DNA from: Candidatus Harrysmithiimonas galli
GTDB lineage: Bacteria; Bacillota; Bacilli; CAJFEE01
Assembly (NCBI GenBank): GCA_904373265.1
Contig: CAJFEE010000001.1
Location: 18,666-82,665, forward strand
Direction of reading: 5' to 3'
DNA length: 64,000 nt
In this document: positions 1-64,000 of the stretch, piece by piece
Layout: each line of letters begins with the position of its first letter
Position numbering within the stretch: position 1 is the stretch's first letter
Program-made: the position numbers and the translations under genes
Notes under the pieces: model-generated
Seen by the model: only the letters and a program-made list of their open reading frames with translations
What the model was told of the DNA's origin: nothing
Databases searched by the model: none

Positions 1-973
1 TTTATAATAAAAAACCTATATTTATTTATTTTTTCTATAAAAGAAAAAGATTGGAAGGAACGGATATCTATTTGTTTTCTGAAAGAAAATACAAGTCACA
101 TGTCTTACTTCTTCTTAGCAAAGCATTTTTATATACTTATTTGTAAAAACATGTATTTAAATTTTTCATCCATTTTTTTCTAGCCAGCCTTTTGTAGCTT
201 TATATATTCGAAAGGTTCATTCATTTCTTTATGTGTTTTTTATTTTTATGTCCCAATACAAATGGATTGATACCAAATTAGGATATCTGTAAACTTTGTC
301 TGTTTTTTACATATCCTGCTCTTCTACACGATTACCCGAACACAATTATATCAGGCAATATAAAATGCTCAGGATTTATTAGATCTTCCTCTAAGGGGAA
401 TCTATTTTATTCACAAAATTAATAATATATTTTTTATAAATCTTATTTTTACTCTAACCGATTTGTCATTTATAAGCTATATTTCACAAATAAAATGCCA
501 AACCAAATTCATAAGAATCAATCACATTCTTCTTTATGTATAGGAACAACAATAAAATCACTTATTATTTTTAAATTATTTTAAATATATTAAATAAAAT
601 ATAATATTTTTCACAATAGTTTGATCGGATATAGCAAAATCTTTCCAAGACTTTATACCTATCAAACTTGACAAAAATCAAACTGCCTCTATTAGCATTT
701 TAATTTATCCAAATTTTCTTTGTAAAATTTATCTGTTTATATATGGGATACTCGTAATCACATACAATAATTTCTTCCTTTTTATTTGTTGTTCTATAAG
801 CTTCTTTTGTACTTTATAATAATTTTACAATACAATTTCAAATAAATATTCTAGTTAATTCAGTTAAAAATAAAAAATAGGTTACTGGAAATATTTAATT
901 GAATATGTTATTTATTTAAAGTAAAATTATTTTTTACTAGATTAAGAATAAAAATAAGGAGAGTATATGTAAA

Positions 974-1836
974 ATGAAATTATGCAAAATGAGATCTGTA
1001 TTTTGTACAATACTATTGTTATTGGGGGGATTGTCCGCTTGTAGTAGTCATCCTAAAGAAGCAACAACCCCATCTGATGCACAAGCGTGGATTGATGCGA
1101 GTAAAGAGAAAATGAGTAAGATAAAAAGCTATGATGCAGTAATAGACAATAACATAGATATAACTATAAGTAACCAAAGTGCAGCAGTGAAGATGCATAT
1201 GGAATATTCCCATATCTTAGATCCATATGGGATAAAAGGAATGATAGCGTTGGATATGGATGCAGGTGCACTAGGTAATATGACACAAAACGTGGATATA
1301 TATATATTGAAGAAAAAGATGAACAGTATCAAATGTATACAAAAGCGCAAGGAACCAGCGATTGGTTAATTGAATATCTGAACAATTCTGAAGTAACCAA
1401 CTATGAGCCTATAGAGCTGATCCATATATTTTTAGAGGGAATTTCAGATGCGAAAATTATACGAACAGAAGAAATTGAAGGTATGAAAGCACAAGTTGTA
1501 AAAGGTATTATATTTGGAGAAAATCTTAAAGAATTGTTTAAAGCAACTAGCTCAGCAAGTAACTTTACTGATATGAATCTTGAAAAGATTTCAGATGTAG
1601 CTTTCACAAAAGTATTTTCAAATGTACCACCATTATCTATACATATATGGATCGACACAAAAAGTCAATATGTTATAAAATATGAAATGAACATGAGTGA
1701 AGTGATGAATCAAATTATAGCAAATGTATTTGAAGAAAATGTGGCAAAAGAGTGGTCTTATGGTAATGCACAAATATCTACTACTTGTAAAAACTTTAAC
1801 CAAGTAAAACCAATTACCATGCCAAAAGTAAAATAA
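974..1836 (+). pseudogene. Lipoprotein (LolA/LppX-like, DUF6612-type) split by a 2-bp frameshift in an (AT)6 tract
   Basis: ORF 974-1369 has a signal peptide and lipobox (LSAC). Deleting one AT from 1296-1307 gives ...VDIYIEEKDEQYQMYTK..., in frame with ORF 1333-1836 (~286 aa total). Family guess from YSHILDP / IWIDTKSQYVIK / FNQVKPITMP motifs. Confidence 0.75.
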
Positions 1837-2675
1837 AAAAACGTATAGATGTATTTTGTATACCAAAATTTTCCATTCAATATTTTACAGAACATATCAC
1901 CATTTTAAATCATTATGGGTGTTGTACACGCTAAAATCCTAGATTAAAAAATCGTTAGAAAAACAATTTCTCAATTTTTTGGTGAATATGCCAGTCAAAA
2001 TTTGGTATATTGTACAAAATATTGACATATCTAGCAACATCACATGAAGTAAAAAACTATAGACTTTTCACTTATCTTAGAAAAATGATCCAAATATAAA
2101 TAAAATCTTTTGACTTTTTATTTTCCAACCCCTGATATAAATCCAACCCAAAAAGGTAAATCATTAAATGATTTAAACTATATTCTATTTTATTGTTGGT
2201 TGTCTCTTACTCTTATTCATAAAAAAATAAATAAAAAAACCATTCATTTATGACTTCGTTCTTTCCATACTGCTATAAATACGATTTTTTTATCTACCTA
2301 CTTGGCGATATAAAAAAAGTCCTGCTAAACAAACCAAATATTTTTATACCAAAATTTTTCAATCGAAAAACCATGCAATTTTCATCGGATATAATGCCTT
2401 GCATGGTTTTTTGCTTTTTGTTTAAGATTAAAAAAACTTGAGATAAAACCGTCATTATACTCGCATTATAAAGTGTAACGCTCAAATCATATGACTAGAG
2501 AAACAAAAAAGATAAAAAGTATATGGATGATAAATTAAAGAAAAGATTGAACCATCTTCCTTTGTACTAATTATAAAAATATATGGTAAATTTTTTTATG
2601 CTACAAAATCAGTTATTTGTATCTCAACGTTATCCAGTTGTTTCTCATACAATCAAAACAATAGAGGATTGAGCA

Positions 2676-3110
2676 TTACAAAAATTGCCGAAACTCAGTA
2701 CACATTTTTTCTTCTAAATTGGCCAACTTCCGACTTTGTTCTTTTGCTTTTTCATTTGCAGTGGCATATTGATTTAAGTAACGATATACAGATTTAACAC
2801 CCATATTACAGCCATCTGTCATTAAATCAGCAATGGTTTGATCTGAAGTGTCCATAGCCAACTTCATATTGGTTTTTAGCCAAGACATTCCTTTTGCCAT
2901 CGCAGTAGGTTCTTTACCACTATCGTGGTGTTTTTCTAAAAGAACTTGTATCTCATCTTTCAATTTCTCATGTTCTGTCCGATAGCTCAGCAATTTTTGT
3001 TTAAAATCTTGATTTTTCACATATTCAACCACTTCATCTATAGAAGCAACACCCATTTTAATTCCCGCATCACATTCACGTAAAAGCTGGATGGTATCTT
3101 GTTCACTCAT
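2676..3110 (-). CDS. Conserved hypothetical helical protein, probably ferritin-like four-helix bundle
   Basis: 144 aa with GGAGG RBS; LLRECDAGIKMG and IADLMTDGCNMGVKS motifs typical of a Firmicutes ferritin-like hypothetical family. Confidence 0.7.
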   Translation of the reverse strand: MSEQDTIQLLRECDAGIKMGVASIDEVVEYVKNQDFKQKLLSYRTEHEKLKDEIQVLLEKHHDSGKEPTAMAKGMSWLKTNMKLAMDTSDQTIADLMTDGCNMGVKSVYRYLNQYATANEKAKEQSRKLANLEEKMCTEFRQFL

Positions 3111-3143
3111 GACATAACCTCCTGTTTCTTTTGTATCGTGGTT

Positions 3144-3173
3144 ATAGTATGTCCTTTGTGATTATATTTATCC
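3144..3173 (-). promoter_or_regulatory. Putative forespore (sigF/sigG-type) promoter
   Basis: Minus strand GGATA-N14-GGACATACTA upstream of the 144-aa gene; resembles B. subtilis sigF/sigG consensus. Confidence 0.45.
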
Positions 3174-3274
3174 GCAAGCGATGAAATCCAATAAAAAAAG
3201 CAGGAAATGTTTGACAAAAACTTGTCATAAACCTTTCTGCTTAATTTTAAATTATATATTTCATAATTCCTATT

Positions 3275-3403
3275 TCAATCTTTTTTTGAAATTTGTTCAA
3301 AGGTTTTTTTATGCCGTTTGATAGAAATATACAGATTAATTGCTAAACCACCCCAAATGGCAACGATTCCAACACACATCATAACAATAGCTGAAGTTCC
3401 CAT
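3275..3403 (-). CDS. Methionine/alanine import NSS transporter small subunit (42 aa)
   Basis: MGTSAIVMMCVGIVAIWGGLAINLYISIKRHKKTFEQISKKD. ATG overlaps the transporter stop (TAATG), with a GGAGG RBS inside the upstream gene. The SAIxMM...IWGGL motif is characteristic. Confidence 0.85.
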   Translation of the reverse strand: MGTSAIVMMCVGIVAIWGGLAINLYISIKRHKKTFEQISKKD

Positions 3404-4929
3404 TATACAGCCTCCTCTGGATCTGTTTCAAAGTTATAATCTTTTACTTTAATGCTCTTATGCCATGGCAGATTCGTTAAAATGATGGAGCCAATTACAT
3501 AGAAAGCAACGGTACCCCAACCCAAAGTATAAATAAATAAATCCGCATAACCTCCATAGTTCTCCGCTAGATTATCTCCTATATTCAACACGAAAGTAAG
3601 GATTAGAATAAACGGTGTAATCACTTTAATACAAATGCTCCACCATAATCCGAATGAAACATTGGAATATGTATTCAAGTGGGTTTGTGTATCTTTAAAT
3701 GTTTTTGAAATATATCCGTTCACAAGTACAGTCAAAATTGCTGCAAATATCAATACAATATTGTTAACAAAATAGTCAACGATATCCAATATGTACAAAC
3801 CACTTCCGGTTGCATATGGGATGGATAAAATGAGTGAGAAAGACATTACACACCAGGTTGCTGTTCTTCTTTTTAGCTTGAATTTATCACTGAAGGCCAA
3901 AACAGCAACTTCCATCAAGGAAATTAAAGATGTAATCCCTGCCAGTACAATACATAAAAAGAACAAAACTCCAAAAAATTGTGCAAACGGCATTTGGCTA
4001 ATAATTTCAGGGAATACCGCAAATATAAGTCCAGGTCCAGAAGTTGCAACATCTGCAATGGAAACCCCTTTCATAGTTGCCATAAACCCTAAAGCACCGA
4101 AAACACCAAAACCAGCAAGCAATTCAACTGAAGAATTGGCAAATCCAGTAATCAACGCACTGCTACCGATTTCTGCATGCCTTGGCAAATAACTGGAATA
4201 AGTAATCATAATCCCCATACAAAGAGATAAACTGAAGAAAATTTGTCCGTATGCTGCAATCCATACCGAAGGTTTAAAAATTTCATCCCAACTTGGGGTA
4301 AAAAATGCGTTCAATCCAACAGAAGCACCTTCCAGTGTAACAGCACGAATAACGAAAATAATAAATAAGACAAGCAGCAAGGGAATCATAATTTTACTTG
4401 CCCGCTCAATTCCTTTTTTCACACCAGCTAGCAAAACAATGCCAACAATAAGCCAAACAACAGCGAGTGCTGCAAGTACTTGCGGAATAAAGTCGCCAAG
4501 ATTGAAAATATTTGCTGCATCTCCAAGATGTAAGACATCTGTATAAAAGAAATCTCCTGCTTCGCTTCCCCAAGATAAATTGAGTGAGTACAGCATATAA
4601 AGAATAGCCCATGCAATAATAATCGGATAGTAAGTGGTAATACCCAATGTAAGCAAGACACTTAGCCAACCAATAAATTCAAATTTTTTTCCTTTTCCTA
4701 TACGGGCATATGTCAGCGGAGCAGAACCACGATACTTGGTTCCAATGGAAAATTCCAAAGCCAAAATGGCCAGTCCAGTTGTTAATAAAGCAATCAGATA
4801 AGGTAAAAAGAATGCACCACCTCCATTGTCATATGCTACATATGGAAAACGCCAAATATTTCCCAAACCGACGGCAGATCCGATGGCTGCTAAAATAAAC
4901 CCAGTCCTTGAGAAGTTGTTAGAACTCAT
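3403..4929 (-). CDS. Sodium-dependent transporter, NSS/SNF family (MetP-like)
   Basis: GSAVGLGNIWRFPY, GGGAFF, QIFFSLS motifs; many TM segments; start placed at the ATG after AAGGAG. Confidence 0.92.
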   Translation of the reverse strand: MSSNNFSRTGFILAAIGSAVGLGNIWRFPYVAYDNGGGAFFLPYLIALLTTGLAILALEFSIGTKYRGSAPLTYARIGKGKKFEFIGWLSVLLTLGITTYYPIIIAWAILYMLYSLNLSWGSEAGDFFYTDVLHLGDAANIFNLGDFIPQVLAALAVVWLIVGIVLLAGVKKGIERASKIMIPLLLVLFIIFVIRAVTLEGASVGLNAFFTPSWDEIFKPSVWIAAYGQIFFSLSLCMGIMITYSSYLPRHAEIGSSALITGFANSSVELLAGFGVFGALGFMATMKGVSIADVATSGPGLIFAVFPEIISQMPFAQFFGVLFFLCIVLAGITSLISLMEVAVLAFSDKFKLKRRTATWCVMSFSLILSIPYATGSGLYILDIVDYFVNNIVLIFAAILTVLVNGYISKTFKDTQTHLNTYSNVSFGLWWSICIKVITPFILILTFVLNIGDNLAENYGGYADLFIYTLGWGTVAFYVIGSIILTNLPWHKSIKVKDYNFETDPEEAV

Positions 4930-5810
4930 GTTTTTTCTCCTTTCAGTCAATTTTTATTATGTAGTTTTGCGGCAAGAACAAAAAGAATCAATTTCCAAAG
5001 TGCTTTCACGACATATTGAATCGTAGCTCGGGAATTGGATAGTAGATGTTTTACAACTGAATAAGCAGAATGCATTGCTGAAATTTATCCTTTTGTCTCA
5101 CCTTTACATACCAGGATAAAAAGTATATAACTTCGAAGATATTAAAAATCCTTGATCGTATGTCATATGTAATAAAAATATACGAATTTATCAGATAAAT
5201 CAAGAGTTATTTTTATAAGCGAATTCATGGATCGACTTTTTCGGCTTGATACTGGAAAAAATTATTGAATGACTAAATCAAAAAACTTGTTTTTTTATGC
5301 ATAAATTAAAGATAAATATAAAAAAATAAATCCTGATTTTACAGAAATTAAGCTCGACATCTTGATATAAAATATTAATTTTTTATACAAATTGTTACAA
5401 AATATAAATCTGGGAAATGAAATGGAAAATTTTTTATGGATTTTGATCTAACAGGATAAAATGCTAAAATGCATTCAGAAGAGAAAACATTTATTTTTAG
5501 ACTGGATAATTAAATTGCATCAATGAAAAAAGAAAGGAACAAAATACGGTTAAAAGGAACTTCTTTTTTGCATCTAAATCGTTTCCTTTGGGCGATCCAA
5601 GTAAGTATATCACAAAACACTGCGCTTGCTTGGATCTTTTTTCCCACAGGAATTCTATCATTAGCAAAACCTTTAGAAAAAATGAGTTTAAATCATACTT
5701 TCAACCCATTTTCTTTATAATTTTATATGAAATGAAAAAATATTTGTTCAATTATTACGCATAATAAAATCGCTTGATAAAAAATATTTACTTTTTATGA
5801 GTTAGAAAAA

Positions 5811-6362
5811 TTATTTCGAAATATAAGGTTTTAAACGCTCAGCTATCCAAATGGAAAGAATCGCTTTTATACAATCAGGAATAATAAATGGTAAAATGAC
5901 CGTTCCGATTGCATAGCTCCATGTTGTCGGTTGAGCCATCCAGAAATTGTAAATCAAATAAAAATAAACCAAACCAAATAGATAAATTACAGTCAGTCCA
6001 CATAAATAAGCCTGCAAGTAAGATAGCTTTGTCCGTTTCTTTTTCTTTTCTAGAATATAACCAATGAGGTATGCAGCCAAGATATTTCCAAGTAAAAATC
6101 CGAAACTCGGTTGGAAAATATAGGAAAATCCTCCACCATTTGCCAAAATTGGAAATCCAATTAACCCAATAACAACATAAAGAATTTGACTATACATCCC
6201 TTTTTTGGCACCCAGTAATGCGCCAGATAAAAAAACAAAGAAAATTTGCAATGTAAAAGGAATCAATGGCATTGGGATTTTGATAAATGCACCTACAGCA
6301 GTCAATGCAGCAAATAATGTAATCAATACAATATCTTTTAGTTCCTTTTGATGACTTTGCAT
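5811..6362 (-). CDS. bioY: Biotin ECF transporter S component BioY
   Basis: ALTAVGAFIKIP, PFTLQ, GLIGFPIL, PSFGFLLG, PFIIPD motifs; GGAGG before the ATG at 6362. Confidence 0.93.
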   Translation of the reverse strand: MQSHQKELKDIVLITLFAALTAVGAFIKIPMPLIPFTLQIFFVFLSGALLGAKKGMYSQILYVVIGLIGFPILANGGGFSYIFQPSFGFLLGNILAAYLIGYILEKKKKRTKLSYLQAYLCGLTVIYLFGLVYFYLIYNFWMAQPTTWSYAIGTVILPFIIPDCIKAILSIWIAERLKPYISK

Positions 6363-6410
6363 ATTCAATCCTCCTTTATTTATTTTTTTTAGTATATCAT
6401 GTCCTTTTAT

Positions 6411-6443
6411 AATGTAAACTAAAATATAAAAAAAGTTTACATT
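6411..6443. promoter_or_regulatory. BirA biotin operator
   Basis: Perfect palindrome AATGTAAAC-N15-GTTTACATT directly upstream of bioY. Confidence 0.88.
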
Positions 6444-6538
6444 AAAAGGATACAACTACATTTGATTCATATTGAAAAAATATGCTAAAGTAAGAGCAGT
6501 TTTTAGAAATGACATATTATATTGGGAGTGTGGAGGTT

Positions 6539-7792
6539 TTGGACGATTTACCACTAACAATGATCGGCATATTATTTGTGTTTATTATTTTATCTGCCTT
6601 TTTTTCATCGGCAGAAACAGCTTTTTCTAGTGTCAATCGAATACGTATAAAAAATTATGCAGATGAAAAACGTCGGGGAGCCCAAAAAGCATTATGGATT
6701 ACCGAAAACTTTGATGGTGCACTATCTACCATTTTAATCGGAAATAATATCGTAAATATCGCATCTGCCTCAATCAGTACAAAAATTGCAACAGATTTAT
6801 TCGGTGTACAAGGTGTTGTTTACAGTACATTTTTCATGACTGTGCTGATCTTAATTTTCGGTGAAATCTTACCAAAATCGGTTGCAAAGGAGTTTGCAGA
6901 ACAATATACACTGCTGATTGCACCAATTCTTGTTATTTTAATTCGGTTGCTTACACCATTAAATTGGCTGTTTATTCGTTTGAAAAATTGGGTCAAGCCA
7001 AAAAAAAACAACAAGACATTGCCATTAATTACTGAAGATGAAATTAAAGTAATGGTTGAAATGTCTGAGGAAGAAGGCGTAATTGATAATCATGAAGCTG
7101 AGCTTGTACAACGCTCTTTAGAGTTTAATGATATCTATGTTAGAGAAATTCAAATGCCAAGAATGGATATGGTGACGATTGACATTGCGATGACATCTAA
7201 GGACATTTTACAATTGTTTATGGAAGAAAGGTATTCCAGAATACCAGTTTATGAAGGAAATATCGACAATATCATCGGCATTCTTTCAGAGCGAGATTTT
7301 TTATCCCAATATATTATCGACCAAGATGTAAAAGTGCGATCATTATTAAGGGAGCCATATTTTATCGTACCTTCCATGCATATTTCTGATCTTTTGCCAG
7401 AGTTACAAAGACAAAAAAATCATATGGCAATCGTTGTTGATGAATTTGGCGGAACAAGTGGTTTAATTACTTTAGAAGATATACTAGAAGAGCTTGTCGG
7501 TGAAATCTGGGATGAGCATGATGAAAAAACAAAAATGTTTGTACAAATTACAGATAATAAGTATGAATTCCATGCTGAAATTGACTTGGACGAGTTTGCT
7601 AAGATTTTGCAAATTGCCGAACCTGAAAGTCAAAGTAATTCATTGGGTGGTTGGTTATATGAAAAATTCCAACATATTCCTAAAAAAGGGGAACAAATCC
7701 AATATAAAAATATTGTACTAACCATTTTGGAAGTAGAAGCAAGAAGAATCCGAAAAGTAGAAACGGATTTTGTATCCGAATCACAAACATAA
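6539..7792 (+). CDS. Hemolysin-family / CNNM-CBS-CorC transporter protein
   Basis: SAFFSSAETA, ILIGNNIVN, FGEILPK (CNNM); YSRIPVY and VVDEFGGTSGLITLEDILEELVGEI (CBS pair); CorC C-terminus. Start uncertain (6509 or TTG 6539). Confidence 0.92.
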   Translation: MDDLPLTMIGILFVFIILSAFFSSAETAFSSVNRIRIKNYADEKRRGAQKALWITENFDGALSTILIGNNIVNIASASISTKIATDLFGVQGVVYSTFFMTVLILIFGEILPKSVAKEFAEQYTLLIAPILVILIRLLTPLNWLFIRLKNWVKPKKNNKTLPLITEDEIKVMVEMSEEEGVIDNHEAELVQRSLEFNDIYVREIQMPRMDMVTIDIAMTSKDILQLFMEERYSRIPVYEGNIDNIIGILSERDFLSQYIIDQDVKVRSLLREPYFIVPSMHISDLLPELQRQKNHMAIVVDEFGGTSGLITLEDILEELVGEIWDEHDEKTKMFVQITDNKYEFHAEIDLDEFAKILQIAEPESQSNSLGGWLYEKFQHIPKKGEQIQYKNIVLTILEVEARRIRKVETDFVSESQT

Positions 7793-8344
7793 AAAGAAAA
7801 TAAAACATGATGGTCTTTTAAATAAAAATTTAGATAATTATCTCTATCAGTTAAATGGTTTATTTCAAATGAAACTACAATTTCAGAAAATACCTATGAA
7901 GCTAAAACAACAAAATTAAATATTTTTCAAAAAAGTAACTGTTATGATTACACTGAAATTGCTACTACAAAAATAAACATAACCGCTACATTACAAATCC
8001 AATGGTATGGCAATAAAATCTTTATCACCTCTAAACAATTAGAAAAAGCTTCAATAAACTTTACCAGAAGATTTCTTCCATAAAAAAACGAGGTATATAC
8101 AGTCTCATTCAATCATCTTTAAACAATATTTTCAGATTGTATCAAGATAACCCCTATTGAGATAAAATGAAATAAACTTATTATTTCTTAAATATTTTTA
8201 ATTATATGATAATATATAAAAATGGTATCATTTTCTTGTCGGTTCATTTCAATATCATCTATCAGAAAATATAATGATTTGAAGGTATCATGGTACAGCT
8301 CTCTTTTCGTTTTTTATTTGGTTCCTTCATTTTAAACAGAAGGG

Positions 8345-9030
8345 CTTTTTCTTTTAAAACCACCCGTAATCATAGGTGGTTTGTTTTATGATGATAAATC
8401 TTGTAACTGTACAGCCCTCAAAAAGGTTTATCATTTGCTCTACTTTTTCAAGCGGATCTTAAAAAGAACTGTTATTTCTTTCATTGATTTTTTCACAGCT
8501 TTCCTATAAATGGATCTAATATTTTAATAAAACTCAATGATTCTATCACTACAGCATCTTGAATTCGGTTACTATATATTCTTCTATTTCCTTTGGACTT
8601 CTTCTTACTGTACCTACAATCTGTATACCAAAATTTTCTCTTTCCTTATTTTAAATTTACAGATCAATCCAATCGCATCAAACAACTTTTCCTTTTATAC
8701 ATCCTATAAATGATAAAACATAGATTTTAAATGGGAATACTTACCAATAATCAATATGATTCGTACATGTCCTAGCTACACAATTTTCAATCCTTTTATG
8801 TATGCATGAAATCTTACCTGTATTTTTCCATAAACCATTTGTCTTTGATATTTTGGTACAAATGAATAGGATACTTACCATTCGATATTACATATCATAA
8901 ACTATGACCATCTTTTGATATTTAACATTCCTCCTGACATTTAAAAACAGAACTAGCAAACTGATCAGATCTTCACATCTGGAAAGAATGGTTTGATTTC
9001 ATCACTACAAGCGTTTGGGTACTTTAAGTC
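8345..9030 (-). mobile_element. tnpA: Decayed IS200-family element (tnpA pseudogene); ends approximate
   Basis: Minus-strand fragments FVPKYQRQMVYGKI, FIGCIKGKSCLM, KRKFWY, KEIEEYI, LDPFIGK match Y1 HUH transposases, broken by stops and frameshifts. End hairpin AAACCACC-N-GGTGGTTT at about 8357-8382. Confidence 0.75.
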
Positions 9031-9059
9031 TAACCTAAGGAGATTTTCTTCACCAAAAG

Positions 9060-9100
9060 AAAACGCTATGCAACTGAACAATCTGTTTTCATAGCGTTTC
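9060..9100 (-). terminator. Intrinsic terminator of the yerB-like gene
   Basis: AAACGCTATG...CATAGCGTTT stem with an A-run on the plus strand. Confidence 0.6.
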
Positions 9101-9133
9101 TTTATTTGATATTACAAAATAACTTTCTCATTT

Positions 9134-10162
9134 TTAATTTGGTGTAGTAAAGTTCACGGCACTTTCTTTATCTTCTACAACATTAATCCATGTTTTCCCT
9201 GGAATATAGGGGATGACCTCACCATTTTTTGTTGGAACTAAGCGACCGCTATCATTCATCCATGTAACTTCCAGCATTTTTCCATTTTGCAACAAATACC
9301 CTTGACCGCCACTTTGCAAATCAATGCTACGTCTGCCGTAATTATCAATAATATTATGCTCTGTTTTTACAATGAATACATTCTGTACTGTAATCATTTC
9401 ATCATTTTCCCGATCGGTGGTTTGGACACCACCTTGTGAGCGAATATACCCTTTTTTCGTCTCATCATATGTGTAGACCACATTATAATCATCATTGCTG
9501 GAATATTTCAGCTTGACGTAAGTTGCATCTTTGGCTTCTGTATCTCCTGAAAATCCATTCTCTTCATATATATTGGCACGAACTTGGTCAATCATACGTA
9601 TATCCAATGCTTCTGCAGCATCTGAAATATCGGAAGCCGAAGTATATGAATTATGCGGTGCTACTCTTGTTTGATCTCGATGGAAATATTTTCCATCATA
9701 GTTGATCCCATTTAACGCATCGATCGCACCCGATTGCATTAAATCCTCAGCAGCTGGGCTTTGACCATGACAAATATAAAAAGCGTTATAACCAGCAGCA
9801 ATTTTAATATAATAGTCTCGAGCACTTCGAATGGGTCCGATTTTTTCCGGCAGCTCACTTTGAAAAATCGCAAGCCACCTTGTAATATCTGCTTCAGATA
9901 ACAACTCATAAACCATATCTGCTTGACTAATACCACTTTGTGGACGCGCCTTTTTTTGATTGTTAATCATAACAGCTACCGCACGTTGAGTGATTTCATG
10001 CTCTACTTCCTCTCCAGTCAAAGGTGCATAATAAACAAGCGGCTGAATCGGTTCAGAAATAGATACACTTGTATTTTCAGAATCTGTACCTGATTTTTTA
10101 TTGCAAGCAACCATTCCCAACACCATTATACCAATTAAAAAAATAATTCCTATCTTTTTCAC
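9134..10162 (-). CDS. yerB: DUF3048 lipoprotein (YerB-like)
   Basis: Lipobox MVAC; APLTG, VMINN..ARPQSG..AD.VYE, GPIRSAR, APHN, GKTWI motifs; GTG start at 10162. Confidence 0.85.
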   Translation of the reverse strand: MKKIGIIFLIGIMVLGMVACNKKSGTDSENTSVSISEPIQPLVYYAPLTGEEVEHEITQRAVAVMINNQKKARPQSGISQADMVYELLSEADITRWLAIFQSELPEKIGPIRSARDYYIKIAAGYNAFYICHGQSPAAEDLMQSGAIDALNGINYDGKYFHRDQTRVAPHNSYTSASDISDAAEALDIRMIDQVRANIYEENGFSGDTEAKDATYVKLKYSSNDDYNVVYTYDETKKGYIRSQGGVQTTDRENDEMITVQNVFIVKTEHNIIDNYGRRSIDLQSGGQGYLLQNGKMLEVTWMNDSGRLVPTKNGEVIPYIPGKTWINVVEDKESAVNFTTPN

Positions 10163-10277
10163 AGATTTCCCCCTTACTTTCTTTTTATATTCAATGTAGC
10201 ATTTTTTATAAGGAAAAAACAAGTCCCGTTGCAAAATCGGAAATTTTTACATCTTAATTTGAAAAGGAGGAGAGACT

Positions 10278-10751
10278 ATTTTTATTCATACCCCTCGTTT
10301 AACGCTCATGCCTTTGCATACCAATCACCAAGAATGGATTGAATATCTATATGAAACAAAAGAATATTTTCTTGTCTATTTTCGGCAGCTTCAATTATAC
10401 CCACAACTCTATGGATTCGGACCTTGGTTAATTATTGAGAAAAATTCCAAAACCATTATTGGCGATACTGGATTTAAGGGCTATCCAAATCAATCAACCC
10501 TTGACATCGGTTATAACATTATTCCAAATCATCAAAATTTCGGCTATGCAACTGAATCCGTCAATGCACTGTCCGCTTGGGCTTTTCAAACCGGATTGGT
10601 TCATCGAATCACTGCAGCTTGCTATGACTGGAATTTTGCTTCCATCTCTGTATTACAAAAATGCCAATATCAAATTACAGAAAAGAAAAATCACATCATA
10701 TATTGGCAACTTAGCTATGTACCTATGCCCAATCATCGGACACAAATTTGA
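10278..10751 (+). CDS. GNAT (RimJ/RimL-like) N-acetyltransferase
   Basis: IIGDTGFKG.P, DIGYNI.P.HQN.GYATE, N.ASISVLQK motifs. The in-frame N-terminus IFIHTPRLTLMP follows AGGAGG and begins at an ATT codon. Confidence 0.8.
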   Translation: MFIHTPRLTLMPLHTNHQEWIEYLYETKEYFLVYFRQLQLYPQLYGFGPWLIIEKNSKTIIGDTGFKGYPNQSTLDIGYNIIPNHQNFGYATESVNALSAWAFQTGLVHRITAACYDWNFASISVLQKCQYQITEKKNHIIYWQLSYVPMPNHRTQI

Positions 10752-10802
10752 AAAATTTATCCCCTTTTTCCACTGAACCGTTGCAAAAAATAAAAATCTA
10801 GT

Positions 10803-10834
10803 TTATAATAATTATCAATAAGTAATTATTACTT
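10803..10834. promoter_or_regulatory. PerR box(es) upstream of dps
   Basis: TTATAATAATTATCA (one mismatch to TTATAATnATTATAA) at 10803-10817 plus palindrome AAGTAATTATTACTT at 10820-10834. Confidence 0.75.
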
Positions 10835-10915
10835 AATAATACCCCTTGCTTTCTTTCTATCAATTGAAATAGAATGAAAGCGCAACATATATTTTATTTA
10901 GGAGGAATAATCAAT

Positions 10916-11353
10916 ATGGAACAATTACACAAAAGCTTAAACCAACAAATTGCAAACTGGAGCGTTCTTTACACAAAACTGCACAAATATCATTGGTATG
11001 TAAAAGGACCTGCATTCTTTAAGCTACATGAAAAATTTGAAGAATTTTATAATGAAGCGACTTTAATGGTAGACGAAGTTGCAGAGCGCTTATTAACCAT
11101 TGGCGGTCAACCATTGGCTACTTTAGGTGAATATGTTGCAAATGCAAGCATTAAAGAAGATACCAATATCAATTTAACCGCAGAACAAATGGTCACTGAA
11201 CTGATTGCAGACTATGAAACATTGGTGAAAGAATCTCGTGCACTCATTGCGCTTGCAGAAGAAGCAGAAGATCAAGAAACAGCAGATATTTTTACAGAAA
11301 AAATTTCTGAAATTGAAAAAGATGTATGGATGCTAAAAGCATTTTTAGGATAA
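10916..11353 (+). CDS. dps: Dps / MrgA mini-ferritin
   Basis: KLHKYHWYVKGP.FF.LHEKFEE, DEVAERLLTIGG, EKDVWML motifs; AGGAGG RBS. Confidence 0.96.
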   Translation: MEQLHKSLNQQIANWSVLYTKLHKYHWYVKGPAFFKLHEKFEEFYNEATLMVDEVAERLLTIGGQPLATLGEYVANASIKEDTNINLTAEQMVTELIADYETLVKESRALIALAEEAEDQETADIFTEKISEIEKDVWMLKAFLG

Positions 11354-11401
11354 TAAAATGCCAAACGCTGTAAAGATCAATAGACCAAATTAAATTTTAT
11401 A

Positions 11402-11455
11402 AAGAAGCAAGTGACTATAATAAGAAAAAATTCCATAAAGTCGCTTGCTTCTTTT
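11402..11455 (+). terminator. dps terminator
   Basis: AAGAAGCAAGTGACT...AGTCGCTTGCTTCTTTT stem followed by T-run. Confidence 0.75.
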
Positions 11456-11698
11456 ATTATATTTTATAAAAATCTGATTTTTCATTGTTTAACATGAAAT
11501 TTAGTGATTGTTTCTGTCAAGCATATTAGAAGATAAACCTTCCTTTTTTCTATCCACCAAATTCATAAGCTAAGTATATCTAAAATTCACTTTGTTCCAT
11601 TCGATCACAAATATTCTACTAAAAACGAGAAAGATTCACATTATTTTATATATATATTGTACCTCTATTGCTTTTTTCACTTGCTACCAACAGTTTTT

Positions 11699-11728
11699 GT
11701 CAACTTTTCTTTTGTACTTTCATATATT
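11699..11728 (+). promoter_or_regulatory. Putative sigE promoter of the cotJ operon
   Basis: GTCAACTT-N14-CATATATT; cotJ is sigE-dependent in B. subtilis. Confidence 0.5.
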
Positions 11729-11762
11729 GAAAAGTAAACACACATAGTGAGAGGTGACTTCC

Positions 11763-11909
11763 ATGAATGGTTATTGCAAGGATTGTCGATACTGTAAATT
11801 CGGATATTGTACACTGCTAAAAATAGCTATAGACCCTTTTGATACTTGTCGATGGTATGAAGATTTATTATTTCCTCCCTTATCCAAAGAGAATTCACAG
11901 CTTAATTAA
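11763..11909 (+). CDS. 48-aa Cys-rich microprotein (CxxCxxCxxxxC...C)
   Basis: MNGYCKDCRYCKFGYCTLLKIAIDPFDTCRWYEDLLFPPLSKENSQLN; strong GAGAGGTGA RBS 5 nt upstream; lies between a sigE-like promoter and cotJA. Confidence 0.7.
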   Translation: MNGYCKDCRYCKFGYCTLLKIAIDPFDTCRWYEDLLFPPLSKENSQLN

Positions 11910-11956
11910 TTTTTGTCATCCCATTATGTTTTAAATTTTTTGAGGAGGTTATCATT

Positions 11957-12196
11957 TTGAGTGATAAAAAAATTCCAAAATTCACTACACGAAAACCTTT
12001 TGAACAAGCATCTTTTGGAAATGATCCCTGTCCGCCATCTCCTGTTCCAAAAACCTATGTCACTCCCCCTATTTTATACATTGGATTCCAACCTCGAAAT
12101 TTGGAACAATATGACGCCAAAGAAGCTTTAAAATACGGGACACTTTGGCCTATTTTTAACGATCACTATAAAGATCCGTATCATATGAAAGGGTGA
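11957..12196 (+). CDS. cotJA: Spore coat-associated protein CotJA
   Basis: DPCPP..KTYVTPP, FQP.NL.QY..EALK.GTLWP motifs; TTG start after GAGGAGG. Confidence 0.9.
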   Translation: MSDKKIPKFTTRKPFEQASFGNDPCPPSPVPKTYVTPPILYIGFQPRNLEQYDAKEALKYGTLWPIFNDHYKDPYHMKG

Positions 12197-12465
12197 GCCA
12201 ATTGAAAAATACAGCATTGATAGAATACGAACAGCTAATAGAAGATCTACAAGCTGCACTATTTGTTATGCATGATCTAGATTTATATTTGGATACACAT
12301 CCAGATGATAGTGAAGCAATCACGCAATACAATGAATATTATAAATATAAAAAAGAACTGGTTGCATATATTGAAGCCAGATTTGGTCCAATTGAACAAT
12401 ACGCGGAAAATCCGACATCGAATCAATGGGCATGGGCAAAAGCTCCTTGGCCATGGCAATTATAA
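12193..12465 (+). CDS. cotJB: Spore coat protein CotJB
   Basis: LYLDTHPDD, FGP, W.W...PWPWQ motifs. Confidence 0.92.
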   Translation: MSQLKNTALIEYEQLIEDLQAALFVMHDLDLYLDTHPDDSEAITQYNEYYKYKKELVAYIEARFGPIEQYAENPTSNQWAWAKAPWPWQL

Positions 12466-12477
12466 GGAGGCAACCAC

Positions 12478-13047
12478 ATGTGGAAATATGAAAAAGTATT
12501 GCAAAGACCAGTAAAGGTCGGAAAATGTGATGTGAAAATGGCAAAATTTTTAAATTCACTTTATGGTGGTCCAGACGGTGAATTAAGTGCTGCGCTACGT
12601 TATATGAACCACCGATATTCCATGCCAGATCGAATTATCGGACTTTTGACAGATATTTCAACTGAGGAATTGGGACATCTGGAGATGATTGCAACAATGA
12701 TCTATAAATTAACAAAAGATGCAACTCCAGAAGAAATGGCTGCAAACGGACTTGGCGGACATTATATGGAACACGGAAATGGATTATACTACACAGATCC
12801 AAACGGTGTACCACATACGATTACTTACATCCAAAGCAAAGGAGATCCGATTACAGATCTTTATGAAGACATTGCAGCAGAAGAAAAAGCACGTTCAACA
12901 TACCAACATTTAATTAACTTATCTGACGATCCGGATCTAATTGATGGGCTTAAATTTTTACGTGAACGAGAAATTGTACATTCACAGCGTTTTCGAGAAG
13001 CTGTAGAAATTTTAAAAGAGGAAAAATCCAGTAAAAGGATCTTTTAG
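12478..13047 (+). CDS. cotJC: Spore coat protein CotJC (Mn-catalase family)
   Basis: MWKYEK, GGPDGELSAALRY, TEELGHLEM, EDIAAEEKAR, REREIVHSQRF motifs. Confidence 0.96.
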   Translation: MWKYEKVLQRPVKVGKCDVKMAKFLNSLYGGPDGELSAALRYMNHRYSMPDRIIGLLTDISTEELGHLEMIATMIYKLTKDATPEEMAANGLGGHYMEHGNGLYYTDPNGVPHTITYIQSKGDPITDLYEDIAAEEKARSTYQHLINLSDDPDLIDGLKFLREREIVHSQRFREAVEILKEEKSSKRIF

Positions 13048-13065
13048 TCCAACCTAAATATAAGA

Positions 13066-13102
13066 AGGCTCAACAAGTGATATATCTCTTGTTGAGCTTT
13101 TT
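13066..13102 (+). terminator. cotJ terminator
   Basis: AGGCTCAACAAG...CTTGTTGAGCTTTT. Confidence 0.75.
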
Positions 13103-13929
13103 ATTGAAAAATGCATAATCCAACTATAAAATTTTTATTTTTTTAGATAATTTGTCTTTTTCAGATTCGATCACTGGTCTCTGTTTGTACAACAACAATA
13201 CCGATACCTTCCTAACCAACTGACAAACAAACCGCTAATTTACTTTTGTAGTATATCTTACAATGGTATGTCATAGATTTTGATGGGGAAATTGCATAAC
13301 ATATTGATAAACCACCGATTTTTATAAGAATTGACAATTGGAACCAATATAAAAACTCTTGCATCAACCTCTTCAAAAACAACAAACACCCATGCAGACT
13401 TTACCGATATTCCCTATTTGATACATCCACACATAATCAGAAAATATTATAAAAAAATAGAACAAACAGGATCAAAATAAACTGTTATGAATCGGCAAAC
13501 AAAAATGTTCATGATTACAAGAACTGCAATGTTATCTATGTCATCTCAAACGGAATTTGTGTGCAAAAAGATGGTAAGTAAAAACTTTACGCATGGATAA
13601 AAAATAAAAGATGCTATGCTTAAATCTACAGAGCAAAAGAGAGATAAAAAACATTGCTGTAATAGAAAATCAAAATAAATCTGAAAAATACTGACAAAGG
13701 GGGACAAACTGGATTGAACTCCGCCATAAAAGTACAAATCAGTATATTCAAAAATAACTTTCTTAAATATGATTCATTCATAAAATACTTGTAGAAAGAA
13801 ACATAACAGACCCATTTTCACAGGAAGTTGACTCTCCCCACCAAAAAACAAATAGCAAAAAACTATATTTAATTTTTGTCTTTTCTTCATTTCATTTGAT
13901 TGATATGGATACTCGCATATCAGAAACTT

Positions 13930-14154
13930 TTATATAATAGGTTCGCCAGTTTCTTTATCAATAAATGATATTTTTAACTCAGCATTTAAAGCTTCGGCAA
14001 TTTTTTCTAGTTCAGATACCTTAAGCGTGTTTCTTTTAAATTTATTATGCATATTTTGTGGCGTTTGGTTCATTCTTCTTGCCAGCTCTGATTCCGTTAT
14101 GTTTCCTTTTTTCACTCTACATAAACTGATATATTCTCTTATGTCTGTATGCAC
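13930..14154 (-). CDS. XRE/Cro-type helix-turn-helix regulator
   Basis: 74 aa; ITESELARRMNQTPQNMHNKFKRNTLKVSELEKIAEAL HTH; GTG start with AGGAG RBS, 12 nt after the helicase stop. Confidence 0.85.
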   Translation of the reverse strand: MHTDIREYISLCRVKKGNITESELARRMNQTPQNMHNKFKRNTLKVSELEKIAEALNAELKISFIDKETGEPII

Positions 14155-14166
14155 ATTTGTTCTCCT

Positions 14167-15669
14167 TTACCATTCATTTAAAATTGTTTCTTTAAATTTT
14201 TTTATTTCTTCCTCATTATCCTTTATTTCGTTAATTCGCTCACGTAAATCTCTGATTAAACTGGATTTTTTCCTGATAGAATAGTCAATCCGCTCATCTA
14301 CAGACGAATGATAAAGAATGTCTATAATATGGACATTTTTATCTTGACCAATTTTATATACTCTATCCTCTGATTGTGTTCGCTTTGTATAATCATATGT
14401 ATTGTTATAATAAATCATATAATTCGACTTTTGGAGGTTGAGCCCTGTTCCACCAATATTGATATTGATAAGAGCAATATTGATATCCCCATTTATAAAA
14501 TGATCTATGCTCTCTTCTCTTTTTTTCTGCTTTATCTTTCCACTGAGTACAATATGATTCTCTTGTAGAACTTCCTGTAATAACTCCAAATCACTATTAT
14601 ACCTATACCATATAATTTTTTTGGCATCTGGTGGCATATGATTCAGCTCTTGTACAACAGCCTTTGCTTTGTCATTTGTTTTAAATTGAAATCTTGTAAT
14701 CATCTCTTGCTCTTTTAATGGATCGTAATCAATAAAGGTAGCATCGATATAGCCGCTGCATATTCTATGCAAATATCCAATCATATTAAAAATAATAAAA
14801 CTATCAAATTCTTCCAGATTAATTTTATTTAAAAAGTATTCTTTCACAGAATTATAGATCTTCCTTTGCTCCTTGCTCATGTATAAATATCTATTTTGAT
14901 AATTTTTCGGTGGAAGATCAAGACATTCCTTTTTTGTCACTTGATAAATATACGGGTTGATTTTTTGCGTGATGTACTCTATTTTACGACTCCCAATAAT
15001 CATACCTGGATATTTTTTGGAGTACTCTAAATGCCTTTTGGCAAAATCATAAAATGATTTATAGCCTAAAATTCCAGGATGCAAGATATACATCTGGGTA
15101 TATAGATCCCATACTCCATTCGTTATGGGTGTTCCAGTTAATATCAACTTATATTTTGCAAACTTGGATATATTGATTATTCTTTCAGTCCTTTTCGCTT
15201 TACGGTTTTTTATCATATGGCTCTCATCCACAACCAACATGAAATCATTTTTATATTTTTTTGCAAAGCAATAAACCATGTTATAAATACGATCTGATCT
15301 ACTGATACTTTCTATTCCGACAACACAGATATCCTCATTTCCGTATTTCTCTATATCTGCTATGCAAAAAAATGAATGTTTCTTTATATCTTTCTCAAGA
15401 TTTTTTTTTGTATTAATTGGACAAATCCATAGTACATTTTTTATTTTATTGCTCTTCTTTCTATACTGTACAAACTCTAATGTGGTTCTTGTTTTTCCTG
15501 TTCCCATATCCATAAATAATGCGCATGCTTGGATATCCTTTAGCTTGATAAATGCATTTTTTTGATGCTCCATCAGCTCAGTCTTTAATCCTTTCAATCC
15601 TATCGCCTCTGCTTCGTTTTTAAATGAACGACTCTCATGACCTGTCCATAATCTAGTATTGCTTATCAT
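14167..15669 (-). CDS. SNF2-family (DEAD/DEAH-box) helicase, mobile-element type
   Basis: Motif I MDMGTGKT, II VVDESH, III LTGTP, V GGTGLNLQ, VI QSEDRVYKIGQ; also K.ECLDLPPK. Confidence 0.92.
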   Translation of the reverse strand: MISNTRLWTGHESRSFKNEAEAIGLKGLKTELMEHQKNAFIKLKDIQACALFMDMGTGKTRTTLEFVQYRKKSNKIKNVLWICPINTKKNLEKDIKKHSFFCIADIEKYGNEDICVVGIESISRSDRIYNMVYCFAKKYKNDFMLVVDESHMIKNRKAKRTERIINISKFAKYKLILTGTPITNGVWDLYTQMYILHPGILGYKSFYDFAKRHLEYSKKYPGMIIGSRKIEYITQKINPYIYQVTKKECLDLPPKNYQNRYLYMSKEQRKIYNSVKEYFLNKINLEEFDSFIIFNMIGYLHRICSGYIDATFIDYDPLKEQEMITRFQFKTNDKAKAVVQELNHMPPDAKKIIWYRYNSDLELLQEVLQENHIVLSGKIKQKKREESIDHFINGDINIALININIGGTGLNLQKSNYMIYYNNTYDYTKRTQSEDRVYKIGQDKNVHIIDILYHSSVDERIDYSIRKKSSLIRDLRERINEIKDNEEEIKKFKETILNEW

Positions 15670-15674
15670 AGTTT

Positions 15675-15872
15675 TCGTATGAAATTTGCTACATATCAGA
15701 TATTTTGTTTTCCAAAAATCAATTTGTTTGATTTGATGCTCTTTGTTTCACCGATCCACTTGGCAATTGTGTTTCTTGATGGAATTGTAATACAATCTTA
15801 CTACAGATCATACTGGTTTTTTACTTCCTAATTTTTCCAATTTATATCAGACCCAAATATACTTATATTCAT
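15675..15872 (-). pseudogene. Eroded ORF between the ParB-like gene and the helicase
   Basis: ATG overlaps the upstream TGA (ATGA) and reads MNISIFGSDINWKN*, followed by broken frames such as KEHQIKQIDFWKTKY. Confidence 0.4.
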
Positions 15873-16522
15873 TTTATTCCTTCATTGCTTTTTAATCGAT
15901 CCTCAAACTCTTCCCATGATTTACTAAAAACATGATTTTGAAAAGCATCTTTCAATCCAGTAATTTGTTTGAGTCGAATGACCTCATCCAACTCCATTCC
16001 AATTTTTTGGCATATTTCATCGTCTGTCCATCCAGAACGAGTTAAATCAAGAACAATATCACTCATACTTCGGATTCGATGGCTTCCTCTTGCTCGATTG
16101 TGCCGAACTGTGCTTCCCATTCGTTCATCCAACGCTTTATCAATCACAACAACTGGAAGATATCCATTCAATCTCTGATTGATATCTTTATATTCTTTCC
16201 CGATTCTATTTCTATGGAATCCGTCTACAACTTCGTATTCACCGTTTCCTAAATGATAGACTACAATCGGTTGCGTATATCCATCCAGCTTAATAGAGGT
16301 ATACAATAGTTTCATCTCTGGTGGTGCTACCTCATTGGGATTGTATTCGTTGGCTTTCACCTTATCTGCCTTTACCCATATGACAGCGTTAACGGGTTCT
16401 TTTTGTGGGGATATCTCATTTAATTTTATCGTAATATAATTCAGAATTTCTATTTTTTGTTCTAAATCCAATTCTTCTAACTCTATTTTGATTTGATTTA
16501 AAATTTCGTTAATTCTTTTCAT
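15869..16522 (-). CDS. IbrB/YbdM-like ParB N-terminal domain protein
   Basis: ANEYNPNEVAPPEMKLL..SIK.DGYTQPIV, VVDGFHR, TVRHNRARG motifs and a C-terminal HTH; GGAGG RBS before the ATG at 16522. Confidence 0.92.
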   Translation of the reverse strand: MKRINEILNQIKIELEELDLEQKIEILNYITIKLNEISPQKEPVNAVIWVKADKVKANEYNPNEVAPPEMKLLYTSIKLDGYTQPIVVYHLGNGEYEVVDGFHRNRIGKEYKDINQRLNGYLPVVVIDKALDERMGSTVRHNRARGSHRIRSMSDIVLDLTRSGWTDDEICQKIGMELDEVIRLKQITGLKDAFQNHVFSKSWEEFEDRLKSNEGIK

Positions 16523-16523
16523 T

Positions 16524-16873
16524 TTATATTTTCCTCCATAATATATGGTTCTGAGTTTCTCTTTCCACATAAAAACTGAAACTGGTGAAAATTTCTACCG
16601 AACCTGTTTTAAGTAAACCGCTTTTATTCTTTGGTCTATGATTCTCACTGTTAAAATCATAGCCAAATACACATGCTTTATCATCTATAGGCGTCGTGTA
16701 AAATTGTTTATCCCTCTTTTTTGAATAACAATAAAACCATACATTCCCTTCTACTTTTTCCACATCCAACCATCATTTACTAGATCGGACATAATTTTTG
16801 ATATTTTCCATCTAAAAGTCTATAAAATTCTGATTGATCGGAGTGTTATCAAATATTGTTACGAGTATATCAA
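16524..16873 (-). pseudogene. Eroded ORF between the IbrA-like and IbrB-like genes
   Basis: TTG overlaps the upstream TGA after AAGGAG, with early stops; an 81-codon open stretch (16524-16769) ends 1 nt before the next start codon. Confidence 0.45.
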
Positions 16874-18165
16874 TCTACTCCTTTGTTTATCATAGCGGCT
16901 ATATTTTTAAGCTGTTTATCCTCCACATCTTCCGATAATAAGTTTGTATATTTTTTCTTTAATTCTATAATTCTCTGAACATCTGATTTGGTCTGACTGA
17001 AACTCAATCTTTTCATCCAAAAATCATTTTTTTCTATTGCACGGGCAATTCTTCTCCATGAGGCTGCTTTTTTGGCAGACTCCAGTTTTTTATCTGCTTC
17101 TTCTGGAATATCTTTTATGGATAACCCTTCATGTTTCTCAAACCATCTAAAAAACTTTCTAATTTTTTTTACATAGTGATCCCTTAATTCTGGACAATAT
17201 AACCCAAGACTTTCCAACAAAAAGACGGTATACTGTTCCCATGTCAAGTGTCTTGGCTTCTCTGATTTCATGTTTCCTAACAAACTTGTACGACAATATA
17301 TATTTCCGAAATTCGCACCATGTACACGATTCAATACTTTTTCCCATGTTTCTGGCTCTATCATACGAAACTGATCCAACCCATTCCTTTGATCATCACC
17401 ATAAGGTTGACATAGTCTTTGTTCATGGATACTTACACCGTTTTTATACATCCATTCATATACATAGTTATATTTTAAATCCAATTTGGCAATGGTTCCC
17501 CAAATGTCCTCTGTAGAAAAATCATATATCGGATAAAAATTGTATACAGATAATTCCTTCGTCCCATTTTTAACTTTAGTTGTCCATGCATAATTTTTAT
17601 ATCGTATTTTTCTGTTATTTACGATGGTACGAAAACGATTCATACTTTCATCCGAACGGATTCCAATTCCACAGCCAATAATTCCTTCGCTTTTTTTACT
17701 GATCCATTCTGCAAAATATACTGTAAATTCTTCAAATTCCATCCCTTTTTTAAACCAAACCCAATCTTCAGGATAATTCTCTTCTGTAATTGCATTTTTG
17801 GGGATATTTCTTACCCATTTATTTTGATCTGCCTTATCCCAACATATCCATTTTGGCTGAATCACTGAAACAGCGTTTCTTAATGAGATCGGCATAGCAA
17901 CCCAATACCAGTCAGCTACATCATCTGTCTCTTTTCTAAGCTCTTCAATATGATTGATGGTTTCTTTATATTGTGCTTCCAAATCAATGAAAAGCACCCC
18001 AAAATGCTTGTTCATTTTTCGGGCAACCCTTGCAGCAAGCTGCAACATAACAGAACTATCCTTTCCCCCAGATACACATAAATATATATTATTAAACTCA
18101 TAAAAAGCTTGCTCGATTCGATCTGCCGCTGCTTCCAATACATTTTTTTCATCATAGACTTTCAT
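16870..18165 (-). CDS. IbrA/YbdN-like PAPS-reductase family protein (DUF3440)
   Basis: PP-loop SGGKDS, FIDLEAQY, GIRSDESMNR, YPIYDF..EDIW, QRLCQPYG, EPETW..V.NRV.GANF, SWRR motifs; GAGGTG RBS before the ATG at 18165. Confidence 0.93.
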   Translation of the reverse strand: MKVYDEKNVLEAAADRIEQAFYEFNNIYLCVSGGKDSSVMLQLAARVARKMNKHFGVLFIDLEAQYKETINHIEELRKETDDVADWYWVAMPISLRNAVSVIQPKWICWDKADQNKWVRNIPKNAITEENYPEDWVWFKKGMEFEEFTVYFAEWISKKSEGIIGCGIGIRSDESMNRFRTIVNNRKIRYKNYAWTTKVKNGTKELSVYNFYPIYDFSTEDIWGTIAKLDLKYNYVYEWMYKNGVSIHEQRLCQPYGDDQRNGLDQFRMIEPETWEKVLNRVHGANFGNIYCRTSLLGNMKSEKPRHLTWEQYTVFLLESLGLYCPELRDHYVKKIRKFFRWFEKHEGLSIKDIPEEADKKLESAKKAASWRRIARAIEKNDFWMKRLSFSQTKSDVQRIIELKKKYTNLLSEDVEDKQLKNIAAMINKGVD

Positions 18166-18187
18166 ATTTTTCACCTCATCATTATCA

Positions 18188-18224
18188 TAAACATTAACGT
18201 TTAAAAATAAAACGATAACGTTTA
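18188..18224. promoter_or_regulatory. Twin palindromic operator-like sites upstream of the IbrA-like gene
   Basis: AAACATTAACGTTT (18189-18202) and AAACGATAACGTTT (18210-18223), 21 bp apart. Confidence 0.55.
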
Positions 18225-18431
18225 TTTTTTAAAAAAATAACATGAAAACCTTTTACAATGATATTTTAACGACTATAGCATCAAATTATCTTTTAAAATA
18301 AAAAAATTCTAAAATATATATTTTTCAGTTTGAATTTACTATAATTCACATAAAAAGACTTTCTACCATAAATAAACTTGATATGAGAAAGAAGCAAAGC
18401 AATATACATCCTATATTTTTGCATACAAAAA

Positions 18432-18469
18432 AAACAGTGAGATACAGAACAAATCTGTATTCACTGTTT
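18432..18469 (-). terminator. Hairpin / terminator downstream of the secreted protein gene
   Basis: AAACAGTGAGATACAGA-ACAAA-TCTGTATTCACTGTTT with an adjacent A-run. Confidence 0.65.
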
Positions 18470-18590
18470 ATGTGTACATATTTTAATTTAGCAACTATAA
18501 AAAGCTCGTTTTTTCTATACAATTAGAAAATGAGCCTACACGACATGCCTAAGGAAACAACTTCAAATAGAATCCATTCTGACTAGATTT

Positions 18591-19583
18591 TTAAAATAAA
18601 GGATTAAAATCTTGATAGATCGTTCCAATTTCTTCACCGTTTTGATCATATACTTTCAACGTATGACTTCCGACCCAAAAAGTCTTTGTAATGGAAGAAT
18701 CTTCTTCCCATTTTACTGTAATTTTATAACAAAGCTCATTTTGAAAAACTTGATCCTCCATCTCAAGATTAGAAACTGTAACCCAATCATTTTTTAATGA
18801 TCGAATAAAAGCAACCATATAATCTCTTGCATATATAACATCTTGTATTTCTGAACGATCGTTAATAGAAGAATTGATATCAGTTTGATTGCTACTTGAC
18901 CCAGATGAATTGATATGCTGCGGATAATTCGATGCATTGTCTGAGTTTATTGTATTGTTTTGGCTATTGGTTGCATGATCTGTATTTGTTGCATTGCTTT
19001 GACTCTCGGATGTATGATCTGTACTTGTTGTATTGCTTTGACTCTCAGATGTATGATTTGTATTTATTGCATCACTTTTATGATTGGATGATCCGCTACT
19101 GGTCTGTGTTCTTGTAGCTGATGTAGAATTCTCTTGATGACTACCTGATTTTGCAGAGCTTTGTGGCTTAGAATCGGAAGCTATTTTTGATGATGCGGTT
19201 TGATCTGACTGCAATTGATTTAATGTACTCTGAATTTGATCCAATCTTTCTTTTGGTACTTCTTGTGTGTAATTTTTTTCAGAATCTTGAGAAGAAGCAC
19301 CATCTGATTTCAAAATATCGGCAACCGTTTCCCCTTCTTCTGCTTCATCTAAAGATTTTTTCTCGTTTGTGGTCAACTGTGACTCATTTTCCTCATTTGT
19401 TACCTGCTTTTTAGAATCATCTGTATTTCCCCCAGCCGATTGCTTTTGATCAGAATTTTGAATTTTCTTCTGCACTTCTTCTGCTTGGTTATTTTTTTTC
19501 AAATAAGAATAAGACAGATAACCGCTTAAACCCGTAAAAAGAAGCATAATCACAAGCATACCTACTGCAAATTTATTGTTCAT
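18591..19583 (-). CDS. Membrane-anchored/secreted Ser-Asn-Thr-rich protein with a small C-terminal globular domain
   Basis: N-terminal TM helix, long low-complexity linker, C-terminal ~75 aa (CYKITV...FWVGSHTLKVYD); GAGGTG RBS. Confidence 0.8.
   Translation of the reverse strand: MNNKFAVGMLVIMLLFTGLSGYLSYSYLKKNNQAEEVQKKIQNSDQKQSAGGNTDDSKKQVTNEENESQLTTNEKKSLDEAEEGETVADILKSDGASSQDSEKNYTQEVPKERLDQIQSTLNQLQSDQTASSKIASDSKPQSSAKSGSHQENSTSATRTQTSSGSSNHKSDAINTNHTSESQSNTTSTDHTSESQSNATNTDHATNSQNNTINSDNASNYPQHINSSGSSSNQTDINSSINDRSEIQDVIYARDYMVAFIRSLKNDWVTVSNLEMEDQVFQNELCYKITVKWEEDSSITKTFWVGSHTLKVYDQNGEEIGTIYQDFNPLF
18975..19072. repeat. 39-bp tandem repeat (about 2.5 copies; 13-aa unit TDHTSESQSNxTx)
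   Basis: ATGATCTGTATTTGTTGCATTGCTTTGACTCTCGGATGT / ATGATCTGTACTTGTTGTATTGCTTTGACTCTCAGATGT / ATGATTTGTATTTATTGCAT. Confidence 0.9.
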
Positions 19584-19786
19584 ACTTTCACCTCTTATAT
19601 TCCTAATTAAATCGTACAAAACAATACCATAAAAAGCAATCTTTTATTTCGTTTATAATAAACATAATATAAAAAATGCCTGAGTACACATTTCCCAGAC
19701 ATTTTCTTGATTTTCTTAAAAAAATTGATTTCCAATTCAACTTTACTTTGTTTTTGTCCGATAAAATTTTACTGGTTCACTCAGTC

Positions 19787-21541
19787 TTACAATACATTCG
19801 TATGCCCACTTAAAATATAGCCACGTGGTGAATCTACAGTTACATCCATTCCTTCTTGTAAAATTGTAAGCGCATCCTTTACCCCAACAATCACAGGTTT
19901 TCCCAAACTGACACCAATAATGGCTGCATGTGAAGTCAAACCACCTTCTTCAGTAACAATGGCACAAGCTTTTTCAATGGCTGGCATCATTTCTTTATCT
20001 GTTCCTGGTGTGACCAATATGGAATCTGCTGTTACATTTTTATTTGCATCTTTGGCATCGTAGGCTATGACCACCTTTCCAAACGCACTCTGACGACCAA
20101 TTCCTTGACCTTTTGCCAAAATATCCCCAACATAATGGATTTTCATTAAATTTGTTGTTCCGCTCTCACCAATTGGCACACCGGCTGTAATCACAACCAA
20201 ATCTCCTGGCCTGACCATCTTTGTGTCCAACCCTTTTTCAACTGCAAAATCTAGCATCTCATCTGTTGTTTTAATATCGGGGCCAAGCGCAGGTATAACA
20301 CCCCAAACAAGCATTAAAGAACGCATAATATGCTCAGAGGAAGCAATTGCAAGAATGGAAGCCGCAGGACGATATTTTGCAATCATTTTTGCGGTATGTC
20401 CACCTTGAGTCGGTGTTAATATACATTGAATTGGCAAAGAGCGAACAGTCTGCGTAACAGAAATCCCAATAGCATCTGTAATATTCTCCGTTTTATATTT
20501 TAAGTTTCTTTCCATTTTCTCTTTAAATTCTGTGGATTCTTCTGTTTTCATTGCTATTTGATGCATGGTTTCAACTGCCTGAACCGGATATTGTCCTGCA
20601 GCAGTCTCACCAGAAAGCATCACCGCATCTGTTCCATCAAATATTGCATTGGCTACATCAGACGCCTCTGCTCGTGTTGGACGTGGATTTCTTTGCATGG
20701 AATCAAGCATTTGCGTTGCCGTAATTACTGGCTTACCAACCCGATTACATTTACGAATCATTTCTTTCTGAACAATTGGAACCTCTTCTGCTGGAATTTC
20801 TACACCTAAATCACCACGTGCAACCATCAATCCATCAGAAACCTCCAAAATCCCATCCAAATTTAATATCCCTTCTCGATTTTCAATTTTAGGGATAATT
20901 TGAATATATTCGCCACCATGATCTTCCAATAAATTCCGGATCTCCAGTACATCAGACGGTTTTCGAACAAAAGACGCAGCAATGAAATCAACACCTTGTT
21001 TGATTCCAAATAAAATATCCTCTTTATCCTTTTCTGTAATTCCTGGCAATCCGATTTTTACATTGGGAATATTCACACCTTTTTTATTTTTAATAACACC
21101 ACTGTTTAAAACTCTTGCAACAATTTCATTTTCTCGTTTTTCAGTAACCTCTAGCTCAATCAAACCATCATCAAGCAAAATTCTTGATCCCGTTTGTACA
21201 TCATGAATCAAATCAGGATATGTAACAGAAAACTTTTCTTTTGTACCCGAAACAGGCAGCATAGAAATGATAACCTTAGATCCTGCTTCCAATGTTTCTT
21301 CACCATGGATAAAATCATGTGTACGAATTTCTGGTCCTTTGGTATCCAATAAAATAGCCACAACCTGATTCATTTTTTTTGCAGCTGCACGAATATTTTG
21401 AATCCGAATGGCATGCTCCTCATGTGATCCATGGGAAAAATTCAATCGAGCTACATTCATTCCCTTTTGGATCAACTGACATAATATTTCAATATGCTCA
21501 CTTGCTGGACCAATTGTGCATACAATTTTTGTTTTACGCAT
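19787..21541 (-). CDS. pyk: Pyruvate kinase with C-terminal PEP-utilising domain
   Basis: [56 protein letters not shown]. Confidence 0.99.
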
Positions 21542-21567
21542 CTTCTCTTCCTCCGCTTATCTCTATC

Positions 21568-22530
<963 letters not shown>

Positions 22531-22690
22531 TTACACCTTCATTTCCTAAAACTTCGCATAACATCTTACTTTACTTCCCTTTTATTCTAATCAAATTTCA
22601 AAGAATTTAAAACAAAAAATGGCTCGAGTAAATCGATAGAAAAAGAAAAAGACCACCTTGCCATAAAAATATATGGAAAGGCAGTCTTTC

Positions 22691-23656
22691 TTATCCGAAT
22701 GGTTGATCCCGAAACTGACCCATTCGTAAATATTTGTTCATTCTTTGAGACAAAATTTCCTGTGGAAGCATTGTAGAAAAATCATTTAATGCAATTTGAA
22801 TACGATCTGCAATCAAATCAGCTTGCACCTTGACATCCACATGGGCACCAGGCGGTATCTCTTTTATAATTTCATCACAAACCCCCAGCTCGTATAAATC
22901 CTTTGCAGTAATCTGCATAGCTTGTGCCGCCTTTTTTGCCTGTGTAGAATCTTTCCAAAGCAAGGCAGCTGCACCTTCTGGAGAAATAACGGAATATGTA
23001 GCATTTTCCAGCATTAAAATACGGTTTGCCACACCTAATGCCAAAGCACCACCACTGCCGCCCTCGCCAATTACAACAGCGATGACAGGAACAGTAAGCC
23101 CCGCCATTTCAAATAAATTTTTTGCAATGGCCTCACTTTGTCCACGTTCCTCGGCCGCCTTACCCGGATATGCTCCTTTGGTATCAATAAAAGTAATAAT
23201 TGGACGACAAAATTTTTCGGCCTGCTTCATTAAACGCAGTGCCTTACGATACCCTTCTGGATGCGGCATACCGAAATTTCGTACAATATTTTCTTTTGTA
23301 TCTCGTCCACGTTGTTGTCCGATAACCGTTACGGGTTTCCCTTGAAAAAAAGCAATGCCGCCAATCAATGCTGCATCATCTCCAAAATAACGATCCCCAT
23401 GCAATTCAATAAAATCATCAAATAAATATCGAACATAATCTAGTGTGGTTGGACGCTGGGGATGTCTAGCAATACAAACACGATCCCATGGCGTCAAATT
23501 GGAATAGACTTCCTTCTCCAAATGTGCCAGTCGATTTTCCAATTGGCTAACTTCCTTTGAAAAATCAATATCCGCATCTTCCATGAGTTTTTTGAATTCG
23601 GAAATTTTATTTTTCAATTCAACAATCGGACGTTCAAATTCCATAAAATTAGGCAT
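22691..23656 (-). CDS. accA: Acetyl-CoA carboxylase carboxyltransferase alpha
   Basis: [41 protein letters not shown]. Confidence 0.98.
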
Positions 23657-24518
23657 AGCTCACTTCCTCCGTTCGATGCATTTTTAAAAGCAAAGAAAGT
23701 GTTGCTCGCATCTCTTGGCGTGGAACAATTGCATCTAATTGACCACATTTCAATAAAAACTCAGCTGTTTGAAAATCTTCTGGTAATGCTTCACCAATGG
23801 TTTGCTCAATAATTCTTCTTCCAGCGAATCCAATTAAAGCACCAGGTTCCGCAAGTTGAATGTCTCCTAAAGAAGCGAAACTTGCGCTGACACCACCCGT
23901 TGTTGGATGTGTCATCACTACAATATACAGCACACCCGCATCATTTAATTGTTTTACAGCGACAGAAGTTTTCGCCATCTGCATTAAACTTAAAATGCCT
24001 TCCTGCATTCTTGCTCCTCCAGAAGCTGTAAATATTACAAATGGTATTTTCATTTCTTTACAACGGAAAATCGCACGTGTAATCTTTTCACCAACGACAC
24101 TACCCATACTCCCCATACGAAAAGCAGAGTCCATTATGGCAATCCCAAGTGGTAAACCATCAATGGTTCCTTTTCCCGTAATTACAGCTTCTGTTAAACC
24201 CGTTTTGATTTGGTCTGCTTCAATCTTCTCCATATAATTGTCAAAATGTAATGGATTGATTGTTGATAACTCTGTATCCCAAGGCTCGTATGAATTTTCG
24301 TCCAACAAATGATGAATTCTTTCCTCTGCTGAAATATAATGATGTGTATTGCAATTCGGGCATACATTCAACGCTTCCTTAAATGCTTTGGTTACCCAAA
24401 TTTTTTTACATTTATCACACTGTGTCATAATTCCATCTGGAACAGCTTCAACCGATTTTTTATTTGATAAAACAACGGAAGCATACTTCTTTTTCTTTGA
24501 GAAAATATTTATGTTCAA
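23649..24518 (-). CDS. accD: Acetyl-CoA carboxylase carboxyltransferase beta
   Basis: Zn ribbon C-x2-C...C-x2-[37 protein letters not shown]. Confidence 0.98.
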
Positions 24519-24559
24519 AGATGTTTCACTCCAATTTCTGTTTCAGAATATATATTAAA

Positions 24560-25250
24560 CCATGATACAATCTGACCAAATTTACCAGAATAGCAACCAA
24601 ACTATATCTTTGTCTGATTTTCATAAAATAATGTTTTGCTTTTATATGCCAATGATTTCATATTCTAATAATAAAGACCAATGCTTTAACAAAATATAAC
24701 GATCACTGAAAAGAAAAATTTCCAAAGAAACTTGGACAAAACGAGAATCCCTATCTACATAAAATGAATATTTCTAAAATGATCCAATTCATATAGTCAA
24801 AAGGATGAGTAGATGTAAAATTTCATAACTTCATATGAAATTTTACATCACCGTTCATTTTCTCTTTGAATCAAATCCTTTTGTTCCAGCCTCATCCTTT
24901 TCATATTTCTCAGTACAAAGTAATTTTTCCAATCTTGAAATGAAAAAACATTGTTGTACGTAAGCTACCTTTTTTAGGATCATTTGTCCAAGCAGGCGCT
25001 TTGCTTACACAATATTTCTTTCTGATTCATGACTGTCAAAACAAATCATCCGAACATTTTTCTCAACCAATTTTTTAGAAGACTCCATATAAAATATATC
25101 TTCTCTATACTTTATTTGAATTATTCTAGATGATTCCAACACTCTCAAAACTTCATAAACTATTGCAATCTAGCTTATGTGACATCATTCAACATACGTT
25201 TAGAAGGACATTAACTTGAAAGCAAGCGATAATCGGAATATATTGATAAA
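24560..25250 (-). pseudogene. Heavily eroded GntR/FadR-family regulator; ends approximate
   Basis: Minus-strand PSKRMLND...VYEVLRVLESSRIIQIKYREDIF resembles the GntR wHTH (LPSERELS...VREALRALE..GLIE.RRGEGTF). Many Bacillaceae carry a FadR/GntR gene between malic enzyme and accD. Confidence 0.55.
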
Positions 25251-25302
25251 TTCTAATATATTTTCCCCTCTTGTTTCCTTTTTCATTATCAAAATTTACA
25301 GC

Positions 25303-26538
25303 TTATTTCAAGCGAGATAATGCTCTTGTTTTTTCTTCTAACTGTTTTAAATCAATATGTTGTCTAGCAAGTCCTGTTTCTATTGCCGCCTCTGCAACAG
25401 CCACTGCTACACACGGTGCCACATTTACATCAAATGCACTTGGAATAATTACACCTTTTGCCAATTCTTCTTCAGAAACCAAAGAAGCAATGGCATATAC
25501 GGCTGCCATTTTCATTTTTGTATCAATGCGCTTAGCCTGTACATCCAACGCCCCACGGAAAATACCTGGGAAAGCCAAAACATTATTGACCTGATTCGGA
25601 AAATCTGAACGACCCGTCGCCACGACAGATGCACCGGCTTTCATTGCCACATCAGGCATAATTTCAGGAACCGGATTAGCCAAAGCAAAAATAATTGGAT
25701 CCTTTGCCATAGACCGAACCATTTCTTCTGTTACACATTTGGCAATAGAAACTCCGATGAACACATCTTTTCCTTTAATAACATCCTCCAGTGTACCCGA
25801 CTCCAATTGCTCATTGCAAATTTTAGCAATTCTTTCCTTCATAGAGTTCATATTAAACGGTCGCCCTTGATAAAGTGCTCCTTTTGTATCACACATCACA
25901 ATCTGTTTTACGCCAAACTTTTTCAATAATTTTAAAATCGCAATTCCTGCCGCCCCAGCACCATTAATAACGACTTTAATTTCTTCAATTTTTTTATTGG
26001 TTCGTTTTAACGCATTAATCAAACCGGCACATACAACAATTGCCGTTCCATGCTGATCATCATGAAAAACTGGTATATTCATCAATTCACTTAATGTTTC
26101 TTCTATAATAAAACAATTTGGTGCTGAGATATCTTCCAAATTGATTCCGCCAAATGTTGGCTCCAAAGCTTTTACAATGGAAATTACCTCTTGAGGTTGC
26201 TTTGTTCCTAAACAAATTGGAAAAGCATCTACACCTGCAAAATCTTTAAATAAAATAGATTTCCCTTCCATCACAGGCATAGCCGCTTCAGGACCGATAT
26301 CTCCTAGACCTAAAACAGCAGTTCCATCAGAAACAACAGCAACCATATTTCCACGATTTGTATATTCATAGACCTTGCTTTTATCTTGAGCAATTTCTTT
26401 ACATGGTTCTGCAACACCTGGAGAATATGCCAAGCTTAAATCATCTCCATTTTTTACTGTGACTTTACCACTTACTTGGATCTTTCCTTTGTTTTCTCGA
26501 TGCATTTGTAGTGCAGCTTCTTTTAAATTTTTCATCAT
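25303..26538 (-). CDS. ytsJ: NAD(P)-dependent malic enzyme (YtsJ/MaeB type)
   Basis: [47 protein letters not shown]. Confidence 0.95.
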
Positions 26539-26604
26539 ATTTACTCTCTTTCTAGTGTCATATCACTTTATTTATATTATAAGGGAATCGCACAAAATGT
26601 CTAA

Positions 26605-29600
26605 TTACTTTTTTATCGCCAGATTCTCTTCTCCAAATAACTGGATTAATCGTTGTATCGATTCATCATTCAAATCTATACGCTGACGAAAGCTTTGAGA
26701 CATTTGGCGCTTCTCTTTTTCAAGTAGCACAATTTGTGTATTTCCTGGATCAGCCTTACAAATCGTAAGAAGCTGATCACACCATACATCTGGGGAATCC
26801 AACTGAATATAAAGTTGAAAATCTCCTCGCTGATATGCAGCCTCAAACATTTCTAGCGGCCAACATTCATGAACCAAATATTGAATTTTTTCGTTTTTAA
26901 AATCTGTTGAGCACTGCAATATAACAAAATTCCCCTGTTGCAACTGTAAAGAAACAACAGCATATGTCTTGGGAAATACAACCGCTTCAAATACACCAGA
27001 CGCATCCTCAACCGTCAAAAAAGCCATTGGTTCGCCATGTTTTGTTCTAATGTGACGAATTGCTTGTATCATAACAGCAGTAAGTTTTTTCAAATATTTT
27101 GATGTGTATTTTAACTCTTTTAACAAAATAAATCTACTATCCAAGGCAAATTTTGTTAATTTTTTATAAGGATTCGCAGTTAAATAAAACCCAAGCAATG
27201 CTTTCTCATGCTTTCCTTTTTCCTCATCTGTCATCTTTGTTTCTTTTTTTAAACGTGGCTTTGGAACCAACTGCGAAAGCTGAAATAAATTCATCTGTTC
27301 CCCTTGAATAAACGGCTGAATCAATTCTGTATAACGCAATGCCGCATCTAAATTTTCAAGCAAAACGGCACGATCCAATCCAAATTCATCCAAAGCACCA
27401 CTTAAAATCAGAGTTTCAAACATTTTTTGATTATACCCAGAAAGCGTCATACGTGATACAAAGTCAAAAAAATCAATAAAAGGTTGTTTTTTTCTTTCTT
27501 TAATAATCTGATGAGCCGATTGCTTACCGATTCCTTTAATATTACCTAATCCAAGTATAATCCCTTGCTTGCCAAAACTAAAACGATAACTTCCAGAAAG
27601 CACAGAAGGCGGATAAATTTCAATCCCATTGGCACGAGCTTCTTTCAAATAGACTTGCGTTTTACTACTGGTTCCCATCACATTAGACAGCGCCGCAACA
27701 AAAAATTCCAAAGGATAATTTGCTTTTAAATAAGCCAATTGGTAAGCAATCATACTGTAAGCAACCGAGTGACTTTTATTAAATCCATAGTTAGCAAATT
27801 GCACAATTAAATCATAAACCTGATTTCCGATTTGTTCAGAGTATCCTTTTTTCCTCGCTCCTTCAATAAATCGTGTTCGTTCATAATCCAAAATTGATTT
27901 TTCTTTTTTTCCAATAGCACGGCGCAACAAATCTGCCTCCGCCAAAGAAAAACCAGCCATAATATGGGCAATCTGCATAATTTGCTCTTGATAAACAATA
28001 ATTCCATAAGTAGAATCAAGCACATGATGAATGGCTTCAATATGTAGAACATCGCGAATCTGTTTTTGTTTATTTTCTATATATCTTGGAATCTGCTCCA
28101 TTGGTCCTGGACGATATAAAGCATTTAATGCAACCAAGTCGTTAAACTCTGTTGGTTGAAGTTTACGCAAAGCGCGTCTCATTCCTTCTGATTCAAATTG
28201 AAAAATTCCATTGGTTTCACCTTGTCGAAAAATTTCATATGTCTTTTGATCATTCAATGGAATTTTCCGAATATCCAATGTAATTCCTTTATTTCTTTGA
28301 ACATCATCCAGTATTTCTTGAATCAGCTTTAAGTTCCGTAAGCCTAAAAAATCCATTTTTAAAAATCCCAAACGTTCTAAAACATCTGCTGGATATTGTG
28401 TAACCAATGTTTGATTCGTGCCAGCTTGTACAGGAACCATCTCACCAAAAGCAATTGGACTAATAATAACGCCTGCCGCATGAACCGATGTATGTCTGGG
28501 TAAGCCTTCAATTTTTTGTGCCATCGTAAACAGCTTTTGAGCCTTTGGAGTTTGATCAATAATTTTTCGAAAAGATATAGATTCTTGATAGGCTGCATCC
28601 AATGTGATCCCAAGTTTAGAAGGAATCCTGCGAGAAATTTCATCCAACTCCTTCGGTGTATACCCCATAACACGCCCGATATCTCGAATGGCTTGCTTTG
28701 CACCAAATGTCCCAAAAGTTACAATTTGTGCAATATAACGATCGCCATATTTTTCTTTCACATACTGGATCACATCATCCCTTTTATTATCTGGAAAATC
28801 CAAATCAATATCAGGCATTGTTAACCGTTCCGGATTTAAGAAACGTTCAAACAAAAGATGATAAGCAAGCGGATCAACATCTGTAATACCAAGTACATAT
28901 GCAACAAGTGAGCCAGCAGCCGAACCCCTTCCCGGTCCTGTCAAAATACCATGTGTCCGGGCATATTTCATAAAATCCCATACAATCAGGAAATAATTTT
29001 CAAAACACATTTGATGAATCACGTTCAGCTCATATTGCAATCGCATCATAATTTCTGGTGTTATTTCTTGATAACGTTTTTCTGCGCCTTTAAAACAAAG
29101 CTTTGATAAATATTCAAATGAAGTGATTCGTCCAACCAATTTTTCAGGCAATGGGTATACAGGCAAAGAAACCAGCGGAAATTCAAACTGCAATTGACAT
29201 AGTTTAGCAATTTCAACACTTTTTTGCACCCATTCTTCATTCTCTGAAAAAATCGCACGAATTTCTTCTTCAGATTTCAAGTACTTTTCCTTTAAAAACG
29301 GAGCAGAAACGATATCGGAAAATTTTTCCCCTTGGGCAATGGCTTGTAAATACGGAATCACTTCTGCTTCATGTTCCGTTAAAAAACATACATCATTTAA
29401 TACAACATACTCAGGTTGGACATTCAGTAAACGATATATATGGACTTCAGAAGGTTTATGAAGCCCTATATACATATGAGAAAACTGCTTTTTCAACTGC
29501 TGGTAAACAGAATCGGCCTGCGCCTGAAACCCCTTTTGCAAAAGGGGATACAACACGGAATCCTGCCCTGGTAAAATAACAATTAAATCCTGATTGGGTT

Positions 29601-29952
29601 GTCCTTTAGATAAACAATCTAGCACATCCATTGTTAGAAAACCAGACTCGGTCACTTGTAGGTGACTACTTATTTTTACAAGCTGCTGATAGCCAATCAT
29701 ATTTTTCGCCAAAAAAATAAACTGTCCGTGCAGTTCTTCAAAACGATATGATACGGTCAGACCAATAATCGGATGAATTTTTTCTTTTATACAAGCTTCA
29801 TAAAAATGAATAACTCCATACATTGCATGAAAATCTGTCAATGCAAGAGATTGAAAACCAAGCTGCTTCGCTTTTTGAACCAACGCATCAATTTCAATAT
29901 TGCTTCTTAAAATACTATATGTACTTTTCACTTGTAAATGACAAAATCCCAT
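26605..29952 (-). CDS. dnaE: DNA polymerase III alpha subunit
   Basis: N-terminal PHP domain, GPGRGSAAGS, FERFLNPER, MPDIDLDF, KMDFLGL, YGFNKSH, OB fold. Confidence 0.99.
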   Translation of the reverse strand: MGFCHLQVKSTYSILRSNIEIDALVQKAKQLGFQSLALTDFHAMYGVIHFYEACIKEKIHPIIGLTVSYRFEELHGQFIFLAKNMIGYQQLVKISSHLQVTESGFLTMDVLDCLSKGQPNQDLIVILPGQDSVLYPLLQKGFQAQADSVYQQLKKQFSHMYIGLHKPSEVHIYRLLNVQPEYVVLNDVCFLTEHEAEVIPYLQAIAQGEKFSDIVSAPFLKEKYLKSEEEIRAIFSENEEWVQKSVEIAKLCQLQFEFPLVSLPVYPLPEKLVGRITSFEYLSKLCFKGAEKRYQEITPEIMMRLQYELNVIHQMCFENYFLIVWDFMKYARTHGILTGPGRGSAAGSLVAYVLGITDVDPLAYHLLFERFLNPERLTMPDIDLDFPDNKRDDVIQYVKEKYGDRYIAQIVTFGTFGAKQAIRDIGRVMGYTPKELDEISRRIPSKLGITLDAAYQESISFRKIIDQTPKAQKLFTMAQKIEGLPRHTSVHAAGVIISPIAFGEMVPVQAGTNQTLVTQYPADVLERLGFLKMDFLGLRNLKLIQEILDDVQRNKGITLDIRKIPLNDQKTYEIFRQGETNGIFQFESEGMRRALRKLQPTEFNDLVALNALYRPGPMEQIPRYIENKQKQIRDVLHIEAIHHVLDSTYGIIVYQEQIMQIAHIMAGFSLAEADLLRRAIGKKEKSILDYERTRFIEGARKKGYSEQIGNQVYDLIVQFANYGFNKSHSVAYSMIAYQLAYLKANYPLEFFVAALSNVMGTSSKTQVYLKEARANGIEIYPPSVLSGSYRFSFGKQGIILGLGNIKGIGKQSAHQIIKERKKQPFIDFFDFVSRMTLSGYNQKMFETLILSGALDEFGLDRAVLLENLDAALRYTELIQPFIQGEQMNLFQLSQLVPKPRLKKETKMTDEEKGKHEKALLGFYLTANPYKKLTKFALDSRFILLKELKYTSKYLKKLTAVMIQAIRHIRTKHGEPMAFLTVEDASGVFEAVVFPKTYAVVSLQLQQGNFVILQCSTDFKNEKIQYLVHECWPLEMFEAAYQRGDFQLYIQLDSPDVWCDQLLTICKADPGNTQIVLLEKEKRQMSQSFRQRIDLNDESIQRLIQLFGEENLAIKK

Positions 29953-30405
29953 AGTGGTTTCATCCCTTCACGATTCTCAATAATGTTTACCATTATATGT
30001 TTACTATTTTTATATCTACATGTAATTTTCAATTGGTTCTGTTTTTGTTAATTTCAACTGTTCTTTTACTGACTCAAACCGTTTAGATACTGATCTTATT
30101 TCATATACAAAAACTGTTTGGTTATCAATGGGAGCCAAATCAATGATTCGCTAAAAAAAAACAAATCATTTTTTCCTTTTTATTAAATCCTAACATAAAA
30201 AGCTCTATAACTAAAAATGTCCTAAGAATATGATATCCACTCGCATGATTTTTTTACACAATAATAAATTATGTAATTTTATACGATTCAGATTCAAATT
30301 CTTAGAACGCATAAGCAGCTTGTATCAACCAAAAACGAAAGCTTTACCCAAACCTTTCATTTTTGAAACCTTCAAACAAAATTATAAACGTTGATACCAC
30401 TTCAA

Positions 30406-31365
30406 TCAATCGGTTTTACAATATGTATCACAAATTCGAATAAGCTTAGCAACCAATTCCTTTGCAGTATCCCAAGAATCAATGGTCGCACCAGAAGCAA
30501 GTTTATGACCGCCTCCATGATACTCGGCTGCTAAATCACTTACAATAGGACCTTTGGAACGCAAACGAACACGAATCCCTTTTGACTCTTCAATAAAAGT
30601 TACCCAAGCCTTTACACCATGAAGATTTCCAATTTCATTTGTTGTATTGGAAGCATCGATCGGCTCTAAACCAAATTTATCTAAAACTTCTTTTGTAATT
30701 CGGACAACCAAAACCTCTTTACTTACTCGTTCAAAATTCTGCATAATATAACCGTTTAATCTTAGAATACTCATGTCTGTTTCATATAACCGATCGTAAA
30801 TTGGTGTTGTCCTCATACCCGTTTGCAATAACCCCATTGCCGTTTCAAAGGTGCGCTTCGTTGTACTTGGAAATAAAAACCTTCCTGTATCACCAATAAT
30901 ACCAGCAAAAATTTTTTCTGCACTGTTTTGACTCAAACGAAATCCATAGGGCTTAGCTTCAATATAAAGCTGATAAATCATTTCAGAGGTAGCCGCATAA
31001 GTCGCATCGACCCAAACCACTTCAGCATATGTATCACGCGTCGGATGGTGATCAATTTTTACTCTCATTTTCCCCAATGTATATCTTTCATCACTGATAC
31101 GCTCTCGATTTGCCGTGTCCAAAATCAATACCAACGCATCTTGATAAACTTCATCTGGGATTTCATCAGATTTGCCAATAAACTGCAATCGCATATCTTC
31201 TTCTCCAACAGTATAAACCCTCTTTTCTGGAAAAGATTCTTGGATTATCGTTGCCAAACCGTGCTGAGCTCCTAATGCGTCTGGATCAGGACGAACATGG
31301 CGATGTATAATAATGGTATGATTTTCTAAAATCAAACGGATAATTTTCTGTAACATGTTTACCAA
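30406..31365 (-). CDS. nrnA: Bifunctional oligoribonuclease/pAp phosphatase (DHH family)
   Basis: HVRPDPDA, IDHH, GDTGRF, RLRS, GGGHKLASGA. Confidence 0.96.
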   Translation of the reverse strand: MVNMLQKIIRLILENHTIIIHRHVRPDPDALGAQHGLATIIQESFPEKRVYTVGEEDMRLQFIGKSDEIPDEVYQDALVLILDTANRERISDERYTLGKMRVKIDHHPTRDTYAEVVWVDATYAATSEMIYQLYIEAKPYGFRLSQNSAEKIFAGIIGDTGRFLFPSTTKRTFETAMGLLQTGMRTTPIYDRLYETDMSILRLNGYIMQNFERVSKEVLVVRITKEVLDKFGLEPIDASNTTNEIGNLHGVKAWVTFIEESKGIRVRLRSKGPIVSDLAAEYHGGGHKLASGATIDSWDTAKELVAKLIRICDTYCKTD

Positions 31366-31376
31366 CCTTTCTTTGG

Positions 31377-32690
31377 TTATTTACTTAGAAATTGAATTGA
31401 AACCAAAGCTTTTCCTGCAATTTTTCTATCAAATAATAAATTCACCTCTATTTTACCAGATTTTCTACCCAATGATAAAATATTCGGTTGAATTGTTAAA
31501 ATCCCTTCAATTTCAATTGGTTTTAAATAGTAAATTACCGTATTTTCAATTTTATATGTTCCCCTACGTTTCTGATGTATACAGCGGCTGACCGCCTCCA
31601 TTATAATGGTTGTACAAACACCTATTGAAAGTGTTCCCAAAGCGCTAGACATTTGTGGGGATAAACCACACTCATAGACCAAAATTCCATTTTCATCTGT
31701 ATGCTCTGAAAAATTGGCAAGAATTATATCTTCAATTGTCTCGGAATTCTGTGGTTGCTTTTGATCTAAATGTAACGCCTTTAGCACATCTTGTCTGCTA
31801 ACAACACCACGTAGTTCATAATCATCATTCACAACTGGAAGAAAATCAATTCCTTCCCAAATTAAAATTCTTGCGGCAGCCGCAACAGTAACTTTTTCTC
31901 CAACGGTTATCGGATTTCTTGTCATAACATTAAAAATGGGCTCAGTTGGCACTTGACCAATAATATCTTTTGATGTTATCACACCAGAAACCTTTCCTTG
32001 TGCATCTACGACAGGAAAATGCCCATGCCCAGATTCATCATTCAACCGAAGAAGATCAGCAATGGTATATGTTTCATTTAAATAATAAGTTTTTTCAATT
32101 GGAACCAAAATATCCTCTACAATTACAACTTCTTTTTTTACCATTCGATCGCGTATAGCCGCATTACAAATTGAAGCAACCGAAAAAGTATCATAGCTCG
32201 TAGAAATCAATGGAAGCCCGTAGCGATCTGCCAAAGCGATGATATCTGGGCTTGCCATAAAACCACCTGTAAGCAAAACAGCAGATTTTCTATGAAATGC
32301 AAGCTCCTGTGCTTCTTTGCGATTTCCTACAATTAAGAGATTACCTGGTTCCAAATATTTTGCCATGTCTTCTATTTTCATTGCACCAATTACAAAACGA
32401 TTGAGAGTCAGATGCAAACCCTTTTCTCCACCGATAACCGTGCCATCCACGATTTTCACAATCTCCCCAAAAGTAAGCTTTTCAATATTTTCTTCCTTTT
32501 TCTGCTCAATTCGAATGGTTCCTACACGTTCAATGGAGCTAACCAACCCTTGCACTTCTGCTTCTTTCATCGCACGATAGGCTGTCCCCTCACTGACTGA
32601 TAAATCTTTAGCAATTTGCCTAACTGAAATTTTATAACCTACTTCTAGATTTTCAATATAATTTAAAATTTGCTCGTGCTTTGTAACCAT
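31377..32690 (-). CDS. ytoI: HTH-DRTGG-CBS-thioesterase domain protein (YtoI/SpxR-like)
   Basis: TKHEQIL, ISVRQIAK..VSEGTAYRA, GNR...LTGG, CBS pair, C-terminal hotdog-like region. Confidence 0.92.
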   Translation of the reverse strand: MVTKHEQILNYIENLEVGYKISVRQIAKDLSVSEGTAYRAMKEAEVQGLVSSIERVGTIRIEQKKEENIEKLTFGEIVKIVDGTVIGGEKGLHLTLNRFVIGAMKIEDMAKYLEPGNLLIVGNRKEAQELAFHRKSAVLLTGGFMASPDIIALADRYGLPLISTSYDTFSVASICNAAIRDRMVKKEVVIVEDILVPIEKTYYLNETYTIADLLRLNDESGHGHFPVVDAQGKVSGVITSKDIIGQVPTEPIFNVMTRNPITVGEKVTVAAAARILIWEGIDFLPVVNDDYELRGVVSRQDVLKALHLDQKQPQNSETIEDIILANFSEHTDENGILVYECGLSPQMSSALGTLSIGVCTTIIMEAVSRCIHQKRRGTYKIENTVIYYLKPIEIEGILTIQPNILSLGRKSGKIEVNLLFDRKIAGKALVSIQFLSK

Positions 32691-32726
32691 AAAACCATCC
32701 ACTCTCTTTATTTTTAGAAGTATATA

Positions 32727-32900
32727 GTGAACTACTCACCACTTTGCTAAACTTTATGGTTTTTAAATTTGAAGTGGGAGCTTCTTGGGAATAGAGCATA
32801 CTTGCAAGCGTATTTCTTTACGCACAAAGGTTTCTCTTATTGACCAAGCTATCCCCGTAGTTCCTACGGTTTGTGTTGATCTTACACGAGTGTTTGTATG
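32727..32900 (-). ncRNA. TnpB omega-RNA (reRNA) scaffold at the IS right end
   Basis: ACCGTAGGAACTACGGGGATAGCTTGG...CCCAAGAAGCTCCCACTTCAA...AAGTGGTGAGTAGTTCAC follows the tnpB stop, the typical Firmicutes IS605 right-end layout. Confidence 0.7.
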
Positions 32901-34027
32901 CTAAGACCTTCAGCTAAGATATTCTTACTGGCATAGATGTCTCGGTCATAGATGATATGACAAATAAGGCAAGTCCATTTTCAAATGTTGGGAGGTTTCT
33001 TACCATCCTTATACCCACAATTTGAACAAATTTGACTAAAAAGAAACCATAGAGCCACTTTGATGATTTCACGACCCTATCCGTAAACTTTGTATTATCA
33101 TTTTGCAACCAAACTAGACCAAGATTACATCTGAAATACTTCTAGCCAGTTTATGACTATACAACATGCCTTTTATTATGTAAGTCCTCCATACAGACCA
33201 TATCATGGTTTTTGATCTATCTATACTGAACTTAATTAGAAAGTCGATACATTGATTCATTATCTTTTCGTATAATCTAGCAACTTTGCGTTTTTATTTT
33301 TGACAATCTTTGACCTCAAAAAGATGCATTACATTCTTTTTCACAATCCACACACGACAAGACAACTTACATGGTTTGAGTTCTAATTTTTTCCATTTTG
33401 GAAGTGAATTTATGATTGTTTATCTTGCAGCCATCAGAAAAAATAGCAAAGTTGGCAATGTCCAAGTCAAGCCCAATAACAGAGTGCATTTTAGGAAGTT
33501 CGTTCATTTCTTCTCTGAAAAGAATAGATACAAAGAATTTCCCACTTACATAACAAGAAATGGTGGCAGATTTAATGACTCCTTTGAGCTATTTTGATGA
33601 AGTTTAATTTTCACAAATTCTTTTAGCTTAGGAAGTTTCAAAAGTTTATTATCAAATAAAGCAATCACGCCATTCTAATTATTTATTGTATAGCTCTGAA
33701 TAGGATTTTTCTTGCGCTTGAATTTAGGAAATCCAACGGATCTATCACGAAAGAAATTTTTATATGTCTTGTTTAAATTGCGTTGAGCATTGGCTAATGC
33801 TAGAGCATCAACTTTTTTCAAAAAAGGATATGCTTTTTTGTATTGTATGGATGTAGGAAATTTCATTGACTTTGAAGAATCTTGTTTCATTTCTTGATAA
33901 GATTTGATTCAATCATTTAGCATGAGAGTATGAGCCTTACGTACACATCCAAACAACTTAGAGAAGAGTAATGCTTATTCTTTACTTGGATAGATTCTGA
34001 ATTTATATGCCTTTAGCCGTTCTATAA
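32882..34027 (-). pseudogene. tnpB: TnpB RNA-guided nuclease pseudogene
   Basis: KAYKFRIYP..FGCVR, LKKVDALALANAQ..GFPKFK, RuvC-I VIGLDLD, CSNCG...WTCLIC..DRDIYASKNI; many stops, frameshifts and deletions. Confidence 0.9.
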
Positions 34028-34050
34028 AGTCACCTGCTCTCTATTTCTGG

Positions 34051-34254
34051 TTATTTCCTTGATTTTCTATATACTTTTTCACCACTTCAATCGGTAAACT
34101 ACCAATGGTCAAGAAACAAAAACTTCTTGAATCAAACAGCTCTTTTTAAAGTTTCTTTTTCAATTTGTAGAAAGTCTCTCTTAAATACGTCATTATGTAA
34201 GCATTCAGGTGATCATATAATAGTATACTGAATGATTATACGATCTAATTTCAT
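34051..34254 (-). pseudogene. tnpA: Internally deleted Y1 transposase TnpA
   Basis: MKLD..NHSV start and SRSFCFLTIGSLPIEVVKKYIENQGK* end, with the middle missing. Confidence 0.8.
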
Positions 34255-34618
34255 TGATATACTTTTTTGCATTTATAAAACTGATTGCATCACAAGCAAA
34301 ATAAAAAAGGAAAAGCCTTTTGGCTATGCCCAACCAAAATTCATCTCCCATCTACTGCTTGGCTATCACTTTGTACACGCTTCAAGGAAGGAGAATTCTT
34401 TCGGATAGATAAATGTTAAAAATGATATCAAAGCAACTCATAAAAACTTACCCGTTTCAAACCTATTCATTCTCATTTTACTTTTTTTTTTTTAAAATAG
34501 CTATTGAAATCACATCTATATATTAAAATAAAGTATAAAAATTCAAGAATTATACACCTGAATTGTTCGACTTTATGGTAAAATATACTTGTAAAATATG
34601 TTTACAGGAGGAATAATT

Positions 34619-35053
34619 ATGTTAGACCAATACAAAAGAATTCTTGTTGCTGTAGATGGCTCAAAAGAGGCTGAACGTGCTTTTTTCAAAGCGGTTAATG
34701 TTGCAAAACGCAATGAAGCAACACTGATTATTACTCATATCTTAGACATCGGTGCATATACAACTTTTGAAGGTTTTGACAAATCTTTAACCGACCGGGT
34801 TTACAACTATGCGGAGGAACTTTTAAATGATTACGCAGAGAAGGCAAAAGAAGCTGGACTTGAAAAAGTTGAAAAAGTTTTAGAATATGGTTCTCCAAAA
34901 GTGAAAATTGCTAAAGAAATTGCTAAAGAGCAAAACATCGACCTCATCTTATGTGGTGCTACCGGACTCAATGCTGTAGAACGGTTTATTATTGGCAGTG
35001 TATCTGAATACATCATTCGCTATGCACCATGTGATGTACTTGTGGTTCGATAA
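34619..35053 (+). CDS. Universal stress protein (UspA family)
   Basis: YKRILVAVDGS, GSPK..I, DLILCGATGL..ERFIIGSVSE.IIRYAPCDVLVVR. Confidence 0.96.
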   Translation: MLDQYKRILVAVDGSKEAERAFFKAVNVAKRNEATLIITHILDIGAYTTFEGFDKSLTDRVYNYAEELLNDYAEKAKEAGLEKVEKVLEYGSPKVKIAKEIAKEQNIDLILCGATGLNAVERFIIGSVSEYIIRYAPCDVLVVR

Positions 35054-35151
35054 AAAATTCTAACAAAAAACCGAAGAAGTTTGTCTTTTTATGATATTTC
35101 TTTGGTTTTTTATTTTTTTAGATGAATTTTTACCATTTCAAATAAATGAGC

Positions 35152-35220
35152 ATTTCATCCCTACCGTTGGACTACTTGCCCGATATACACTTGAGAAATA
35201 GGAATTCCTTCAGATAAATA
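35152..35220 (-). mobile_element. Orphan degenerate IS605 left end
   Basis: TTTAA|TATTTATCTGAAGGAATTCCTATTTCTCAAGTGTATA...GGTAGGGATGAAAT aligns with the left end at 34340-34415. Confidence 0.6.
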
Positions 35221-35521
35221 TTAAAAATTGAGGCACTCTTAGCGGAAAGGAGCACCCTCCTAAAACTCTATCATTTACTTACAAAGAAATATTAAATAGC
35301 ATAAAATAAGCGCGTAAAAACGTTGGTACACCTAAAAGAATTGCATGAACATGAAAATAGTAGACGCTCACGCCATTCCTTAAGGAAAAGAAGACGTTTT
35401 TACGCACAATTTTTCATTTAAGTCATCTTTTATTCCACTATTCCATCCTATAAAACATTCACTCGAATATGGATAAAATTTATTTTACATGCAGAAGACC
35501 TAACAACCATATCGCCTTTCA

Positions 35522-36721
35522 TTAAGCTTGATTCATCAAGCGAATAACATCCTTAGCAATCATGCCTTCCTCATTTGTAGGAATAATCAATATTTCTATT
35601 TTAGAATCTGGTGCCGAAATGTTTACTTCCTTACCACGACAATTGTTCTTCTCTTTATCATAAGAGATGCCAAAAAATTCCAAACCGTTTAAAATTCTCT
35701 CACGTACGTCCACACTATTTTCACCAATTCCAGCTGTAAATATCAGGACATCCACACCACTCATTGTTGCCACATATGCACCAATAAATTGCTTAATTCT
35801 CATAATGAATACGTTTAATGCGGTTTCTGCGCATTCTGATTTATCACCATGCGCTTCAATTGCTTCTTCAATATCGCGGAAATCACTAGAAAATCCAGTT
35901 AACCCTAGTACACCAGATTCTTTATTGAGCACATCCATTATTTCATTAATATCTTTTCCAGTCTTTTCCATTAAATATGGAATAATTGCTGGATCAATAT
36001 TTCCGCAGCGTGTACCCATTGTTAATCCAGCAAGTGGTGTAAATCCCATCGTTGTATCGAATGATTTTCCATCTTTTATCGCTGTAATGGATGCACCGTT
36101 TCCTAAGTGACAAGAAATAATTTTTAAATCCTCTATAGGTTTCCCAAGTATTTCTGCTGCACGATGCGAAACATAATTATGAGATGTGCCATGAAAACCA
36201 TACTTGCGCACACTGTATTTCTCATAATATTCCTTAGGTACACCATACATATAGTTTTCTTTTGGCATACTTGCATGAAAAGCTGTATCAAATACCGCAA
36301 CTTGTGGAACATTTGGTAAAATCTCTTGAAATGCACGAATTCCAATTAAATTTGCTGGATTATGTAAAGGAGCTAAATCATTTAAAGATTCAATCTGTTC
36401 CAATACCTGATCTGTAATTAACACAGAATCAGAAAAAATTTCTCCACCATGTACGACCCGATGACCAACACCATCAATTTCATTAAAGCTTGCAATGATT
36501 TTATGTTCAACCAATGCATTCAATAAATCCTTAACAGCAATACTATGATTCGGAATATCTTTTACAGTTTTTACTTCCTCACCATTTACCGAAATTTTAA
36601 AAATACTATCATTTAATCCAATTCTTTCAACTAATCCCTTTGTAATTACTTTTTCTGCTGGCATTTCAAGCAACTGAAATTTCAATGAAGATGAACCTGC
36701 ATTGATCGCCATAATTTTCAT
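35522..36721 (-). CDS. ackA: Acetate kinase
   Basis: [49 protein letters not shown]. Confidence 0.99.
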
Positions 36722-36722
36722 T

Positions 36723-37715
36723 TTACATTCCCCCATCTGTGTTTAAAATTAATTGTTCTTTAAACCATTGATTCATCTGAATCAAAATATTTTGAAAACC
36801 TTCTTCATTTTGAAAAGAAGGTATTTGAACCATCATAATTTGTTCAACTGGATAAATTCCTTCACCTTTTTTTCGCAAGATAAAAATGCTTTTTCTTTCC
36901 TGTGTTTTTTGAAATAATTCATTTGGAAGCTCCAACAAACCATAAATATAGGCTTGGGATAAAATTAATTGATGTACAGCTTTTGTCTTGTCTCTTTCAA
37001 ATAAATGATTCGGAATTAACAAAAACAAGTAACCACCCTCTTGTACATGGGACAACATCTTTTCAAGATATAATTCGTGACTGTAAGCCAATGTCTTTGT
37101 TCGGTTTAGCTGGTAAGCTTTACTGATTTCCTTATTCGGATAATATCCGACTGGCAAATCACAAACCATTATATGAACAACTGGGAGCTGTATCGCCAAA
37201 TAGTCTCCGAAAATAAATTCAATGGACCTTTTTTGCAGCTCCGAATTGACAGCAGCATAAGATAAAATGCTTTTTTGTGCATCTATTCCGTAAATATCTA
37301 TGTATTCCGATTCATTTAGCTCATTTAAAACAGCTGTCAGTAGATTGGCTGTTCCTACAGCTGGATCCATGATCGAAACAATTTTACCACCTGTAAATCG
37401 CTTCATGAGATACGCAATAAAAACACATATAACATCTGGCGTAAGCTCTAAATCTCTACCAGATGCTTCCTGCACTCGAAGCAATATATATTGCCAAATC
37501 CGACGTTTATCTTCATTGGACAAAGCATTCTGAGAAAAAAAACGGTCTACAGCATTGTAAAAAGAAATACTGTTTTCATCTGCTACCTCATTTACTTGAA
37601 ATGAATGCACCCACAAATCAACTAAATTCAAAAAAGAGGTTTGTGTTACTTTTTCATATTCTGAAAAAATTGCGAATAATTCCTCTAACTTTTCCAGCAA
37701 CTGTTCTTGCTGCAC
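36723..37715 (-). CDS. ytxK: Class I SAM-dependent methyltransferase (YtxK-like)
   Basis: [21 protein letters not shown] motifs; conserved position upstream of ackA. Confidence 0.88.
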
Positions 37716-37832
37716 AATCTTTCACCTCATAAAATTAACTAAAAACAATTGTAACACAAAACAGCCCAAGATAAACCCTGGGCTGCATAAATTTTCTTAT
37801 ATTTTTTGTACAATAATCACATAACATATTTT

Positions 37833-38255
37833 TTATAGCGACTTGCCATGCGTAAATTCAAAGGTTTCGCCTTTTTTCTTTTGAAATAAACTTTGAATTT
37901 TTTCAACAGCTTGTGGCGCAAGCTCCAATAACCGTTCATAAATATGTGTTTCTTTGTCCATATGCAAAAGCTTTACACCAGACTGATTGACAACTAAAAA
38001 GGCAATGGGCTGGATTGAAACACCTCCACCGCTGCCTCCGCCAAAACTTTTGGGTTGAATACTTTCAGAAGCTGGAGATGACTTTAAACTCAGATCACTT
38101 CCTCCAGCCGCAAAACCAAATCCAACTTTAGAAACCGTTAAAATTACACCTCCATCTGGTGTATGAATTGGGTCACCAATAATTGTATTGACATCAATCA
38201 TCTCTCCAAGATTCTCTAAAGCGGTCTTCATTAATCCTTGTATCGGATGCTCCAT
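37833..38255 (-). CDS. ytfJ: Sporulation/germination protein YtfJ (GerW)
   Basis: MEHPIQGLM..VNTIIGDPI..SKVGFGFAAGGS..FGGGSGGGVSI.PIAFLVV. Confidence 0.95.
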   Translation of the reverse strand: MEHPIQGLMKTALENLGEMIDVNTIIGDPIHTPDGGVILTVSKVGFGFAAGGSDLSLKSSPASESIQPKSFGGGSGGGVSIQPIAFLVVNQSGVKLLHMDKETHIYERLLELAPQAVEKIQSLFQKKKGETFEFTHGKSL

Positions 38256-38844
38256 TTTGATAACCTCCTGTTTTTGACATAATGACTTGCCTATATAACA
38301 TTTTAAAAAAGAAGAAGGCACTACGAATAGCATAACCGACACGAATTTGAAGCATACAGGAAAATGTCATATGGAAATGTTTTTGTGTAAAAAAAGGGAC
38401 TGTGACAATTTCTGGATCAGTCGCCATTTTTACATACTCGGTTAAAACTGCTGTAAAAAAGTATTGAATCGCTGAAAATAATCCATAAAGCTTTGCTGTT
38501 TCATCCGCCGCACCACTGCCGATTTGTGTATGCCAATAAAACTTTGTACATGTAATACCAGATAAGAAATAAGGCAAAAAATGTCGAAATACAACAGAAA
38601 AATCTTCCTTTGTTTGTTTGATTTCTTTTACTTTTTGTGAAACCATTGATGCATGAATTTTTTGTTTGATCATTTTTCTTGGAAAAATTTTGATCCGAAT
38701 ACCAAATGGAAAAAGACAATAAATGTTACAGCTGATTTTCTCAGCATAAATATTGATATAAATTTTGATTCGAATTCTCATCCATAAAAAAAGAAGGAAT
38801 AGCATCGCACAAAATAAAATGATAAACACCATTATTACTGCCAT
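38194..38844 (-). CDS. ytfI: DUF2953 protein YtfI
   Basis: N-terminal TM, W.TQIG...A..TA..YG, P.F motifs; adjacent to ytfJ. Confidence 0.8.
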   Translation of the reverse strand: MAVIMVFIILFCAMLFLLFLWMRIRIKIYINIYAEKISCNIYCLFPFGIRIKIFPRKMIKQKIHASMVSQKVKEIKQTKEDFSVVFRHFLPYFLSGITCTKFYWHTQIGSGAADETAKLYGLFSAIQYFFTAVLTEYVKMATDPEIVTVPFFTQKHFHMTFSCMLQIRVGYAIRSAFFFFKMLYRQVIMSKTGGYQNGASDTRINEDRFRESWRDD

Positions 38845-39392
38845 CCCTTCTTTTTATCCTTAATGTACACTACTCTATTGTTTTTATACCCCCTTTTTTT
38901 AGAATAAAATATTGTAATTTTATAAATAAAATTAATAAAACATATTAGAAAAAATAATTTCAAAAATAAAGAAGTTTTTGTGATGTGATTTTCGTAAATC
39001 TCAAATGATATAAAAAATCGATGGGATTTATATAAGAGCGCCAAACAGCTTCGTAAAGATTTTTATTTTTCATCTCAGACCAACTCATATTTAAAAAAAC
39101 AAGATAAGCACGATAGATCAAAATAATCTAAATGAAGCCTCCGATTCAATACTATATAACACAAAATTCAAACCAAAAAATCCAAACGAATTCATAGTTA
39201 CTAAATTTTATAAAACCAAAAAATGCCACAAGCGTGCATTTCAAACAAGAATTATGATATGCTAATATCAATCCTCTTAACACATATAAAGAAAGACAAT
39301 CGCATTCGATTGCCTTTCTTATAAAATACTATACATCCACCATTCCATAAAGAAATGACGGTATCTGATTGCAACTTGCTAAAAAATATCAA

Positions 39393-39608
39393 TTATTGTT
39401 GAGAACCACTTGTTCCGCTCAATTGCTGTTGCGCCATTTTTACTAAACGTTTTGTAATTTCCCCACCGACAGAACCGTTGGCACGAGAAGTTGTATCCGC
39501 TCCAAGATTCACACCGAACTCAGAAGCGATCTCATATTTCATTTGATCTAGAGCAGCCTGTGCACCAGGTACAACTAAGTTGTTGCTATTACTACTGTTT
39601 TGTGACAT
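39393..39608 (-). CDS. sspA: Alpha/beta-type small acid-soluble spore protein
   Basis: [42 protein letters not shown]; position next to thiI. Confidence 0.96.
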
Positions 39609-39688
39609 GTCTTTCACCTCCTGACACCATTAAATTGTGCCTTTCTTACATACTTTAATCATGGTAGTTTTTAGAAGGTGAAGGAAAT

Positions 39689-40903
39689 TTATAACAGATT
39701 ATCTAGTCCGTTTACATTTGTTGATTCATTTTGCTTAAAAGTCAAAGTTTCAATGCCCTGCACAGCTTGGTGTAACAAAGGTTTAAAATCAAATTTGCTT
39801 TCAAACCAGGCACATTTCTCTCGTTTCGGTCGTGTTGTTGGATGATCAGGCAAAAAAATGGTACAGCAATCTTCATAGGGTCGAATCGATGTTTCATATG
39901 TTCCAATTTTTATGGAAAGATCAATAATTTCAAGCTTATCCATCGCAATGACCGGACGCAGCACTGGAAGATCAGTTACTTCGTTAATAACATACATAGA
40001 GTCAACCGTTTGTGACGCAACCTGTCCTAGACTCTCACCTGTTGACAGTACAAGTGCTTTTCTCTTTCGTGCAAATTCCGTTGCAATCCGCAGCATCATT
40101 CGACGCATAATGGTCATTGTATAGTTGGCAGGAATTTCCTTGTGAATTGCTTTTTGTATTTCTGTAAATGGAACCAAATGCAGTTTCATTTGCCGATTAT
40201 ACTTGGTTAAAATTTTAACCAAATCAATCACCTTCTCTTTTGCTCGTTCGGATGTAAACGGCGGACTATGAAAATGAATACACTCTACATTTACACCTCG
40301 CTTCATCATCAAATAAGCAGCGACAGGACTATCGATTCCACCTGATAAAAGCAGCAAAGACTTACCTCCAACACCGACTGGATATCCTCCCAATCCATTT
40401 CGTTGTTGACACATCACATAGGTAAAATCTGGACGAACCTCAACTTTAATATTTACATTTGGATTTTTTACATCAACCTGTAGCGCACCGTCCAATTGAA
40501 TGAGAACATGTGCACCAAGTTGTTGCTGCAGTGCAAATGTATCCAACGGGAATTCTTTATAAGCACGATGAACTGAGATTTTGAATGTTTTTTTTCCGTT
40601 TTTCAGCGCTTCCTTGGCAGCCTCTAGTACATGCTCCTTCATGGATTGTAGATCAGTCACAGTACGCACTGCCAAATCAAATTTATGAATACCAAATACC
40701 TCTTCCAATGCATTCATCACATCTGTCTGATTTTCTCCGTTTAAAAAAATATACATACGATCACGTGTTGATTCATATTTTAAATGAGAAAATTTTTTCA
40801 ACTTAACAGAGATATTTTCTCGCAAAAATGTAATAAATTTTTTTCTGTTTTTTCCTTTTGTTGTCAATTCACCATAACGAATTAAAATCAAATCATATTT
40901 CAT
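39689..40903 (-). CDS. thiI: tRNA 4-thiouridine synthase ThiI
   Basis: IRYGEL..KGKNR, THUMP domain, LLSGGIDSPV, GESLGQVASQT, EDCC. Confidence 0.98.
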   Translation of the reverse strand: MKYDLILIRYGELTTKGKNRKKFITFLRENISVKLKKFSHLKYESTRDRMYIFLNGENQTDVMNALEEVFGIHKFDLAVRTVTDLQSMKEHVLEAAKEALKNGKKTFKISVHRAYKEFPLDTFALQQQLGAHVLIQLDGALQVDVKNPNVNIKVEVRPDFTYVMCQQRNGLGGYPVGVGGKSLLLLSGGIDSPVAAYLMMKRGVNVECIHFHSPPFTSERAKEKVIDLVKILTKYNRQMKLHLVPFTEIQKAIHKEIPANYTMTIMRRMMLRIATEFARKRKALVLSTGESLGQVASQTVDSMYVINEVTDLPVLRPVIAMDKLEIIDLSIKIGTYETSIRPYEDCCTIFLPDHPTTRPKREKCAWFESKFDFKPLLHQAVQGIETLTFKQNESTNVNGLDNLL

Positions 40904-40908
40904 TTTTG

Positions 40909-42051
40909 TTACCTCATCATATCTTGAATTTGTTGAACAATATTTGGAAATACCTGCATCACTTGCTGAGCTTGTACTTCTGTATTTTCCGAAGAAAAAC
41001 TAAACCGTAAACTAGTACGCGCTTCATTCTCTGATCTACCCATCGCCAATAAAACATGAGATGCATGATTTTCTTTAGTAGAACAGGCGGAACGGGAAGA
41101 AATATAAATTTCATGTTTACTTAATTCCTGAATCAGCACCTCTGGCTTAATATCAGAAATCGAAAGATTTAAAATATGCGGCGCAGCATATTGAAGCGGC
41201 GTGTGGATTGTTACATCTTTTATTTGCAACATTTCTTTTCTAAGATAATCCTGAATTCCCTTTATCTGTACTCTTTTATTTTCCACATCTTCCAATGCCA
41301 AACGAAGTGCCTTAGCAAATGCCGCAATTCCTGGTAAATTTTCCGTACCTGCACGCAATCGCATTTGCTGTCCTCCGCCTATTATTAATGGAGACAAACG
41401 AATCCCATTTCGTACATAGAGCAAACCAACCCCCTTTACACAATGAAATTTATGTCCAGATAAAGCATATAAATCAATTCCGCAATCATGTAAATTCAAA
41501 GGAACTTTTCCGATTCCCTGCACACCATCCACATGAAAAATAACAGTCGGATAAGCTTGCAAAAATGCACCAATTTCATGTATTGGCTGAATGGTTCCAA
41601 CTTCATTATTTACATGCTGGATGGAAACCAGGATGGTTTGATCTGTCAGAGCAGCCTTTAAATCATCTAAACAAATACGCCCCTGATGATCTACAGGCAA
41701 ATAAGTAATATGAAATCCTTGTGTTTCCAATTGCTTACACACTTGTAAAACGGAAGAATGTTCTGTGCAAGTGGTGATGATATGATTCCCTCTATTTTGA
41801 TATTGATAAGCCACACCTTTAATGGCCATATTATTACTTTCAGTTGCACCCGAGGTAAAAACAATTTCTTTTGGCTGGATTTGTAAAAGCTGTGCCACTT
41901 GCTGTGTCGATTTGCGTAAAAGCGCTTCAGCCTGTTGTCCCAATGTATGAAGAGAAGAAGGATTACCAAAAAAACGCTGAGAAACCGTTACATAGGTATT
42001 TAGAACCGATTCATTTGGAGCAGTTGTCGCACTTTGATCAAAATATATCAC
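40909..42051 (-). CDS. iscS: Cysteine desulfurase (IscS/NifZ type)
   Basis: YFDQSATT, GNPSSLH, FTSGATESNN, SGHKF, RAGTEN, SACS. Confidence 0.96.
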   Translation of the reverse strand: MIYFDQSATTAPNESVLNTYVTVSQRFFGNPSSLHTLGQQAEALLRKSTQQVAQLLQIQPKEIVFTSGATESNNMAIKGVAYQYQNRGNHIITTCTEHSSVLQVCKQLETQGFHITYLPVDHQGRICLDDLKAALTDQTILVSIQHVNNEVGTIQPIHEIGAFLQAYPTVIFHVDGVQGIGKVPLNLHDCGIDLYALSGHKFHCVKGVGLLYVRNGIRLSPLIIGGGQQMRLRAGTENLPGIAAFAKALRLALEDVENKRVQIKGIQDYLRKEMLQIKDVTIHTPLQYAAPHILNLSISDIKPEVLIQELSKHEIYISSRSACSTKENHASHVLLAMGRSENEARTSLRFSFSSENTEVQAQQVMQVFPNIVQQIQDMMR

Positions 42052-42532
42052 GAAATTTCCTCCTTAAACAAATAAAATCAAGTTGTGCTAGATGATCATG
42101 ATACAATAAATCCTTTATGATAAAACCAAGCATAAAATACAATTGACTTGTTCAAAAAATCTTCTATACATTTCTATATATTTATACAAAAAGCTTATAT
42201 ATTCAATTTGCTATTTTATTTTTCACTTAACTGCCACTAAAAATAACCATCTAAAATTTCGTTTATACATATTTAGCGCTCAAAATAAAGCAACTAAACA
42301 ATCAACAAGAAAATCATCTATCACTTTTTATCTCAAATTTCTGATCATATTACATAGATATAAACCCATACATCCTATAAAAAAATATTCATGCATTTTC
42401 TCCCAATCCTGTGCATATATCTTTACATGTAGAAATATCTTGTTTACAAAACAAACTCCATCTACATAAGCATGGTCATAAGCTTTTCTTATGCACACAA
42501 CAAACTTATGCGACGGAGCAGTAAAAAATATT

Positions 42533-44305
42533 TTATTCTGAAATGGGAGTCTCCACTTTATGAATGTCTGAATCAAGATTGGCTGTTTTTACAACATCCT
42601 CAACAACGATGCTTTGCTTAATTTTTCCAATTGCTTCTGGCTCTAATCGTCTTAACAAATTTTCAACCAATTCACGAGCTTTGACATAATGATAAGCACG
42701 AAATGCAACTTCTGCTTGAAATAAAACTTCATGAATATCTGGCTGTTGCGAGCGATACCGATTACAATACTGCAACATTTTTTCCGCAAACATTCCTTCA
42801 TAAATCAGATTTACAGCATAATCATTCAAATTTAAGACTGCAGTTTTTGCATTATACAAACAACCCGTTACCTCTCCAAGATTGAGAGGATTTCTCCCCA
42901 AAGCCTCATGCATCGCCTGAATTTGTATTTTAGAATTTCGAAGTAACTGAACAAATTCTTCAGGAAATCCTGGTAAATTGGAACACTCCACAAGCCGCTT
43001 CGTTTCAAACATGACTTTTTCAATCTTTTGAATCTCATTTCTGGCATGTATCTCTTCTTTACGAATGTCTTGAATATTTTTTAAATAAAGCTCATATTGT
43101 TCTTTCGTTTCCTCATACTGCGTCTTTAGCAAATTCAAATCATTTTGCAATACAGTATATGCTACATTTTTCTCACCAAATCGATCGACCAAAACATCCA
43201 ATCGTTTTTTAAATAAACGTGCCTGCTTTTCAATTTGTTTTAGCATATCAACATCTGTTGACTGCAAATGATAACTTTGAAGTGCAATGGCAACTTCTTC
43301 ATTTGCCTTTTCTGTCTCATTTACAAAACGCTGAAGCTCTGTAAAAAATTCTGCACTTTCCTTTCTTAAGTAAACACGTGCTTCCTTCTCTTTTTCAAAT
43401 GCAGTAAAGATTTGTTCAATTTTCTTACGAATATCTTGAATCAGGTTCTCTGCCTTTTCATGTTCAGCTTGATTTAAATATTCACCAAGTGTTTCAATCT
43501 TTTTCTCCAATTTTAAATATTCTTTTTCAAATTCAATATGCTCAATCGAATATTCTTCTGTTAATAAGTGATGATAGGTCCGATGCAATTCCTGCATCAA
43601 AGTTGGCAAATTGGTATATGTTTCTGTCATTTGCACAGGTAAAATTTGAATCGCCAATTCCACATCTTTAAAAATCTTCTCAACCTTTAATACCACTTCT
43701 CGTGCTGTTAAATAATTTCCTTGCGCCGTTACCTCATAAAATTCTGTAATTAGCTGCTGCCCTTCTTTTAATTTTCTTTGTAAAACTTTTTCCGCCTCAC
43801 CATATGTAAAAGAATTAGAAATAATTTGTCGATACAAATTTTGATGCTTTTGCTCCAGTTTTACAATCTCTTCTTGATTTTTTTCCTCTGATCCAATTAA
43901 TTCATTTACTTCAGAAACAATTTTGGCAATCTCACTTTCAACAACTTGTCTTCTTTCATCAATTATCGTTAGCAATTTTTTCGCCTTAAAAAAACGAAAG
44001 GTAGAAGCAAATTCCTCAGCATCAAATGAAAGATGCAGAATCTTCTCAACCTCTTCAGTTGTAATCTTTTCCCAACTGTTACGCCACTCTTCAAATAAAA
44101 CTTCAGTTTCTCCATTCATATTTAAAGATTTTACTTTTGAAATTTCATTTTGGATGTTGCGATTTTCAAGTTCATTCTTCCACAATTCAATTTGATCAAC
44201 CTTTTTATAAAAACGGCTGCGAAAAAATAAAGATAAACCTACCGCAACAAATACAAGAATACAAATCGCAAAAAATATATACATAAAACTGCCCAAATGA
44301 TCCAC
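42533..44305 (-). CDS. ezrA: Septation ring formation regulator EzrA
   Basis: N-terminal TM, coiled coils, L.M.GET...FE.WR..W, NLPG.P, QYCNRYR (QNR patch). Confidence 0.93.
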   Translation of the reverse strand: MDHLGSFMYIFFAICILVFVAVGLSLFFRSRFYKKVDQIELWKNELENRNIQNEISKVKSLNMNGETEVLFEEWRNSWEKITTEEVEKILHLSFDAEEFASTFRFFKAKKLLTIIDERRQVVESEIAKIVSEVNELIGSEEKNQEEIVKLEQKHQNLYRQIISNSFTYGEAEKVLQRKLKEGQQLITEFYEVTAQGNYLTAREVVLKVEKIFKDVELAIQILPVQMTETYTNLPTLMQELHRTYHHLLTEEYSIEHIEFEKEYLKLEKKIETLGEYLNQAEHEKAENLIQDIRKKIEQIFTAFEKEKEARVYLRKESAEFFTELQRFVNETEKANEEVAIALQSYHLQSTDVDMLKQIEKQARLFKKRLDVLVDRFGEKNVAYTVLQNDLNLLKTQYEETKEQYELYLKNIQDIRKEEIHARNEIQKIEKVMFETKRLVECSNLPGFPEEFVQLLRNSKIQIQAMHEALGRNPLNLGEVTGCLYNAKTAVLNLNDYAVNLIYEGMFAEKMLQYCNRYRSQQPDIHEVLFQAEVAFRAYHYVKARELVENLLRRLEPEAIGKIKQSIVVEDVVKTANLDSDIHKVETPISE

Positions 44306-44725
44306 CTCAAAATACTTTTTTGTCTATTCATTTTTTAGTATAAGCATTGTATATTTATCTAGCTGCTCATTGCCACCTAGCAACTAGGAGGTCTGCTTTA
44401 AATATTTTACCTAGAAACTCACAGCTATTTTTCATTCACGAAAAAACAGTAAGGCAAGCCACCTTATCATTTAACCAAGTTTATGTTTTACAAAATTTAA
44501 AAACAGAAGGCAAGAAAGATTCAACAAATTTCGCATAAAACTGCTGTTTCTCTCATTGCCACAGCATAAAAACTCATACATTTTTACAGCATAATATAAA
44601 TAACAAATATAATATAATAATATAACACGAAATGATAAAACATGGGCAAATTTTTATACAAAAAAATATAAACTTATCCTAATTCTATACACGATAGAAT
44701 ACATTCATTAAAAATCCATTTGATT

Positions 44726-45373
44726 TCATACTGAAAAATTTTCTTTGCATACAGCAACTTGATTTAATAAATTCCGATGAAACCATTGATGAAAATTTTG
44801 AATATATTTCGATGCATAATTTTTTTCCCAAACCGAGCAGTGCAAAACTTCGTTCATATAATGTTCATAAATAAACGGTGCACTTAAATAACTCCGAACA
44901 TACAAAAGAACTTCCTCATCCTTTACTTTCTGAAATTCTTTGGTTCGTTTTCCTTCATGAATAATGCTGGAAAATATGTATTTCTCACGCATAAAATATG
45001 TGGTCATAATCTCACGTGCCAATGTTGTGTCCAATAAAATTTCCCGCTGAACAAAGCGTGTCAACTGACGGTTTTCAAATTGGTAATGCAAAATCGTATC
45101 CACAAGTTGTAAAAATAAATCCGTCATTGTCTGATTATTTTCATCTTGTAACACTACATGAATATATGAAAAATATGTCTCAAAATATTGCTTCATCAAA
45201 TATTCCAGCAATCCTTTTTTACTGTCAAAATAATAGGAAATATTGGCAACATTACATTTAGCGGCTGTAGCAATTTCTCGAATACTTGTACCATCAAAAC
45301 CTTGATGTGTAAATAATTGTAAAGCTGCTTTTTCAATTCTTTGCATCATTTCATTTTTCGTTCCGTCATTCAT
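44726..45373 (-). CDS. refZ: TetR-family forespore capture protein RefZ (YttP)
   Basis: GFDGTSIREIA..A..NVANISYYF..K.GLLE, RE..LD.TL.REIMTTY; synteny between ezrA and rpsD. Confidence 0.9.
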   Translation of the reverse strand: MNDGTKNEMMQRIEKAALQLFTHQGFDGTSIREIATAAKCNVANISYYFDSKKGLLEYLMKQYFETYFSYIHVVLQDENNQTMTDLFLQLVDTILHYQFENRQLTRFVQREILLDTTLAREIMTTYFMREKYIFSSIIHEGKRTKEFQKVKDEEVLLYVRSYLSAPFIYEHYMNEVLHCSVWEKNYASKYIQNFHQWFHRNLLNQVAVCKENFSV

Positions 45374-45656
45374 AGCCAAAACTCCCCCAAAATACAACTT
45401 CCCTTTTCTTATATGTATTTCGTGCACATCTTCCAGATTCCTTGAGGTTTCGATTGTCAAAATTTCGTTTCATTCGACAAAACATAATGGACTCAATTTA
45501 TAAAATCGATATAAATTCTCATAAAATAAAATCAGGTTCCTATCAAACCTTTGAACCAGTTTTTAAACATGGCTTTGATTTTCTATCAACTATATTTTAC
45601 TAAAACTTCTCAGATCTTTATCGATCACTTATATCCATGTTTTCATTCTGAAACGC

Positions 45657-45685
45657 TTGACTTCAGTTGTTGAAAAAAATATAAT
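45657..45685 (+). promoter_or_regulatory. sigA promoter of rpsD
   Basis: TTGACT-17-TATAAT. Confidence 0.85.
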
Positions 45686-45691
45686 GAAGTT

Positions 45692-45874
45692 TGTGTAAAA
45701 TATTGCAGCTGATATGCAGGGGGCACTGATTTGATTTTATTCCCCAAAATTTGGTGGTGTATCGTGTAACTCATTGCTGCAGAGCGAAGATACATGAAAA
45801 TAAAATCTACAGGTCATCGGCATACGGTTTTTATTTTACCCAAAATAAAAACATAAAAGGAGGACATAATTACT
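45692..45874 (+). ncRNA. rpsD (S4) autoregulatory leader
   Basis: About 180-nt leader with GTGTAAAATA..TGCAGC...CGTGTAAC....GCTGC...CGAAGATACA elements known from Bacilli S4 leaders. Confidence 0.7.
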
Positions 45875-46474
45875 ATGTCACGCTACACAGGTTCATCTTG
45901 GAAATTATCTCGCCGTCTCGGTATCTCTTTAACCGGAACAGGCAAAGAATTGGAAAAACGTCCCTATGCTCCAGGACAACATGGTTCATCTCGCAAAAAG
46001 ATATCTGAATATGGATTACAATTGCAAGAAAAACAAAAACTTCGACATATGTACGGTGTAAACGAACGTCAATTCCGCAATTTATTTAACAGTGCCGGAA
46101 AATTATCTGGTAAACATGGTGAAAATTTTATGATTCTTTTGGAGTCTCGCCTAGATAATTTGGTTTATCGTATGGGCCTTGCTCGCACACGTCGCGGAGC
46201 ACGTCAATTGGTTAACCACGGACATATTTTAGTCAATGGAAAACGTGTTGATATCCCTTCTTTCCGTGTAAAAGTTGGTCAAACCATTTCTGTTCGTGAA
46301 AAATCTTTCAATAATGTTTCCATTAAAGATGCTTTGGAGGTCAACAATTTTGTTCCAGAATATTTAAATATGGATGTAGAAAAAAAATCAGCTACATTAA
46401 CACGACTTCCAGACCGTTCTGAATTAGCGCCTGAAATTAACGAAGCATTAATCGTTGAGTTCTATTCTCGTTAA
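45875..46474 (+). CDS. rpsD: 30S ribosomal protein S4
   Basis: [44 protein letters not shown]. Confidence 0.99.
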
Positions 46475-46895
46475 TTGAAAAACATTGTAAATCTGCATAG
46501 TATAAAACACGCAAAACACTGATCTAATATCACAGTGTTTATACGTGTTTTTTTATTTGCTTACTTTATATCATTAAATAAAAAATTGTTTTGAAGGAGA
46601 TCTTGAGTCAGAAAATAAAAAAATAAACACATAGACAAAGTTTTTCCAAAAAATCTTACTGATAACCATACCACATCAATTTTAATTGCACTGTTTCAAT
46701 ATCCAAATGATCGGATCAGCTTGAAGCTTTATACACAAGATCCATTAAAAATCAAACTTCAAGATTTTCAAATCCCTGTACAATAAAAAAATAAATTTTT
46801 TCTCATAAATCTCTCATTTTTTTACCATAAATTTTATTTGGATGGTTTCATTTTTTTATCATATGCTGGATATAAAAATAAAAGGAGAAGTTCCA

Positions 46896-47441
46896 ATGAA
46901 TAAATGGAGTTTACTATTATTGACAATCGTTGGGATCCTAATGATTGTCACACCAGATATACAAGCATCAGCCGCTATTACGTCGTTTGAAAATGCAGAT
47001 GATTACGATGATATGTACTATGAACAAGCACCACAAAACATATTTTTATATGAATTGTATGACGATGGAACGGAAACCATCGGACAAATTGTACGATGTA
47101 TTTTTCTGATCTGTCTTGCACTTTTTATCCCTGTACAATTATTAAAAACAAAAATATTGGGTGATGAACAACGACAATTTGTATCTAAGGCACGAAATCT
47201 ACTTTTTAAGATTCATATGCCAATCGCCTTTATTGGGGTGCTTGCGTTAATCGGGCATGCTACACTTGCTTTTTATACCCAGCCCTATTTATCATGGAAT
47301 CATATTACAGGAATCTTTGCCGCTATTCTTTGTGGTATCGTTATCGTTTTTGGCTTCTATCGCAAAAAGCAAAAACATATTGGGTCACATTTAATATTTG
47401 CATTGATCTTTCTCATTGCATTTTTAATCCATAGCTCATAG
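46896..47441 (+). CDS. Hypothetical membrane protein, possibly cytochrome b/ferric-reductase-like
   Basis: Signal-like N-terminus, acidic stretch, then TM helices with paired His (KIHMPIAFIGVLALIGH; SHLIFALIFLIAFLIH). Confidence 0.65.
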   Translation: MNKWSLLLLTIVGILMIVTPDIQASAAITSFENADDYDDMYYEQAPQNIFLYELYDDGTETIGQIVRCIFLICLALFIPVQLLKTKILGDEQRQFVSKARNLLFKIHMPIAFIGVLALIGHATLAFYTQPYLSWNHITGIFAAILCGIVIVFGFYRKKQKHIGSHLIFALIFLIAFLIHSS

Positions 47442-47474
47442 ATCAAAAACAAATTGTAAACTGAATCATCCAAA

Positions 47475-47518
47475 AAAGCGGTCACAAACCATTATGCTAA
47501 GTTTTGACCGCTTTTTTT
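47475..47518. terminator. Bidirectional terminator
   Basis: AAAAAAGCGGTCA...TGACCGCTTTTTTT between convergent genes. Confidence 0.8.
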
Positions 47519-47597
47519 ATTCTTTTCTTCAAGACATCTTCTAAATAATAGAAACCACATGCAAAAGATCAACTGTTGATACACACTACTACCATTT

Positions 47598-48869
47598 TTA
47601 TTGATATTGAATCACTGTATACTTCTTTTTCCCTCGACGAATGATGGTATAACAGGATTCAATTTTCACTGCTTCATCAACGATGTAATTTAAATCTGTA
47701 ATCCGTTCACCATTTAGATAAATGGCTCCATTTGTGATATCCTCTCGGGCTTGACGTTTAGATGGGCAAATTTTCGATTCAACCAATAAATCTATCAATG
47801 CATAATCTTTTGAATCAGCATGATAAGATGGTACATCCTTAAAACCTTGCTCAATTTCTTTTTTCGTTAAGTTTTTAATCTCTCCACTAAATAAAGCCTC
47901 TGAAATTTTTATCGCTTGCAAAAGTGCCGCTTTCCCATGAACAAGCTCAGTCATTTGTGCTGCCAACGCTTTTTGTCCAGCACGCAAACCTGGATTTTCC
48001 TCTGTTTGCTTTTCTAAATCCAAAATTTCTGCATGACTTAAGAATGTGAAATATTTTAAATATTCAATTACTTTAGTATCCTCGACATTTAACCAAAATT
48101 GATAAAACTCATATGGGGAAGTTTTTTCTGCATCCAGCCAAACCGCTCCACCGACCGATTTACCAAATTTGGATCCATCCGCCTTGGTAACAAGTGGTAC
48201 AGTTAAACCAAATGCTTTAGGCTGTGTATCTTCTGTATCCTTTTCCAGCTTCCGTAGCAATTCTAATCCAGATGTAATATTGCCCCACTGATCCGAACCA
48301 CCAACTTGAAGCTTACATCCAAAACGCTTATTCAATTCCACAAAATCATAAGATTGTAAAATCATATAGGTAAATTCAGTGAAAGATAAACCATTTGCTA
48401 GACGGCTGGAAACTGAATCCTTTGCCAACATATAATTGATATTAAAATTTTTTCCAACATCACGTAAAAAAGTAATTATGTCGATTTCGGAAAGCCATGT
48501 ATAATTATTTGCCATAATCGCAGCATTTGGACCTTCAAAATTCAAAAAACGAGCAAGTTGATCGCAAATAGCCTTTGCATATCCATGAACGGTTTCAACT
48601 GTATTTAACACACGTTCATCACTGCGACCACTTGGGTCTCCAATCATTCCGGTCGCACCACCAACCAATGCAATAGGACGATGCCCCGCCATTTGAAAGC
48701 GACGTAAAACCAAAATCGGTAGAAGATGCCCAACATGTAAACTATCTGCTGTCGGATCAAATCCGGTATACATAGTCACTTGCTCTGTTTGAAATAATTT
48801 TTCCAAGCCTGCCTCATCTGTCACTTGGTTGATTAAACCTCGAAACTTTAAATCCTCCCAAATATTCAT
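47598..48869 (-). CDS. tyrS: Tyrosyl-tRNA synthetase
   Basis: GFDPTADSLHVGH, QVGGSDQWGN, KFGKS, C-terminal S4 domain RRGKK. Confidence 0.99.
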   Translation of the reverse strand: MNIWEDLKFRGLINQVTDEAGLEKLFQTEQVTMYTGFDPTADSLHVGHLLPILVLRRFQMAGHRPIALVGGATGMIGDPSGRSDERVLNTVETVHGYAKAICDQLARFLNFEGPNAAIMANNYTWLSEIDIITFLRDVGKNFNINYMLAKDSVSSRLANGLSFTEFTYMILQSYDFVELNKRFGCKLQVGGSDQWGNITSGLELLRKLEKDTEDTQPKAFGLTVPLVTKADGSKFGKSVGGAVWLDAEKTSPYEFYQFWLNVEDTKVIEYLKYFTFLSHAEILDLEKQTEENPGLRAGQKALAAQMTELVHGKAALLQAIKISEALFSGEIKNLTKKEIEQGFKDVPSYHADSKDYALIDLLVESKICPSKRQAREDITNGAIYLNGERITDLNYIVDEAVKIESCYTIIRRGKKKYTVIQYQ

Positions 48870-48894
48870 TTATCTTTTTCCTCCTTATAAAAAT

Positions 48895-49135
48895 AAAAAA
48901 TCCCTACATCTTTAAGTATGTAGGGACGAAATTTCTCGCGGTACCACCCTGATTGCAAATCATATATCCATCGATTTGCCACTTTCACATTCTGTAACGA
49001 GAATGACACGTTTAATTTTGATCAAATGGCTCCAAGTCGTATTTCGCTTTTTTTCTATGTGTCGATTTTCAGCAAACCACCGACTCTCTAGGACAGGGAG
49101 AAAGAAAACTACTTCAACTTTTCTACGCCGTATCT
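48895..49135 (-). ncRNA. T-box riboswitch (Tyr)
   Basis: Stem I with AGAGA and GCTGA motifs, specifier GAAATAC (TAC = Tyr), T-box AATCAGGGTGGTACCGCG, terminator TCCCTACAT..ATGTAGGGA. Confidence 0.95.
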
Positions 49136-49146
49136 ATATGAAACTT

Positions 49147-49175
49147 ATTCTATACGGAGTAAAACGGAAAGTCAA
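49147..49175 (-). promoter_or_regulatory. sigA promoter of tyrS
   Basis: TTGACT-17-TAGAAT. Confidence 0.85.
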
Positions 49176-49230
49176 CCAGTCCTTTCCTTTTGAATAAAAA
49201 TATACAATTTGTATATGTAAAAAAATTCCC

Positions 49231-49950
49231 TCATTCAAACCCAATGACTAAAACCATTTTAAAATAACAGCTCAAACCTTTTTGCATACTTATTTTTTCT
49301 GATAGTTGATTCCAGCCATTCCAATTTTTTTGATATACAGGTTCAACTTTGTTATTTTTTCTTTCGAATAATGCCATAACAGACCCATCCACCCAAAACC
49401 ATCGAACCGATATAGTCAACCGTATCCAAAGATAGGCGTCCAAAGAACCATCTAGACACATTCGTTGTAGCCATTGGCTTGAATCTGATAATCAAGCTGC
49501 TGATAAAATCATCAAAATAAGATGATTCACCACCTGTTCAATCTTCTAAAACGCCTTATCTACACCCGTCAACTTATATTCACCTTGATTTATCCTTTAA
49601 CCCGCATTTACAGTAGATTTCTCAATCCAATTGGAATTTCCTTCACTTTTTCATTTGACAAATTATGTGGCAAAGCTCTTCTTTCAATCCACCTTTAAAA
49701 AATGATTTTTTATTTCCTTAAATATATATTGACAAGATCCATAAAATTGATTTCTAAATTTAACACAGTACACCTTGAATGGTAACAAAGTCCACAAATC
49801 AAAATGGAAACAACGAAAAACGATTGCATATGATATTTTAGAATTTTTTATCCCTATACATGTAACTGACACTCGACACTAAAATAGCCAAAAAAAAAAA
49901 AACGGAAAACCTATCTGATAAAACAAAGTATATGATATCCATCTATGGAC
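49231..49950 (-). pseudogene. Eroded YitV-like alpha/beta hydrolase; ends approximate
   Basis: Fragments FKEIKNHFLK, WIEKS and LLWHYSKE resemble YitV (LKNHFEK, WIKA, LFWHGAKD); sits divergent from yitU as in B. subtilis. Confidence 0.4.
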
Positions 49951-50118
49951 AACCTGCCAAATTTTATCAGCTTGCTTATAATCAAAAATACTACTGTTGT
50001 GACATGCATGATACAATCATTTCTAATCACAACAAAATTAGACTACATCATATTTTTTGCAGCTATTTTTTCTGATCTATGGTATAGTTATATTTTAAGA
50101 CAATAGGAGGAATGTTCC

Positions 50119-50946
50119 ATGAAACGACATTTAATTGCGTTAGACTTAGATGGTACATTACTGACAAATGATCATCGAATTACCGCACGAACTGAAAAAG
50201 TTCTTCTAACATTAATAAAACAAGGTCACATTGTTGTCATTGTAACAGGAAGACCCTTTCATTCCAGCATTGGCTATTATCAACAACTTGGCCTAAACAC
50301 TCCGCTGATTAATCATAATGGTGCTTTGATCCAAAATCCGTCTCAACCCTTTGCAAAGATGGTTCATCATACACTGGATTTTATGGTCGCTAAACAAATT
50401 ATTCAAGTGCTGGAAAAAAGCTTCAATCTGATTGCACTTTCTGCAGAACGACTACAAGCAGTTTATTTACAAAAATCTTCACCGATTTTTGAATATTTAT
50501 ACCAAATTGGAACGCCAGAAATGATTCGAGGGGACATTTTACAAAATTTACAGTATGCTCCTACCTCTCTGTTGCTTCATACAAAAGAAGAGGAGACTGA
50601 ATCGATTAAACAATATTTAGAAAAACATTTTTCTTCTTATATTGAACACCGATCTTGGGGAATGCCAACAACAATTGTTGAAGTGACCAAACGAGGTATT
50701 AACAAAGCAGCTGCTCTTCAACAAGTCGCAGATGCTTATCATATCCAGAAAGAACAAATCATTGCCTTTGGAGATCAGGATAATGATTTTGAAATGTTGC
50801 AATTTGCAGGAATTGGTGTTGCAATGGAAAATGCATATCCAAAACTAAAAGAAATTGCCAATGCTGTAACATTAACCAATGAAGAAGAAGGTGTTGCCGA
50901 GTTTTTAGAATCTGTCTTTTCCCAAGCAGAAAAAATGGCGCAATAA
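50119..50946 (+). CDS. yitU: Cof-type HAD-IIB hydrolase (YitU-like)
   Basis: DLDGTLL, TGRP, NG A, INKA, AFGDQDNDFEML..AG.GVAM.NA, NEEEGVA. Confidence 0.92.
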   Translation: MKRHLIALDLDGTLLTNDHRITARTEKVLLTLIKQGHIVVIVTGRPFHSSIGYYQQLGLNTPLINHNGALIQNPSQPFAKMVHHTLDFMVAKQIIQVLEKSFNLIALSAERLQAVYLQKSSPIFEYLYQIGTPEMIRGDILQNLQYAPTSLLLHTKEEETESIKQYLEKHFSSYIEHRSWGMPTTIVEVTKRGINKAAALQQVADAYHIQKEQIIAFGDQDNDFEMLQFAGIGVAMENAYPKLKEIANAVTLTNEEEGVAEFLESVFSQAEKMAQ

Positions 50947-51784
50947 CTCAAACATATTCATATGAAAACCGCTTATTATTTATAAATTTTGGGAGTCAGT
51001 AAAAATAAAAGTGATTTTTTAAGAATTAAGAAATGATAAAATTCTCGATATAATGAATGATTAATAGGATTTTATTTCTTTCATACATTTGCTTCAAAAA
51101 TGCATTTACCATCTTACAGACAAAATATCTCTTCAAAACAACGCATAGCCACAAAGAAAAATACATGTGCTTTATTTTATTAAAGCAAGCCATTTGCATA
51201 AAAGTCCATACATTTTCTTAGCCTTTCATTGTTTTAGAAAGGAAAAATCTTTTCATGAACAACAAGAATTTTCCTTTCTAGACATTTTTAAGAAAAAAGG
51301 TTTTATATACAAGAGAATGATCAGATAACTTTGGAAAAAAACCGATAACCAAAATACGAAACCATGAACAAACAACAAAAAATTCCCATCACTGATGGCA
51401 CAAAAAAGTAAAGAATGATACAAAATAATTTCTTCAAAACATTGATACATCTTAGGACAATCCATGAAAAAGAACATAAGTTCACACACAATATCTTTGA
51501 AAAAAAAGACATTTCTATGTATAATTTTTCATCTGAATCACTTTTGTCCTTTTCACTCACATTGTTGCCTTCCATCTCATGATAAGAACAAAAACAAAAT
51601 GATAGTTAAATCGATTTTTGAAACTTTTGTACGGGTAGCCTGCCAAAGAAAAGACCGAAGACATACTGAATTTATTAGCCAACTGGCTTGCAAAACATAA
51701 CCAAATATGAAAGACTTTTATATTGCCTTTATCTTAGCTTCTTTCTTCCTTAAAAATCCATTCCTCTTTTTTCATTCTCTATTT

Positions 51785-52648
51785 TTATGATGTCATATAC
51801 TTCCGTTTAAAATTCCCTTGGATATCAACCGTTTCAACAATATTTGTAAATGCACTTGGATCCACTTCCTTTAACGTGCGGTTCAATTCATACAACTCAT
51901 ATCTTGTTAGTACAATCATTAAAACCCCCTTCTGTTCATGCGTATAGCCACCCTCTGCTGGCAAAAGTGTGGCACCACGAACCATTCGCGAAAAGATAGC
52001 CTCTCGAACTGCTTCTACATTTTTTGTGATTACAAAAGCCGTCAACTTCACCTGTGCTGTATGAACAAAATCCACTACACGCATAGAAGCATATAATGAA
52101 ATCATTGTATACAATGCACGCTCCCACTCAAAGAAAATCCCAGCAAAAAGTACGATCACAACATTAATCATAAACAAATAACTGCCAACTGATTTCCCCT
52201 TATGAAAAGAGGCAACCAATGCAATAATATCCAAACCACCTGTTGAGGCTCCATATCGTAAAGTTACACCAATGGCTAAACCTGCCAATACACCACCAAA
52301 AATTGAATTAAGCAGTATATCTTCAGAAACCGATAAAATGGGAACAAACTCTAATGCCAAGGACATCACCAAAACGCTGTATCCGCTGTAAAATGTAAAT
52401 GATTTTCCAATCTCTTTCCATGCCAAATAAATAATCGGGACGTTAAAAACAAGCAACAGTAACCCAGTTGAAATATGTATGTCAAAATATCTTTCTGCAA
52501 TTCCAGTTATCAATTGCGAAACACCTGCTATTCCGCCAGTAAACAAATTCGCTGGTGTTAAAAAGAAATTTAACGCACAAGCATACAAAATGGCCGCAAA
52601 CGTAACAATCAATAATTTTTTTAGTTTCTCTAAGCTGTCATTTTTCAT
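51785..52648 (-). CDS. yitT: YitT-family membrane protein
   Basis: GGIAGVSQL, NVPI, GASTGGLDI, RGAT...GGYT motifs. Confidence 0.9.
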   Translation of the reverse strand: MKNDSLEKLKKLLIVTFAAILYACALNFFLTPANLFTGGIAGVSQLITGIAERYFDIHISTGLLLLVFNVPIIYLAWKEIGKSFTFYSGYSVLVMSLALEFVPILSVSEDILLNSIFGGVLAGLAIGVTLRYGASTGGLDIIALVASFHKGKSVGSYLFMINVVIVLFAGIFFEWERALYTMISLYASMRVVDFVHTAQVKLTAFVITKNVEAVREAIFSRMVRGATLLPAEGGYTHEQKGVLMIVLTRYELYELNRTLKEVDPSAFTNIVETVDIQGNFKRKYMTS

Positions 52649-52667
52649 CTTAATCCCTTCATTTCAT

Positions 52668-53531
52668 TCATTCTTCTTTTTTCAAACGCATATCATAAGT
52701 CCAGCCATCCACTTGGAAAATCTTTCTCTCTTTATACAAATGACCAAGCGCTCGTTTAAAAGCCGCTTTACTCATATGAAATTTCTCATAAATATCTTCA
52801 GGGCGACTTTTGTCACTATAAGGCATTGCTCCATTTCGTTCTTCAATATACGCCCAAATTTTCTGTGCATCTGCATCTTGTTTTTCATAACCTCTTGGAA
52901 TCAATGATAGATTTACTGTTCCGTTCACCTTCACATCAATCACACGTCCAGACATCATTTGTCCCAACCGTGGTTCAAACTGTCGCTCCGATTCATGTAC
53001 AAATCCATAAAAACCCTCAGTCGTAAAAATATGTGTGCCAATTTTTCTTGTGCGAACCACAATTCCATCTATATCCAGATTAAAGGCTCGCTCATCTGCA
53101 TCTACACGAATGGCATCGAAAATTTGTTCCGTTGCAAGCTTTCCAATTAAATTCCCTTGATTTGTAATTTTCATCGTGCAGTACAAACGATCTCCAACCA
53201 TTGGCCACACCTTTGAATGTGCTGGTAAATCAGAAGCACCGATAAATAAATCCTTTGTCAATCCAGTTCGAACAAAAACGCCCCGCTCAGGTAATACCTT
53301 TATCACTTCTGTCCATCCGTAAACACCTGGACGAATTTTTGGAATATGCATCGTCGCTGCAATACGCCCCTGATGATCTCGATATACAAATACTTGAACC
53401 GTATCACCAACCATAAAATTTTGCGTTGCCTCATTTTTATGTAAAAAAATTTCCTCAGGTTTTCCATCCAAAATATATCCATCCTCAAACGAACGAATAA
53501 TCTCCAAGCTACCCACTTCTCCGATTCCCAA
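52668..53531 (-). CDS. cvfB: S1 RNA-binding protein CvfB/YitL
   Basis: VF.YRD..GRI.AT, GVFV..GL.KD, S.PEDI...F.MSKAAFKRALG.LYK. Confidence 0.92.
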   Translation of the reverse strand: MGIGEVGSLEIIRSFEDGYILDGKPEEIFLHKNEATQNFMVGDTVQVFVYRDHQGRIAATMHIPKIRPGVYGWTEVIKVLPERGVFVRTGLTKDLFIGASDLPAHSKVWPMVGDRLYCTMKITNQGNLIGKLATEQIFDAIRVDADERAFNLDIDGIVVRTRKIGTHIFTTEGFYGFVHESERQFEPRLGQMMSGRVIDVKVNGTVNLSLIPRGYEKQDADAQKIWAYIEERNGAMPYSDKSRPEDIYEKFHMSKAAFKRALGHLYKERKIFQVDGWTYDMRLKKEE

Positions 53532-53697
53532 ACTACATTCTCCTTTATAATCATTGATTTATTTTTTCAAAAAACAATGCTGTTTTTGCCTTTCAGTATA
53601 TCATAAGATATCCCTTTGCTTGTTATTTTTCAGTAAAACTTTGTATAATATACTGGAATTATTTATTGTTTATTTTTTCATAAGGAGGATTTCCCAA

Positions 53698-54192
53698 ATG
53701 GCAAAAGATTGTTCATTCGATATCATTTCAAAAATTGACAAAATGGAAGTACAAAATGCAGTTCAAATGGCAATAAAAGAAATTTCAACTCGCTATGATT
53801 TTAAAGGCAGCAAAAGCGATATCCAGCTTAAAGAGGACATACTCACATTGATTTCCGATGATGAATTTAAATTAAATCAGTTAAAAGATGTTTTAATAAG
53901 CAAATTGATCAAACGCAATGTACCCATTAAAAATTTAGATGAGCAAAAAATTGAAGCTGGCTCACAAAATACTGTTCGTCAAAATATTTTACTGGTTTCC
54001 GGAATCGACAAAGACAATGCAAAAAAAATCAATCAAGCGATCAAAGAGTCTAAATTAAAAGTGAAATCACAAATTCAGGATGAACAAATTCGCATTACTG
54101 GAAAAAGCAAAGACGAATTGCAACAAGTAATTGCACTTTTAAAACAAAAAGATTTGCCGATTGAACTGCAATTTGTCAATTATCGATCGTAA
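53698..54192 (+). CDS. yajQ: YajQ-family nucleotide (c-di-GMP) binding protein
   Basis: [41 protein letters not shown]. Confidence 0.95.
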
Positions 54193-54308
54193 AATTCATT
54201 TTATTCTGAAATATACTTTCTTATTTTACAGGAACAGTACATCTTTTATTGTATATGATTGCACATACTCGGATATTTTCAGATAATTGATAAGCTTTAT
54301 AAAAGCCC

Positions 54309-54337
54309 TTTACAATTTATTTTTTGTCCCCTATAAT
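54309..54337 (+). promoter_or_regulatory. sigA-like promoter with no downstream ORF
   Basis: TTTACA-17-TATAAT. Confidence 0.5.
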
Positions 54338-54535
54338 GTAACTAAAACAATATGGCGTCAATAAATATACAAGTCGACTGATGACTATATTTATGGAAAC
54401 CACAAGAGCTTAATGCTATTAACACAAAGAAAAATAGACTCACAAAATTACATCTATGGAAACGTATTTCTTCGAAAAGATATAAGCTCAAATCATAGTA
54501 AAATATTTCTTATTGGAAATATTTACCCATCCCCC

Positions 54536-54577
54536 AAAAAAGAGTTTTGCTAACATTTGAAGAAAACTCTTTTTTTT
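54536..54577 (+). terminator. Intrinsic terminator
   Basis: AAAGAGTTTT...AAAACTCTTTTTTTT. Confidence 0.6.
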
Positions 54578-55029
54578 ATTTGATTTAAACATAAAATTCA
54601 CATATTTCAAACGATGGATGGAAAAACAGGACAAAATCCAAAGATCATGTCTTCGCATTTATCGTTCTGCTTTTTTCTGCTCAGTCAAAAAACAGACAGC
54701 AAGAAAGAGCATACTCATCTTTTCCCCTATAAAAATTTCGCTTATGTAAATCCTTCGATAAGAACAGATCTGGAATCAGCCTTTTTAAGAACTAGAATAG
54801 GTTTGTCTCAATTTCACAAAAAATTATCTGATGTTTATCGGGTTAAATAAGAAACCAAGACAAAATGAAAAACCTTATTCTCATCAACAAATATTTCAAA
54901 ATCATAAAATTCATATGTTTGGTTATAAAGATGAACCAATGGAAAACTTTATATAGAATTTTGCACCCACAGTCTTTTTTCTTTAAATCAAATCTTTTTG
55001 TTTTATCCCTGATTTAAACATGGATGTTA

Positions 55030-55520
55030 ACAATTAAAAGTCAAACTTATCCATTTAAGTTATCTGAAAGTCAAAACTTAAGCATAAAATTACGAGTAGC
55101 CTTAATTCTTATTTTAAAACGTTCACCACTTCTTCAATCACCATAACTTTCTCGTGGCACAAAAATAGCCTCTAGCCTATAAATGATGATCTTTAATATC
55201 TTTTTTTATTTAAGAAATTCCTCTTAGGACAAACTTAACGCTTTACCTTTCAAATGGTATATGATTCGACTTAATGTCATACTTGAAAGGATGTAACTAT
55301 AGTAACATAGTAAATAAATGTGGTCTTTTTTGTCACTTTCTTCATAATAAGATCGTGATCTTTTCAGCTTTACACTCTTTTTTTATTCATTCTCTTGTTC
55401 ACGAACAAACCCAATCATTCCACTCTTTATCGCAATATTCCGTTACTTAAGTTATGATATTTCATATCTATCCGTCATGAATATTTTTTGTCATAATGTT
55501 CCATACATTTCCCTTCACCT
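55030..55520 (-). mobile_element. tnpA: Decayed IS200 element (second tnpA type); ends approximate
   Basis: MEHY..DMKYH, CKAEKITIL, KDHIYLL (HUH relic), LSRIIYHLKGK, EEF..KKRY, ARGYFCAT; disrupted by stops and frameshifts. Confidence 0.75.
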
Positions 55521-55751
55521 TTAGTATTAACACAGAAAAAAAACAAAAAACAGATACCATTTCTGTAGACAATCGTATGAAACCACATATGGGTTAACCA
55601 AAATCAAATACATAGTTTATTTTTACACATCCCTTTGATCCTGTTAAAACTCACTCAAATAAATCAACAATGGCTCATTATTCATTTATCAATTTTATGG
55701 TTGCATTTTCCTTTTCACCTCCCTTATAAAATCCTGAAAAAACTTTCTATA

Positions 55752-55768
55752 TGTTATATTTTATAACA
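55752..55768. promoter_or_regulatory. TnrA/GlnR box (upstream of -35)
   Basis: TGTTA-N7-TAACA upstream of amtB. Confidence 0.85.
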
Positions 55769-55823
55769 TTAAATGTTATTTTTTTTTAAAAATTCCTTGA
55801 TTTTTCCTTTGAAAAAATTATTA

Positions 55824-55840
55824 TGTAATAAAATATAACA
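55824..55840. promoter_or_regulatory. Second TnrA/GlnR box (at -10/+1)
   Basis: TGTAA-N7-TAACA. Confidence 0.75.
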
Positions 55841-55880
55841 TAAAATGATGTTACAAGATCATTTATTAGGAGGAAGTATT

Positions 55881-57095
55881 ATGGAAATGGGCGATACGAT
55901 TTTTATGTTTTTATGTACATTGCTTGTATTTATTATGACACCAGGCATTGCGCTGTTTTATGGAGGGATGCTTCGCAGCAAAAATATGCTAAGTACAACT
56001 ATGCATAGCTATACAGCCATCGCACTCGTATCCATTCAATGGGTATTTCTTGGTTATACACTTGCATTTGGAAAAGATGTATTCGGAGTAATCGGTGGCT
56101 TAGATTTTATCGGATTAAAGAATACTGGATTTGAGACCTTAAACGGAACCATTCCAAGCGGATTATTCATGCTGTTTCAAATGATGTTTGCCATATTATC
56201 TGTCGCAATCTTGTCTGGATCCATTGCCGAACGAATGAAATTTGGACCATTTATTATTTTTATTTTGCTGTGGACCACATTGGTATATGATCCGCTGGCA
56301 CATATGATTTGGGGAGGAGGTTTCTTAAGTCAATTAGGCATTCTAGACTTTGCTGGTGGAAATGTTGTTCATATTTCCTCTGGGATATCTGGTTTAATCG
56401 CCGCCATTTTACTTGGAAAACGTTCCAATGCCAAAAATTCTACCCCAAATAGTTTGCCTCTTGCCATTTTGGGTGCAGCCTTGATCTGGGTTGGATGGTT
56501 CGGATTTAATGTTGGCAGTGCTTTAACCTTTAACTCTATTGCAATGAATGCCTTTATTTCAACAATGGTTGCCTCAGCAGCCGGTGCAGTCGGATGGTCA
56601 TTTGTCGAATGGACAACAAAAAGAAAGCCAACTGTTCTTGGTGCCGTATCTGGTGCCATTTCTGGACTCGTTTCCATTACACCAGCATGTGGATTTGTGG
56701 AAATCTTTGCCAGCCTACCGATCGGATTTATTGGCGGAATTGTCTGCTTCTATGGTGTCACCGCAATCAAACAAAAACTTGGATATGACGATACACTAGA
56801 TGCTTTTGGACTACATGGAATCGGAGGAATTTGGGGTGGTATGGCAACTGGACTATTTGCTACCACCAAAGTCAATGAAGCAGGTGCCAACGGTCTTTTT
56901 TATGGAGATCCTAAACATCTGTTAACAGAGTGTATGGGTATTCTTTTTACAATGATCTTCTCTGTTGTGATTACATTCCTGATTTTAAAAGGGATTCAAA
57001 CTTTCACATCACTTCGTGTAAAACCTGAGCAAGAAATGATTGGACTGGATCTTTCCATTCATGGAGAAAAAGCATATGAAAGACCCATTCTATAA
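55881..57095 (+). CDS. amtB: Ammonium transporter AmtB (NrgA)
   Basis: MTPGIALFYGG, FQMMFA, DFAGGNVVH, GWFGFN, ITPACG, DDTLDAFGLHG, HGEKAY. Confidence 0.98.
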   Translation: MEMGDTIFMFLCTLLVFIMTPGIALFYGGMLRSKNMLSTTMHSYTAIALVSIQWVFLGYTLAFGKDVFGVIGGLDFIGLKNTGFETLNGTIPSGLFMLFQMMFAILSVAILSGSIAERMKFGPFIIFILLWTTLVYDPLAHMIWGGGFLSQLGILDFAGGNVVHISSGISGLIAAILLGKRSNAKNSTPNSLPLAILGAALIWVGWFGFNVGSALTFNSIAMNAFISTMVASAAGAVGWSFVEWTTKRKPTVLGAVSGAISGLVSITPACGFVEIFASLPIGFIGGIVCFYGVTAIKQKLGYDDTLDAFGLHGIGGIWGGMATGLFATTKVNEAGANGLFYGDPKHLLTECMGILFTMIFSVVITFLILKGIQTFTSLRVKPEQEMIGLDLSIHGEKAYERPIL

Positions 57096-57113
57096 AAGGA
57101 GGAGAAAATAAAA

Positions 57114-57488
57114 ATGGAGACGAGAATTTATAAAATTGAAATCATTACACGCCCAGAAAACTATGAAGCACTCAAAAAAGAATTGAGTAAAATCGGTATT
57201 ACTGGATTAACCGTATATACAGTTTTAGGTGCTGGCATGTCCCTTGGATTTAAAGAAATCTATCGCGGAAACGAAGTCGAGGTTGATTTAAATCATAAAA
57301 TCAAGCTAGAAATCATTGTATGTGATACACCAATTGAAAATGTGGTTGCAGTGACCAAACAAGTTTGTCAAACTGGAAATTATGGTGATGGAAAAATCTT
57401 TGTTTCACCAATTTTAAACGTCGTAAAAATTCGCACGGGCGAAGAGGGGAAAAACGCACTACAATACGAAGACAAATCACAAAAGTAA
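57114..57488 (+). CDS. glnK: PII nitrogen regulatory protein (NrgB/GlnK)
   Basis: KIEIITRP, YRG, K.KLEI, TG.YGDGKIFV, IRTGEEG. Confidence 0.95.
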   Translation: METRIYKIEIITRPENYEALKKELSKIGITGLTVYTVLGAGMSLGFKEIYRGNEVEVDLNHKIKLEIIVCDTPIENVVAVTKQVCQTGNYGDGKIFVSPILNVVKIRTGEEGKNALQYEDKSQK

Positions 57489-57578
57489 ATTCCCTCTCTT
57501 TTTGTACAATGGATTTACAGAACCTTTTTATCATAAATGCTACAATCAAGCAAACGATTTCTTATGAAATGAGCATTC

Positions 57579-57625
57579 AACCGCTGCCTTTTTCAGATGA
57601 ATTATCCATAAAAAGCAGCGGTTTT
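57579..57625. terminator. Bidirectional terminator
   Basis: AACCGCTGC...GCAGCGGTT between convergent genes. Confidence 0.7.
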
Positions 57626-57708
57626 ACAATAACAATGTCAATCTCAATATTTTTTAAATCATGAATACAATTTATAGGATCTACGCCTTTAGCTTGCCTT
57701 TTAAAAAT

Positions 57709-59553
57709 CTAATCTGTAATTTGTATAGCATACAGTTGCGCCCAATAGTCCAACTGACATAAATATGCCAAAAATTGCGGACCTGTCATCAATTGCCCAA
57801 AAAACGGCAATTGAAATGCAGCACCCTTTGTATCCGCCAATTCATGTAACTTTTTCGCATCGAAAAGTTCATACAAAATGCTGTCTTTATTTTTCAAAAC
57901 CTCTTTTAGCCATCCGGTAACCAGCTCAGTATACAATGGATGATGAGTTTTGGGATATGGACTTTTTTTCCGAAAGACAATGTCCTTTGGCAAATCATTT
58001 TTAAATGCCTCACGTAAAAGACCTTTTTCTCGATTGTTCAAATTTTTCATAGACCATGGAATATTCCATGCATACTCAACCACATGATGATCAGAAAACG
58101 GTACACGAACCTCAAGACTGGCTCCCATACTCGTTCTATCTTTCCGATCCAACAACGTCGGCATAAACCAAACCATATTTAAATAAAATAAAATTCGACG
58201 AAACCGCTCCTCATCCGTTTCTCCATCCAATAATGGAACTTCCTGAACCGATTCCTCATAGCGCATAGACAAATACTCATCAAGCGCCAATTTCTTCTTC
58301 CATCCTTCTTGCAACAATGCTGTCCGCTGACCAATAGAGCGCATCCATGGAAATGTTCCGCTCTCCAAATCCGCTTTGCGATAAAACCACGGATATCCAC
58401 CAAAAATTTCATCTGCACATTCACCAGAAAGTCCAACAACAAAATCTTTTCGAATTTGTTGACAAAACCAATACAGCGAAGAATCAATATCCGCCATACC
58501 TGGAATATCTCGCACCTTTACACTTTCCTTCAATGCATCAAATAGCTCTTGCTGTGTAATTACACAACGATGATGCTTGGTATAAAAAGTATCTGACATT
58601 AGTTGAATAAACCAATCATCAGAATTCGGTTGAAATTCATTCGCACAAAAAAACTGCTCATTGCCCTCATATTCAATAGAATAAGTATGCAGTACTTCTC
58701 CTTTTTCTCGATATGCATTTGCCGCCACAGCCGTTATTAATGAAGAATCCAGTCCACCGGATAGAAACGTACAGAGCGGAACATCTGAAACCAATTGTCG
58801 CTTCACTGCATCCATAATCAGAATTCGCACACGCTCGAGCGTTTCTTCTAAAGAATCCTCATGTGGATAACTGTTTACATTCCAATATCGCCAAATCTTC
58901 AATCCTTTCTTAGAAAAACTGAGCGCATGCCCACCTCGCAGCTCACGCACATCGGTAAAAATTCCATGCCCTGGTGTATGCGATGGACCTAAGCCAATCA
59001 ACTCACATATACCTGAACGATCAATTTTCGCTTCGATCTCTTTGGTTACAAAAAAGCACTTCGGCTCAGAAGCAAATAAAAATTGTCCGGTTTTACAACA
59101 ATAAAAATACGGTTTTACACCAAGTCGGTCTCTTGCTGCAAACAACATTTCTTTTGCAGCATCCCATATAGAAAAGGCATAGATCCCATTGAAATGGTCT
59201 ACACATTTTTCCCCCCATGCAACATATGATGTAAGCAGCACCTCCGTATCTGAATGTGAGGAAAAATGGTATCCTTTCTGCTGCAACGCTTGACGAAGCT
59301 CGTCTGTATTATACAGCTCTCCGTTATAGCAAATCGTATACGTTTTATTGTCCTTTTTAATGGTCATCGGTTGTTTGCCGCCCTCAGGATCAATTACAAT
59401 TAAACGTTTATGTCCAAACGCAACATGTTTATCGAAAAAAAATCCGGTTGCATCTGGACCACGATGAATCATTTTTTCTGTCATTGCCTTTATTTCTTTT
59501 TTCTTTTGCGATAAATCCTGATTAAAATCAACCCAGCCTGTTATCCCACACAT
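57709..59553 (-). CDS. asnO: Asparagine synthetase (glutamine-hydrolysing), AsnO type
   Basis: MCGITG, HRGPD, NGELYN, RDRLGVKP, LSGGLDSS, SGECADE, KDRTSMG.SLEVRVPF. Confidence 0.95.
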   Translation of the reverse strand: MCGITGWVDFNQDLSQKKKEIKAMTEKMIHRGPDATGFFFDKHVAFGHKRLIVIDPEGGKQPMTIKKDNKTYTICYNGELYNTDELRQALQQKGYHFSSHSDTEVLLTSYVAWGEKCVDHFNGIYAFSIWDAAKEMLFAARDRLGVKPYFYCCKTGQFLFASEPKCFFVTKEIEAKIDRSGICELIGLGPSHTPGHGIFTDVRELRGGHALSFSKKGLKIWRYWNVNSYPHEDSLEETLERVRILIMDAVKRQLVSDVPLCTFLSGGLDSSLITAVAANAYREKGEVLHTYSIEYEGNEQFFCANEFQPNSDDWFIQLMSDTFYTKHHRCVITQQELFDALKESVKVRDIPGMADIDSSLYWFCQQIRKDFVVGLSGECADEIFGGYPWFYRKADLESGTFPWMRSIGQRTALLQEGWKKKLALDEYLSMRYEESVQEVPLLDGETDEERFRRILFYLNMVWFMPTLLDRKDRTSMGASLEVRVPFSDHHVVEYAWNIPWSMKNLNNREKGLLREAFKNDLPKDIVFRKKSPYPKTHHPLYTELVTGWLKEVLKNKDSILYELFDAKKLHELADTKGAAFQLPFFGQLMTGPQFLAYLCQLDYWAQLYAIQITD

Positions 59554-59593
59554 ATGATGCCTCCTTCTTCTTGCAATCGCCTATCTAAAAATT

Positions 59594-59621
59594 AGTGTAT
59601 GCAGCTTTTGCAAAAATTGAC
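59594..59621 (-). promoter_or_regulatory. Putative sigE promoter of asnO
   Basis: GTCAATTT-N12-CATACACT; asnO is sigE-dependent in B. subtilis. Confidence 0.55.
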
Positions 59622-59732
59622 TTTCATTTTGCTAAAAAAGAAAATCTACAGCCTACAAACGTTTATCTCTCTATACTAAGCGGCAAAAATAACCTTATAT
59701 AACCAACACAAACAACTTTGGAGGAAAAAAAT

Positions 59733-60302
59733 ATGTTAAACAAATGGAAAAAACATTTTATCCAAACACAAAAAGGTGCTTATAAAAACGCAACACTGGA
59801 AAAAATCGATACCCACTGGCTGATTTTTGATTCCGAAACAGAGGAAGCTTTTTCGTTTACACCAGAAACCTTTGCAGATTTTGAAATCAAAGGATATTTA
59901 AAAGCAATTGATGAATGGGTATCTCTTCAATATTACAGTGAACAATATTTACAAGCGGATGAAAAGCTTTTACCTGTTACAGAAAATATGCCCTTTCGCA
60001 TACAAACCCGCCTCCCTTTTGCCTATGAAGCATGGTTAGCCAAATTGACACATGAACAACTGTTAAAAATCACACAATTTCTGAACGATCTGCACTATTC
60101 ATTATTTGACTGCCTATACTGTCATAACACAGCTTTATTCATGGACACAACAGATGGAACGGGTGTAAATTTTATTTTTTTTGACAATGGATGGCTGCCT
60201 TGCGCCTTATCCCACACTTTTTATTATTCCAACAAAATATTTACAGATAATCAGTTTGATTTTCTATTGGCAAATGGACAAAAATTTCATTTGTCCGATT
60301 AA
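59733..60302 (+). CDS. DUF2777 (YisN-like) protein
   Basis: LN.L.YSLFDCLYCHN, GVNFIFFDN motifs; adjacent to asnO. Confidence 0.75.
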   Translation: MLNKWKKHFIQTQKGAYKNATLEKIDTHWLIFDSETEEAFSFTPETFADFEIKGYLKAIDEWVSLQYYSEQYLQADEKLLPVTENMPFRIQTRLPFAYEAWLAKLTHEQLLKITQFLNDLHYSLFDCLYCHNTALFMDTTDGTGVNFIFFDNGWLPCALSHTFYYSNKIFTDNQFDFLLANGQKFHLSD

Positions 60303-60399
60303 AAATACCCCTCTACCGAAATTTTTATTGGTTTTTTATACACAAAAATGCATATACATGATAGAATAATGCCATTAGAAAATTTTGGGAGGTTTTTAT

Positions 60400-61602
60400 A
60401 TGAGTCAAACAGCTACAAAATCAGAAGAAATCATTTCTGTTACCGAGAAATATGGTGCAAAAAACTATTTACCACTACCCATTGTGGTATCAAAAGGTTC
60501 TGCATGCTGGGTAGAAGATCCCGAAGGCAATAAATACTTGGATTGCTTGTCTGCTTACTCTGCTGTCAACCAAGGACATTGTCATCCACGTATCGTACAG
60601 GCATTAAAAGACCAAGTTGATAAAATTACATTGACATCTCGTGCATTCCATAATGATAAACTTGGTCCTTGGTATGAAAAAGTCGCCAAATTAACTGGAA
60701 AAGATATGGTCTTACCAATGAATACCGGTGCTGAAGCTGTAGAAACTGCTTTAAAAACGGCACGTCGTTGGGCAGTAGACTCTAAAGGTGTAGAAGATGG
60801 GAAGCAAGAAATTATCGCTTGTCTGGATAATTTTCATGGTCGAACCATTGCAACCATTTCCTTATCCTCACATGAAGAATATATTCGCGGCTTTCGTCCA
60901 ACCTTACCAGGTATTAAACTGATTGAATACGGAAATATTGAACAGCTAAAAGAGGCCATTACACCCAATACAGCATGTTTCCTAGTTGAACCAATTCAAG
61001 GCGAAGCAGGCATTTTAATCCCAAAAGATGGTTTCCTCAAAGAAGCACTTGCTGTTTGTAAAGAAAACAACGTACTCTTTATTTCAGACGAAATTCAAAC
61101 CGGGCTTGGTCGTACCGGAAAAATGTTTGCTTCTGATTGGGAAAATGTGGTACCTGACATGTATATTCTAGGAAAAGCATTAGGTGGAGGAATTCTTCCA
61201 ATTTCATGTGTTGCAGCAAATCATGATATTTTAGGAGTTTATGAGCCTGGATCGCACGGATCTACCTTTGGTGGTAACCCGCTTGCTTGTGCAGTTTCCA
61301 TTGCAGCTTTAGATGTTATTATTGATGAGAATCTATGTCAAAAATCCTTGGAATCTGGTACGTACTTAATGAATAAGTTGAAAACCTTAACCGCACCTGT
61401 TATTAAAGAAGTACGCGGACGCGGCTTATTTATCGGTGTTGAACTGCATGAAAAAGCGCGCCCATATTGTGAAAAATTAAAAGATCTCGGATTGCTATGT
61501 AAAGAAACTCATGACAATGTGATTCGCTTGGCACCACCACTTGTGATTACAAAAGAAGAATTGGATTGGGTTTTTGATCAATTCAAAAAAGTATTTGAAT
61601 AA
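60400..61602 (+). CDS. rocD: Ornithine aminotransferase
   Basis: [59 protein letters not shown]. Confidence 0.97.
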
Positions 61603-61606
61603 AAAT

Positions 61607-61657
61607 AAAATGCCATCGTAGGCTCTGGTAGAATGGAGCATACAATGGCATTTTTTC
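61607..61657. terminator. Bidirectional terminator
   Basis: AAATGCCATCGTA...TACAATGGCATTTTTT. Confidence 0.7.
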
Positions 61658-61690
61658 AACTTCTATGGCAAAATTTTATGTTATTTATCA

Positions 61691-62113
61691 TTATAACTTC
61701 GGTGTAAAAAGCCTGAAAATAATATAACATTGCAATACAACTCCGAATAAGAAAAGAATCCAACTGATACTCCAAATTTCAAATACAATGCTAATTAAGA
61801 AGTATAAACTAAAAACCATGACCCATAAAAAAATGGAACGAAATATCGTTTTTAAAATTTTATGTGTGGGTTTTCCTTCCTTTCCATACAAACAAAGATC
61901 AGCTTCTTCTATCATTTGAATGGCATCTTTATAATGCTCAATAGCCTCTTGAACTTGATCCATCACAATTTTTTCATCGCCACCGCCTTTGATCGCCAAC
62001 TCATATTGTTTCGTTAAACGTTCTATCATCATGCGTTTTAGCTTCAATGTATACTCATCTCTGGATAAGCCTGTAAATTTTTCATTCAACATTTCACGAA
62101 TTTGTCTTTTCAA
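61691..62113 (-). CDS. Hypothetical protein with N-terminal helical (permease-prefix-like) domain and two C-terminal TM helices
   Basis: 140 aa; YFLISIVFEIWSISWILF C-terminal motif. Confidence 0.7.
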   Translation of the reverse strand: MKRQIREMLNEKFTGLSRDEYTLKLKRMMIERLTKQYELAIKGGGDEKIVMDQVQEAIEHYKDAIQMIEEADLCLYGKEGKPTHKILKTIFRSIFLWVMVFSLYFLISIVFEIWSISWILFLFGVVLQCYIIFRLFTPKL

Positions 62114-62271
62114 TTCCTATTCACCCATCTGATTATTTTTTTCTTTATTATACATGAAAAAAATCTCTGTGTATCTTTAAAAAATGAAATCGACTAAGCC
62201 CATTTTATCCAATCAATCAAAAAACAGAACCTATGTATAAAATATCACAATTTTTTCTGATATCCAAACCT

Positions 62272-63058
62272 GTGAACAACTCTCCACTTTGCTAAACCAA
62301 ACACTTCAGCATACTTGTTCACATATTTCTTTACCAGTAGAGGTTTCTTTTATTCACTAAACTATCTATGTCCTTCAAAAAAGAAAAACTTTCTTATATT
62401 GTATTGAAATAGAAAAATCTCATTTTCTTACAAACATCCTATTTTACTTTTAGCTACATGAACCTATAGCTTGATAGATAAAATAAAACAAAGAATATTT
62501 TTATTATTTTTATAAATAAATTATAGAGCCATCGACTTTTAATCATTCCATAAGTTTCCTTTATTCTCTAATTTGTAATGATTGAATCACTTGAATATAC
62601 TCTTCATAGCTTCTGTTGATGCACATCAGCTAATTAGAAGACAAAAACTTTTAGATCCAAATACTTCTTTCTAAAGGTATTTTTACGCTTGAGACATCAT
62701 ATTTTATCGGACAAGAGCGCGACTTTTATCAGCATGGATGAATTTTGTCATCTCTGAATGAAGATGTACCCTAAACAAAATATGTATATGATCAACATCA
62801 TAACTTTAGTTAACCAACGTTATTATTGTAGCTCTCAGATCATTATATAAACATGTCTTTTGTATAGTCTGATCTATCATCAAGTACACTTTTTCTGTAT
62901 TTCACAACGCATACAATAAAAGACTGAATGATTATGACGGTCTAATTTTCATGATGATATCCGTTCATTTCTTGTATAAACTGTGACTACACATAGCATA
63001 AAAAAAGAGACGAGCCATCACAACACCTATAAAGGTGAGCGATTTCTCGCCAAGGATA
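62272..63058 (-). mobile_element. Internally deleted IS605-family remnant (no intact gene)
   Basis: Plus-strand GTGAACAACTCTCCACTTTGCTAAAC matches the right end at 32727; tnpA 5' relic (..HNHSVF..VVKYRK) at about 62880-62953; terminal hairpin GAGCCATCACAACACCTATAAAGGTGAGCGATTTCTC. Confidence 0.7.
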
Positions 63059-63109
63059 TAAAAATATGGAGACTGTCATAGAATCTGAACCAAGGCATGT
63101 ACAAAATTT

Positions 63110-64000
63110 TTATTTCGCATCGACTTGGTTAGAAAAATTATGTACCCTCGTTTTTTGTTTTGGATATACGAAGGTAAAAATTAAACCAGCTACCGATAAA
63201 AGATAAATCAATTGATTAAACGGATAAGGCAATAAAAGGACACCAAAAAGCTGTACAGAATAAATCACTGTCCACATGAATGTAATATGCTGATTAATCT
63301 TGTAAAACAAATGACTGCTGACTACAAAAGATGGATAATCATGCCTTGTATACTGAATGGTTAGCGGTTTTCTTATCATTAAACTGCCACACCAAACCAA
63401 AATCAAAATTCCATTTATTAAAATCGTCATTTGGGTGTCAGATAAAATATGAAATGCAGACAACATACCATACAAACCCATAGCAAATAAGATTGTACCC
63501 TCTAAAATGGTTATCTCACGTGCATACTTTGGTTTAATGAAAAACAACAATAAAACCATATAAATGGTACCTACACTGGAAATCATTTCCGCTGGTATAA
63601 AATGTCCGCCTGCCCAATAAAAAATCCAAGGTACAAACGTACACAAAATGAGCCATTCCGCTTTTACAGTTCTCTCCTTTTGCTTCGATATGGTTTTAGA
63701 CGGAGCCAAAACAGGAAATAAATCTGGAATTTTCATAAAGGCATCCATATCACCTTCAATTTTTAATTCTCCTGTTCGAACGGCAAAATCACCACTTAAC
63801 TCACCAAAGGAAATCTTTTTCCATATGTTAAAATCAACTCTGATTGTTGCATGAGCCACCAATTGCTGTTCCGAAACATATACTTTTGCCTGTGTATTTT
63901 TTACTTCAATATAATAATCGTATTTTTCGTTAAAAACAAAATGATAACGAAGCTTCAAATCTTTGGCTGCAGTTCGATTGATACCTTCACACATACCAAT
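63110..64000 (-). CDS. C-terminal part of an SCP2 (sterol carrier)-domain protein fused to a multi-TM domain; 5' end lies outside the window
   Basis: ATIRVDFNIWKKISFGELSG..AV..GELKIEGD (SCP2), then TM helices with PLTIQY..F.KINQHITFMW. Confidence 0.75.
   Translation of the reverse strand: MGMCEGINRTAAKDLKLRYHFVFNEKYDYYIEVKNTQAKVYVSEQQLVAHATIRVDFNIWKKISFGELSGDFAVRTGELKIEGDMDAFMKIPDLFPVLAPSKTISKQKERTVKAEWLILCTFVPWIFYWAGGHFIPAEMISSVGTIYMVLLLFFIKPKYAREITILEGTILFAMGLYGMLSAFHILSDTQMTILINGILILVWCGSLMIRKPLTIQYTRHDYPSFVVSSHLFYKINQHITFMWTVIYSVQLFGVLLLPYPFNQLIYLLSVAGLIFTFVYPKQKTRVHNFSNQVDAK

Follow-up and report, generated by a model that had tools for sequence, protein, structure and literature searches.

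We analyzed a locus in a 64,000-nucleotide stretch of contig C1 (C1:18666-82665, the window, whose own numbering is used here). The four intact, co-oriented minus-strand ORFs described in the original prediction were recovered with the same coordinates, and their families were matched by HMM search. They encode an IbrA-like PP-loop enzyme (16870-18165), an IbrB-like protein (15869-16522), a SNF2-family helicase (14167-15597) and a small Cro/C1-type HTH protein (13930-14154). The described flanks were borne out, with a CotJC-like gene of the Mn-catalase family (12478-13047) on one side and, on the other, a 342-aa gene that separates the locus from pyk (19787-21541). The neighbors in the window are housekeeping genes and, as had been claimed, no integrase or phage structural gene was found there among the five families tested. 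No tyrosine integrase was detected on the whole of C1, and matches to a serine recombinase, HK97 capsid and TerL at 123-146 kb of C1 lie outside the window. An AT-rich region upstream of IbrA on the minus strand (18166-18590) is presumed to be the promoter region; a consensus promoter scan returned sites no more numerous than expected by chance.

The IbrA ORF can be read from a GTG at 18174 (16870-18174, 434 aa), and its likely start is the ATG at 18165, with GAGGTGA upstream. It joins a PAPS-reductase-like N-domain to DUF3440 (PAPS_reduct, E 3.5e-14; DUF3440, 2e-28; phrog_2302, 1e-81). The PP-loop motif SGGKDS was located as predicted, at residues 35-40, and is invariant in the family. Among the columns at least 95% conserved in the family, 79/80 are kept, and there is one invariant cysteine, C255. 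With the AF2 model (pLDDT 82.8), Foldseek matched only the N-domain, to APS/PAPS reductase, CysD and FAD synthase.

The IbrB ORF (15869-16570) has a likely start at ATG 16522, preceded by GGAGG, which yields a 217-aa protein with a ParB/Srx N-domain, an HTH and a C-terminal tail (ParB_N, 1.4e-6; phrog_2159, 2e-73). The DGFHR motif was found at residues 100-104, as claimed, and shows little or no variation across the family; all 47 of 47 family-conserved columns are kept. From its AF2 model (pLDDT 86.6), IbrB is predicted to fold like the ParB, Noc and KorB clamps: these gave the best Foldseek matches, over 141-167 columns spanning the N-domain and HTH (E 2e-8 to 5e-7), and the KorB-KorA repressor complex was among the best by TM-score (TM 0.51, rmsd 2.7, 145 columns). 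Like these CTP-dependent clamps, IbrB would pair an N-terminal NTP-binding domain with an HTH. It carries DGFHR and RHNRARG motifs in place of the ParB boxes, and it lacks the C-terminal dimerization domain, its tail being predicted to bind IbrA instead. Models support an IbrA-IbrB complex formed through this tail, with an ipSAE of 0.67 (runs 0.69, 0.67 and 0.65) compared to 0.00 for the best control. The calibration mark, reached by 58/80 solved complexes and 2/110 mismatched pairs, applies only roughly to this model, for which our own alignments were used. Across runs at least 70% of the contacts agree, and partner pLDDT is at least 69. The predicted interface places IbrB 186-212, which includes the invariant F194, F199 and W203, against IbrA 3-15 and 218-249; the one departure of IbrA from its conserved columns, W219F, falls inside it.

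The SNF2 ORF is open from an ATG at 15669 (14167-15669, 500 aa), but translation probably begins at TTG 15597, preceded by AGAGG, giving 476 aa, the length found in relatives (SNF2-rel_dom, 6e-27; Helicase_C, 1e-13). Motifs I-III are intact, and 27/29 family-conserved columns are kept. The two departures are N229 to Lys and, in motif VI (QSEDRVYKIGQ), a Lys (R439K) where 47/47 relatives have Arg; only 4/47 relatives show at least two such departures. We note that R439K, together with the lost partner genes described below, may mean an inert copy, which counts against the explanation that we prefer. The HTH protein (74 aa; HTH_26, E 9e-6) follows SNF2 after 12 bp and is, judging by its ribosome-binding site, which overlaps the SNF2 stop codon, translationally coupled to it. 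The suggestion that it acts as the cassette's own repressor fares poorly, since no homologue of it follows the cassette in 94 other loci, where nonhomologous small DNA-binding ORFs are often found downstream.

Comparison with relatives showed that the first three genes travel together. IbrA is accompanied by IbrB in 93/94 fetched loci, and a same-strand SNF2 gene lies within 3 kb in 56/93 loci (36/61 when only loci with 3 kb or more of flanking sequence on each side are counted) and adjoins IbrAB in three of the four other Bacillota genomes with DUF3440. These counts support the proposed helicase linkage and the view of IbrA, IbrB and SNF2 as a conserved functional unit. The accessory nature ascribed to the locus was also upheld: the cassette is horizontally spread, IbrA is present in 0/60 relatives, and DUF3440 occurs in 5/401 genomes from the phylum, counting the present one. 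Two gene orders were found. Type 1 runs Zn-ribbon protein, SNF2, IbrA, (GNAT-fold protein), IbrB, (small DNA-binding protein), and a complete copy is carried by a Paenibacillus plasmid. Type 2 runs IbrA, (GNAT), IbrB, 170-aa protein, SNF2; the window has this order, which is common to 13 loci in which the 170-aa gene is tightly coupled, and its SNF2 is 52-54% identical to type-2 copies versus 32-42% to type-1 copies.

Measured against these relatives, the tight coupling ascribed to the locus holds for the SNF2-HTH pair only. The IbrA stop and the IbrB start are 347 bp apart, and 271 bp (15598-15868) separate the IbrB stop from the likely SNF2 start. The IbrA-IbrB gap probably holds a decayed GNAT-fold accessory gene on the minus strand (16524-16845): ORF81 (16524-16769) would represent the C-terminal two thirds of the GNAT gene, and a remnant of its N-terminal motif (16783-16845) lies in a different frame, cut off by stops. 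A tblastn search with the small protein of relative L013 matched this gap (E 5e-4 to 7e-4), and a profile of the GNAT gene gave a weak match to ORF81 (8.7 bits, p 1e-4) and p 0.016 to the N-motif. The GNAT fold was taken from the Atlas; 24 loci have an intact gene, and at 4 it forms a fusion with IbrA or IbrB (with IbrA in L004, L041 and L046). It is absent from most type-2 phage copies, and with the weak ORF81 similarity this leaves its erosion here thinly supported. On the minus strand of the IbrB-SNF2 gap, where type-2 relatives carry the 170-aa gene ('Y148' family), no remnant of that gene was detectable. With two accessory genes decayed or lost, the locus cannot be called an intact, tightly coupled operon.

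The original prediction had allowed that embedding in prophage or ICE replication modules throughout would tell against it, and this is largely what we found, in that the close relatives that could be placed all reside in phages, prophages or a plasmid. The cassettes of Clostridium phage phiCs5676-1, Lactobacillus phage CR28 and IMG/VR L025-L037 (phrog_62/phrog_2302/phrog_2159) share the three core families, with identities to the window of 63-72% for IbrA, up to 71% for IbrB and 52-54% for SNF2. They are tightly coupled and include extra genes for a Zn-ribbon protein, a GNAT-fold protein and the 170-aa protein; the window copy differs in that two extra genes are decayed or absent, no phage genes lie close by and the small HTH that follows is a different one. 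In phiCs5676-1, CR28 and CHPC1230 the cassette sits after the endolysin and before the lysogeny module, in L025 and L028 it is beside an integrase, and in L029 it precedes a terS-like gene; other copies lie inside phage replication regions. Among 118 downstream neighbor ORFs at 68 representative loci we counted 6 Phage_integrase, 2 Resolvase, 7 terminase family, 7 lysin family and 3 HNH, counts made per Pfam family that may overlap. An IbrA-IbrB pair is also present in phage FCL-2, for which the available part of PMC4541368 describes no integrase and no detected lysogeny.

Taken together, these data suggest that the window copy is an ordinary, partly decayed example of a common bacteriophage cassette and not a new defense system. 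Our best explanation, to which we assign a probability slightly above one half (about 0.55), is a horizontally acquired mobile phage cassette, left behind in the chromosome with no mobility genes and partly eroded, that acts on DNA. The GNAT gene is decayed, the 170-aa gene gone and motif VI altered to Lys, and IbrA and IbrB look fully intact by sequence. Folds, motifs and synteny suggest a mechanism in which IbrB would be seated on DNA as a ParB/Noc/KorB-like NTP-binding clamp with an HTH, its conserved C-terminal tail holding IbrA. IbrA would adenylate a substrate with ATP, the GNAT partner, where present, would transfer a group onto the adenylated substrate, and the SNF2 motor would propel the complex along duplex DNA. 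Most likely, the result would be a covalent DNA mark or the remodeling of DNA-bound proteins, which would benefit a phage by shielding its DNA or turning on its genes; the remnant in the present host may retain only part of this activity. The searchable literature records no biochemical activity for any IbrA or IbrB. The kept conserved residues could reflect recent arrival instead of selection, which counts against this explanation.

A possible, if rather improbable, alternative is that the cassette regulates phage or prophage genes instead of modifying DNA, with IbrB as a KorB-like clamp opening or counter-silencing promoters, IbrA as an ATP-using cofactor and SNF2 as a RapA-like helper of RNA polymerase. 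The sole IbrAB phenotype that we know of is that E. coli IbrAB reportedly activates prophage eib genes (Sandt et al., 2002). This phenotype favors regulation; being an effect on gene expression and not a DNA mark, it also counts against a marking role. E. coli IbrA/IbrB, from the ECOR-9 island, and their K-12 paralogues, YbdN/YbdM, belong to the same two families (PAPS_reduct plus DUF3440; ParB-N protein) and are likewise adjacent and co-oriented. Phage copies carry the IbrA/IbrB annotation, the window's IbrA being ∼40% identical to an E. coli phage copy, and IbrAB of phage PhiR5_2 has no SNF2 partner, unlike the window. Regulation is further favored by database names reading 'co-activator of prophage gene expression IbrA/IbrB', by the KorB-KorA match, and by several phages in which the cassette immediately precedes the terminase genes, a frequent location of late activators in Gram-positive phages. 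Repression of E. coli ybdNM by the LysR factor YbdO/CitR, as given in the accessible portion of PMC9068703, was counted on the same side, although the window has a Cro-type HTH. However, a pure regulator would need neither a fully conserved PP-loop site nor a GNAT-fold enzyme sometimes fused to IbrA, and no target sites are known.

The original reading, a stand-alone host system for anti-phage defense or self-marking DNA modification in which IbrA, IbrB and SNF2, under their own HTH repressor, perform DndC-like sulfur chemistry fed by IscS, now appears unlikely. In its favor, the pairing of a PP-loop protein with a ParB-fold protein parallels DndC/DndB and SspD/SspE, and several prophage copies lie between lysis and integrase genes, at the 'moron' site often occupied by prophage-borne exclusion genes. 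With BrxP (BREX type 4), these systems likewise combine a PP-loop/PAPS-reductase-like ATP pyrophosphatase with a ParB-fold DGxxR protein and are DNA-directed. The consulted text of PMC12839542, in which BREX type 4 uses a PAPS reductase, offers a parallel for IbrA, that of PMC10853773 describes the role of DndB, and the portion of a 2026 preprint (10.64898/2026.04.06.716658) available to us lists candidate defense clusters of a nucleoid protein, a PAPS reductase and a ParBc protein, which also favors defense. The invariant C255 was counted here too; it is one cysteine versus a dyad or cluster (DndC dyad in those parts of PMC10853773 and PMC12839542). Against this reading, no PADLOC system fits: IbrB matched no model, IbrA gave only a 23.6-bit BrxP match confined to the PP-loop region, and the SNF2 matches were confined to the helicase cores of ZorD and DpdE. 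No DndC-, DndD- or DndE-type match was obtained for any ORF of the island (for IbrA, none to the DndC-type NCBIfam model at E ≤ 0.01), which also has no DndA, SspB, SspC, PglZ or BrxC gene. IscS, the proposed sulfur donor, is a cysteine desulfurase whose gene lies at a distance of 22 kb and is paired with thiI. The housekeeping surroundings are not a defense island, the cassette occurs in phages without sign of lysogeny and within phage replication regions, the HTH is not conserved in the cassette, and the accessory genes are decayed or lost.

Least probable, and in our view very unlikely, is that the locus is functionally dead debris whose three ORFs have simply not had enough time to be interrupted, as the decayed or lost accessory genes, the two SNF2 substitutions, W219F in the predicted interface and the absence of mobility genes might suggest, since ∼3.4 kb of coding sequence is free of stops and the conserved columns of IbrB and IbrA are kept. 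DNA near-identical to the locus is present in runs of seven studies (as read from the index only), which also argues against debris. So do RNA-library contigs from two studies that cover the locus genes, one spanning 15308-18421; such contigs carry no strand and can contain DNA, but their depths over the locus genes differ from those over the neighbors, which argues against uniform DNA carry-over.

The IbrA-IbrB-SNF2 cassette is of a known but uncharacterised kind, and the copy in the window is a degraded member of it. As originally predicted, four minus-strand ORFs in the same orientation lie between a CotJC-like gene of the Mn-catalase family (12478-13047, plus strand) and the gene for a 342-aa protein (18591-19619) that precedes pyk (19787-21541, minus strand). 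They encode an IbrA-like protein (16870-18174, 434 aa; DUF3440 at 2e-28, PAPS_reduct at 3.5e-14 and phrog_2302 at 1e-81, end to end), an IbrB-like protein (15869-16570 as an ORF, 217 aa from the ATG at 16522; ParB_N at 1.4e-6 and phrog_2159 at 2e-73), an SNF2 helicase (14167-15669, 500 aa; SNF2-rel_dom at 6e-27, Helicase_C at 1e-13 and phrog_62 at 9e-104) and a small HTH protein (13930-14154, 74 aa; HTH_26 at 9e-6). Judged by the motifs ahead of the candidate start codons, translation of IbrA most likely begins at the ATG at 18165 (GAGGTGA) and that of IbrB at the ATG noted for it (GGAGG), and SNF2 most likely starts at the TTG at 15597 (AGAGG), which is the start in all relatives and would give a protein of 476 aa. 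The genes had been described as tightly coupled; this holds for SNF2 and HTH, where the SNF2 stop lies 12 bp from the HTH start and is overlapped by the HTH ribosome-binding site, but not for the IbrA-IbrB gap of 347 bp or the IbrB-SNF2 gap of 271 bp. In the neighbouring 342-aa protein, a membrane segment at the N terminus is followed by a middle part rich in Ser, Thr and Asn, for which three tandem repeats of 39 nt (18927-19043) code; the protein matched no family, and its gene was not found after pyk in the sister genus.

Columns at least 95% conserved among relatives were scored for retention in the window copy, and IbrA kept 79 of 80 (departure W219F), IbrB 47 of 47 with no departures, and SNF2 27 of 29 (departures N229K and R439K). 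IbrA scored 99.6 bits for DUF3440 (PF11922; cut-off 25) and 53.7 for PAPS_reduct (PF01507; cut-off 22.5), and carries the canonical PP-loop SGGKDS together with an RLCQPYGDDQR motif. Residues S35, G37, K38, D39, S40, R253, C255, Q256 and P257, invariant in 64 sequences, are all present in the window copy, C255 in RLCQP being the one invariant cysteine. By fold comparison, the N-domain (∼250 residues) of the AF2 model (pLDDT 82.8) resembles APS/PAPS reductases, CysD, FAD synthase and TtuA-type PP-loop enzymes; nothing matched the C-terminal DUF3440 region, and the PDB sequence alignment ends before C255, a possible counterpart of the CysH catalytic cysteine. IbrB scored 28.6 for ParB_N against a cut-off of 26.3 and carries a DGxHR motif in which D100, G101, H103 and R104 are invariant. 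The best fold matches of its model (pLDDT 86.6) were Noc, ParB and KorB, spanning the HTH as well as the NTP-binding domain (E 2e-8 to 5e-7), while Srx, SbnI and a serine kinase matched the N-domain only; the likeness to ParB-type CTPase clamps is one of predicted fold. When PDB sequences were searched with a profile of IbrB, the top matches were designed helical-repeat proteins, judged spurious, and those to ParB and Noc were weaker at 1e-4 to 2e-3.

A partnership between the two proteins is reasonably supported. The IbrB gene adjoins IbrA in 93 of the 94 fetched loci, and complex prediction supports binding, with an ipSAE of 0.67 (0.69, 0.67 and 0.65 in the individual runs; best control 0.00), at least 70% of contacts shared between runs and a partner pLDDT of at least 69. 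The ipSAE mark was attained by 58 of 80 solved complexes and by 2 of 110 mismatched pairs, a calibration that is only rough because our own alignments were used. The predicted interface places the IbrB tail (residues 186-212, with invariant F194, F199 and W203) against IbrA residues 3-15 and 218-249.

We fetched 11 genome loci and 80 of the 262 confirmed IMG/VR loci, together with annotated regions from one plasmid and five phages; profiles of each recurrent neighbour were built on 94 loci. The cassette is widespread. A tblastn search with IbrA matched 223 of 50,697 phage records (by first word of organism name, 90 are of Flavobacterium, 60 of Mycobacterium and 21 of Streptococcus, with others besides), 41 of them with one place covering at least 80% of the query. 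The cassette also occurs in E. coli K-12, many gut bacteria and at least 262 stretches of IMG/VR. At the DNA level the search returned 93-nt patches only, in nine Streptococcus phages, and 29% cover in one Paenibacillus plasmid. The association of the helicase with IbrA and IbrB was borne out: of 93 loci holding both, 56 have an SNF2 gene on the same strand no more than 3 kb away (36 of 61 when only loci flanked by 3 kb or more on each side are counted), and in an independent sample it was adjacent in three of the four further Bacillota genomes that carry DUF3440.

The cassette comes in two recurrent gene orders. Type 1 consists of a Zn-ribbon protein, SNF2, IbrA, an optional 120-160-aa protein and IbrB, often followed by a small HTH or AbrB-like ORF; its first gene product (∼380 aa, phrog_16123, with an N-terminal Zn-ribbon-like motif) was found in 35 loci, and the Atlas gave no named relatives for it. 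A 103-kb mobilizable plasmid of Paenibacillus larvae (NZ_CP019656, 57957-63126) carries a complete type-1 cassette of overlapping genes, coding for a 394-aa Zn-ribbon protein, helicase, DUF3440 protein, 138-aa GNAT-like protein and ParB protein, together with a pair of small ORFs. Type 2, seen in 13 loci (Clostridioides difficile CD160 among them), runs IbrA, optionally a small protein, then IbrB, a 170-aa protein and SNF2, with genes that overlap or stand a few bases apart. The window has the type-2 order, and in SNF2 it shares 52-54% identity with type-2 copies versus 32-42% with type-1 copies.

The surroundings of these relatives are those of phages. In phiCs5676-1, CR28 and CHPC1230 the cassette comes after the endolysin gene, ahead of the lysogeny or early module; in two fetched loci (L025 and L028) it adjoins an integrase, and in two others (L029 and L036) it follows ThyX-like and dCMP-deaminase-like genes and, in L029, also precedes a terS-like gene (putative names, read from sequence). 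In mycobacteriophage Nebkiss it sits in the replication region beside a short helicase. Counted family by family, with possible overlaps, the Pfam matches among 118 downstream ORFs from 68 representative loci were Phage_integrase 6, Resolvase 2 and HNH 3; Terminase_3 3, Terminase_2 2 and Terminase_6N 2; and Amidase_3 3, Amidase_2 2 and Glucosaminidase 2. By its setting, the cassette is a phage-borne mobile module rather than a defence island of the host, and an origin of the window locus from a phage cassette is reasonably supported. By eye, one Bacillota genome locus (L101, 591-5971) has an SNF2-IbrA-IbrB trio directly after a putative cas operon with Cas2- and Cas1-like N-termini, and another locus (L102, 13070-14626) has an IbrA-IbrB pair followed by a putative type I methylase subunit ORF.

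Compared with these cassettes, the window copy appears partly eroded. In relatives, the small protein between IbrA and IbrB gave sub-threshold Pfam matches (0.012-0.029); in the Atlas, clusters named N-acetyltransferase matched it with a feature score of 0.97 and GNAT clusters with TM values of 0.63-0.90, and by these structural comparisons its predicted fold is that of a GNAT. A GNAT-fold domain is fused to IbrA in three loci (L004, 9995-11713; L041; L046) as proteins of 564-572 aa, and a 771-aa protein in a fourth (L076) unites IbrB with such a domain; read from the sequence, these natural fusions tie the putative IbrA, IbrB and GNAT-fold activities together. Within the IbrA-IbrB gap of the window, an ORF at 16524-16769 can be aligned by tblastn (5e-4 to 7e-4) to the GNAT-fold protein over its C-terminal two thirds, with a weak match to its profile (8.7 bits, p 1e-4), and a weak match to the N-terminal GNAT motif (p 0.016) lies just past the IbrA stop, in the IbrA frame and broken by stops. 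The gap thus probably holds a GNAT pseudogene, a rating we give because the pieces are in the right place and the right order, though the similarity is weak. Of the 170-aa gene no trace was left, matches to it or to other phage genes in 13050-13930, 15598-15868 and 18175-18590 being at chance level only.

The SNF2 protein has motifs I (GTGKT), II (DESH) and III (TGTP) intact. Its motif VI reads QSEDRVYKIGQ, the relatives' consensus being QsedR.hRiGQ, so that K439 replaces the second arginine, which is present in 47 of 47 cassette relatives. By sequence, this substitution in the putative motor is suspicious; the RNA-library contigs list no variant at the K439 codon (14353-14355). The HTH family was not found after the cassette in any other locus, yet in 45 of 94 loci a 45-140-aa ORF starts between -40 and +90 bp from the last cassette gene. 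Of the 41 distinct ORFs of this kind, 8 resemble MazE/AbrB-type folds, and HTH_3, HTH_26 and HTH_31 were each matched by 5, with overlap among the last three sets. Since varied families fill this place, a small DNA-binding gene at the cassette 3′ end is recurrent but interchangeable, and the predicted role of the window HTH as the cassette's own repressor is possible. Taken together, it is reasonably supported that the window copy is stranded, with its accessory genes decayed and the IbrA-IbrB core kept.

The locus is accessory. IbrA is single-copy in the source genome and was not found in any of 60 sampled relatives of its class, and DUF3440 occurs in 5 of 401 genomes of the phylum, the source genome included. 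We found no tyrosine integrase on the contig, no tRNA gene in the window, no clear break in G+C at the island and no Rfam match (E ≤ 1) in 12900-19800; promoter-like sites (33 versus 35.6 expected) and terminators (2 versus 2.0) were at the expected numbers. A flanking 30-nt inverted repeat (13125-13154 and 18282-18311, 24 of 30 positions complementary) was discarded, being equalled or bettered in 13 of 30 shuffles. Matches to serine recombinases, an HK97-type capsid and TerL at 123-146 kb of the contig, outside the window, point to a separate prophage ∼87 kb from the island, with no link to the cassette seen. In the only other genome of the family, cotJC and pyk are ∼690 kb apart and there is no homologue of anything between them; because synteny is lacking, insertion borders cannot be drawn.

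How might the cassette act? We infer an ATP-driven, DNA-bound complex in which IbrB, as a ParB-like clamp, would tether IbrA as a PP-loop adenylating enzyme, the SNF2 translocase would move the two, and in full cassettes a GNAT-fold transferase would take part. In a bolder version, to which we give a probability of roughly one in five, IbrB would be an NTP-gated sliding clamp carrying IbrA along DNA with the help of a dedicated SNF2 motor and, in full cassettes, of the GNAT-fold protein; an undescribed modification of DNA or of DNA-bound protein would then control phage DNA protection or gene expression, the gut copy being trimmed, still expressed and host-kept. As the outcome of the complex, a covalent mark on DNA would be our first choice, because of the parallels with Dnd, Ssp and BrxP described in passages of PMC10853773 and PMC12839542, the fused GNAT domain, and phages without sign of lysogeny, such as FCL-2, which, according to passages of PMC4541368, carries IbrA and IbrB, has no integrase or repressor and was never detected as a lysogen. 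The main rival to this reading is a KorB-like regulator of phage genes, with which the KorB fold match of IbrB would agree.

Other explanations fare worse. The original prediction of a stand-alone host defence system was not upheld: no PADLOC model exists for the cassette, and the relatives form a phage module. BREX type 4 was rejected, with a BrxP match of 23.6 bits over residues 17-85 only and no other BREX model matching any island ORF, as were Zorya, Dpd and DISARM, since the alignment of SNF2 to ZorD and DpdE, whose profiles are much longer, is confined to their helicase part and no partner models matched. For phosphorothioation, no Dnd or Ssp NCBIfam model matched IbrA at E ≤ 0.01, 13050-18590 holds no ORF of DndA, DndD, DndE or SspA-C type, and the nearest cysteine desulfurase, once suggested as sulfur donor, is 22 kb off beside thiI. 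An assimilatory PAPS/APS reductase is excluded by scores far under the NCBIfam equivalog cut-offs (cysH 19.5 versus 165.1; PRK02090 32.9 versus 154), the CysH likeness being limited to the N-domain fold, and IbrA likewise scores far under the CysD cut-off. We note that the desulfurase gene directly adjoins that for the ThiI tRNA sulfurtransferase (39689-42051), a usual housekeeping pair.

A full-text literature search found no mechanistic study of IbrA, IbrB, YbdN, YbdM or DUF3440; supplementary gene-neighbourhood tables (PMC12839542 and PMC10853773) may list such operons. New here are the predicted IbrA-IbrB interface with named residues, the ParB/KorB-like fold for IbrB, the two fixed gene orders, and the extra members (GNAT-fold, Zn-ribbon and 170-aa proteins), four additions that make cassette function easier to test. 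The window copy is a poor exemplar, eroded, with no surrounding phage and a suspicious motor substitution; its value is as a further instance in which the IbrA-IbrB core is retained by a host and the accessory parts decay.

The locus recurs in public sequencing runs and may be transcribed. In an index search, 0.99-1.00 of the sampled words of 13900-18300 were found in 14 runs of seven studies, mostly chicken-gut metagenomes, some of which may be the source of the assembly, and 0.31-0.86 in four metatranscriptome runs (X15-X18) of two studies. RNA-library contigs cover the island genes, one of them spanning 15308-18421 (IbrA, the remnant, IbrB and the SNF2 5′ end); the data are strandless and do not prove a single transcript. 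In X15, contig depths were 288.7 (11800-14384), 8 (island core), 81.7 (342-aa gene) and 17.5 (pyk), and such unequal depths of neighbours argue against uniform DNA carry-over. Contigs of the 342-aa gene had comparatively high depth in the RNA libraries (36-82), and parts of the island, such as 17937-18297 in X16-X18, were without RNA contigs. Indels after 15255 and after 16002, each in a single low-depth RNA contig and in T-runs, were taken as assembly noise. In each of the four runs, RNA-library contigs cover the 880 bp at 13048-13929, which have no ORF and no Rfam match. Contigs of both studies end inside the SNF2 3′ end, at 14371-14387 in X15, X16 and X18 and at 14411 in X17; in these strandless data, 13048 to ∼14400 may be a separate transcript unit including the HTH gene, or cotJ read-through. 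All four runs also departed from the window sequence by three additional T after 13260 and by several SNPs, and the sampled populations therefore differ slightly from the assembly.
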